From positions 1,050,001 through 1,082,000 of the forward strand of contig NZ_CP007536.1 in the NCBI RefSeq assembly GCF_000698785.1: a stretch of DNA of 32,000 nt, written 5' to 3'. The notes beneath the pieces are model-generated. The model did no database searches. It worked only from the letters and a program-made list of their open reading frames with translations, and had not been told where the DNA came from. Origin of the DNA: Nitrososphaera viennensis EN76. GTDB taxonomy: Archaea > Thermoproteota > Nitrososphaeria > Nitrososphaerales > Nitrososphaeraceae. The translations under genes and the position numbers were made by a program. This document shows positions 1-32,000 of the stretch, piece after piece (within the stretch, counting starts at the first letter, position 1; each line of letters begins with the position of its first letter).

Positions 1-993
1 ATCTTTGAGTGGCTTGAGAAAAAGCCAGCAATCAAGCTTGACTGGGACAATTGCACTGTCGGCGTCGTCGGCAGATCAGACGGCATGGAGAGGCTGGTCG
101 TGAGGAGCAAGACGTCAAAGAACAGCCAGTACATGGGAAACATCCCGGTGCAGCTCAGGTTCATGCTGATGCTCGACATTGACCCCGGATCTGTACAAGA
201 GCCGGTGCTTGACAGGAACTACAGCCTGGCGTCGTCAGCTAGAAAGCATATTCCAGAGTCTGTGCGCAGGACGCCGCACGACCGCTGGGTGCTAAGACTT
301 GGAGGTGGTGCGGAGATCTGGGAGTGGACAAGGCACGGCGAAGACATAAAGTCCAGTAGGACCTGGCGCCTCTACGAGAAGATAATGACTTTCGCGCAGT
401 CTGGAATATCTGCAGGCAACGTGTTCATGGCAAGAGTAGAGGAGATCGACAGTGTCGTGCCGGTGATCTACCAGCCTGCGGTGGACTCGCTTGACAACTT
501 TTTGCGCGAGGTGCACTGCGCCGCTGCTACTACAATTGATGGCGAGACTGTAGACGTAGAGGTCTCGCTTGTCTTTAACAACGAGCAATTGCGCAAGTTC
601 GCCTTTGCCGATGGCCTGTACAGGTGGCTCCGCAAGCTCCTGTATGGAAGGTCGATAGACATCGAGACCTTCCGAATCCATTTTGTCAGGGACAGGCAGG
701 ACAAAGACTATTTCATCTTTCAGGGCATCTACAGCGGCGATTATGGCCTTACCTACGACACCATCCACCTTGACACCTCGCCGGAAATGCACAGGGTGGG
801 GTACTATTTTGCAGGCCAGAACCATCCAGTCGTGTTCATCAACACTTCCAACCACGCCATGGCAGGGCATGACAACAATGCACAGATGTGGAAATGGGAG
901 TACGTACCTTGGGTCGCAAAGTCTCCGGTTGTGCTTGGCACCAAGTCCAGAAGCGAGCTTGACAAGCAGTTCCATTCCGTATTATTTGGCTGA
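1..993 (+). CDS. hypothetical protein, 5'-truncated at window edge
   Basis: Frame 1 is open from nt 1; IFEWLEKKPAIKLDWDNCTVGVVGRSDG precedes the Met at 85. It runs to the stop at 991-993. Codon usage is GC3-rich like the neighbours. I recognise no motif. Confidence 0.6.
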   Translation: MFEWLEKKPAIKLDWDNCTVGVVGRSDGMERLVVRSKTSKNSQYMGNIPVQLRFMLMLDIDPGSVQEPVLDRNYSLASSARKHIPESVRRTPHDRWVLRLGGGAEIWEWTRHGEDIKSSRTWRLYEKIMTFAQSGISAGNVFMARVEEIDSVVPVIYQPAVDSLDNFLREVHCAAATTIDGETVDVEVSLVFNNEQLRKFAFADGLYRWLRKLLYGRSIDIETFRIHFVRDRQDKDYFIFQGIYSGDYGLTYDTIHLDTSPEMHRVGYYFAGQNHPVVFINTSNHAMAGHDNNAQMWKWEYVPWVAKSPVVLGTKSRSELDKQFHSVLFG

Positions 994-1059
994 CCGACCC
1001 CCTCCCCTTTAGGTGTCTTTTGTTTTATTAGGCATGCATTTGCATTTGCATGTGCCAAC

Positions 1060-2016
1060 ATGTCAGGGCTATGGTATGACATTTCAGCTCCCAGGTACGA
1101 GGCCAAGCAGGCCAAGTCGATAATCCACCCCTTTGCAGTCAGGGGATACACGGGCATGACCATAAACCCGTACCAGGGCTGCCAGCACCGGTGCGCCTAC
1201 TGCTACGCTACCTACGAATGGTCGCCCGAATTCTATGACAAGGTCTATGCCAAGAGCAACGCGCCGGAGGTTCTCGAGAAGGAGCTCCAGTCATGGAAGG
1301 GAAGCACCATAAACCCAGTGATGGTCGCCTCGGCAACCGACGCCTACCAGCCGGCAGAGCTGAAGTACGGCCTGACAAGGAGGTGCGTGCAGGTGCTGCA
1401 AAAGTATAACGTGCCGTACTATGTCTTTACAAAATCCGCAATCATAGAGCGCGACCTTGAGCTGCACCGCAGGTACGCCCACAACTGCTTTGTCGTCTGG
1501 TCGATAACGACTGCAAACGAGAGGATAAGGCGCGTGGTGGAGCCTGGCACGCCCCCGGCAGAGCGGATATTTGCAGTCATCAAAAAGTTCACGGACGCCG
1601 GCGTGCCATGCGGCGTAAACGTCGACCCGATAATGCCCCTTGTCACCGACACCGACGAGGAGCTCGACGCGGTTGTGGACTGCTGCAAGGAAGCAGGCGT
1701 GAAATACGTCTTTGGCGCGATGCTCCGCATGCGCGAGGACATCTGGGACCGCATGAAGCTGGCCCTCCGGCTGCTTGGAATTCCTGACGGCGAGAGGCGC
1801 TACCGCCAGATCTATGAAATCAAAGAGCCGCTTGCCAAGCCGTATATTGCCTGCAACAAGGAATACGGAAAAAAGGTGACAGACAGGCTCTACAAGAAGA
1901 TAGAGTCGCGGGGCCTCTGCCCAGACTTTCCTGATCACGTGCGGCCACAGGACATTGACAGGTCGTGTGCAGGCCAGACCACTATGCTTTCATTCACAGA
2001 AACCTCTAGCGACTAG
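1060..2016 (+). CDS. radical SAM protein, SplB/DNA-photolyase-like (COG1533-type)
   Basis: Has INPYQGCQHRCAYCYA, the CxxxCxxC radical-SAM cluster motif, in the context typical of SPL-family radical SAM proteins. ATG at 1060. 318 aa. Confidence 0.8.
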   Translation: MSGLWYDISAPRYEAKQAKSIIHPFAVRGYTGMTINPYQGCQHRCAYCYATYEWSPEFYDKVYAKSNAPEVLEKELQSWKGSTINPVMVASATDAYQPAELKYGLTRRCVQVLQKYNVPYYVFTKSAIIERDLELHRRYAHNCFVVWSITTANERIRRVVEPGTPPAERIFAVIKKFTDAGVPCGVNVDPIMPLVTDTDEELDAVVDCCKEAGVKYVFGAMLRMREDIWDRMKLALRLLGIPDGERRYRQIYEIKEPLAKPYIACNKEYGKKVTDRLYKKIESRGLCPDFPDHVRPQDIDRSCAGQTTMLSFTETSSD

Positions 2017-2039
2017 GCTGCACGGCCCAGCCGTTAGGC

Positions 2040-2168
2040 TCACTTGCGCGGCTTTGTCAGGAAGATTGCCTCGCATTCACAGTGGCCGTCGATGCGCACC
2101 TGTCTTCCGCACTTGGGGCATATCGTCAGTGGTGCCGGTGCCTCAAGTTCGAGCTCGAACAGCGACAT
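2040..2168 (-). CDS. small zinc-ribbon protein (42 aa), below the ORF-track cutoff
   Basis: My own translation is MSLFELELEAPAPLTICPKCGRQVRIDGHCECEAIFLTKPRK, with a CPxC-x9-CxC motif. The ATG is at 2168-2166 and the TGA at 2042-2040. A TTTAAA box (2194-2199 region) sits about 29 nt upstream on the minus strand. Confidence 0.4.
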   Translation of the reverse strand: MSLFELELEAPAPLTICPKCGRQVRIDGHCECEAIFLTKPRK

Positions 2169-2304
2169 ATGTCCTGTATAATCGCAGCCGTTCTTTAAAA
2201 GATTTTGGCACTATGAAAGAATAAGAATTGTATTTTTCCATATTTCTAATGACAAATAGCATTTCTACAAGTAAAGCTATGATCTATTGAAATTACTGTG
2301 ATAC

Positions 2305-2787
2305 ATGCAACCATTAATAGCGCCGGAAAACCCTCCAGAGATGCAGATGAGCCATCGCAATCCCACGCCCACAGTAGACGCCATACTGCAAAAAGGCTCC
2401 AAGGTCCTAATGGTAAGGAGGAAAAAGGACCCGTTCAAGGGCATGCTTGCGCTGCCAGGAGGATTTGTAAACGAGGGCGAGACCGTCGAGGACGCGATGA
2501 AGCGCGAAGTGCTTGAAGAGACTTCGCTTGAAGTAGAGCCAATAGACATCCTTGGCGTCTACTCTGACCCGCGCAGGGACCCGAGGATGCACACCATGAC
2601 GGTGGTGTTTGTGGCAATAATAATAGGCGGCAGGGAAAAGGCGCAGGACGACGCGGCAAGCCTTGAATGGGTAGAGCTTGCAGGCATTGAAAAGGCGGCA
2701 TTTGACCATGCGCAGATACTTGCAGATTATCGCCAGTGGAAGGGGAGCGCTGGCACATACTGGTCGACAAAGCGCAGACACAGTTGA
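2305..2787 (+). CDS. NUDIX hydrolase
   Basis: Nudix box GGFVNEGETVEDAMKREVLEETSL (Gx5Ex7REUxEExGU). 160 aa. ATG at 2305. Confidence 0.85.
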   Translation: MQPLIAPENPPEMQMSHRNPTPTVDAILQKGSKVLMVRRKKDPFKGMLALPGGFVNEGETVEDAMKREVLEETSLEVEPIDILGVYSDPRRDPRMHTMTVVFVAIIIGGREKAQDDAASLEWVELAGIEKAAFDHAQILADYRQWKGSAGTYWSTKRRHS

Positions 2788-2832
2788 TGATCGAAATTAT
2801 TAAAGCCACATACAGGGTGGAAAAGGTGCATT

Positions 2833-3201
2833 TTGCGCTCTGAAAAGGACATACGACTCAGGATAGACCTGCTTGAAGGGCAGGCCAGCTCGATAGCAAA
2901 GATGCTTGCCAAGGCAATGCAGGAGCACAACGAGGAGGCGATAAAGAATTACTCGGAAAAACTGGCCCAGAGAAAGGGCAAGGTTGAGGAGCTGCTATGG
3001 GTGCTTGAAGTAAAGATGGGCCAGGGCGTGCTTGACACCAAGGCGGCAGTCCCGGGAATGCAGGAGATGGTGGCTGTCCGCGATATCCTTGACCTGCTCA
3101 AGGAGGGCAGGATAAAGATGGATGACCTTGCGCTTGACGTGCAGGCGCTGGTCCGCAAGGGCGCCCTTGAGGCCAGAAACGCCATGAGGCACACGACATG
3201 A
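2833..3201 (+). CDS. hypothetical coiled-coil protein
   Basis: 122-aa ORF rich in charged heptad-like sequence. The start is TTG at 2833 (first ATG at 2902), so the 5' end is uncertain. No recognisable motif; it is not SufC (no Walker A). Confidence 0.45.
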   Translation: MRSEKDIRLRIDLLEGQASSIAKMLAKAMQEHNEEAIKNYSEKLAQRKGKVEELLWVLEVKMGQGVLDTKAAVPGMQEMVAVRDILDLLKEGRIKMDDLALDVQALVRKGALEARNAMRHTT

Positions 3202-3202
3202 C

Positions 3203-3280
3203 TTAGCTTGTACAAATTATGGAGTTAGGCTGTACAAATTACCAAAACCCCGGTTGCAAAGTGGAAAATATATATAAAAT
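3203..3280 (+). promoter_or_regulatory. suf promoter region: 17-bp direct repeat x2 plus TATA-like box
   Basis: TTAGCTTGTACAAATTA (3203-3219) and TTAGGCTGTACAAATTA (3225-3241) match at 15/17 positions with a 22-bp period. Each contains the palindrome TGTACA. AAAATATATATAAAAT (3266-3280) lies about 31 nt upstream of the sufB ATG. Confidence 0.45.
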
Positions 3281-3303
3281 AACAGCGTTATGAAGCTGTA
3301 GAG

Positions 3304-4704
3304 ATGACCGCAGAAGACCTTAACATGGATTATAGCAAGTACGACTTTAAGGATTCAACAGAGCTTTACGTTTACCTTAGCAAAAAGGGGCTCTCCCGTG
3401 GCACTGTAGAGGAAATCAGCCGCATGAAGGGTGAGCCGGACTGGATGCGCAATTTCAGACTCAGGTCTTTTGACGTTTTCATGAGCAAGCCTATGCCAGA
3501 ATGGGGAGGCGACCTCTCAAAGATTGACTTTCAGAACATCTACTACTATGCCAAGGCTTCTGAGAAGCAGGGCAAGAGCTGGGATGAAGTGCCCGAATCG
3601 GTCAGGAACACGTTTGAGAAACTCGGTATCCCGGAGGCAGAGCGCAAGTTCCTAGCAGGCGTGGGCGCACAATATGAATCAGAGGTGGTTTACCACAACC
3701 TGCGCGACGACCTTGCGAAAAAGGGCGTAATTTTCGTTGACACAGATACTGCTGTAAAGGAATACCCCGAGATAGTAAAGAAGCACTTTGGCAAGGTCAT
3801 ACCGCCAGAGGACAACAAGTTTGCAGCGCTCAACAGCGCGGTTTGGTCCGGCGGCTCGTTCATCTACGTCCCGCCAAACGTCAAGGTAGACCTCCCGCTG
3901 CAAGCATATTTCAGGATCAACGCAGAGAACATCGGCCAGTTCGAGCGCACGCTCATCATAGCGGACGAAGGCGCTGACGTCCACTACATCGAGGGCTGCA
4001 CGGCGCCGGTGTATTCGACGGAATCGCTGCACTCTGCAGTCGTTGAGCTGATCGCAAAGAAGGGAGCCAAGATCCGCTATACAACCATCCAGAACTGGAG
4101 CAAGGACGTCTACAACCTTGTGACAAAGAGAGCGTATGCGTACGAGGGGGCGTCTGTCGAGTGGATCGACGGCAACATCGGAAGCAAACTGACGATGAAA
4201 TACCCGGGTGTCTACATGCTCGGCAAGGGCGCGCACGCAGAGGTCGTTTCAATCGCGTTTGCAGGCGGCGGCCAGCACCAGGACGCAGGGGCAAAGGCAG
4301 TCCACCTTGCACCAAACACGACATCAAGGATCACGAGCAAGTCGGTCAGCAAGGACTCTGGCAGGACCACCTACAGGGGGCTGTTGCACGTGGCCAAGGG
4401 CGCCACGGGAGTCAAGTCAAACGTCAGGTGCGATGCGCTGTTGCTTGACGAAAAGTCCAGGACCGACACGTACCCGTACATCGAGGTAAACGAGGACGAC
4501 GCGACAATCACCCACGAGGCGACCGTAGGCAAGATAGGCGAGGACCAGATATTCTACCTGATGTCACGCGGATACACCGAGTCTGACGCACTGTCCATGA
4601 TAGTCGGCGGCTTTATCGAGCCGTTCACAAAAGAACTGCCGATGGAATACGCAGTCGAGCTCAACAGGCTGGTAAAGCTCGAGATGGAAGGCTCTGTCGG
4701 TTAA
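3304..4704 (+). CDS. sufB: Fe-S cluster assembly scaffold SufB
   Basis: 466 aa. Typical SufB sequence throughout ([80 protein letters not shown]). Confidence 0.95.
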
Positions 4705-4744
4705 TCACCTGTTCTCTGCTTTTTTCGAGGGTGATTGAGAAAAA

Positions 4745-6166
4745 ATGCCGACCACACTTGCCAACATCAACGCAGGCAACATAGATGAAGTGTCTGCAAA
4801 AGATCCTGCATGGCTTGCAGAGGACAGGAAAAAGGCCATCGCAAAATACCTCTCGCTTCCAAACGAGGTCTCGCCACTCTACTCGAAATACTCTGACGCA
4901 AACAGGATCAAGCCGCAGGGCGTGCACCTGAATTTTGCTCAGGGCGGCAGCAGGCACGCGATAAGCGGCGACCTTGTCAAGAGGCTTGAAGAGCTTGAAA
5001 AAGAGACGGGGATATTGCAGGTGGGCGCCGAGATAAGCAAGATCGTCATTAAAGAGAGCGTAGCAAAGCAGGGAGTAATCGTAACGGGCATCAGGGACGC
5101 AATTTCCAAGCACGCAGACATTGTCAAGGCGCACATGGAGGCAAACCCGCTTGACCACGGCGAGGACAGGTTCATGGCGCTTGAAGCGGCCGCATTCCAG
5201 TCGGGCGTCTTTGTCTACGTTCCAAGGAACGTCGTCCTTGAAGAGCCTATCAGGATCATAACGTCGCTTGCAGACGACGGCACGTCGCTCGTGTCAAGGA
5301 ACGTCTTTGTGGCAGAACAGGGCGCCAAGGCGACCGTTGTGCAAGAGCTGTACGCGCCGGGTACTGGCAACGCTTCCGAAACGCAGCAAGGCTATTTTGA
5401 ATTAATCGAGACATCGGTCAAGCAAAACGCGCACCTTGAAGCAGTCACGCTTCAGGCAATGGGCACGGACACTGTTTGCGTTTCAAACAGGAAGGCGTTT
5501 GTTGAAAGGGACGCCAAGATGTCGTGGTACGTCGGCCTCTTTGGCACCATGCTTTCAAGGTTCAAGACGGACAGCATCATGAAGGGCCAGGGCGCGACCG
5601 CCGAAGACGTAGAGATAGTCTTTGGAGTAAGCAACCAGTCGTTTGACATCATGTCGAATTTGATCCACAACGGCCAGTTCTCCCGCGGCAAGGTGCAGGT
5701 CAAGTCGGTCATGAAGGACACCTCAAAGTCGCTGTTCAAGGGCATGATAAAAATCGGCAAGGACGGCAAGGGAACGGAATCGTACCTTGCAGGCCACGCA
5801 ATCCTGCTTGACAAGGGCGCCAAGTCAGACTCGATACCGGGCCTTGAGATCCTGACAAACGAGGTCAGGGCGACGCACTCGGCCTCGGTAGCCCAGATTG
5901 ACGAGAACCAGATATTCTACCTCACCACGAGGGGCCTGAGCAGGGAAGGCGCCAAGCGCGAGATAGTCTCGGGTTTTCTCGAGCCGCTGTCAAGAAAGAT
6001 GGGCCCGACAATAAGGGCGTGGATAAACTACCTGATAGAGAACAAGTGGCAGGGCAACCCACTCATGCTTCGCGCCGACGAGGCGATGGAGCAGATCCTC
6101 GAAGTCGAGAAATCGCGCTACCGCGAGACGCAGGACATCTTTGAAAAGCACTACAAGTACAGGTAG
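4745..6166 (+). CDS. sufD: Fe-S cluster assembly protein SufD
   Basis: 473 aa SufB/SufD-family beta-helix protein directly after sufB. C-terminal VRATHSASVAQIDENQIFYLTTRGLSREGAKREIVSGFL is typical of SufD. Confidence 0.9.
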   Translation: MPTTLANINAGNIDEVSAKDPAWLAEDRKKAIAKYLSLPNEVSPLYSKYSDANRIKPQGVHLNFAQGGSRHAISGDLVKRLEELEKETGILQVGAEISKIVIKESVAKQGVIVTGIRDAISKHADIVKAHMEANPLDHGEDRFMALEAAAFQSGVFVYVPRNVVLEEPIRIITSLADDGTSLVSRNVFVAEQGAKATVVQELYAPGTGNASETQQGYFELIETSVKQNAHLEAVTLQAMGTDTVCVSNRKAFVERDAKMSWYVGLFGTMLSRFKTDSIMKGQGATAEDVEIVFGVSNQSFDIMSNLIHNGQFSRGKVQVKSVMKDTSKSLFKGMIKIGKDGKGTESYLAGHAILLDKGAKSDSIPGLEILTNEVRATHSASVAQIDENQIFYLTTRGLSREGAKREIVSGFLEPLSRKMGPTIRAWINYLIENKWQGNPLMLRADEAMEQILEVEKSRYRETQDIFEKHYKYR

Positions 6167-6175
6167 TAGAAAGAG

Positions 6176-6499
6176 ATGGAAGAGGAAGAGTGGGTGCGCG
6201 TCTGCGACGCCGGCTCGCTTTCAAGTGGCGAGCTGGTCGAGTTTGACCACAGAAGCAAGAAACTGATGGTTGCAAAAATGGGAAATGATGTCTATGCTAC
6301 AGACAGGATATGCACCCATGCCTACGCAGACCTGACAGGGGGCTTTGTGAACGAGGGCGAAAAGACGGTGACCTGCCCCCTGCACCTTTCTGCCTTCAAG
6401 TTGACAGACGGCGCGCCGCAGAACCCTCCTGCCACTGCCCCCCTTAAAACTTACAAGGTTAAAATACAGGATAACGCAATTTACATCAAGATCGATTAA
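6176..6499 (+). CDS. Rieske [2Fe-2S] domain ferredoxin
   Basis: CTHAYADL (CxH) and CPLHLSAF (CxxH) Rieske ligand boxes. 107 aa. Embedded between sufD and sufS. Confidence 0.85.
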   Translation: MEEEEWVRVCDAGSLSSGELVEFDHRSKKLMVAKMGNDVYATDRICTHAYADLTGGFVNEGEKTVTCPLHLSAFKLTDGAPQNPPATAPLKTYKVKIQDNAIYIKID

Positions 6500-6503
6500 G
6501 ATT

Positions 6504-7751
6504 ATGATGCAGAAAGGCGCCCTCAATGTTGAAAAGATCCGCAAAGATTTCCCCATCCTGAAGCGGAAGGTGATGGGTGGCAAGCCCCTGGTATACCTCG
6601 ACAACGCGGCAACCACGCAAAAGCCGCTTGCAGTCATTGACGCCATACACGACTATTACACGAACTACAATTCCAACATCCACAGGGCGGTGCACCAGCT
6701 CGCAGAAGAGGCGACCAAGGCGTACGAAGATACGCGCGTAAAGATTGCCAAGTTCATAAATGCTCGCTCGACAGACGAGATAATTTTTACCCGCAACACG
6801 ACAGAGGCGATAAACCTTGTCGCGTACTCGTGGGGAAGGGCCAACATAAAAAAAGACGACAGGATAGTGATTACAGAGATAGAGCACCACTCCAACATTG
6901 TGCCGTGGCAGATACTGACGCAAGAAAAGGGCGCAAAACTGGAATACATCGGGGTCGGCGACGACGGCTACCTGAAGATGCACGAATACAAAAAGTACCT
7001 TGACTCTGGCAAGGTCAAGCTCGTGTCCGTGTCGCACATGTCAAACGTGCTTGGCACCATAACCCCGATAAACGAGATAATCAAGATGGCACATGAAAAG
7101 GGCATCCCGGTGCTGGTCGACGGCGCACAGTCGGTCCCCCACATGCCGGTCGACGTCCAAAAGATGGACTGCGAGTTCATGGCGTTTTCTGCTCACAAGA
7201 TGCTCGGCCCGACGGGCGTCGGCGTGCTGTACGTAAAGCGCGAGCTGCTTGAAAAGATGCCGCCGTTCATGGGCGGAGGCGACATGATAAAAGAGGTGCA
7301 CAAGTACGAAACACGCTACAACGACCTGCCGTACAAGTTCGAGGGAGGCACGCCCAATATCGCCGACGTCATCGGCTTTGCCGCCGCAATAGACTACCTT
7401 GAAAAGATCGGCATGGACAGGGTCAGGGAGCACGAAATCGACATCACAAAATACGCGCTTGACAGGGTTGCGCAGGTAAAGGGAGTGACGATATACGGCC
7501 CGATGAATGCAATAGACAGGGGAGGGGTGGTTTCATTCAACATCGGCGACATACACCCGCACGACCTTGCGACCATCATGAACGACCACGGAGTCGCCAT
7601 CAGGTCGGGACACCACTGCGCGCAGGTGCTCATGGAGCGCCTCGACGTCGCGGCGACTTCGAGGGCAAGCTTTTATATCTATAACACCAAAGAGGAGGTC
7701 GACGTGTTCATTGAGGCTCTATCTGAGGCAAGGAGGCTGTTCAAGATTTGA
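6504..7751 (+). CDS. sufS: cysteine desulfurase SufS (class V aminotransferase)
   Basis: 415 aa with NAATTQKP, HHSNIVPWQ, the PLP-lysine context FSAHKMLGPTGVGVLY and the active-site loop RSGHHCAQ. Confidence 0.95.
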   Translation: MMQKGALNVEKIRKDFPILKRKVMGGKPLVYLDNAATTQKPLAVIDAIHDYYTNYNSNIHRAVHQLAEEATKAYEDTRVKIAKFINARSTDEIIFTRNTTEAINLVAYSWGRANIKKDDRIVITEIEHHSNIVPWQILTQEKGAKLEYIGVGDDGYLKMHEYKKYLDSGKVKLVSVSHMSNVLGTITPINEIIKMAHEKGIPVLVDGAQSVPHMPVDVQKMDCEFMAFSAHKMLGPTGVGVLYVKRELLEKMPPFMGGGDMIKEVHKYETRYNDLPYKFEGGTPNIADVIGFAAAIDYLEKIGMDRVREHEIDITKYALDRVAQVKGVTIYGPMNAIDRGGVVSFNIGDIHPHDLATIMNDHGVAIRSGHHCAQVLMERLDVAATSRASFYIYNTKEEVDVFIEALSEARRLFKI

Positions 7752-8176
7752 GTGACGACATTTACCGCGAAATAATACTCGATCATTACCGCAACCCGAG
7801 GAACAAGGGCAAGATACAGAACGCAGACGTCAGCATACACGATTCAAACCCGCTTTGCGGCGACGAAATTGACATCCACCTGAAGGTCGACGGCGACAAG
7901 ATAAAGGACATCAAGTTCGAGGGCCGCGGCTGCGCCATAAGCCAGGCAAGCGCCTCGATGCTGACAGAGATGGTCATGAACAAGCAGCTCACGTCGGTAA
8001 AGGATCTGACAAAGGACGATATTCTGGAGAACATTGGCCTCACGAACCTAGGCCCGGCAAGGATCAAGTGCGCCCTTTTGTCGCTCAAGGTGCTAAAGCT
8101 TGGCATGGTAAAGTACTATGCCGACAGGGATCCTGCGTCAGCCAAAAAGCTGCAGGATGACACGAGAACGCTTTAG
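7748..8176 (+). CDS. sufU: SufU/IscU-like Fe-S sulfur-transfer/scaffold protein
   Basis: Has the three conserved Cys contexts NPLCGDE, GRGCAISQAS and RIKCALL. The TTG start at 7748 overlaps the sufS stop (7749-7751), suggesting translational coupling. Confidence 0.85.
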   Translation: MSDDIYREIILDHYRNPRNKGKIQNADVSIHDSNPLCGDEIDIHLKVDGDKIKDIKFEGRGCAISQASASMLTEMVMNKQLTSVKDLTKDDILENIGLTNLGPARIKCALLSLKVLKLGMVKYYADRDPASAKKLQDDTRTL

Positions 8177-8179
8177 GCC

Positions 8180-8524
8180 ATGTCGACTCCAAAGGTAAGC
8201 AGGCAGGACATACGCAAGGTAATATCTGACAATTTCAACGACACGGACTATCGTTTTTCAAACGACGAGATCCTAGGCTACCTCAACGATATGGACAGGT
8301 ACAAGGCGGCAAACCTTGACGTCCTTGACTTTGAGGACGTGCTTTTAGAGATGGAAGAGTCGGGTTTTTTACGCCCGATTGCGCAGAATTTCAACACGCG
8401 CTACTACAAGATAATGACAGAGCTTGAAGCCAGGACGTGCAAGGACTGCAACACGGTTTCATGGTTTGCAGAAGCAGAAGAGCCAAAGCTGTGCCCGCAG
8501 TGCAGATCCAAGAACATGGCTTAG
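8180..8524 (+). CDS. hypothetical protein with C-terminal zinc ribbon
   Basis: 114 aa. CKDC-x17-CPQC at the C-terminus. ATG 4 nt after the sufU stop, so it is probably the last gene of the suf transcription unit. Confidence 0.6.
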   Translation: MSTPKVSRQDIRKVISDNFNDTDYRFSNDEILGYLNDMDRYKAANLDVLDFEDVLLEMEESGFLRPIAQNFNTRYYKIMTELEARTCKDCNTVSWFAEAEEPKLCPQCRSKNMA

Positions 8525-8597
8525 GAAAACAATTAAACACCAAGCGCACGCCTTTTTTAGAGAGTTGTCGTCAGCTGCTGCAACAAACCCGCCGTGG

Positions 8598-9296
8598 ATG
8601 TTCAGGACGCGCTCGTTCCAGTTTGCCGCGTTCGTTGCCGCGTTCGTGGTTTTCAGCGCGGTGGTTGCGTCAGGTGCCACAAGCTCCATTGACGAGCCCG
8701 TCAATAAATATGCAAAATCGATAGAGGGCAACCCCGGCCTTGACGCGGCCATGATAGCGATAACAACTATGGGCGACGTGGCGACGCTCCTCCTGTTTGC
8801 CATCGTAATCACCATCATAAGGCGCACCAGAAAGGCAGGCATGATATTTCTCATCAGCATAGTCGCGCTTGCCATAGTCGTCATGTATATGAAGCCGTTT
8901 GTGGGCAGGCCAGCGCCGCAATACGCGTTTGTCCCCGCGATAAATCTGCCAGAGAATTTCGGCATCGAAAGCGACAGCCTTGCGCCCTTTGCCGCGGCCT
9001 TTTCCTACCCGTCAGGCCATGTGTCGAGGGCTACGGCTCTTGCGTTCATAGTCGGATACCTTCTGTACAGAAAGTCAAGGACGGCAGGATACGCGATATG
9101 GGCGTTTCCCATAGCGATAGGGATAACGCGCGTCTATGTCCAGCAGCACTTTCCCACCGACCTTGTCGGTGGATTTCTTGTCGGCATGATGATATCAGTA
9201 GTCCTTAGCAACTCGATGAAGCTGTGGCAGCCGTTCCAGCTGTCAAGGTTCAAGGGCAAGGAGGACAAGGAGGGCGCCAGGGCCAGCAGCGCCTAG
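8598..9296 (+). CDS. PAP2-family (type 2 phosphatidic acid phosphatase-like) membrane phosphatase
   Basis: YPSGH and TRVYVQQHFPTD ((S/T)Rx5Hx3D) PAP2 motifs, KPFVGRP, multiple TM helices. I moved the start to the ATG at 8598 (MFRTRSFQFAAF...). The track ORF from 8424 would overlap the upstream gene by 100 nt. Confidence 0.8.
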   Translation: MFRTRSFQFAAFVAAFVVFSAVVASGATSSIDEPVNKYAKSIEGNPGLDAAMIAITTMGDVATLLLFAIVITIIRRTRKAGMIFLISIVALAIVVMYMKPFVGRPAPQYAFVPAINLPENFGIESDSLAPFAAAFSYPSGHVSRATALAFIVGYLLYRKSRTAGYAIWAFPIAIGITRVYVQQHFPTDLVGGFLVGMMISVVLSNSMKLWQPFQLSRFKGKEDKEGARASSA

Positions 9297-9622
9297 GACC
9301 AGCCTTCAAACTTTTCAAATATTTTTGGGCTTGCAAGGAGCCAGCCATAATGCCCTTCGTCGTGCACGTAGCGCAGGTCGCGGACCTGAGGCACAAGCCC
9401 ACGCTTGCGGATGGTGAGTATGAACTCGCCCTGAAACGTCATGCCAAGCTTCTTGGCCTTGCCGGTGAGTTTTTCGCCCCGGGGTAAAAGTATACGGAAA
9501 CTAAACTCCTCCTGCCTTTTTTCATAGGCGTCTGCCACCTTGTCTACTGCGGGGCGGATGTCTGCGACGTCGCGCAGGTCGATTGTGGCGATTACTGGAA
9601 AGCCGGCGTATTTTGAGGTCAT
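9293..9622 (-). CDS. hypothetical protein (110 aa)
   Basis: The ATG at 9622-9620 (MTSKYAGFPV...) lies 2 nt after the stop of the upstream reductase gene. The longer track ORF (to 9679) would overlap that gene. No recognisable motif. Confidence 0.55.
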   Translation of the reverse strand: MTSKYAGFPVIATIDLRDVADIRPAVDKVADAYEKRQEEFSFRILLPRGEKLTGKAKKLGMTFQGEFILTIRKRGLVPQVRDLRYVHDEGHYGWLLASPKIFEKFEGWS

Positions 9623-9624
9623 TA

Positions 9625-11079
9625 TTACTTGTACTTGGCAAACGCTTCCTGCAGCATGCCGTGGAGCGTCTTTTGCCACGCGGAAAAGCCGTCGGGCGTC
9701 TCGGGGTAGTTGAAGTAGTGGTCCGTGAGCTTTTTGTTGATGTTGGCGCAGTAGCGCAGGTCCTCTGCAAGTTTCTTGTTCATGGCACCCCTTATCATCA
9801 TGCCCAGCTTGTCGACCGTGCTGAACTCTGGGTGCTCGCCCTTGGTTATCTTGTCGATGTCCATCTTTGACAAAAAGTGCTTCATGCCATAGTTTATCTG
9901 GTCGTTCGTCAGGCCCTGCAGCATCCTCCTGAACACTTCGAGGCCGGCCGTCTTGTAGCCATAGTCGTTAATGAAATGCTTGTTATACTTCCACAGGTTG
10001 CGCTCTGAAGTGTCGTTGGCCTCTATCGCCTCGACGGCGTCCTTGCCTGCGATTGTCGCGGCGATTATCGCCGGGCCGATGCCTCCCGCATCAAGCGGCT
10101 TGGGCATCCAAGCCGAGTCGCCCACCAGCATGTAGCCGTTTGACACCATGCAGTCGTTCTGGCGCCTTACAGACACCTGCCACGTGCCCCACGCGTTGCC
10201 GTCGTCCATCTCCCCGTCTGCAAGCGTCGGGTTCTTTATGGCCGGGTTTGCCTGCACGTACTCGTTTATGAGCGTTGTAAGGTTCGGGTTTACGCCCATC
10301 TCCTTGTTGCGCGCCTCAAACGCCTTTTGCTGCACGCCAAGGCCGATATTGACCTTGGTCTTGCCCTTTGGAAAGACCCAGCCATAGCCTCCCGGCGCAA
10401 GCTTTTGATCCAGATGAATGATGCAGTAATCCGGATCGAAATAGGTCTTGTCGTCGTTTGCAAGCTCGAAATTGTAGATATAGCGGCCTGTTGCTTCAAG
10501 GTCGTCGCGGTCGATCCTGCGCTCGATGTACGACTTTATCGGAAAGTTTGTGCGGAGCACAGAGGTTACGCCCGTGCAGTCGACTACCAGCCTGGCAGTC
10601 TTCTTGAAGGGAGCCTTGTTGGCAAGATCCTCGCCCTCGACCCCAATCACGGCGTTGTCCTCAATAATGAGAGAGCGTATCGCGACGCGTTCTTTGAACT
10701 CGACTCCCATCTTTTTGCAATCTGCCATCTGGCGCTGCGGGAGCATCTTGCGGTTCAGGATGTATCCTTCGCCGTCAAACGCGACCCGGGTCTCGTGGTC
10801 CGGCGAGAACGCGACCACTCCTTTGACAGGGTGCTCGATCTCCGGATTGCCCCAGTTGATGTGGATGCGCTCTGCCATATAGTCGACGGTGTTCTTGCCC
10901 ACCGCGTCGCCGCACACCCAGCCGGAGATAGTCTTCATTCCCTGCTGGGGAAAAGTGTTCCTGTCGATTACCAGTATTTTCAGTTTTTGCTTGGAATAAT
11001 ACGCGGCAGAGGTGCCGACTATCATGCCTGCAAGGCCGCCGCCTGCCACGATAATGTCATAGTCACGCTGTCCGGACAT
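9625..11079 (-). CDS. geranylgeranyl reductase family FAD-dependent oxidoreductase (archaeal lipid saturation type)
   Basis: N-terminal YDIIVAGGGLAGMIVG dinucleotide fold. GGYGWVFPKG and LVGDSAWMPKPLDAGGIGPA are typical of GGR-family flavoproteins. 484 aa. Confidence 0.85.
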   Translation of the reverse strand: MSGQRDYDIIVAGGGLAGMIVGTSAAYYSKQKLKILVIDRNTFPQQGMKTISGWVCGDAVGKNTVDYMAERIHINWGNPEIEHPVKGVVAFSPDHETRVAFDGEGYILNRKMLPQRQMADCKKMGVEFKERVAIRSLIIEDNAVIGVEGEDLANKAPFKKTARLVVDCTGVTSVLRTNFPIKSYIERRIDRDDLEATGRYIYNFELANDDKTYFDPDYCIIHLDQKLAPGGYGWVFPKGKTKVNIGLGVQQKAFEARNKEMGVNPNLTTLINEYVQANPAIKNPTLADGEMDDGNAWGTWQVSVRRQNDCMVSNGYMLVGDSAWMPKPLDAGGIGPAIIAATIAGKDAVEAIEANDTSERNLWKYNKHFINDYGYKTAGLEVFRRMLQGLTNDQINYGMKHFLSKMDIDKITKGEHPEFSTVDKLGMMIRGAMNKKLAEDLRYCANINKKLTDHYFNYPETPDGFSAWQKTLHGMLQEAFAKYK

Positions 11080-11177
11080 TGTTGCCTGCTAGCGAAAACA
11101 GGCCAAAACGCTATTTAAAGTGTTGGAGACTCGAAACGCAGAATAATAATGGATGACAGTGCAGGAATGAGGGAGAG

Positions 11178-11894
11178 ATGTCCAAGCAGCCGTTCGTGTT
11201 CTTTGACCTCGGCCAGACGCTGGTCACGGAATGGGATTTCATCAACCACTTTGACGGCAAGTTCTTGGAATTGTTAAACGGCTATGGCGCAAGGATTGAC
11301 ATGCGCAACTACCGCGCTGTTCGCGACAACATAATCCGCGATCGCAGGATAGGAAATGGAAGCGTAAGAGAGCTCGTAATCGAGATCTGCAGGGCCATTC
11401 TGCCCTCCGGCTATGAAAATGCAATAGTGCGGAGGATAGACCCAGAAGTCAAGGCGGGCAGGAAAGAGTTGTTCCGGTTTGCAGACGGCGCAGAGCAGGT
11501 TGTAAAGGAACTGTCGCAAAATAAAAAATGCGACCTTGGCATAATCGCAAACCAGTCGGAAGACATTGTCTCGCTCTTGCAGGGCGCAGGCCTTGACAAG
11601 TACTTTAAAGTCACGGCGATATCAGGAGCAGTCAGGATGAAAAAGCCTGACCCGCGCATATTCCAGCTTGCACTGAAAGAGGCAGGAAGGGAGGCGCAGG
11701 AATGCATCATGGTAGGAGACAGGCTTGACACAGACGTGTGCCCGGCAAACAGGCTGGGCATGGCCACGATAAGGGTCACCGATTCGCTCTTTGCGCTGCA
11801 AGAACCCCGCGAGGACTGCGAGCGCCCGGCCTACACTATTGCCAAACTGACCGAAGTCCCGGCGACGGTGGAAAAAATTATTAGCAGAAAATAG
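11178..11894 (+). CDS. HAD-superfamily hydrolase
   Basis: FFDLGQTLV (motif I-like), KKPDPRIF, and MVGDRLDTDV (motif IV). 238 aa. Confidence 0.8.
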   Translation: MSKQPFVFFDLGQTLVTEWDFINHFDGKFLELLNGYGARIDMRNYRAVRDNIIRDRRIGNGSVRELVIEICRAILPSGYENAIVRRIDPEVKAGRKELFRFADGAEQVVKELSQNKKCDLGIIANQSEDIVSLLQGAGLDKYFKVTAISGAVRMKKPDPRIFQLALKEAGREAQECIMVGDRLDTDVCPANRLGMATIRVTDSLFALQEPREDCERPAYTIAKLTEVPATVEKIISRK

Positions 11895-11927
11895 CAAAGA
11901 CAAGATGTGCTGCGCGCAACGGTCAAG

Positions 11928-12221
11928 ATGCTAAAAAGCACACACAGGCACCCTGCCAACAGGGCGCTTCACGCAGCCGGCCTTCCGATATACGCGTACG
12001 GCATTGCCATGATTATCAGTTATTTTGCGGGCGCAGGCACCACTACTACTATTGCGGACGCCTTGCTGGGGCTTGGCCTGTGGGCCGTTGCGGTTTCCAT
12101 GTTTGTTGCAGGCCATGCAATAGAGGGCAACGTCAGGTCCATGACGCCCGTGCTGCTTGCCCGGCTTGTCTCCCGCTCACTCCATCATCTTGCCAAGCAG
12201 CGCGTCCATCTCTTGCGCTGA
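11928..12221 (+). CDS. small membrane protein, DUF962/Mpo1-like
   Basis: HRHPANRALHAAGLPIY and FVAGHAIEGN resemble the DUF962 signature. Two or three TM helices. ATG at 11928 (track start GTG at 11907). The 3' end overlaps the convergent HIT gene by 45 nt. Confidence 0.5.
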   Translation: MLKSTHRHPANRALHAAGLPIYAYGIAMIISYFAGAGTTTTIADALLGLGLWAVAVSMFVAGHAIEGNVRSMTPVLLARLVSRSLHHLAKQRVHLLR

Positions 12222-12608
12222 CAGCCTTGGCCTGTTCTTGAACATCGAGTGCACCGGGCCGGCTCCGTCGCCAGGCTTTCTAGGTATGATGTGGACGTGT
12301 ACGTGCGGTACCTCCTGCCCTGCTTCTTTTCCGTTGTGGACTGCGATCGTTGACGCGCTCGTGCCGGCCGCAGACTCGATCCTGCCGGTGATTTTATGCA
12401 CGAGATCAAAAACCGCCCGAGCGTCGGGCGCTCCCATGTCCTGGATTTTTTGGAAATGCGCCTTTGGCACAACGAGTACATGGCCTGCGGCAAGCGGAAA
12501 GGCATCGAGAAACGCCATCGCCCTGTCGTTTTGCTTCACGACCCTCGCAGGGATCTGGCCCGACACTATCTTGCAAAAGATGCAGTTTGAATCTTGATGC
12601 AGCATCAC
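12177..12608 (-). CDS. HIT-family (histidine triad) nucleotide hydrolase/transferase
   Basis: HVHVHIIPR histidine triad, and N-terminal CIFCKIV typical of HINT proteins. GTG at 12608 or ATG at 12605. Confidence 0.9.
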   Translation of the reverse strand: MMLHQDSNCIFCKIVSGQIPARVVKQNDRAMAFLDAFPLAAGHVLVVPKAHFQKIQDMGAPDARAVFDLVHKITGRIESAAGTSASTIAVHNGKEAGQEVPHVHVHIIPRKPGDGAGPVHSMFKNRPRLSAQEMDALLGKMME

Positions 12609-12633
12609 ACGCGTTATTTGGAGCGGGAAGATA

Positions 12634-14034
12634 TTAACCCGCCGGCTTTAACAACAGGCGTGCAAGTTTTGCCTTTTGCGCCACGTACTGACCTGCGCCC
12701 TTTTCAATTGCGACTGACGGCGCGCCCTTTTTTGCGATAAAGCCGATCCTTTCGGGAGCAAAGTGGTGCTGGCGCAGCTCCTCTGCCACGAGGTTCAGCA
12801 CATCCTTTGTGCCGACTATAATGTGGCAGCCGTGCTGCGACGCAGTCGAGTTTTCCACGAGCGACTCTTTTGTGGCAAGCCTTGCAATCTCGTCATGCCT
12901 TACAGGAAGCTCGTTTACCGCAATGTGGGCGCTTGCCAGTTCTGCAAGGGCGCCTAGTGCAAATACGCCTCTTGCGCCTACAGGGTAGACGGCGGTGATG
13001 TGCGCGCCCCTATCGTACCCTTGCCCAAAGTCAGGGCAGTATTTTGAGACTATCTTGCCCAGCGCAAAGTGGGGCTCGCTCATGCTCTTTAGCGCCTCGT
13101 CCCTTGCCGCTGTCAGGTCAGGCAGGGAGACGCCGGCCTGCTCGAATTTTGCAGCATTGGCAGGGTCGGAAAGCGCAAGGGCGTGCAGGCTGACTGCCGC
13201 AAGCCCGCCAAACTTATTTGTTATCATTACTTCCATCCCCTCCTCCACCTGCTCGTAGCGCGTCGGGAGCTCCTTGTTCGTAATCGCGACTGCGCTTGTG
13301 CCGTAGAACAGCCTGCCGCGCTTGAGCGAGCTATAGTCTTCCATGACAAGGTTGTAGCGCGACATGAACGCGTCGAGGTTCGTGCGGATCCTGTCGAGCA
13401 TCTCTTCGGCAGGCGCATCGTATATGGGAAAGAACTTGAACAGCGCCGAGTTGCCGCAGCCAAGCAGGTTCAGGCGCTCTATCGCGTCGGTCAGCGCGAT
13501 CTTGACGTGCACTTCGTCGTCTGGCGCTTTTATGATGTCTGTCACCTGCTCAAACGACGACAGCGCAGGCATGTAGCCGTCCTTGTTGCCGCGGCGCAAT
13601 TCAATGTAATCGAGCAGTGCAAACTGGGCGTCAGGATGCTCTGTGGTTGCAACAGGTGCGCTTGTCACGGCCACCTTGGCCCGGAAAACCGAAAAGAACT
13701 TGCCCAGCGTTTCTGCAAGCACCTGCGGAGACTCGGCAGCGGCAGAGTGCACGCGCAGCATCGCAAGCGCCCTCTTGACCTCCACCTCCTTGTCCACGAC
13801 AGGGTTTACTGGATCATAGACGCGCCTTGTCAGCTCGGGCTCTTTTCCTTCGATATGGAAGTAAGTGTCGAACCAGAAAGGCGATGTTATCTTTATCGTG
13901 CTGCGCCTGACCTCCGCAAGCGCGCTCTTCACAATATGCGGGTCTGCCTCCAGCGAGCAGGGCGAAGCCCAGCGCAGCGGATCGGCGCCCAGCTTCCTGT
14001 ATTGCTCTACATTTTGCCAAAAATTATTAGACAA
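12634..14034 (-). CDS. hypothetical protein, weak PurM/SelD/HypE-like (AIR-synthase-related) features
   Basis: 466-aa ORF with a TTG start at 14034. The segments ALTDAIERLNLLGCGNSALFKFFPIYDAP and YGTSAVAITNKELPTRYEQVEEGMEVMITNKFGGLAAVSL resemble the subunit-interface and C-domain-entry segments of SelD/PurM-fold proteins. I could not see the canonical N-terminal Asp-rich ATP motifs. Confidence 0.55.
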   Translation of the reverse strand: MSNNFWQNVEQYRKLGADPLRWASPCSLEADPHIVKSALAEVRRSTIKITSPFWFDTYFHIEGKEPELTRRVYDPVNPVVDKEVEVKRALAMLRVHSAAAESPQVLAETLGKFFSVFRAKVAVTSAPVATTEHPDAQFALLDYIELRRGNKDGYMPALSSFEQVTDIIKAPDDEVHVKIALTDAIERLNLLGCGNSALFKFFPIYDAPAEEMLDRIRTNLDAFMSRYNLVMEDYSSLKRGRLFYGTSAVAITNKELPTRYEQVEEGMEVMITNKFGGLAAVSLHALALSDPANAAKFEQAGVSLPDLTAARDEALKSMSEPHFALGKIVSKYCPDFGQGYDRGAHITAVYPVGARGVFALGALAELASAHIAVNELPVRHDEIARLATKESLVENSTASQHGCHIIVGTKDVLNLVAEELRQHHFAPERIGFIAKKGAPSVAIEKGAGQYVAQKAKLARLLLKPAG

Positions 14035-14181
14035 ACCCAGACTCCCCTAGCAATCACTATCTGTAATGAACGAAGTTACACAATATATAGAAAATAACTT
14101 GTTAATAAACAAATTCTTGTACGCCTCACGGGCGAGATTTTACCGGAACAAGTATTATAAGGCGTTCAGAAACGAAGAACC

Positions 14182-14928
14182 ATGTACATGAGGTTTACCG
14201 CTGCACAGGTCGAGCAGCTGGCCAAGGACTTTGAGAGCAAGACAGCCCAGCAGATGCTGGAGTGGGCCCTTGAAAAGTTCGGCCCCAAAGTTGGCCTTGC
14301 CTCGAGTTTCGGGGCAGAGGACGTCGCCATCATCGACATGATGGTCAAGATCAGTAAAGAAAAAACACACGTTTTCACTCTGGAGACAGGTCGCCTCAAC
14401 CAGGAAACCTACGACGTTATGGACGACATTCGCGCCCGCTACGGCATTGGAATAACGGCATACTTTCCAGACCAAAAAGAAGTCGAGGAGATGATAAGGG
14501 CGAGGGGGATGAACCTCATGTACGCAAGCGTCGAGAACAGAAAGCTATGCTGCGAGATACGCAAGGTCCACCCGCTCAACAGGGCGCTTGCAAGCCTGGA
14601 CGGCTGGATAACTGGCCTGCGAAGGGATCAGGCAGCAACGAGGGCCGACACGAAAAAGATAGAAATTGACAGCGCGCACGGCGGCATAATCAAGCTAAAC
14701 CCGATAGCAGACTGGACGTCTGAAATGGTCTGGGACTATATCAAAAAGAACAACGTCCCATACAACAAGCTGCACGACATGGGCTACCCAAGCATCGGCT
14801 GCGAGCCGTGCACGAGGGCGGTAGAGCCAGGAGAGGACCCGCGCGCAGGTAGGTGGTGGTGGGAAAACGCCGCGCACAAAGAGTGCGGGCTCCACTTTGA
14901 CCCGGTGAAAATGAAGAAGAAAAAGTGA
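14182..14928 (+). CDS. cysH: adenylylsulfate (APS)/PAPS reductase, Fe-S type
   Basis: Catalytic C-terminal KECGLH. CC (LCCEIRK) plus CxxC (GCEPCT) cysteine pairs, characteristic of [4Fe-4S] APS reductases. TATTATAA box about 25 nt upstream of the ATG. Confidence 0.9.
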   Translation: MYMRFTAAQVEQLAKDFESKTAQQMLEWALEKFGPKVGLASSFGAEDVAIIDMMVKISKEKTHVFTLETGRLNQETYDVMDDIRARYGIGITAYFPDQKEVEEMIRARGMNLMYASVENRKLCCEIRKVHPLNRALASLDGWITGLRRDQAATRADTKKIEIDSAHGGIIKLNPIADWTSEMVWDYIKKNNVPYNKLHDMGYPSIGCEPCTRAVEPGEDPRAGRWWWENAAHKECGLHFDPVKMKKKK

Positions 14929-14946
14929 GGATGATAGTAGTAAAAT

Positions 14947-16074
14947 ATGGCTTTGCAACCACACGGCGGAAGGCTGGTAAGCAGGTTCTCAAATTCAAGC
15001 CTTGACGGCATGCTTGCTGTCGAGGTTTCAAATGACCTGAGAAGCGACATCGAGAACATTGCCGACGGCATTTTCAGCCCCCTCGAGGGCTTTGTCGGCC
15101 AGGACGACTTTGGCAGCATCGTAAAGACAGGCAGGCTGAAAAGCGGCCTTGCATGGACGGTCCCGATAGTGCTCGACCTTGACGAGCAGGCCGCAAAAAG
15201 CGCCAGGCAGGCCGGCGAGATCGCACTTGCAGTCTCGGGAGAAAAGTTTGCGTCCCTGAAAATAGAGGAGGTATACACGTTTGACAGGCTTGCCTCTGCC
15301 AAGGCAGTCTATGGCACCGACGACCCCAACCACCCGGGAGTTGCCAAGATGGCAAACATGAAGAGCCACCTTGTAGGCGGCAGGATAGAGGTTTCAAAGA
15401 GAATTCCACAGGGTCAGATAAGGAAGTACAGAAAGACGCCAAAGGATACGAGAGAGGAGATGGCGCAGCGCGGCTGGAAGACAGTAGTCGGCTTTCAAAC
15501 GCGAAACGTGCCGCACGTTGCGCACGAGATGCTGCAAAAGGCCGCGCTCAACCTGTACGACGGGCTTTTCGTGAACCCGCTCATCGGCAAGAAAAAGCAG
15601 GGCGATTTCAAGGACGAGGTGATACTTTCTGCATACGAGACTCTCATCAACAACTATTACCCAAAGGACCGCGCCATGTTCGTCACCTTGCATACAGAGA
15701 TGAGGTATGCCGGGCCCAAGGAGGCGATACACCATGCAATCATGAGAAAGAACTTTGGCTGCACGCACTTTATTGTCGGGCGCGACCACGCCGGGGTCGG
15801 CAGCTACTACCACCCCTTTGCAGCACACGAGATATTCAAGGACTACCCCGACATAGAGATACAGCCGGTGTTCTTTCCAGCGTTCTACTACTGCAAGAAA
15901 TGCCTCAGCTATGCCAACGAGCGCAACTGCCCCCACGGCCCCGAGGTCAGGGAGGAATTGAGCGGCACAAAGATGAGAAAGATGGTCAGCTCCGGCGAGA
16001 TACCGGCGGAGCACCTGATGAGGCCGGAAATATCAAAGCTGATAGTGTCGTTCAAGGAACCTTTTGTGTCCTAG
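14947..16074 (+). CDS. sat: sulfate adenylyltransferase (ATP sulfurylase)
   Basis: GFQTRNVPHVAHE (QxRNxxHxxH) and VGRDHAGVG motifs. 375 aa. Starts 18 nt after cysH. Confidence 0.92.
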   Translation: MALQPHGGRLVSRFSNSSLDGMLAVEVSNDLRSDIENIADGIFSPLEGFVGQDDFGSIVKTGRLKSGLAWTVPIVLDLDEQAAKSARQAGEIALAVSGEKFASLKIEEVYTFDRLASAKAVYGTDDPNHPGVAKMANMKSHLVGGRIEVSKRIPQGQIRKYRKTPKDTREEMAQRGWKTVVGFQTRNVPHVAHEMLQKAALNLYDGLFVNPLIGKKKQGDFKDEVILSAYETLINNYYPKDRAMFVTLHTEMRYAGPKEAIHHAIMRKNFGCTHFIVGRDHAGVGSYYHPFAAHEIFKDYPDIEIQPVFFPAFYYCKKCLSYANERNCPHGPEVREELSGTKMRKMVSSGEIPAEHLMRPEISKLIVSFKEPFVS

Positions 16075-16457
16075 CTTTTCAAAAGAGGCAATATCTTTTC
16101 CAGGATTATCTCCTCGTGGTCGGCCACGACGTCGAACGAGACCAGGAGGCAGTGGTTGCCCGGGTCGCGCACAGGTATCGTTGCCCGCTTGACCCGCTCG
16201 TACAGCGCAAACGAATAGACGGTTGGGCCCAGCTTGCTCTCAAGGGTCAAGCGAGTTCCCATCCTCAATATCGACTGCGTCGCCGACAGCTCGGACTCTT
16301 CCTTTGTCAGCAGAGGTTGGACGTTCTTGCGGTACTGTGACGCCACCATCTTGCCAAGCTGGTCGGCGACGCCGGCAAAGCGCACGTACGAGTCTGCTTC
16401 AAGTATTCTGAGGCACAGCGCGTTGTAATCGACCAAATAAGTCAAAAGCGAAATCAT
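16071..16457 (-). CDS. hypothetical protein, possibly roadblock/LC7-like fold
   Basis: 128 aa. ATG at 16457. Its alpha/beta pattern (VRFAGVADQLGKMV...LLVSFD) recalls small thaumarchaeal roadblock-like paralogs. This is pattern recall only. Confidence 0.5.
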   Translation of the reverse strand: MISLLTYLVDYNALCLRILEADSYVRFAGVADQLGKMVASQYRKNVQPLLTKEESELSATQSILRMGTRLTLESKLGPTVYSFALYERVKRATIPVRDPGNHCLLVSFDVVADHEEIILEKILPLLKS

Positions 16458-16528
16458 TGTTGTGAATAATTAAGTTAACGGTAAGAAGAGGATTTGGAAA
16501 AAAGAGAGGGGAGAGGGCGCGCCTTCCT

Positions 16529-17572
16529 CTAGTTGACGCCCGGGAGGTTGTTGTTTGCCGAGTTGTACGCCTTGGCGTCCGTGAAGAGCAGGAAGGTGAA
16601 GAACACCGGCTGCGTCGGGTTGTCCACGGACCACGGAGTTGACTGCGGCTTTGGCTCTGGCGCGTTTACGCCCCATTCTGCCAGCTTGGAGTAGTCAACT
16701 GGCGGCGGGTTTGTCAGCGACGGGTCGTCTGCAAGCGGCGTAAAGCTCTGCGCCTGCTCTGACGTGAGCGGGCCTATCCCGCCGGGAAGCTGTACCCCGC
16801 TTGGGACGTTCACTAGGAACAGGAGCACTACAAGCGGCGTGCCGTCGTTGTTCTGCATGTCAGAGTAGAACCCCTTCTCGTCGACTGCTTTTCCCACCAT
16901 CAGGTGCATGAATATGTTCTCTGCAACCAGCTTGCCGCCGTCAGTCTCGTCGTAGACGTTTGCGTGTCCGTACACCACCACCTTGTTCCAGAACAGGGGC
17001 ACGTCGGCCCTGTCTATCATAGAGTGGCCGTGCTGGTACTGGTCAAACGTCACGCCGTTTCCGGGGAGGAGAAAGTCAGGCGTCCTTGTAGGGAGGGGCG
17101 TCTGGGCAGGGTCGTCGTTGTTCCACTTTGTGTCGACCATCACGACCTTGTACCTGTGGCCCTTGACCTGGTGGTCGCCGTAGGTGATTGGCGCGGTGTA
17201 CGTGGCAACAAACTTGTTGTCGCCCGGCTCGCCGTTCTCTTTAAAGACGCCCTTGAAACTTGCATCTGTCTGGACGCCGCAGGTTATTGCGTCGCCGCAG
17301 GAGAAGGTGTCGTTGAAGAACGGAAAGATGCCGCCTGGGCCAAACACGTTCGTCTTGCCCGCGTTGGGCTCGTACAGCGCTGAACTGCCTGCAAAAGCCT
17401 TGACGTATGGCTGCTGCACCATGTCTGCCGCTTCCGCGTCCGTAGCTATCATCCTTGTGGATGATGAGCTGATGGCGATTACCGCCGGGACCATTGCAAC
17501 AAGCGAGGCTGCAAAGACCGTGGCGATAATGACATTAGCCTTGATTTTGCCGTTACCGTCGCGAAGATTCAT
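16529..17572 (-). CDS. secreted/membrane-anchored hypothetical protein
   Basis: 347 aa. N-terminal signal anchor KANVIIATVFAASLVAMVPAVIAISSS. ATG at 17572, with TATAAA (17594-17599) about 25 nt upstream. Confidence 0.65.
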   Translation of the reverse strand: MNLRDGNGKIKANVIIATVFAASLVAMVPAVIAISSSSTRMIATDAEAADMVQQPYVKAFAGSSALYEPNAGKTNVFGPGGIFPFFNDTFSCGDAITCGVQTDASFKGVFKENGEPGDNKFVATYTAPITYGDHQVKGHRYKVVMVDTKWNNDDPAQTPLPTRTPDFLLPGNGVTFDQYQHGHSMIDRADVPLFWNKVVVYGHANVYDETDGGKLVAENIFMHLMVGKAVDEKGFYSDMQNNDGTPLVVLLFLVNVPSGVQLPGGIGPLTSEQAQSFTPLADDPSLTNPPPVDYSKLAEWGVNAPEPKPQSTPWSVDNPTQPVFFTFLLFTDAKAYNSANNNLPGVN

Positions 17573-17575
17573 TGG

Positions 17576-17670
17576 GCGTGCTTTTGCTCCGGCTATAAAG
17601 GATTTTTCCCCAATTCACACCCAATTTACTCCCCAATTGCGGACAACTTTATAACCACCCAAAAGCACGC
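17576..17670. promoter_or_regulatory. symmetric divergent promoter/operator
   Basis: GCGTGCTTTTG at 17576-17586 and its exact reverse complement at 17660-17670. Each lies between a TATA-like box (17594-17599; 17648-17654) and the adjacent start codon. Three CCCAATT copies (17609, 17620, 17632) sit at 11-12 bp spacing in the centre. Confidence 0.55.
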
Positions 17671-17674
17671 AATT

Positions 17675-18100
17675 TTGTCGATGTTTCTAACGGCGGGCAT
17701 TTCGGGCATCATTGGCCTCATTACCATCACCTTTCGCCTGCCGTCGTCATTTCTTCTGCGCGCGTCGCCCGGCAGCGGCCCTGCGGGGCAGGGCGGCGGA
17801 TATATCGACCCGCGCTTCAAGCGCGTGCTGTGGTACCTGATAGCAAGCAGCAGGGGAGGCGTCAACCGCGCCAAGATAATCGACATGCTAAACGGCCGGC
17901 CGGCAAACGCAAACCAGATCGCGTCGGAACTGAAACTCGACTACAAGACCGTGCTCCACCACCTCAAGGTGCTCACGGAAAACGGCATGATAATCACCGA
18001 GAACAAAGAGATGTACGGCGCCACCTACTTTCTGACGCCGCTCATGGAAAAGAACTATGCGTCGTTCCAGGAGATACTGGCCAGGGTAAAGAAGGGGTGA
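17675..18100 (+). CDS. ArsR-type winged-helix regulator with hydrophobic N-terminal segment
   Basis: AKIIDMLNGRPANANQIASELKLDYKTVLHHLKVLTENGMI is a typical ArsR/wHTH core. The N-terminus FLTAGISGIIGLITITF looks like a TM helix. TTG at 17675, first ATG at 17681. Confidence 0.7.
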   Translation: MSMFLTAGISGIIGLITITFRLPSSFLLRASPGSGPAGQGGGYIDPRFKRVLWYLIASSRGGVNRAKIIDMLNGRPANANQIASELKLDYKTVLHHLKVLTENGMIITENKEMYGATYFLTPLMEKNYASFQEILARVKKG

Positions 18101-18187
18101 TTGCCACTGGGGAGGGGGGCGTGCTTCCAGGGGAACACGGCAATTCCCGGTTACTTCTTTTATACTCAATTTGGTTCCAGGCCTACG

Positions 18188-19846
18188 TCAGCTATGAAGC
18201 TCTGTCTCTGGGTGGAATGCCGCCCATTCAAACCAGAACCCTTCGTCAAATGGAAGGCGACTCAGTTGCTTGCCCTTCAGCGGCCCTTCGATTGCCCTCC
18301 CGTCAAAGTCCCACACGCTTGACGTCTGTGCGTCCATAATCTTGCCATCCTGGTACCGAAAGTCCAGAACAACCTTGCCATCGCCATCATTATCATCATC
18401 ATCCAGTAATGTTCTGTCGAACAACCTGGCACCAAATGAATAGACGGAGAACAGTGCTACCGGTTTTGCATCAATTTCGTCATTAATCACGTGCTTGTCT
18501 TCCACGTCTTGGAGTTTGTATGCCTTGAAGGTGCCGGAATTTTCAAGCCCAATCACAATCTCTTTTGAGCCGAGCCTGTCGTCGCGGTGGGAAACTGGAA
18601 ACAGGATGTCCGGGCTTGTGTAATAGTCGCCGTACGGGTCGGAGCCGTAAGGCCGGCCATAACCTGTATCCTGAGAGAGTACCTTTGATTGCAGGTGCAG
18701 CTCTTTCCAGTCTTTCCAGTATGCCAGGTCAAACGGAACCCGCTCTAGCTTCACCCCCGCATATTTGCCGGCAATTCCCTGCCCGAGCGCCTGGCTCCAG
18801 AGCGACTCGCTAGTTCTGTCATACATCACGAGGTTGCTGTTGTACAGCTTGCCCGAAGTCCCGAATTCCACTACAGCATCACCTACTGTGCGCTTGAACA
18901 CCTGGTTGGTAAAGCAGAGAGGGCAGTATGTGACTGCCACGGGCACTCCACCAACGTGGTCGTTCACAACCTCGTGCCAGACCATGATGCGCAGAGGGTA
19001 CGCCCTGATGTCGCCGTTGATTTCAAGCCCGAGCACAAGGTCAGAATCCTCAAGCTTTGCGTCTTTCACTGAAACAAACTTTGGGTTGTCTATCGACGGG
19101 ATCCCGTCTCGTGGAGGGCCTCCATTCACAATCTTGTCTGGCGGCACCATCAGGAAAGCTGCAGGCCGATCATCTGTCGCCGCGGCTGTTGCATCATTAC
19201 TTAGCAGCTGCTGCTGGTAGATAGCGGCGGCTGCTGATGCAATGACCACGACTGAGAGGACGATAGAACCAACCAATATCGCCAGGGGCTTAACAATGCC
19301 AGCCGGAGGTCTGGGCGCCATTTTCGATATGCGGCGATACAGCTTTACGCCATTGAGGGCTGCCAGGCCCAGCACCGACGCCGTGGCGACGTAGGAAAGC
19401 GGTTTTGAATAGTCAACGAGGAATGCCGAGACAGCAGTGCCAAAGACTGACGGAAGAAAAGATAGCAAAAGGAGCCAGCTTCCGCAACAGCCAAGCGGGA
19501 CAAGCGAAAAGAACGAGAAAAACGAGCCGACTGCGCTGCCGGAACCTGCACTGAACCGGCTGCTTCTTTTTTCAAGGTTGCATCCGAGGCTTCTCCCATA
19601 GCTGGCAAACAAGGTCTGCGCAGCTACCGCCATCGAGGTGCCGCCAATGACAACAGGGTTTGCCGAAAAAGCAGCCTGGATGGCTGAAAGGGCAGGGAGG
19701 CTTGGAGTAGTCAGCACGACTACAAGCAGGTACAGGGACATCGTTATGCCGCCTGCTAGCAGACTCTTTGCCAGCGCATTTCTTTCCATGTAGCCCAGGC
19801 GCCGCTGCTGCAAACTTGTCGCTAGCCATAATTCGCGCTTGTTCAT
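18188..19846 (-). CDS. fusion protein: Cys-containing polytopic membrane module + TM linker + DUF3179 domain
   Basis: The C-terminal about 330 aa carry DUF3179 signatures (PRDGIPSIDNPKF, VAVTYCPLCFT, TSGKLYNSNLVMYD). The N-terminal about 185 aa are paralogous to the 190-aa protein at 23960-24532: Cys loop, then GCCGSWLLLL in a TM helix, ending in RRISKM. Confidence 0.85.
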   Translation of the reverse strand: MNKRELWLATSLQQRRLGYMERNALAKSLLAGGITMSLYLLVVVLTTPSLPALSAIQAAFSANPVVIGGTSMAVAAQTLFASYGRSLGCNLEKRSSRFSAGSGSAVGSFFSFFSLVPLGCCGSWLLLLSFLPSVFGTAVSAFLVDYSKPLSYVATASVLGLAALNGVKLYRRISKMAPRPPAGIVKPLAILVGSIVLSVVVIASAAAAIYQQQLLSNDATAAATDDRPAAFLMVPPDKIVNGGPPRDGIPSIDNPKFVSVKDAKLEDSDLVLGLEINGDIRAYPLRIMVWHEVVNDHVGGVPVAVTYCPLCFTNQVFKRTVGDAVVEFGTSGKLYNSNLVMYDRTSESLWSQALGQGIAGKYAGVKLERVPFDLAYWKDWKELHLQSKVLSQDTGYGRPYGSDPYGDYYTSPDILFPVSHRDDRLGSKEIVIGLENSGTFKAYKLQDVEDKHVINDEIDAKPVALFSVYSFGARLFDRTLLDDDDNDGDGKVVLDFRYQDGKIMDAQTSSVWDFDGRAIEGPLKGKQLSRLPFDEGFWFEWAAFHPETELHS

Positions 19847-19880
19847 TATTTAATTCCGTACTTCAAGGGTTAAAGAAAAG

Positions 19881-20066
19881 CTAGATTGGTTGATTCAAGC
19901 TACCACTAGTTTTTCGGATCTCCGCTATTTCATGGAGCATCCTGTTGATCCTTCTCCTCTGCCTGATGACCTTGATCCCCTTCATCATGACCGGGCTTGC
20001 CGCCATTCCCAAAAGCATGCCCACGGTCATGTCAAGAGAGACAAACCCGAGCATCAACGGTTCCAT
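19881..20066 (-). CDS. possible small Met-rich membrane protein
   Basis: MEPLMLGFVSLDMTVGMLLGMAASPVMMKGIKVIRQRRRIN... It has one hydrophobic segment and a basic tail, and fits the gap between two same-strand genes. The TTG at 20105 would extend it to 74 aa. Competing plus-strand ORFs exist. Confidence 0.25.
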   Translation of the reverse strand: MEPLMLGFVSLDMTVGMLLGMAASPVMMKGIKVIRQRRRINRMLHEIAEIRKTSGSLNQPI

Positions 20067-20142
20067 GGCCCTTGTAGGCCGCAAAACAATAAAAGATTTT
20101 TTCAAGTCTTGCGACGACGACGGCGGCAGATTCTATCAGCTG

Positions 20143-20844
20143 CTAACCTGTAGTGGCGGGGGCGCTGCTGATGGCGCTGCTTGTGACCAGCAGCTTGCCA
20201 AGCGTGGTCAGCTTGGCAGATATCTTGCCCCTGTCGCCTTTTTCCACCTCAAGCAGGCCGAGGTCCGCAAGCCCCTTTGATTCACGCGAGTCCATCACGT
20301 GGTAGCTGAGCAGGGGCTTGCCATAGCCGGATACCTGCTCGAGCTGATCCAGGCTCTCGATAGAGCCGCCTGCGCTGTGTATGGCATTCAGTATCCTGAT
20401 TTTTGCTTCAGAGATTATTTCGCTGTAGCTGAGTTTCAGCACCGGCATGAGCAGCGGCTCGCCGGTGGCAGAATCCATCCCGAATGCCTTGATCCCGTTG
20501 ATAAAAGCCGCAGACAGCGCCGCGCACCCCATCAGCTTGTCCCCGCAGCTTACGTTCATGAGGACCTGCTTGAACTCTTTTTGGCGGATGCTGTTGAGGA
20601 TTTCACTTACCCTTTCCATCGTATTCCTGATGACGTTTTCCCGTGTGACCAGGCTTATCGTGACTGTCAGGCCAAGGACGGCCCGGAGCTTCCTTGCAAA
20701 CTCTTCTGCCTTCTGCCTGTCAGAGTTGTAGCACAGGAGCACCAGCTGGTGTACGGGGAAATTCCTGATGCCGGCGGCGATGCCTTCCTGACCTTCGCCT
20801 CCAAAGGTTGCTATCTGGAGCGTGGTCATTTGCTGCTGCGACAT
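20143..20844 (-). CDS. CARF-like (Csa3/HFX_2341-type Rossmann-like N-domain) + C-terminal wHTH putative regulator
   Basis: 233 aa. The N-terminal pattern LQIATFGGEGQEGIAAGIRNFPVHQLVLLCYNSD ... MNVSCGDKLMGCAALSAAF resembles Csa3/CARF-type domains. The C-terminus AKIRILNAIHSAGGSIESLDQLEQVSGYGKPLLSYHV...LGLLEVE is a wHTH. This is recall-level similarity only. Confidence 0.55.
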   Translation of the reverse strand: MSQQQMTTLQIATFGGEGQEGIAAGIRNFPVHQLVLLCYNSDRQKAEEFARKLRAVLGLTVTISLVTRENVIRNTMERVSEILNSIRQKEFKQVLMNVSCGDKLMGCAALSAAFINGIKAFGMDSATGEPLLMPVLKLSYSEIISEAKIRILNAIHSAGGSIESLDQLEQVSGYGKPLLSYHVMDSRESKGLADLGLLEVEKGDRGKISAKLTTLGKLLVTSSAISSAPATTG

Positions 20845-20952
20845 GCAAGGTAAACTGGATGAACGACAGTATTAAAAATGGCGTCAAACCGTTCAATTTT
20901 CTCTTTAATAGAAGAAAAGGAGTTACCTACTTACCATACTAAAAAAATATTA

Positions 20953-21345
20953 TTATTTGGAGCCGAGCGTCGCATAGCATGTTCCGCATTTGGATTTGTA
21001 TCTATATTCAAGGCCAAATCCGACTGCAAGCATAGCTATAAGCGCAGTCCAAGTAACCCATGCTGGCAGATTTACCACTCCTATCGTGTCTAAAAGATCC
21101 AGAATGCCAAGTCCCAAGAATCCCGGTCCGGTTATTTTGCAGTGGTATCTGCCGCATGAGCCGTAATTGACCAGACACAATGCACTTGCTGCAAACCAGC
21201 CCGCGACTAGCGCCCATCCTTCATACGGAGATGGCATCAAGTTATCTGCCAAAACCATGTATCCGATTACTGCTAGCCAACCCCACAGGGGAATCTCCCT
21301 ATGCCTAGCCACAGGTTCAACCGGTTGTCGATTGTTCTGCTCCAC
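20953..21345 (-). CDS. Cys-rich four-TM membrane protein, unknown family
   Basis: 130 aa with a GTG start. Four predicted TM helices. Cys in TM2, loop SCGRYHCKITGPG, and C-terminal KSKCGTCY. Preceded by the same 25-bp promoter box as merB. Confidence 0.6.
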   Translation of the reverse strand: MEQNNRQPVEPVARHREIPLWGWLAVIGYMVLADNLMPSPYEGWALVAGWFAASALCLVNYGSCGRYHCKITGPGFLGLGILDLLDTIGVVNLPAWVTWTALIAMLAVGFGLEYRYKSKCGTCYATLGSK

Positions 21346-21377
21346 AAGTCTGCTTTACAGAAGCGATACATTTTCCC

Positions 21378-21402
21378 TTTATACCCCACAGGTTGGGCAC
21401 AT
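21378..21402 (-). promoter_or_regulatory. conserved 25-bp promoter/operator box, copy A
   Basis: TTTATACCCCACAGGTTGGGCACAT matches 22862-22886 at 22/25 positions. Read on the minus strand it is ATGTGCCCAACCTGTGGGGTATAAA, with the TATA part about 36 nt upstream of the 130-aa gene start. Confidence 0.6.
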
Positions 21403-21444
21403 TTATTATTAGAAACAAGGCACTATTAGCAAGCGTATGACAGC

Positions 21445-22095
21445 ATGCGGCGCGTAACTCTGGAGTTCAACTATCAAGACGCATGGAAGCAAATCTTTGG
21501 TTACAATTACGGCAAGGTCGAGATCCTTGAGGCTCTCAGGTGCTTCAGGTGCGATACTCAGGGTCTAGCCCTTATCTGCAGGATAAGATTGAAGGATAAG
21601 AGTATGGATGCGAAGGATTTGGTAGGCAATGGGCTTCTTACAAATTTAGAGGTTCTTTACAGGGAAAAGGACGGGTCACTGGTTGTCTTCATCGAAGGAG
21701 AGACAATTGTTCCCCCGTCGCCAGGAAGTATCCATCGGCCCAGATTGCTAATGGCTCGCCCGCCAGAATTTTTGGATGTAAACAGAATGAAGGCAGAGTT
21801 GATAGGCAGGGAGATTGAAATAAAGAAGTTCCTTCAATATGCGAACAGGCTATCCAATACGTACAAGATCCTTGGGCTCACTTCTGTTAATACGAAACCA
21901 GAATCGCCCCTATCAAAGCTGACCCTTAAGCAAAGGCAGGCGCTTCTCACGGCTTATGCTCTGGGCTACTATGATGTTCCACGGAGGATTTCTTCGGAAC
22001 AGCTCTCTGAACATCTAAATGCTGACAAGTCTACTGTAGTTGAACACTTGAGAAAGGCTGAAAGAAAGCTCATTGCCAGCATCATTGCTGGCTAA
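21445..22095 (+). CDS. HTH_10 (Bat-type HTH) family transcriptional regulator
   Basis: C-terminal LTLKQRQALLTAYALGYYDVPRRISSEQLSEHLNADKSTVVEHLRKAERKLI is the classic HTH_10 motif. The N-terminal domain contains a CFRC pair. Confidence 0.75.
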   Translation: MRRVTLEFNYQDAWKQIFGYNYGKVEILEALRCFRCDTQGLALICRIRLKDKSMDAKDLVGNGLLTNLEVLYREKDGSLVVFIEGETIVPPSPGSIHRPRLLMARPPEFLDVNRMKAELIGREIEIKKFLQYANRLSNTYKILGLTSVNTKPESPLSKLTLKQRQALLTAYALGYYDVPRRISSEQLSEHLNADKSTVVEHLRKAERKLIASIIAG

Positions 22096-22152
22096 GAAAG
22101 GTTGAAAATAAAAGAAAATGGGAGGTGCAGGGTATCCTTTTTGGCGTCTAGC

Positions 22153-22830
22153 TCAGCACATCTTGCAGCCCGACATTATGTCCTGATACTTGTGGAGGTG
22201 TATTTCTTTGAGGGTTTTGTAAACATCGTTTGCCGAATAGAACGTCTGGTCAGGATGCTCCGCTATCCATTTGGACGCTGTTTCAGGTGAGCTGAAGAAG
22301 TTGACATTATTGCAGCCGCTTCCCCGGATGTTTTTAACATCTATGTTCTTTACCCATGATACAACGGCGCTCTTGGGATCAACTTTCTCTACTCTGTCAG
22401 GCGTTACACTGATGCGGATTTTCTTGCCGGTTACGGGGTCAGGGGATTCTATGTTGGCATTTTGTTTGAGCATGACCGGGAAAGCCAATGCGTCTGCTGC
22501 GCACCATGTATACAGCCTTCGACCGTCAACCTCGTAGACATGTGGAGTTGGAACCAAAGTCAGCCCAAGCCCTACTATGTTGCCTTCCTTGTCAAATTCT
22601 GCTCCAAACCCTCTAAGTGTAGAGGTCATACTGTCTGGAGATATTCCAAGGCGCATCGCTACTTCATCAGGAGGCACAGGGCAGCCATTTACCAAGAGCT
22701 GCCAGGTCTGACCGACGATACGTCGTCGCTCTGAACCCAGACTTTCATAGATACCTGTTAGAATCTTATCAAATGCTTGCTCTACGTTATTTGCTGTTTT
22801 CACTCTACTGTTTCTCATGGTTTTTGCCAT
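22153..22830 (-). CDS. merB: organomercurial (alkylmercury) lyase MerB
   Basis: FDKEGNIVGLGLTLVPTPHVYEVDGRRLYTWCAADALAFPVML aligns with the MerB core (catalytic Cys-x2-Asp, WCAxD). GCNNVNFFSSPETASKWIAEH matches the second catalytic Cys region (FCCHVHFFAS...W..KH). There is an extra C-terminal GCKMC. Confidence 0.9.
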   Translation of the reverse strand: MAKTMRNSRVKTANNVEQAFDKILTGIYESLGSERRRIVGQTWQLLVNGCPVPPDEVAMRLGISPDSMTSTLRGFGAEFDKEGNIVGLGLTLVPTPHVYEVDGRRLYTWCAADALAFPVMLKQNANIESPDPVTGKKIRISVTPDRVEKVDPKSAVVSWVKNIDVKNIRGSGCNNVNFFSSPETASKWIAEHPDQTFYSANDVYKTLKEIHLHKYQDIMSGCKMC

Positions 22831-22861
22831 GTCCTTAACTTAACATGCGTCTTGGATTAGC

Positions 22862-22886
22862 CTTATACCACACAGGTTGGGCTCAT
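22862..22886 (-). promoter_or_regulatory. conserved 25-bp promoter/operator box, copy B (merB promoter)
   Basis: CTTATACCACACAGGTTGGGCTCAT. On the minus strand it reads ATGAGCCCAACCTGTGTGGTATAAG, with the TATA part about 35 nt upstream of the merB ATG (22830). Confidence 0.6.
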
Positions 22887-22910
22887 CCAGTCCTCTACAA
22901 CTGTAGTAGC

Positions 22911-23378
22911 CTATCGTTCCATCACAAGCTCTGTCTTTCTAAATCCGCCCAGCTTGTAGATGGAGAATAGCACTATGGCTATTGATATTGCAGTAAAAAC
23001 AGGCGAGTACATCGTTAGGAACAGTGTCGGTCCTAATGGCAAGAGTACGCCTATGAATGAAAAACATGCTGGACAAACGCCAACCATGAAGCCAACAACT
23101 GAACCGGCGAAGCCTGTCCTTGCTGCCTCTGGCTTGCAGTTAAAGCACTTGTTCCTTGTGAATAGATAGAGCGAGATGAACACGCCAAACAGGATGGAGA
23201 ATGCCATGTATGGTATCGAGCTCCAAGGCTTCTGCTGTAGGTCCAAAAACCATATGTCAAATGCAAGCCAAGTGTTTATCAGCTGTATCAAAGGGAGAAG
23301 AAAGAAAATTCCTGTAGCTGATAGAGCCGCTATAGCAGGCTTGTATTTTACAGCAGAAAGAAGCCTTATGCTTACCAT
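22911..23378 (-). CDS. membrane protein with two CxxC motifs (loop CFNC, intramembrane CPAC)
   Basis: 155 aa, about 4 TM. RNKCFNCKPE, then GFMVGVCPACFSFIGVLLPLGP inside a TM helix. The C-terminus ...YKLGGFRKTELVMER resembles the end of the 190-aa paralog. The ATG is 9 nt after the thioredoxin gene stop. Confidence 0.7.
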   Translation of the reverse strand: MVSIRLLSAVKYKPAIAALSATGIFFLLPLIQLINTWLAFDIWFLDLQQKPWSSIPYMAFSILFGVFISLYLFTRNKCFNCKPEAARTGFAGSVVGFMVGVCPACFSFIGVLLPLGPTLFLTMYSPVFTAISIAIVLFSIYKLGGFRKTELVMER

Positions 23379-23387
23379 TTCCTACCA

Positions 23388-23957
23388 CTACGCAAGAAAC
23401 GGTTCGAGCACCTGCTTTGCTTTTGAATATTCAAGCGGGTTGACATCTACCCATTTTATTATGCCATTGCTGTCAAATACATATTTTGTATCAAGATATC
23501 GCACCTTGTATTCCTGTGGCATCTGTTCGCTTTCCGCAACATACCAATCGCTCCTGCCATACCTGTCTTTCCAGTCAATATATTGCTGATCTGTCTCTCT
23601 CGGGTCTACAAACACTATCAATACATTGAACGCATTTCCGCCTGTCTTATCATCAAGTCTTGCAAGGTTCTGAGCTCCTATCTGGCATGGAGTGCACCAT
23701 GTTGTTGTAAAGAAAATAAGCACTGGCTTGCCTGCAAATGTTTGCTTTGTTATGCTGCCCTTTTCAGGATCTCTGAGGCTGAAGCCAGGGGCAGAGTCGC
23801 CAACCTGCAATCCTTGAACATTTTCTTTTCCTGAAGCGGTGGTGAGGCCTGATCCGCTGGAGGCCTGTGATGAAAAGCTCGATGCTACAACTGCTATTAT
23901 CACTGCGGCTGCTACAGCTCCTCCTATGACTACATACTTCTTCTTATTGTCGGTCAT
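23388..23957 (-). CDS. membrane-anchored TlpA/ResA-like thioredoxin-fold thiol:disulfide oxidoreductase
   Basis: Start placed at ATG 23957 (MTDNKKKYVVIGGAVAAAVIIAVVASS, an N-in signal anchor), 2 nt after the upstream stop. Thioredoxin active site FTTTWCTPCQ. AhpC/TSA-like GDSAPGFSL entry. 189 aa. Confidence 0.85.
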   Translation of the reverse strand: MTDNKKKYVVIGGAVAAAVIIAVVASSFSSQASSGSGLTTASGKENVQGLQVGDSAPGFSLRDPEKGSITKQTFAGKPVLIFFTTTWCTPCQIGAQNLARLDDKTGGNAFNVLIVFVDPRETDQQYIDWKDRYGRSDWYVAESEQMPQEYKVRYLDTKYVFDSNGIIKWVDVNPLEYSKAKQVLEPFLA

Positions 23958-23959
23958 TC

Positions 23960-24532
23960 TCAGGATCTCTCCATTTTGGATATCTTTCTTGACATGAGAT
24001 AAGTTCCGGCAGCCAAAACTGCTACTGTCAGCGGAGCCATGTACTTGCTGTAAATGGATAGAGAAGAAAACGCAGTCGGACCTATTGCAAGGGCAAGCAA
24101 TCCTCCACCACAGCATGAAAAGCTTGTGAAGAAGGCAGGAACAAGGCCAAACAACCCTTTCGATTCTGGTCTTTTTCTCGTTCCACATGCTTTTGCAAGC
24201 CTTCTTGAATAGAACATGAGTGCAGTATTAATGCCAACCAGAATCGAGGATGCTGCAAGGAAGGCAAGGGCTCCATAAAAGATGAAGAAGAATACATTGT
24301 CAGTGGGAATGGCGGATATTCCAAGATAAGTCGCCCTGAAGACAGGAATGCCCGTGGCCGAAGAGAGATTGGGAACATATGATACTATCCCAACTGTTAC
24401 CATGTAGATTATCGCATATGCCAGACCTGATGCAATGGCTATTGTTCTATACTTTGAAGTTCTAATTACATGAAAAATAGGCGTAAGCAAAGAACCAGCA
24501 GTGTGGGGGCTTTGCATTTTTTTCCTCGTCAC
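23960..24532 (-). CDS. membrane protein with loop Cys and intramembrane vicinal CC
   Basis: 190 aa (GTG at 24532; alternative ATG at 24517 preceded by GAGGA). About 4-5 TM. LAKACGTRKRPESKG, then FFTSFSCCGGGLLALAIGP, with C-terminal SRKISKMERS. Paralogous to the N-terminus of the DUF3179 fusion and to the 155-aa protein. Confidence 0.7.
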   Translation of the reverse strand: MTRKKMQSPHTAGSLLTPIFHVIRTSKYRTIAIASGLAYAIIYMVTVGIVSYVPNLSSATGIPVFRATYLGISAIPTDNVFFFIFYGALAFLAASSILVGINTALMFYSRRLAKACGTRKRPESKGLFGLVPAFFTSFSCCGGGLLALAIGPTAFSSLSIYSKYMAPLTVAVLAAGTYLMSRKISKMERS

Positions 24533-24591
24533 TATTACTTCACAATAGATGGGATTTAAGCTAGCAAGTTTATGGCACGATAGTCACTATT
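24528..24591. promoter_or_regulatory. ATAGTCACTATT-family sites in the divergent region upstream of hxlR-type gene
   Basis: GTCACTATT at 24528-24536 and ATAGTCACTATT at 24580-24591 (palindromic ATAG-N3-CTAT core). TTAAAT (about 24554-24559, minus strand) and CTATAAAAAAG (24614-24624) are candidate divergent TATA boxes. Confidence 0.5.
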
Positions 24592-24659
24592 GCCGAGGAT
24601 AGTTATGTCAATGCTATAAAAAAGAAAGCCCTTATACTATCTATCCTGTAGTTTAAGGC

Positions 24660-25055
24660 ATGGCCAAGCCTGGTAAAGCGATATGCCTCTGCCCGCTGGA
24701 AGGAGTGATAGACATAATCAGCAAGAAATGGGCTCTTTTGATAGTGAATGAAATAGGCAACCACGGGAGGATACGCTACAATGATTTGATGAAGGAGATA
24801 CAGGGAATAAGCCCAAAGACGCTTGCAGATACTCTCAAAGAGCTGGCAAAATATAACTTGATAACGAGAGAAGCTTTCAACGAGATTCCCCCAAGAGTTG
24901 ATTATCTTTTGACAAAGGATGGCGAGGAGCTCAGGCAGGCTATAATACCGATATTGCAATGGGCTCTGACAAAGAAAGGAACTGTAGTTGCTCATTGCTC
25001 TTGTTCTATGATTCCTAAGGGAAAAAGAATAGGAAAGGAAGATCTTTCTCTCTAA
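24660..25055 (+). CDS. HxlR-family winged-helix transcriptional regulator
   Basis: CPLEGVIDIISKKWALLIVNEIG...RYNDLMKEIQGISPKTLADTLKELAKYNLITREAFNEIPPRVDYLLTKDGEEL matches the HxlR signature. Extra Cys pairs: CLC at the N-terminus and CSC near the C-terminus. Confidence 0.85.
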   Translation: MAKPGKAICLCPLEGVIDIISKKWALLIVNEIGNHGRIRYNDLMKEIQGISPKTLADTLKELAKYNLITREAFNEIPPRVDYLLTKDGEELRQAIIPILQWALTKKGTVVAHCSCSMIPKGKRIGKEDLSL

Positions 25056-25105
25056 GGCGTCAGGCTTTCCTTCGGCTTCCGGCCTGCTAAAGATATCTTT
25101 TTGTC

Positions 25106-25189
25106 ATAGTCGGACAGCTGGTGGAGATTTTAACTTTCTTCAAAAATAGCGACTATTGTTTTTGAAACTGCATTTGTTAAATAGTCACT
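25106..25189 (+). promoter_or_regulatory. ATAGTCACTATT-family sites and TATA upstream of the small CC gene/merA
   Basis: ATAGTCGGA (25106-25114), ATAGCGACTATT (25146-25157) and ATAGTCACT (25181-25189). The last overlaps a TTAAATA box (25177-25183) about 25 nt upstream of the ATG at 25205. Confidence 0.5.
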
Positions 25190-25204
25190 GAGCAAAGATT
25201 ATCC

Positions 25205-25465
25205 ATGCTTTGTTGCGTTGGACTGTTTGCGGGGGTTATAGCCGGTGCCTATTTAGGAGTGCCATGGGCTCCTTATCTTGCGATCCCTTTGGGAGCAGCG
25301 GGCGGGCTCTTGGGCGACATAACGATATTCCGTGCCTTTGAAAGAAAAAGGGAGTCAAAGGAACAGCAGCAAACTGCCATAGGTAAGCCATGTTCTGCTG
25401 CCATCCTAAATCTGAAGAGGAAGAAGAAACAAGATCAAATTGTTGTAGTGGCAGAAAGCCGCTGA
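25205..25465 (+). CDS. small two-TM protein with N-terminal vicinal Cys pair (MerF/MerE-like architecture)
   Basis: MLCCVGLFAGVIAGAYLGV (TM1 with CC at residues 3-4). Second TM is YLAIPLGAAGGLLGDITIF. Charged tail with one Cys. Ends 33 nt before merA. Confidence 0.6.
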   Translation: MLCCVGLFAGVIAGAYLGVPWAPYLAIPLGAAGGLLGDITIFRAFERKRESKEQQQTAIGKPCSAAILNLKRKKKQDQIVVVAESR

Positions 25466-25498
25466 CAAAACTATGTCTATGATGAGTGAGGGATTACG

Positions 25499-26929
25499 AT
25501 GATAATGAAAAATGGCAGGTATGACCTGATAATTATCGGTGGCGGGGCAGCTGCATTTAGCGCAGCCATCAAAGCCAACAGGCATGGCGTGAAAACTGCA
25601 ATGATTGAACGTGCAATGCTTGGCGGCACGTGCGTGAATGTAGGCTGCGTGCCTAGCAAGAACCTTTTAGGCGCAGGGGAAATATTGCACTCTGCCAAGC
25701 ACCCTTCCTATCCATCGGTGTTTTCATGCGATTCTGATTTTGATTTTGCCAAGACGATTGAAAGTAAGGATGCGCTTGTAAGGGGATTGCGCAAGCAAAA
25801 GTATTATGATGTGCTACAGTCACTTGAACATGTGGAGCTCGTACAGGCCGACGCTTCATTTGTCTCTCCAAAGAAAGTCAAAATTGTTGATGATGATGGC
25901 AGGCTATTCGAGGCCGACAAGTTCATCATAGCCACTGGCTCTTCGCCTTCTGTTCCGAGGTTCAAAGGAATAGAGAATATGCAATATCTGACGAACAATG
26001 GGGCATTGGCACTTAAGGAAAAGCCTTCTTCAATGATTGTCATAGGCGGCAGAGCTCTTGGTCTTGAATTTGCACAGATGTATGCTAGGTTTGGCGCCAA
26101 GGTGACTCTGCTGCAGAGAAGTGATAGGATTATTCCTGACCACGAGCCTGAAATATCACAAGGACTGCACCAGCATCTGACTGAAGAAGAAGGAATAGAA
26201 ATCATCACGGACGTGAATGTGCGGGAAGTATGGCAAAAGAATGGAAGCAAGTTTGTCCGTGCATCGGTAAAAAATAAGGAAGAGCGAGTGTTTGAAGCAG
26301 AGCAGTTGCTTATGGCAACTGGCAGAAGACCCAATACTGCTGACCTGCATCTGGAAAACGCTGGCGTAAAACTGAGAGACGATGGAGCGATAATTGTCAA
26401 CTCTGAAATGCGAACTTCGGCGTCTCACATATGGGCGGGCGGAGACGTTGTCGGAGAGCCAATGCTTGAAACTTTGGCAGCAAAAGCAGGCGCAACCGCT
26501 GCCGAGAATGCATTGACAGGCGGCCACAAAAAGATAGACTTGCTTTCTGTGCCGTCGGCGGTATTTACCTCCCCTCAGGTAGCATCCGTTGGGATGACTG
26601 AAGAACAAATGATGCAGAAATATGGCTACTGCTCTTGCCGTACTCTGCTCATGAAAGATGTTCCCAAGGCTCTGACGGTCAACGATACAAGAGGCCTGAT
26701 CAAGATGGCTGTCGATCCAAAGAAGAATAATCGCATAGTTGGCGTGCACATTCTTGCAAGCATAGCTGCTGACATGATTCACGAAGCAGTCGTGGCTGTA
26801 AAATACAGGCTGACTATAGATGATATCATAGACACGGTGCATGTGTTTCCGACGATGTCTGAAGCGATAAAGCTGGTTGCGACCGCATTCAAGCAGGATG
26901 TAAGCAAACTCTCATGTTGTGCAGAATAG
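25499..26929 (+). CDS. merA: mercuric reductase MerA (core enzyme, no NmerA domain)
   Basis: YDLIIIGGGAAAFSAA FAD fold. Redox-active GGTCVNVGCVPSK. C-terminal FKQDVSKLSCCAE is the diagnostic MerA vicinal Cys pair. GAGGG lies 6-10 nt upstream of the ATG. Confidence 0.93.
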   Translation: MIMKNGRYDLIIIGGGAAAFSAAIKANRHGVKTAMIERAMLGGTCVNVGCVPSKNLLGAGEILHSAKHPSYPSVFSCDSDFDFAKTIESKDALVRGLRKQKYYDVLQSLEHVELVQADASFVSPKKVKIVDDDGRLFEADKFIIATGSSPSVPRFKGIENMQYLTNNGALALKEKPSSMIVIGGRALGLEFAQMYARFGAKVTLLQRSDRIIPDHEPEISQGLHQHLTEEEGIEIITDVNVREVWQKNGSKFVRASVKNKEERVFEAEQLLMATGRRPNTADLHLENAGVKLRDDGAIIVNSEMRTSASHIWAGGDVVGEPMLETLAAKAGATAAENALTGGHKKIDLLSVPSAVFTSPQVASVGMTEEQMMQKYGYCSCRTLLMKDVPKALTVNDTRGLIKMAVDPKKNNRIVGVHILASIAADMIHEAVVAVKYRLTIDDIIDTVHVFPTMSEAIKLVATAFKQDVSKLSCCAE

Positions 26930-27011
26930 TAGATTCGATCATCACACCCGGTTCTTGACTGGCAGGTATAGTCTAACTACCTCTTGTCATGCAACAGAAT
27001 CACAGTTTAAT

Positions 27012-28235
27012 TCATCCTTCCTTGTGCATGTGCCTTGACACCGTTTCTTCGCTGAAGAAGGGGCAGTTTACTACATGCTTGCCCTCCATCGCAGGGGCCA
27101 GCGTGATCGAGTCGCCTGCAACCATCGCGTTGATGTCGCCCAGATTTTCAAGGACCCGCGCCTGTGACGGATCTTTCCACTTGATGAACGAGATCTTCCA
27201 CATGGGGCTGTACTTTGTGCTGTCGTCAGGATTTGCCCCTCCGATGCCCGCCTGGAAGCCCATCGGGCCGGATCCTTTTATGCCGTTTTCAAACTGGAAC
27301 AGGTCGACTGCCACCGGAGTCCTTGCAAGTTTTTCTTCCGCCGGCACGCTGGCGACTCCCATCATCGTTGCCGGCATTTCAGGCGTGGCATCCGTCACCA
27401 CGTAGTAGATTGTTTTTCCATCCGGCCTCCACCCTCTATGGGCGACCATCGTGACGAGCATCTTCTCCGTGTCTATGCCGAGGATCTGCCCGCCTACGTA
27501 CGAGGAGTCGTCAGTGATGCTGTTCCTGTCGTCCCTGATCTTTAGCGAGCCGCCGTCCCACTTGATCGCAGGATGGTTTACGATAATGTCGGTCGCCATT
27601 ATGTCCAGCTGGCCAGAATTTTGCGCGTCCATGACTTGCTGGACTGAGGTTAATTCTCTTGGAGTGGCGGTTTCTTTCCAGCTTGCCATGTTGACCTGCC
27701 ACAACGGGCTGTAGTCCCCGTCTCCAGGCTTTGATGTCACCACGGGCAGCTGGAACCCAAACGTACCGTTGCCTTCTATGCCATTGGTAAAGAAGTATGC
27801 CTGGTTGCGCGCGTCCTGCGGAGTCTTGGCAAGCAGCGGTGCAAAGTTGACCTGAAACCCGCTCTCGTTAGTCAGCTGGGCGGCAACATCCTGGTCTGAC
27901 ACGTCGGTCGCTATGAAGAATAGATCTTTTCCGTCATGATAGCCCTTTTCGAGAGGTATGTCTATTGGAACGCTTGCCCTTGACAGCTTTAGAACCGAAC
28001 CGGCTTTGTCTGCCACCGTGGCGTTAGACGCGGCACTAACAGATTTGTTGTCCGCGGCAGTAGTAGTAGTATTATCTGTCGGATTCCCTGTCTGTTGTTG
28101 TTGCAGCGCCGTTGTCGCGGTTTCCTGCTGCCTTGACGCCAAAGGGGCAGACAAAACCACTACTACTGCAGTTATCAAAATTGATGCGGCTATCGCCGAG
28201 GCAACCACACCTTTTTTCGTCTTTGATGAAACCAT
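27012..28235 (-). CDS. secreted protein with internally duplicated domain (YSPLW/YSPMW motif)
   Basis: 407 aa. N-terminal anchor VVASAIAASILITAVVVVL, a T/Q/N-rich linker, then two homologous halves: G(Y/W)..DGK...TD, F.NGI.G.G..GFQ, YSP(L/M)W, WK. Confidence 0.7.
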   Translation of the reverse strand: MVSSKTKKGVVASAIAASILITAVVVVLSAPLASRQQETATTALQQQQTGNPTDNTTTTAADNKSVSAASNATVADKAGSVLKLSRASVPIDIPLEKGYHDGKDLFFIATDVSDQDVAAQLTNESGFQVNFAPLLAKTPQDARNQAYFFTNGIEGNGTFGFQLPVVTSKPGDGDYSPLWQVNMASWKETATPRELTSVQQVMDAQNSGQLDIMATDIIVNHPAIKWDGGSLKIRDDRNSITDDSSYVGGQILGIDTEKMLVTMVAHRGWRPDGKTIYYVVTDATPEMPATMMGVASVPAEEKLARTPVAVDLFQFENGIKGSGPMGFQAGIGGANPDDSTKYSPMWKISFIKWKDPSQARVLENLGDINAMVAGDSITLAPAMEGKHVVNCPFFSEETVSRHMHKEG

Positions 28236-28347
28236 CTATGCTCTCTCGACGGTTTGTGCGTATAAAACGAGTATTTCCAACAGTTGGAGATTGACTTTAA
28301 CTGTTTGATTTATCAGATGAGGGCTAGAAAGAGCATCAAATTAACTT

Positions 28348-28367
28348 GAATTGGGACCGAATTGGGG
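28348..28367. promoter_or_regulatory. GAATTGGG x2 (reverse complement of the CCCAATT motif at 17.6 kb)
   Basis: GAATTGGG at 28348-28355 and GAATTGGGG at 28359-28367 with 11-bp spacing, in the divergent region between 28235(-) and 28408(+). Confidence 0.4.
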
Positions 28368-28407
28368 AAAAAGTAAATTAGGCAAGCCGAGAGCCGAAAA
28401 GCCGTAA

Positions 28408-28710
28408 ATGGTGGACTTTATGCTCGGCGCCGCAGGAGCCGCCCTTTTGAACATTGGGCTCCTTGGAGGCATTGTCGCGCTCTACATACAGAGCCTGAGA
28501 GTGATAAAGTCCTACTTTACCTGGGGCCTTGTCATAGTGGCGTCGCTTTTCATAGTCCAGAATATTGTAATCGTTATTTTCTGGTCGAACCTTTACCTGG
28601 CCGGCCCGGCGATAAAAGCCATAGTTGACGCAGCTGCGCCGTACCTGTTTGTGATAAACGCGGCCCAGTCAGGAGGGCTTGCGGTCCTCTTTTGGATAAC
28701 CAGAAGATGA
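28408..28710 (+). CDS. small three-TM membrane protein, unknown function
   Basis: 100 aa, ATG start, three clear hydrophobic helices, followed by an oligo-T tract. Confidence 0.55.
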   Translation: MVDFMLGAAGAALLNIGLLGGIVALYIQSLRVIKSYFTWGLVIVASLFIVQNIVIVIFWSNLYLAGPAIKAIVDAAAPYLFVINAAQSGGLAVLFWITRR

Positions 28711-28717
28711 ATAATGG

Positions 28718-28729
28718 TTTTTTAATTTT
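28718..28729 (+). terminator. oligo-T archaeal terminator candidate
   Basis: TTTTTTAATTTT begins 8 nt after the stop at 28708-28710. A small hairpin GGGGT-CAAAA-ACCCC follows at 28746-28760. Confidence 0.35.
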
Positions 28730-28837
28730 GAAAAACATCAAGATTGGGGTCAAAAACCCCCTTCTCGCGTCACTTGACGATATTGTTAGCGTGCTTTTGT
28801 GGATAACAACAAGATAGTAAGAAAAAACTACTAATAC

Positions 28838-29137
28838 TTATTGTGCCACAAGCTGCACCTTTTGCTCTTCGGGGTATCCCTTCAGCAGGTCGGCCATCCT
28901 GGAAAAGTAGTGCAGAAATTCCCTTCCCTTTTCCGTCGTGCGGTAGACCGGCGAGCCTTCCATGACGTCCTGCGCAAGCAGGCCCTTTCCAAGTAGTTCG
29001 TTCAGGTAATAGAGTATCTGCTCGTAACTCAGGTTGGCTTTGTACATGATGTGGGTCTTTTTTATCCCGACCGTTGACAGGGTCAGGACGTCAGCCATGA
29101 TTTCGATTTTGCCCCTGTTGTTTTTTCGTTCAGACAT
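28838..29137 (-). CDS. small winged-helix protein (HTH_45-like)
   Basis: RGKIEIMADVLTLSTVGIKKTHIMYKANLSYEQILYYLNELLGKGLL fits the archaeal HTH_45 wHTH pattern. 99 aa. TAAAATAATATAG lies about 25 nt upstream of the ATG. Confidence 0.7.
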   Translation of the reverse strand: MSERKNNRGKIEIMADVLTLSTVGIKKTHIMYKANLSYEQILYYLNELLGKGLLAQDVMEGSPVYRTTEKGREFLHYFSRMADLLKGYPEEQKVQLVAQ

Positions 29138-29189
29138 GACTCTATCAGATTGTTCTATATTATTTTAGGGATAGGGTGGAATTCGTGCT

Positions 29190-29203
29190 GGAACGCGCGT
29201 TCC
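29190..29203. promoter_or_regulatory. perfect 14-bp palindrome upstream of the wHTH gene
   Basis: GGAACGCGCGTTCC (29190-29203). A related GCGTTTGGAACGC lies at 29239-29251 and shares TGGAACGC. Confidence 0.35.
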
Positions 29204-29352
29204 AACCGCCTTTTTGGGCGCAGAGTATGCCCAGAACTGCGTTTGGAACGCTAATCTGGCTATTTACGTTCTATCAAGTCCTACCAGAACCTTATTACCA
29301 TGAAATAGCCTAGAAAGCAAGAGTCCGGGAAAACTACCAAAGAATTGGTGTA

Positions 29353-30633
29353 TCAGAATGAGCGGATCAGCCTGTTGGCGTCGATAAGGGTCTTTGAGGC
29401 AGTCGAAAGCAGATCCCGGGACGACTGGTAATCCCCATCGCCAATTGCCATTCTTGCCAGGTTGATCAGGTTTATCGCTTCACGTATCTGGCCCTCGGCC
29501 TGCGCGTTGCCGGCTGCATCGGCAAGCTGCTTTTCGGCCCTCTTTTCCAGCCTGTCGGCAGACGCCAACAGGTTGCGCGCCTCGGGACTGTCTCCTTCTT
29601 TTTCTGCTACCGTTGCTGTTGTCTTCGTCGAATTATTGTTGTTATTGCTGCTATTGCTGCTGCCGCCACCATCATCATCATTATTGCTGCTGGCCTGCTC
29701 TACAAGCTTGGCCCGGGCCTTGTCCAGCACCGACTCGGTCAGGGCAAGCGTCGATTCAGCAGAGTCAAGGTCTTTGTTGTCCATCAGCCTTTTTGCCTCG
29801 ACAAGCAGCGACTGTATGTCGTCAAATATCGGGTCGGAAACGCGGTTCTTTTCCGCAAGGACGGCAAGCGTGCGGTAAATGTCGCCCAGCCTGCCATACC
29901 AGTCGTTTGCGGCTGCCAGGCGCCTTTCTTCATCCTCACCTGCCGGCTGGGAGAGCGCCTTCATGTTTTCCGGCGAGAGAAGGTCCAGCATTTCTGCAAA
30001 GTAGGCAAGCGCCGCGTCCATGTGCTTGCGCGCGCTTTCCGTCTGGCCGTACTCTGCGGACTGGATTGCAAGCGAGGCCTCGGACGAGCCAAGCTGGTAC
30101 TTTTCAACCGCCTGCGTGGGTATAGGGATGTCCGCCTGCACGAGCTCCTTAATCCTCGCATTGGCCCTGTCCCTTGCCTGCACCACGGTGTCGTGTATCT
30201 GTGCCAGCTCGTCGCTCTGTTCCGCATCCTTGTCAGCTATGCGAAAGCCGGCGGTGGCCGACTGGCTGCCGTAGGCGGCAGTCACAGTGTAATCGCCGGG
30301 CCCGCAGGACACCTTCATGGGACGAGAAATGAACGAGCCGTCGCGCTCCACCCTCACAAACTGCTGGCCGCAGATGACATCGTCTTTTGCCACCTTGACT
30401 GTCACGAACTTGGCTCCCTTGTTATTATCATTGTCGTTGTTGGTGGTGTTGTCATCCAGATCAACTGTCCCGGCCACAATTACGCGGTCGCCGGAATCAT
30501 AGACGCTCTTGTTGGTGGTGACGGCAAATGACGACGATTGGCCGTACGCCGCAGTAATAGGGAGGACTGCTGCTGTAGCAGCGAGCAGCAAAGCTACAAA
30601 AGGCAGTCCTAGCCCCTTTACCCCTCCCGCCAT
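29353..30633 (-). CDS. secreted protein: Ig-like N-domain + long helical region, N/D/S-rich linkers
   Basis: 426 aa. Signal peptide LGLPFVALLLAATAAVLPITAAYG. Beta-rich about 100 aa with NTTNNDNDNNKG. The helical remainder is interrupted by SSNNDDDGGGSSNSSNNNNNSTK. Confidence 0.7.
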   Translation of the reverse strand: MAGGVKGLGLPFVALLLAATAAVLPITAAYGQSSSFAVTTNKSVYDSGDRVIVAGTVDLDDNTTNNDNDNNKGAKFVTVKVAKDDVICGQQFVRVERDGSFISRPMKVSCGPGDYTVTAAYGSQSATAGFRIADKDAEQSDELAQIHDTVVQARDRANARIKELVQADIPIPTQAVEKYQLGSSEASLAIQSAEYGQTESARKHMDAALAYFAEMLDLLSPENMKALSQPAGEDEERRLAAANDWYGRLGDIYRTLAVLAEKNRVSDPIFDDIQSLLVEAKRLMDNKDLDSAESTLALTESVLDKARAKLVEQASSNNDDDGGGSSNSSNNNNNSTKTTATVAEKEGDSPEARNLLASADRLEKRAEKQLADAAGNAQAEGQIREAINLINLARMAIGDGDYQSSRDLLSTASKTLIDANRLIRSF

Positions 30634-30781
30634 TCTCTCCCCTATGGTAGGGCAGGCGCTTATTTCAGGAACCCCTGAAACGGCCGTTCCCGCTTAAAAA
30701 TGCGGCAATAGCCTGGACATGCGGCGGGCGAAGCAGCTGTTGCGAGTCGTATATATTGCCTGACAGCACTTACTATTCCAA

Positions 30782-31477
30782 ATGCGCCTTTTGCGCCCGG
30801 CCTTGGCAGTATTTGGGTTTCTCGTCATTGTGCTTATCCCGTTACAGCAGGCACTTGCGCAAGAGATCCAGCCCACAAACGTTATAAAATCGCCAAAAGA
30901 CGAGAGCTTTGTCCTCCCGTACCAGGCGGCAAACCGAGACATCCGCAACCCGGTGGTCTACAAGTACGACCAGTCAAAGGGCCAGAACTGGATATTCACA
31001 GTCGACGACAAGCTTTCGTACGTCCCAAGAAACGACTCCAAAGTCGTGATAACCATCAAAGAGCCGGCGCCAAGCGAAAAGTACATCCAGATATTCATGT
31101 ATGGAGGCGACGAGCAGAAATTCGTAGTCGCGGTAAACGCGCCGCAGACGGGCTACCAGATAATCGAGAGTGGCAATTGGGTCTATGAGGAGCTTGTCAC
31201 CCTGACCCATAGCGACAACAGCGGGCTCACGGTGACGGACGGCAAGAGAATAGTAGTAGACAGGCTCGACATACAGGGATTCAACCCCGCGTCAATCGAG
31301 GTGTATGGCATGGACGAAGCCGGAGCGCTTGCAAACGCGTACGGCGGCACGCTCGGCATAGGCATCCTGTACGGAAGCCCTTCTGACACCCCGGTATATT
31401 ACGTGCCGGCGGCAGTCATGATAGGCGTTGGCGCGCTGATGGGCGTTCTTTTGTGGAAGAAAAAGAGGTCGCAGTAG
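30782..31477 (+). CDS. secreted protein with C-terminal membrane anchor
   Basis: 231 aa. Signal peptide LAVFGFLVIVLIPLQQALAQE. C-terminal TM plus basic tail AAVMIGVGALMGVLLWKKKRSQ. Confidence 0.65.
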   Translation: MRLLRPALAVFGFLVIVLIPLQQALAQEIQPTNVIKSPKDESFVLPYQAANRDIRNPVVYKYDQSKGQNWIFTVDDKLSYVPRNDSKVVITIKEPAPSEKYIQIFMYGGDEQKFVVAVNAPQTGYQIIESGNWVYEELVTLTHSDNSGLTVTDGKRIVVDRLDIQGFNPASIEVYGMDEAGALANAYGGTLGIGILYGSPSDTPVYYVPAAVMIGVGALMGVLLWKKKRSQ

Positions 31478-32000
31478 TATCAGCATAATAGCGGCACATA
31501 TTTTTCAAGTCGCACACGCGGCAGTTCGGCTTGACAGGCAGGCAAATGTTCTGCCCGTACATGACAAACGTGTCGTTTACCTTTGTCCACAGCCTCCTGT
31601 CCACCATCCTGCTCAGCTCCTCCTCGGTCTTTTCAGGAGTCTTTGTTTCCACGAGCCCAAGGCGGTTTGATATGCGGTGCACGTGGATGTCGACAGGGAT
31701 CGCAGGCTTGTCAAACGCGTAGACGAGCACGCAGTTTGCAGTCTTGCGGCCCACGCCTGGAAGTTCCAGCAATTTGTCAATGTCAGAGGGCACCCCGCCT
31801 CCGAATTTTTCGACGATGGCCTGCGCGACCTGCTTTATCCTTGCCGCCTTGACATTGTAAAAGCCGATGCTATGTATCAGCTTTTTAATGTCGTCAAGGT
31901 CGGCAGACGCCAGCTCTGCCGGCGTCCTGTAGGCTGCAAACAGCTTGTTGACCACCTTTGTCGTATTCTCGTCGCGCGAGCGCGCAGACAGGATGGTGCC
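31416..32000 (-). CDS. nth: endonuclease III (Nth), 5'-truncated at window edge
   Basis: HhH-GPD LLELPGVGRKTANCVLVYAF. [4Fe-4S] motif CLPVKPNCRVCDLKNMC. The frame stays open to nt 32000 (GTILSARSRDENTTKV precedes the track start), so the true start is outside the window. Confidence 0.85.
   Translation of the reverse strand, partial: GTILSARSRDENTTKVVNKLFAAYRTPAELASADLDDIKKLIHSIGFYNVKAARIKQVAQAIVEKFGGGVPSDIDKLLELPGVGRKTANCVLVYAFDKPAIPVDIHVHRISNRLGLVETKTPEKTEEELSRMVDRRLWTKVNDTFVMYGQNICLPVKPNCRVCDLKNMCRYYADTTATSFSSTKERPSARQRLS

Follow-up and report, generated by a model that had tools for sequence, protein, structure and literature searches.

Archaeal transcription factors such as TrmB, SurR and TrmBL1 recognize palindromic sites at or next to the BRE/TATA region, and the position of the site decides between repression and activation. 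Halobacterium Bat, a regulator of the HTH_10 type, senses through GAF/PAS domains and works from an upstream activating sequence. Ammonia-oxidising archaea are major nitrifiers of soils, and next to nothing is known of how they regulate their genes. For mercury resistance, a literature search found experimentally studied archaeal regulation of mer genes for Sulfolobus only, where the ArsR-type 'MerR' of Sulfolobus solfataricus represses merA when Hg is absent (PMC3466566). The bacterial MerR/merOP systems of Tn21 and Tn501 are, as is generally known, built around a metal-thiolate sensor with three key cysteines, which is encoded divergently from its targets, mercury-resistance genes among them, and which serves both directions from one dyad-symmetric operator embedded in the core promoter (PMC3466566).

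The locus analysed here lies in a window (the whole stretch of DNA studied, 32,000 nucleotides) of Nitrososphaera viennensis, an ammonia oxidiser of soil, and resembles merOP in several of these respects: a dyad-symmetric predicted operator is embedded in the core promoter, the regulator diverges from its predicted targets with one operator probably serving both directions, these targets include a mercury-resistance gene and the regulator has an invariant cysteine triad that is a candidate sensor (Table 1). Unlike MerR, however, the regulator is an HTH_10 protein, with no MerR-family match in Pfam or NCBIfam at E <= 0.01; its predicted operator sits in the BRE region, ahead of an archaeal TATA box, rather than in the spacer between -35 and -10 elements, DNA untwisting is not implied, and merA is not under the box. 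It also differs from the ArsR-family Sulfolobus MerR, as its HTH_5 score of 16.6 bits, confined to the HTH core, is below the 22-bit cut-off and the box is at merB rather than merA. The regulator has its C-terminal DNA-binding domain (PF04967) in common with Bat, but in place of GAF/PAS domains it has an N-terminal domain of about 150 aa without a Pfam, PDB or fold match. Compared with TrmB, SurR and TrmBL1, both the protein family and the motif are different, and the junction with the TATA box has an invariant gap of zero. Our literature search found no description of this regulator or motif, and no published operator for this HTH_10 subfamily.

Table 1. Positions in the window of the predicted promoter and operator elements and of the genes they adjoin
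Feature	Position	Strand	Remarks
O1, predicted operator CCCCAC-AG-GTTGGG	21384..21397	.	between the divergent m130 and HTH_10 genes
m130 TATA box TATAAA	21378..21383	-	abuts O1; 32 nt, then GTG start (21345)
TATA-like element TTTATTATTAG facing the HTH_10 gene	21402..21412	+	4 bp from O1; 32 nt before ATG 21445
O2, predicted operator CCACAC-AG-GTTGGG	22868..22881	.	reads GAG-CCCAAC-CT-GTGTGG in the direction of merB
merB TATA box TATAAG	22862..22867	-	abuts O2; 31 nt, then ATG (22830)
Block GGCTAATCC just downstream of the merB TATA box	22853..22861	-	ACTAAT in orthologues; near-invariant columns
AAGTTA block, 6-11 nt before the merB ATG	22836..22841	-	conserved in merB promoter alignment
m130, 130-aa membrane protein, candidate primary target	20953..21345	-	invariant Cys triad C57, C64, C69
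HTH_10 regulator gene, 216 aa, candidate binder	21445..22095	+	C33, C36, C45
merB (organomercurial lyase), candidate second target	22153..22830	-	Pfam MerB, 113.5 bits

A palindrome at the BRE position

The initial annotation described two 25-bp boxes on the same strand (21378-21402 and 22862-22886), identical at 22/25 positions and shared by the promoters of merB and the 130-aa membrane protein gene (here m130). Sequence comparison bears out these coordinates and this identity, and orthologues of both promoters carry the box too. A shared 20-mer, GCCCAACCTGTGNGGTATAA, is found exactly twice in the window at up to three mismatches and in 0 of 100 dinucleotide shuffles. Taken alone, the similarity is only mildly unusual: by our own calculation the analytic expectation for a match of at least 22/25 is about 0.06, and this is the only pair of 25-mers in the window to reach that level, with about ten pairs reaching 21/25. 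The pair is non-random because it is conserved at orthologous loci.

We read each box as a composite promoter-operator module: an archaeal TATA box with, immediately on its upstream side, an imperfect palindrome of 14 bp, CCCnAC-N2-GTnGGG. The palindrome occupies the place where a BRE would normally be and abuts TATAA(A/G) at both minus-strand genes. The conserved 12-mer initially proposed to abut the BRE/TATA position is correctly placed but too short, and the distance of 35-36 nt given from TATA to start codon was roughly right, the first T of TATA lying 37-38 nt upstream. The ATG described at the 5' end of the box is lost at merB sites, where only G-n-GCCC is kept.

TATA box and start codon are 31-32 nt apart here, as against 20-25 nt for window genes that appear to be leaderless, and the distance is constant in the orthologues (10 of merB, more than 20 of m130). 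At merB it is 31 nt in nine of ten orthologues, the other (L023) being off by 2 nt. Nearly all m130 orthologues have an in-frame ATG 30-33 nt after TATAAA, which supports the GTG start assigned to m130. The AAGTTA block is a possible initiator or transcription start region, because it lies where transcription starting some 20-25 nt past the TATA box would begin. On the opposite side of O1, TTTATTATTAG would be the TATA box of the HTH_10 gene; most orthologues keep this block, ATTATTAG, at a distance of 32-48 nt from the ATG. Both divergent promoters are probably served by the single site O1, and the HTH_10 gene would then be autoregulated. In another arrangement, O1 may lie downstream of the opposite gene's TATA box, as on the plus strand the hexamer reads TTTATA, which is similar to the generic TATA orientation at other promoters of the window. 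Positions 20800-23500 have no Rfam match, and the box thus belongs to no known RNA element.

Conservation and specificity of the element

The box occurs at equivalent positions in N. evergladensis and a third genome. Across 22 distinct orthologous m130/HTH_10 intergenic sequences, O1 is kept as CCnnAC-N2-GTGGGG and the m130 TATA box (TTTATA on the plus strand) is essentially invariant, while O2 is present in all ten merB promoters from other Nitrososphaerales for which the locus included a complete upstream region. The TATA-proximal half of the palindrome is weaker at merB sites. In both sets (22 site-1 and 10 site-2 sequences), the alignment columns rich in information are confined to the box and a few adjacent blocks, and the flanks diverge.

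It is scarcely credible that the two promoters merely have a core sequence in common, a BRE/TATA variant to which no dedicated regulator belongs, or that they resemble each other by chance. In favour of such an explanation are the generic TATA part and the fact that a 22/25 match within one window is mildly unusual only. However, the core is dyad-symmetric, is missing from all other promoters examined, persists at over 30 orthologous sites whose flanks have diverged, and changes together with the recognition helix of the adjacent regulator. When only the palindrome was sought, at up to one mismatch, in the window and eight further loci (about 130 kb of Nitrososphaerales DNA), the sole matches were the m130/HTH_10 and merB promoters. 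None of the other promoters examined in this DNA, including those of merA and the HxlR gene, contains the palindrome, and other window promoters have A-rich sequence at the position of the box. Its absence from every other promoter examined indicates that the box is not a generic promoter consensus, and its assignment as a specific element, rather than a widespread one, is upheld. The marks of an operator are present: conservation beyond the flanking DNA, dyad symmetry and covariation with the cognate regulator.

A scan of 596 Gb of genomes with the pattern GCCCNACCTGTNNGGTATAA gave 26 matches, 3 archaeal and 23 bacterial, although it returned neither N. viennensis nor N. evergladensis, whose own sites fit the pattern, and the pattern passes over sites with an ACATGT centre. 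All three archaeal matches adjoin an HTH_10 homologue, compared with 0 of 23 bacterial ones. A looser pattern gave 48 matches in a scan of viral sequences, none linked to an HTH_10, m130 or merB homologue, and we treat these as chance or unrelated coding sequence. Within the window, a weak match with three mismatches at 28638 was judged to reflect coding conservation, as it recurs in two other loci (L001 and L002) inside DUF8036 coding sequence.

Extra copies of CCACAGG had been noted inside the 5' end of m130. Both exist (21283-21289 and 21309-21315), but a role as auxiliary sites is rejected. The window has 10 copies of the heptamer where 3.9 are expected, and each extra copy offers one half-site only. 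The first encodes the Pro-Leu-Trp of PLWG and the second variable N-terminal residues, and the orthologous DNA differs (CCATAGG, CCAGAAGG, CCATAAGG and others). Because they are unconserved and coding, we dropped these copies from the element.

The adjacent regulator as candidate binder

The product of the gene between the two boxes matches HTH_10 (PF04967) at 67.6 bits, against a cut-off of 23.1, over residues 159-211. Its cysteines C33, C36 and C45 (CxxC-x8-C) are invariant in 120 homologues of at least 70% identity; the CxxC is limited to the merB/m130-linked subfamily of regulators, and distant members of the family are without it. For the N-terminal domain, a Foldseek search of the PDB with an AlphaFold2 model of the regulator, itself poor (pLDDT 62.8), found nothing at E <= 0.001, and a profile search of PDB sequences with the regulator gave nothing meaningful.

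Where the recognition helix of the adjacent regulator differs, so does the operator sequence, two helix classes corresponding to two operator classes. Helices of the type DK(S/G)TV(V/G)EH pair with the CCCnAC..GTnGGG operator in 7/7 distant homologues: all seven, which carry the helix MDKGTVGEHLRRAEK, have TTATA-CCCCAC-N2-GTGGGG (or -TTGGGG) in the neighbouring promoter region, and in six of these loci (L038, L103, L117-L119 and L121) the palindrome is the perfect CCCCAC-AG-GTGGGG. These proteins are only about 27% identical overall and their partner genes differ (MFS, TauE, MMPL). By contrast, the helix type LxxSTLDxH (LxxSTLDxHLRKAE) pairs with GCGnA..TnCGC in nine of nine homologues. As its gene is always adjacent and the operator tracks its recognition helix, the HTH_10 protein, already named as the obvious candidate by the initial annotation, is the best candidate binder, and most likely binds the box as a dimer.

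Two other regulators are encoded less than 4 kb from the boxes in N. viennensis, an HxlR protein (24660-25055) and an HFX_2341_N/Csa3-like protein (20143-20844), but it is very improbable that either is the binder. In N. evergladensis there is no HxlR gene within 6 kb, HFX_2341_N is missing from three loci (L003, L113 and L116), and distant loci with the box contain an HTH_10 homologue alone among the candidate binders. The HxlR protein is rejected on co-occurrence, as many box loci are without it and its own promoter has a different conserved element.

Targets, signal and mode of control

The m130 family comprises 161 homologues without a Pfam match, and m130 is divergently paired with the HTH_10 regulator in at least 17 loci. 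Many lineages keep this pair without merB; m130 plus HTH_10 forms the conserved unit, and merB belongs to the predicted regulon in a subset of lineages only. The merB product scores 187 bits in NCBIfam, slightly below the 200-bit cut-off, and has C, D and C at the positions of the catalytic Cys96, Asp99 and Cys159 when aligned to E. coli MerB (3f2g). The same genome also has a bona fide merA nearby (TIGR02053, 580.7 bits against a cut-off of 454), whose promoter is without the box and which appears to belong to a separate HxlR unit. Judged by their residues, the targets would fit a thiol or mercury theme, given the catalytic residues of MerB, the m130 Cys triad and the merA gene nearby. The case for mercury as the inducing signal is circumstantial, because many lineages have m130/HTH_10 without merB and because merA lacks the box.

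On balance we favour, with some reserve, a model in which a dimer of the HTH_10 protein at O1 and O2 is a BRE-blocking repressor of m130, merB and probably its own gene, released by a thiophilic ligand; here we infer that the protein binds, in which direction it acts and what signal it answers to. From its place between two back-to-back TATA elements, O1 would control m130 and, probably, the regulator's own gene, and O2 would control merB. The unliganded regulator at the BRE position would block assembly of TFB and TBP and so repress transcription. Binding of a thiophilic ligand to its Cys triad, with Hg(II) or an organomercurial the most plausible, would then release or remodel the regulator and switch on m130, merB and the regulator gene.

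The same operator and binder could also work in the opposite sense, the HTH_10 protein being an activator or a MerR-like dual switch that substitutes for a weak BRE and recruits TFB and TBP once ligand binds the Cys triad. We consider this rather unlikely, though several observations speak for it. The operator-TATA gap is zero in every class I site and at the loci of the seven distant MDKGTVGEH-helix homologues (about 27% protein identity), and spacing this strict typifies stereospecific activation more than simple occlusion. The G/C-rich, presumably poor BRE and the zero-gap junction suit an activator equally well, the three promoters are without the A-rich upstream sequence of other window promoters, and activation is, as is generally known, a frequent role of archaeal factors bound directly upstream of BRE/TATA (Ptr2, TFB-RF1, and SurR/TrmBL1 at upstream sites). 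However, the site overlaps the BRE position itself, a placement that usually represses in characterised archaeal systems, and local regulators divergent from exporter genes are mostly repressors.

The cysteine-bearing HTH_10 regulator is a candidate for a new type of mercury or thiol switch. More speculatively, and with less than even confidence, we suggest that the Nitrososphaerales HTH_10 proteins with a Cys triad could be a class of mercury- or organomercury-sensing factors not recognised until now, the third beside the MerR and ArsR types, and one that occupies the BRE position directly beside the TATA box. Were this so, m130 would count as a new membrane protein for handling Hg, and archaeal transporter genes would have in the wider subfamily a general switch of the 'operator-abutting-TATA' kind.

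The locus offers a concrete regulator-operator pair that can be tested: the motif is defined and there are two or three target promoters. It also offers a candidate thiol or Hg sensor domain without a known fold. Possible uses include regulon prediction and the construction of Hg-responsive reporters for these organisms, whose genetic manipulation is difficult. Replacement of the BRE by an operator may also be a widespread archaeal design, as the module recurs in Bathyarchaeota and other Nitrososphaerales beside MFS, TauE and MMPL transporter genes.

The shared box and its palindromic core

The promoters of m130, which encodes a 130-aa Cys-rich membrane protein, and merB (sites 1 and 2) share two 25-mers that lie where the initial annotation placed them and match at 22/25 positions. 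With up to three mismatches allowed, GCCCAACCTGTGNGGTATAA has only two copies in the window, and 0/100 shuffles gave a match. As the likeness ends at the box edges, the box is not part of a longer repeat. Since about ten 25-mer pairs in the window match at 21/25, a score of 22/25 is by itself only mildly unusual, and the decisive weight of evidence is comparative rather than the within-window match.

The core of the box is a 14-bp imperfect palindrome, CCCnAC-N2-GTnGGG (candidate operators O1 and O2). The half-site far from the m130/merB TATA box is strongly conserved (G-n-GCCC(A/C)AC), and the near one is looser (GTnnGG). TATAAG precedes the merB ATG by 31 nt, and TATAAA precedes the m130 GTG by 32 nt. 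A second A/T-rich, TATA-like element, TTTATTATTAG, lies 4 bp past the palindrome towards the HTH_10 gene, making O1 a single operator between two back-to-back TATA elements. The initial annotation had overlooked both the dyad symmetry and this regulator-facing element. Its extra CCACAGG heptamers within m130 prove to be codons, the first encoding Pro-Leu-Trp of PLWG; each is a single half-site and unconserved as DNA. The ATG said to lead the box is unconserved at merB sites. A 3-mismatch box match within the DUF8036 coding sequence, TATCACAAACAGGTACGGC, also found in N. evergladensis, probably reflects coding conservation and not a site.

Features of the window
Feature	Position	Strand	Remark
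347-aa gene	16529-17572	-	
AATTGGG motif, place 1	17576-17674		
ORF	17675-18100		counterpart in N. evergladensis: ArsR/HTH_5 protein
Cysteine-motif membrane/redox group	18188-24532		
m130	20953-21345	-	GTG start; invariant C-x6-C-x4-C
Box, site 1	21378-21402		m130 promoter
O1	21384-21397		CCCCAC-AG-GTTGGG
TTTATTATTAG	21402-21412		
HTH_10 regulator gene	21445-22095	+	
merB	22153-22830	-	
Box, site 2	22862-22886		merB promoter
O2	22868-22881		CCACAC-AG-GTTGGG
Cys-containing membrane proteins, thioredoxin-like protein	22911-24532	-	
GATAGTTAT	24598-24606		
HxlR regulator gene	24660-25055	+	
merA	25499-26929	+	TIGR02053 580.7 bits, cut-off 454
AATTGGG motif, place 2	28340-28407		
DUF8036 gene	28408-28710		
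TATCACAAACAGGTACGGC	28638-28656	-	also L002 9174
DUF3179 protein			thiol/metal cluster; GCCGSW in N-terminal TM region
155-aa protein			thiol/metal cluster; CFNC, CPAC
Thioredoxin/AhpC-like protein			thiol/metal cluster
190-aa protein			thiol/metal cluster; SCCGGG

Conservation and specificity

The operator–TATA module common to the m130 (and HTH_10) and merB promoters is real, conserved and specific. Related loci were drawn from contigs with the exact regulator sequence, a metagenome scan, a genome scan and contigs coding for distant regulator homologues. The divergent m130/HTH_10 pair recurs at 17 loci or more, with merB after the regulator gene only in a subset. Site 1 reads ACATTTTTCC-TTTATA-CCnnAC-N2-GTGGGG-CAnAT-(A/T-rich) across 22 distinct sequences. 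Site 2 reads GAG-CCCnAC-CT-GTnnGG-TATAAr-ACTAAT in 10/10 merB promoters, and further on an AAGTTA block stands some 10 nt ahead of the ATG; the TATA-to-ATG gap is 31 nt in 9/10 merB orthologues, and the upstream flanks show no conservation at all. In nearly all m130 orthologues TATAAA is followed, at 30-33 nt, by an in-frame ATG, confirming the m130 start codon. Some Nitrososphaerales contigs (L115 11355, L007 2224) carry two paralogous Cys-triad HTH_10 genes, each with its own operator copy; on L115 a DUF1428 gene, not m130, is the divergent partner of the second.

A palindrome-only scan (≤1 mismatch in 10 specified bases) of the window and eight orthologous loci, ~130 kb, matched only sites 1 and 2, with no match at the merA and HxlR promoters. 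The remaining window promoters have a TTTATA-type box after A-rich sequence, without the palindrome. Over the DNA scanned, these results together rule out a generic promoter consensus. Across 596 Gb of genomes, a 17-base pattern gave 26 matches, a count that excludes N. viennensis and N. evergladensis, whose sequences fit it exactly. The three archaeal matches (two Nitrososphaera MAGs, one Bathyarchaeota MAG) all adjoin an HTH_10 homologue; none of the 23 bacterial ones does.

The candidate binder and its possible mode of action

The initial proposal of the 216-aa HTH_10 protein as binder gains support: judged by sequence comparison, this adjacent Cys-triad regulator very probably binds the module. 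The protein shows 100% identity to an N. viennensis entry. Its gene is the sole regulator gene adjacent at every locus, and the dyad symmetry of the core fits a dimeric HTH protein. The operator sequence also follows the recognition helix, which is ADKSTVVEHLRKAE in N. viennensis-type proteins. Seven distant homologues (L038, L103, L117-L121), at only ~27% overall identity, have the helix MDKGTVGEHLRRAEK; all seven loci carry TTATA-CCCCAC-N2-GTGGGG (-TTGGGG in L120) where the promoter of the adjacent gene lies, this gene being MFS, TauE, MMPL or unknown. In nine homologues with an L(A/S)xSTLDxHLRKAE helix, the DNA upstream of the regulator's own gene carries another 14-bp palindrome, GCGnA..TnCGC. 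The predicted structure of the regulator was of low quality and resembled no known fold, and we found no TSS, expression or binding data for the locus.

HxlR was rejected as binder and an HFX_2341_N protein is very unlikely to be it, neither being always adjacent to the box. The HxlR promoter has a different conserved element, ATAACTATC, found upstream of merA-adjacent HxlR genes in L003, L113 and L116 and, as its reverse complement GATAGTTAT, upstream of HxlR in the window; this suggests that the HxlR/merA unit is served by a separate operator and not by the box.

TFB normally contacts the BRE just upstream of the TATA box, and in the m130/merB direction the operator starts directly upstream of TATA. 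In the simplest model, an unliganded HTH_10 dimer would block TFB/TBP and ligand binding would release it; at O1 this occlusion would also autoregulate the HTH_10 gene. We lean slightly towards repression. That the protein is an activator or MerR-like dual switch is possible, though we hold it doubtful; the zero-gap operator–TATA junction, kept across very distant homologues, and the non-A-rich, presumably weak BRE suit it as well as they suit occlusion. Each TATA box at O1 may instead serve the opposite gene, placing the operator between TATA box and start site, but the single-TATA sites at merB and L103 favour the upstream-of-TATA reading. Start codons lie 31-32 nt from TATA here but 20-25 nt from it at window genes that appear leaderless, which implies a 5' leader of ~8-10 nt for m130 and merB; the conserved AAGTTA (merB) and TGTAAAG (m130) blocks coincide with the expected initiation position.

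Candidate signal and neighbouring genes

All 120 homologues of ≥70% identity keep the regulator's C33, C36 and C45 (CxxC-x8-C); among the 237 clusters that make up the wider family at E ≤ 1e-10, CxxC occurs in the closest ones only and C45 alone is common. In the constant target, m130, another triad (C57, C64, C69) is invariant; the m130 family of 161 uncharacterised proteins appears confined to Nitrososphaerales-type sequences. These two triads, the recurrence of merB as a target and the nearby thiol/metal genes are suggestive of a thiophilic signal, for which Hg(II) or organomercurials would be the most plausible candidates. MerB retains its catalytic Cys, Asp and Cys in alignment to E. coli MerB. 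Together with merA and merB, the neighbouring cysteine-motif proteins look like a thiol and metal island.

Nitrososphaera MerA and MerB already feature in published surveys (PMC8261052), and the mer regulators that such surveys discuss are MerR, ArsR-type and MerD only (PMC3466566). The kind of system is familiar: a local regulator that responds to a ligand, and a dyad operator set within a divergent promoter. The HTH_10 protein family and the sensor domain are not known to have been linked to mercury genes before.

A second, different motif also recurs at promoters in the window: AATTGGG-N5/6-AATTGGGGAAAAA, with a TATA box after it. It stands in the divergent promoter of the 347-aa gene and neighbouring ORF and again ahead of the DUF8036 gene, and is a candidate operator for a further small regulon.

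Follow-up and report, generated by a model that had tools for sequence, protein, structure and literature searches.

Surveys of archaeal mer genes report that early-branching lineages, Thaumarchaeota included, carry essentially only MerA. How Hg(II) reaches an archaeal mercuric reductase that has no NmerA domain is therefore the question, and no archaeal component for passing mercury or reducing power across the membrane has been described. The hosts concerned are ammonia-oxidising archaea, abundant nitrifiers whose key enzymes face the cell exterior. We analysed a stretch of 32,000 nucleotides from Nitrososphaera viennensis EN76 (the window), in which three genes for cysteine-bearing proteins lie between merB and merA. 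Judged by sequence and gene context, the products of these genes probably carry either mercury or reducing power through the membrane, and they supply concrete, testable candidates for the step that delivers Hg(II) to archaeal MerA.

Three thiol genes between merB and merA

The three genes are packed on the minus strand. TM190 (23960..24532) is an open reading frame for a membrane protein with four transmembrane segments (TMs), of 190 aa when read from a GTG; NCBI gives 185 aa, and the ATG at 24517 is probably the true start. The reading frame of the thioredoxin-like gene, trx (23388..23957), encodes 189 aa from MTDNKKK, and that of TM155 (22911..23378) another four-TM membrane protein, of 155 aa. 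Direct reading confirmed the coordinates and the gaps of 2 and 9 nt given in the original prediction: the TM190/trx junction reads TGA-ga-ATG and the trx/TM155 junction TAG, nine nucleotides, ATG. The cysteine motifs that it listed (KACGTRK, FSCCGGGLLALAIGP, WCTPC, CFNC and VCPACF) are all present in the window proteins.

The surroundings are also as had been claimed, with the module adjoining merB and divergent from hxlR-CC86-merA, and model matches support the identities of the neighbours. The organomercurial lyase gene merB (22153..22830) lies downstream of TM155, also on the minus strand, and begins after a gap of 80 nt; its product matches Pfam MerB at 8e-33 and NF033555 at 187 bits, slightly below the cutoff of 200. 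On the opposite strand, 127 nt from TM190, starts the gene of an HxlR-family regulator (24660..25055, plus strand; Pfam HxlR 4e-21), and beyond it lie CC86 (25205..25465, plus strand), an open reading frame for a small two-TM protein of 86 aa that starts MLCC, and the mercuric reductase gene merA (25499..26929, plus strand). MerA scores 580.7 bits against TIGR02053 (cutoff 454) and has a CVNVGC active site and a C-terminal SCCAE, with no NmerA domain. The GC content is 0.44-0.48 across 21-27 kb, as against 0.52-0.58 in most of the window.

The HxlR regulator has cysteines in an N-terminal ICLCP and a C-terminal HCSC motif. All four are kept in 14 full-length module-linked homologues, and one truncated reading frame retains the C-terminal pair; most loci have the gene in divergent orientation to merA or trx. 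Between TM190 and hxlR, reading of the divergent promoter/operator region (24533..24659) revealed an element, CATAAACTTGCTAGCTTAAAT, that resembles, by eye only, a motif adjacent to hxlR in five related loci (L003, L008, L015, L038 and L040); inverted repeats in this region were unconvincing on their own. Pfam and NCBIfam bore out the earlier statement that no merT, merP, merC, merF, merE or merH is present, but CC86, beside merA, has a MerF-like layout and may be regarded as a candidate MerF/MerE-like small Hg(II) transporter. Comparison of CC86 with the small CC proteins of actinobacterial mer loci gave an hhalign probability of 46% (E 2e-4), and its homologues in loci L006 and L007 have an additional C-terminal SCCG pair. 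In Nitrosopumilales loci, small CxxC..FCS..C proteins ending GCC(C) are encoded between hxlR and merA; these matched metallothionein and FCS-finger models weakly.

The membrane proteins and their thioredoxin-fold partner

TM155 has the cysteines C78xxC81 in a loop predicted to be cytoplasmic and C102PAC105 where TM3 begins. In an alignment of homologues, C81, C102 and C105 are invariant or nearly so, and C78 is kept at 90% or more. There are 171 close homologues, and every one with a source name is from Thaumarchaeota. The cysteines of TM190 are C116, in the predicted cytoplasmic loop, and the vicinal pair C140C141 in TM3, all three invariant among its homologues (n=73, mostly Nitrososphaerales). 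Loop 2 is the most positively charged loop in both proteins (K+R of 5.0 in TM190, mean of 4.2 in TM155), and the positive-inside rule suggests an N-in/C-in topology for TM155. An AF2 model of TM155 was of moderate confidence (pLDDT 72).

TM155 had been called a paralogue of TM190. No such kinship is detectable by BLASTP, but it emerged from profiles: hhalign of TM190 against the TM155 family gave E 4.9e-4, and an HMM of the wider family matched TM190 at 28.6 bits. By this measure TM190 is a distant paralogue of TM155, and our analysis defines a small, unannotated superfamily of four-TM proteins to which both belong together with a third type, "TM169"; all three types have a cysteine pair in TM3 and a cysteine predicted to face the cytoplasm. 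Searches of Pfam, NCBIfam, PDB and Foldseek gave no match for TM155 or for the superfamily as a whole, and thus placed the membrane proteins in no characterised non-metal family. Sequence-profile searches of PDB with the membrane proteins found no relatives, and their structure models, which were moderate, gave no informative fold match in Foldseek. Scans of the three window proteins and 128 family members with Pfam and NCBIfam yielded no meaningful match to MerT/C/F, CcdA/DsbD, DsbB, VKOR or MauE/DoxX. A further homologue search from a distant alignment mainly returned close relatives again. The most distant members (L022 and L023) are solitary, with neither Trx nor merA, and are therefore uninformative on function.

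A TM190-like membrane domain also forms the N terminus of a DUF3179 protein encoded in the window (18188..19846, minus strand; Pfam DUF3179 4.7e-107). This domain, which includes LGCCGSW, matched TM190 at 2e-6 in BLASTP, and in locus L097 the TM190-like part and DUF3179 are encoded by two neighbouring genes immediately upstream of trx-TM155. As far as these matches tell, the DUF3179 protein is a second case in which a cysteine-bearing membrane module is paired with a CxxC domain on the extracytoplasmic side. The DUF3179 family has been listed among the selenoproteins, with a UxxC motif.

That the membrane proteins look unlike the Mer families holds for curated models: MerT (PF02411), MerC (PF03203), MerF (PF11431) and MerE (PF05052) gave no match at E<=10 to TM155, TM190 and 82 close homologues. 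Yet weak signals to MerE and MerC were obtained for TM3-TM4. MerE models matched 2/46 distant superfamily members (Pfam 8e-4; NCBIfam 1.8e-4), with TM1-TM2 of MerE falling on TM3-TM4. With Mer profiles that were shallow (1-10 sequences), hhalign gave probabilities of 21-35% against MerC, with the CxxC motifs in register, and of 9-22% against a merged Mer core; plasmid MerC sequences were too uniform for a deeper MerC profile. Shuffled controls equalled the observed score in 0/60 and 2/100 trials of the Mer comparison. The signals repeatedly hint at a link between TM3-TM4 and the MerE/MerC core, and are significant by no single test, which, together with the moderate models, counts against a Hg(II) relay.

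The product of trx (Trx) was predicted to be an anchored extracytoplasmic thioredoxin-fold protein with WCTPC, and matches to Pfam AhpC-TSA (1.3e-13), Redoxin (7.5e-11) and Thioredoxin_8 agree with this, as do a K-rich N-terminal segment and one TM; a TM anchor or lipobox is found in all family members. Trx has the fold, the CxxC and the outside anchor of the TlpA/ResA/CcmG type, and lacks its cis-Pro and a score above its family cutoffs: NCBIfam matches were all far below cutoff (ResA 46.8/170, TlpA 36.9/230, DsbE 27.4/123). Pfam SCO1-SenC matched at 23.5 bits (gathering cutoff 22.8), a match confined to the CxxC half. In place of the canonical cis-Pro, Trx has an Asp (YLDTKYVFD) that aligns with the cis-Pro of PDB 2yp6, 4hqz, 4nmu and 5um7, and the LDT motif containing it occurs in 18/18 family members. 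In thioredoxins and cytochrome-maturation proteins the cis-Pro is more conserved than the CxxC; it is thought to be part of the substrate-binding site and has been proposed to prevent metal binding (PMC2757866). The HMA domain (PF00403) was matched by none of TM155, Trx and TM190. In the plasmid database, the best match of Trx was the Trx-like gene of a Pseudonocardia mer locus (34% identity, 6e-20), the two having TTT[WY]C[TV]PCQ.GA, FVFVDP and LDTK in common. With the Pseudonocardia protein as query, tblastn detected no further plasmid copy at E<1e-10.

Linkage across archaeal loci

Because the related loci were sampled by TM155-derived peptide patterns and include near-duplicate contigs, the counts that follow are not independent: trx and TM155 are adjacent in at least 63/71 loci, merA is present in 28/45 loci with at least 2.6 kb upstream (in 17 of these directly upstream on the same strand), and the loci with long flanks encode MerA in 18/22 cases and TM190 in just 8/22. 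The membrane protein conserved alongside the thioredoxin-like gene is TM155, and the conserved unit consists of Trx and TM155 plus a variable second paralogue. The three-gene module of the original prediction is thus real as a conserved unit, but not as an exact triad.

The single most frequent neighbour of trx-TM155 is merA, commonly arranged as a merA-trx-TM155 operon under the four-cysteine HxlR regulator. In locus L040 the three genes overlap (merA 6060-7454, trx 7444-8004, TM155 8001-8486), and two distant lineages (L024 and L025) have the order merA-(paralogue)-trx-TM155 under ArsR. The link to merA, merB and hxlR recurs in Nitrososphaerales, Nitrosopumilales, a Caldarchaeales MAG and other uncultured, probably archaeal lineages; homologous triads do not, then, occur mostly without mer genes. 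Chance adjacency was rejected because the linkage recurs. YHS, HMA and metallothionein-like genes lie close by in module operons, and the gene order around the module varies among relatives. Literature searches turned up no paper on these locus tags, none connecting HxlR with merA, and none reporting that archaeal mer loci contain an accessory module of Trx and membrane proteins.

Other loci have trx-TM155 without merA at its side. None lies within 8-10 kb in L009, L017 and L087, or beside the pair on the shorter contigs, with less flank, of one soil Nitrososphaeraceae group (L086, L088-L092 and L097); in this soil clade trx-TM155 adjoins DUF3179, not merA. An importer without a reductase should harm the cell unless merA is elsewhere in the genome, a point against a Hg(II) relay. 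In L008 and L009 a cytoplasmic thioredoxin fusion takes the place of merA directly upstream of trx-TM155, and L024 additionally encodes a TrxR-like protein and a glutaredoxin; these would fit an electron relay. In L027, trx-TM155 lies under PadR beside an HMA P-type ATPase, without merA. Copper genes were not consistently linked to the trx-TM155 loci.

A proposed route for mercury or for reducing power

We consider the chances about even that, in ammonia-oxidising and related archaea, the module is a MerP/MerT-like relay that hands Hg(II) to MerA. A Hg(II) relay is favoured because the operon linkage to merA recurs with overlapping or abutting genes, and every linked MerA homologue has CVNVGC together with a C-terminal SCC[AVT]E. 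It is also favoured because Trx is without the cis-Pro, the residue proposed to prevent metal binding (PMC2757866), and because its closest plasmid relative sits in a mer locus. The cysteine layout of the membrane proteins follows the logic of MerT, MerC and MerF, the weak MerE/MerC signals fall in the same register, and the operons hold other metal-trafficking genes (small Cys proteins, YHS, HMA and CC86), all of which argue for the same reading.

The four-TM cysteine proteins could instead be an archaeal substitute for CcdA/DsbD that carries reducing equivalents outward to Trx, a reading we regard as distinctly less probable. A thioredoxin, or even MerA through its C-terminal Cys pair, would be the cytoplasmic dithiol donor; Trx would maintain in reduced form either the surface thiols exposed to Hg or the thiols with which it binds Hg itself, and Hg(II) would enter otherwise, for example through CC86. 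In four actinobacterial mer loci a similar Trx is indeed paired with a bona fide CcdA, whose position TM155 holds, but the archaeal proteins have no sequence or profile similarity to CcdA/DsbD and carry both TM cysteines in one helix rather than in two pseudo-symmetric helices. The thioredoxin fusion that replaces merA, the TrxR-like protein with glutaredoxin, and the TM190-like module that is joined to DUF3179 or encoded beside it (the DUF3179 family has a C/UxxC motif of redox type) are consistent with a reductant relay, and loci without merA would be tolerable for a harmless housekeeping function. However, Trx has lost a residue thought to be part of the substrate-binding site; the loop CxxC, the C-terminal Cys and the CC tails that mer-linked CcdA proteins carry are foreign to the known CcdA mechanism; and Hg is not removed from thiols by thiol-disulfide exchange.

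Rather improbable, in our view, is that the module binds, sequesters or traffics soft, thiophilic metals of any kind (Cu(I), Ag, Cd, Hg) on the surface of these copper-dependent ammonia oxidisers, and that mer genes were recruited to its side in many lineages. The SCO1-SenC score slightly above cutoff would suit this reading, although the match is partial and Trx lacks the CxxxC + His signature of Sco. The pair beside a P-type ATPase in L027, the soil clade with DUF3179 instead of merA, and the YHS and metallothionein-like genes point in its direction; against them stand merA as the most frequent neighbour, often translationally coupled, the regulator and MerA motifs that are kept together, and the inconsistent link to copper genes. 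The drop in GC content and the differing gene orders around the module would also allow ordinary envelope thiol-oxidoreductase genes to have come to lie by mer genes in a horizontally acquired low-GC island, with no functional link. We hold this to be very improbable, as the adjacency recurs in several archaeal orders with varied gene orders, with HxlR, ArsR or PadR regulators, and with overlapping reading frames.

For a Hg(II) relay we infer metal binding, a direction of transport, a hetero-oligomer, a hand-off to MerA and regulation by HxlR, in the following steps. The outward Trx, with Asp for cis-Pro, would capture Hg(II) as a bis-thiolate through its CxxC. By thiol ligand exchange, Hg(II) would move to the TM3 pairs of TM155 (CPAC) and TM190 (CC), which probably act as a hetero-oligomer, and from there to the cytoplasm-facing loop CxxC of TM155 and C116 of TM190. 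MerA, which has no NmerA domain, would take it over at its flexible C-terminal Cys pair and reduce it to Hg(0); in other lineages Hg(II) may be handed to a small Cys-rich cytoplasmic protein. The divergent four-cysteine HxlR-type regulator would probably sense Hg(II) or thiol stress and control both promoters.

A broader proposal, to which we give somewhat less than even credence, is that TM155, TM190 and TM169 constitute a new cysteine-relay superfamily forming hetero-oligomers with cis-Pro-less Trx, and provide a third, largely independent route of Hg(II) to MerA. If true, this route would follow the MerT/C/F/E type and the actinobacterial CcdA type, would be widespread in ammonia-oxidising archaea, and would protect their extracytoplasmic copper-dependent ammonia-oxidation machinery. 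A sub-variant in which the C-terminal Cys pair of MerA feeds NADPH-derived electrons into the relay, making it a flavoenzyme-driven transmembrane disulfide reductase, seems quite unlikely.

Bacterial MerP with MerT, MerC, MerF or MerE likewise combines an extracytoplasmic Cys-pair protein with small membrane proteins that have an embedded CC or CxxC and cytoplasm-facing cysteines, all encoded in the merA operon and controlled by a regulator that senses metals or thiols. Extra cysteines facing the cytoplasm are a hallmark of the Hg(II) transporters MerT, MerF and MerC. In the archaeal proteins, hydrophobic segment 3 holds an invariant pair, CPAC (C102, C105) in TM155 and CC (C140, C141) in TM190, and a second set, a pair in TM155 and a single Cys in TM190, would lie on the cytoplasmic face. 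The systems differ in that the archaeal pair occupies the third hydrophobic segment out of four and the Mer pair TM1, in that the binding protein is a thioredoxin fold whereas MerP is an HMA ferredoxin-like fold (GMTCxxC), in the usual presence of two paralogous membrane proteins, and in a regulator of HxlR type rather than MerR. The Sulfolobus mer operon (ArsR-type MerR, TRASH-domain MerH, MerA, MerI) resembles the present locus in being archaeal and in having accessory genes of a non-bacterial kind, and small Cys-rich cytoplasmic proteins of metal-binding type adjoin merA in the Nitrosopumilales versions. The role of the TRASH domain is known from the Sulfolobus mer literature; Trx-like or four-TM Cys proteins are not described there.

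CcdA-ResA/TlpA, DsbD and ScsB-ScsC/D also place a polytopic Cys membrane protein beside an anchored TlpA-like thioredoxin fold, and Trx falls in the same TlpA/ResA/AhpC-TSA sequence neighbourhood. A TlpA-like protein with CcdA is a textbook reducing pair, which speaks against a Hg(II) relay. In contrast to these systems, the archaeal Trx is without cis-Pro, and its membrane partner has four TMs, not six or eight, and shows no CcdA/DsbD homology: the Pfam models DsbD_TM and DsbD_2 did not match the TM155/TM190 family, and hhalign of the superfamily against four mer-linked CcdA proteins gave a probability of at most 1.4%. DsbB/VKOR, with or without a fused Trx, had been offered as an alternative and has in common with the module four helices, loop cysteine(s), a CxxC where a TM starts and a Trx-fold partner. 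It is disfavoured because, by the positive-inside rule, TM155 and TM190 would have their loop cysteines on the cytoplasmic side and not on the outer face; Pfam, PDB-sequence and Foldseek searches detected no similarity to DsbB/VKOR in these proteins.

In actinobacterial (Streptomyces-type) mer loci, which are said to trace to Sedlmeier and Altenbuchner in 1992, a Trx-like "ORF3", a CcdA/DsbD-family "MerT" and a small CC protein are encoded divergently from merA-merB. UniProt MERT_STRLI is assigned to the DsbD family, and to our knowledge the function of the Trx-like and CcdA proteins has never been dissected biochemically. The description of the archaeal module as an undescribed system consequently needs qualifying: archaeal surveys report essentially MerA alone, but the actinobacterial loci have a similar design. 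A regulator, a small CC membrane protein, an outward CxxC thioredoxin fold without cis-Pro and a Cys membrane protein lie by merA/merB in both, as expected of the "mer ORF3" type. The actinobacterial membrane partner is a CcdA-family protein of about 320 aa with an extra C-terminal CC tail, whereas the archaeal one is represented by one or two unrelated-looking four-TM proteins, and the regulator is of ArsR type rather than HxlR type. By its motifs Trx is akin to the actinobacterial Trx-like proteins, of which those other than the Pseudonocardia one are more distant from it; in all four loci CxxC is kept and cis-Pro absent (LDT, LGT or LST). Databases label these actinobacterial proteins "mercury transporter" (PMC12195606). 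The comparison revives the question of what the actinobacterial Trx-like/CcdA pair does, and suggests that loss of cis-Pro with retention of CxxC is a simple sequence marker of thioredoxin folds that have been recruited to mer loci, in bacteria as well as in archaea.

The gene cluster and its linkage to merA

The triad consists of three minus-strand open reading frames, which encode the four-TM cysteine proteins TM190 (23960-24532) and TM155 (22911-23378) and, between them, the thioredoxin-like protein Trx (23388-23957). The 190-aa TM190 reading frame is 100% identical to NVIE_1289 of Nitrososphaera viennensis EN76. The original prediction gave intergenic gaps of 2 nt and 9 nt, and the junctions read exactly so (TGA-ga-ATG, and TAG followed by 9 nt and ATG). 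merB lies 80 nt downstream of TM155; across a 127-nt spacer, hxlR, CC86 (a gene for an 86-aa protein with two TM helices) and merA are transcribed divergently from the triad. The MerA of the window scores 580 bits against TIGR02053 (cutoff 454), carries CVNVGC and a C-terminal SCCAE, and has no NmerA domain; MerB and HxlR match their Pfam families at 8e-33 and 4e-21. Because GC content falls to 0.44-0.48 over 21-27 kb (21000-27000), as against 0.52-0.58 in most of the remaining window, this region, which takes in an HTH_10 regulator, merB, the triad, hxlR, CC86 and merA, is probably a horizontally acquired or rearranged island. In a close relative (L038) the gene order is unlike that of the N. 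viennensis island. At the island edge lies a 130-aa polytopic ORF (20953-21345, minus strand) with CGRYHC and a C-terminal CGTC, which gave no family match and no match to the superfamily HMM of TM155 and TM190.

We scanned genome and metagenome collections with a TM155 profile and looked up individual homologues, which yielded 87 loci with a substantial TM155 match. As lower bounds, from a set that holds some near-duplicate contigs and is skewed to close relatives of TM155, Trx was immediately upstream of TM155 in at least 63 of the 71 loci with 700 nt or more of upstream sequence, and MerA was present in 28 of the 45 with at least 2.6 kb upstream, directly upstream on the same strand in 17. 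On the same footing, the 22 loci whose flanks reach 5 kb or more upstream and 3 kb or more downstream contained MerA (18), HxlR (18), TM190 (8), DUF3179 (7), CC86 (6) and MerB (3). All linked MerA proteins retain the active-site and C-terminal cysteine pairs.

The usual order in Nitrosopumilales is hxlR, divergent from an optional small Cys-rich ORF, merA, trx, TM155 and the gene of a third subfamily, TM169, with overlapping reading frames (L040: merA 6060-7454, trx 7444-8004, TM155 8001-8486). Distant members hold the gene order under different regulators: L025 reads ArsR-merA-trx-TM155, and L024 reads ArsR...HMA-Grx-TrxR-DUF7128-merA-paralogue-trx-TM155. In L027, PadR-trx-TM155 adjoins an HMA P-type ATPase. 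Two Nitrosotenuis loci have, in the position of merA, a fusion (L009 8904-9446; L008 about 575-1085) of a Cys-rich DUF7128 domain to a classic cytoplasmic thioredoxin (WCPWC, cis-Pro present), and the fusion ends in CC. In L024, merA and the TM155-like gene are likewise flanked by small DUF7128 proteins. In a soil Nitrososphaeraceae group, Trx-TM155 occurs without merA or hxlR within several kb on each side in L017 and L087; neither gene was found within the contigs of L086, L088-L092 and L097, which end short on one side. In L039, the gene calls split the merA beside hxlR and Trx-TM155 (4914-6366) into two overlapping ORFs, 350 and 148 aa long, near an IS240-family transposase gene; this merA is possibly decaying.

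The thioredoxin-like protein and the cysteine membrane proteins

Trx has a K-rich N-terminal segment and one TM helix, behind which comes a thioredoxin-fold domain with WCTPC. Pfam and NCBIfam place its sequence near AhpC-TSA/Redoxin/TlpA-ResA, but its scores are far under the ResA, TlpA and DsbE family cutoffs. An Asp of Trx ('RYLDTKYVFD') aligns with the universally conserved cis-proline ('IPT'/'LPT') of 2yp6, 4hqz, 4nmu and 5um7. Among thioredoxins and cytochrome-maturation proteins, conservation of this proline exceeds that of CxxC, according to the Trx-fold atlas (PMC2757866). All 18 Trx family members examined have LDT, and all 18 have a TM anchor or lipobox.

TM155 has 171 close homologues, every one with a source name being from Thaumarchaeota, and TM190 has 73, mostly from Nitrososphaerales. 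Homologues of TM155 all keep C81, C102 and C105, and at least 90% of them keep C78, within the motifs KCxDC and GVCPACFSFIG; in TM190, C116, C140 and C141 are invariant and the motif is PAFFTSFSCCGGGLLALAIGP. Family-wide charge counts indicate four TMs with N-in/C-in topology for both proteins. Positive charge is highest in loop 2, which bears cysteines (K+R 4.2 in TM155, 5.0 in TM190), and therefore the loop cysteines are predicted to face the cytoplasm, with the CPAC or CC pair within TM3.

When a profile was run exhaustively against 1.8 billion cluster representatives, just 64 family representatives came up. Since the HMM built from them also matches the TM190 family (28.6-34 bits) and TM190 and TM155 align at E 4.9e-4 in hhalign, the paralogy proposed for the two proteins has support at the profile level. 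The same HMM matches TM169, whose TM3 contains GVCTSCG and whose C-terminal cytoplasmic Cys is conserved. Its gene directly follows TM155 in Nitrosopumilales loci and lies between merA and trx in L024 (L040 8500-9009; L002 2778-3278; L001 846-1331; L006 5534-6046; L007 10502-11002; L024 4964-5476). By these comparisons, the usual module is Trx with two paralogous four-TM cysteine proteins. In two unrelated distant loci, a gene for a VTT/DedA-domain membrane protein is no more than about 1 kb away from the gene of the TM155 family (L022 6919-7428, L024 7180-7815).

Neither the membrane proteins of the window nor 82 close homologues gave any Pfam or NCBIfam match, MerT/C/F/E, DsbD/CcdA, DsbB, VKOR and MauE included. 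PDB sequence-profile searches found no relatives, and Foldseek with the AF2 models (pLDDT 72) found no credible match in the PDB. MerE models match 2 of 46 distant superfamily members (Pfam 8e-4, NCBIfam 1.8e-4); the match spans both MerE helices against TM3-TM4 and aligns CPC to CPAC. With MerC, hhalign gives a probability of 21-35%, CxxC on CxxC. Window-shuffled controls equalled the true score in 0 of 60 trials and in 2 of 100. These signals are weak and agree in direction; they may reflect a divergent Mer-type 2-TM core behind two added helices.

Accompanying cysteine proteins and the HxlR regulator

CC86 (25205-25465, plus strand) has homologues in L006 (371-595), L007 (3065-3292) and L013 (13219-13413). 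Its MLCC start sits within the first TM helix, and the homologues of L006 and L007 end in SCCG as well, which is the layout of MerF, with a CC pair in TM1 and another at the C-terminus. Compared by hhalign with the small CC proteins from mer loci of actinobacteria, it reaches a probability of 46%. CC86 may be the island's actual small Hg(II) importer.

Between hxlR and merA, Nitrosopumilales loci have ORFs of 46-49 aa (L003 2887-3036; L006 2846-2992; L007 7883-8029; L016 7854-7997; L040 5910-6050); the L040 gene calls list none at that site, and the other loci have no gene calls. They share the pattern CxxC...FCS..C with a C-terminal GCC(C), resemble prokaryotic metallothionein weakly (2e-6 to 8e-3, under cutoff) and, in L006, match the zf-FCS finger. 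Their likely role is that of cytoplasmic chaperones that bind metal. The window further encodes a 552-aa DUF3179 protein (18188-19846, minus strand) with a TM190-like N-terminal membrane domain, including LGCCGSW. Relatives (L097 5309-5881 and 5878-6996; L004, L010, L016) encode the two parts as separate adjoining genes, sometimes directly upstream of Trx-TM155, as in L097. DUF3179, with its CPLC motif, is among the families listed as UxxC selenoproteins. Here, a second time, a Cys membrane module is paired with a CxxC domain that faces outward.

HxlR (24660-25055, plus strand) has homologues among L003-L040. Four cysteines (N-terminal ICLCP, C-terminal HCxC) are common to all 14 HxlR proteins that are full-length and linked to the module; an N-terminally truncated ORF in L005 keeps the C-terminal pair only. 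L003 and L016 also encode a further HxlR paralogue, with LFCP and ECSC. These cysteines are candidate Hg(II)- or thiol-sensing sites. Beside hxlR, in the window (24533-24659) and in intergenic regions of L003, L008, L015, L038 and L040, which represent distant lineages, we noted by eye a promoter-proximal element, approximately CTA[CT][GA]AACTT[TG]-TA-TTAAAT and at times duplicated. It is possibly an HxlR operator overlapping the TATA box.

Candidate mechanism and bacterial counterparts

The reading that we favour, with moderate confidence, is a thiol-ligand relay for Hg(II). The metal would be captured by the outward CxxC of Trx, as by MerP, handed to the Cys pairs in TM3 of the membrane proteins and then to their cytoplasm-facing cysteines, and would end either on MerA, at its C-terminal Cys pair, or on a small chaperone rich in Cys, for example one of the GCC(C)-tailed proteins. 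The main competing explanation, a CcdA/TlpA-like relay of reductant, is favoured by the CcdA partner of the actinobacterial Trx-like protein, the cytoplasmic thioredoxin fusion of L008 and L009, the TrxR and Grx genes of L024, the pairing with the selenoprotein family DUF3179 and the existence of Trx-TM155 loci devoid of merA. We consider it rather unlikely, and prefer transfer of Hg(II) to transfer of electrons because Trx has lost the cis-proline, because 'extra' cytoplasmic cysteines are present, because the genes are tightly coupled to merA and because the weak similarities to MerE and MerC fall in the same register. Such extra cysteines are not needed by an electron relay and are characteristic of Hg transporters. 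A hybrid is possible, in which CC86 imports the metal and the membrane proteins keep an Hg-binding Trx reduced. Less likely than either relay are a non-specific soft-metal role for the module, which we regard as improbable, and coincidental adjacency to the mer genes, which seems very improbable indeed.

An outward Cys-pair protein with Cys membrane proteins feeding MerA is already known in bacteria. Among 72,556 plasmids, the best match to Trx was a 'TlpA family' gene of a Pseudonocardia plasmid (34% identity, 6e-20; runner-up 2e-8). It belongs to a classic actinobacterial mer locus, in which merB-merA-small CC protein-ArsR is divergent from Trx-like-CcdA; plasmids of Pseudarthrobacter, Rhodococcus and Streptomyces carry the same architecture. 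The Trx-like and CcdA mer genes reportedly trace to the Streptomyces lividans mer operon (work of Sedlmeier and Altenbuchner, 1992). The Trx-like proteins retain CxxC and have LDT, LGT or LST at the cis-Pro site. Their mer-linked CcdA proteins (L034-L037, actinobacterial plasmids) are of 313-330 aa, lengthened at the C-terminus by a hydrophobic segment and one CC pair or two, and the small proteins resemble MerF/MerT, with CCAGP in their first helix and a C-terminal ACCPP. Downstream in the Streptomyces locus there are also a second mercuric reductase and a gene of the VKOR family. A table in a 2025 review records that databases name such TrxA- and CcdA-domain proteins 'mercury transporter' or 'mercury resistance operon ORF3' (PMC12195606).

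The Trx component has actinobacterial counterparts. Our literature search found no paper mentioning the genes of the triad, and published mer surveys credit ammonia-oxidising archaeal lineages with essentially MerA alone. The original prediction called the module a candidate undescribed system, which fits the membrane-protein superfamily; Trx and the overall design are not wholly undescribed, given the actinobacterial counterparts. What is new is this superfamily with its usual two-paralogue arrangement, an HxlR-type regulator at such a mer module, and the wide spread of the module in ammonia-oxidising archaea. The N. viennensis island is architecturally parallel to the actinobacterial mer loci: HxlR stands in place of ArsR, CC86 in place of the MerF/MerT-like protein, Trx in place of the outward Trx-like protein, and TM155 with TM190 in place of CcdA.
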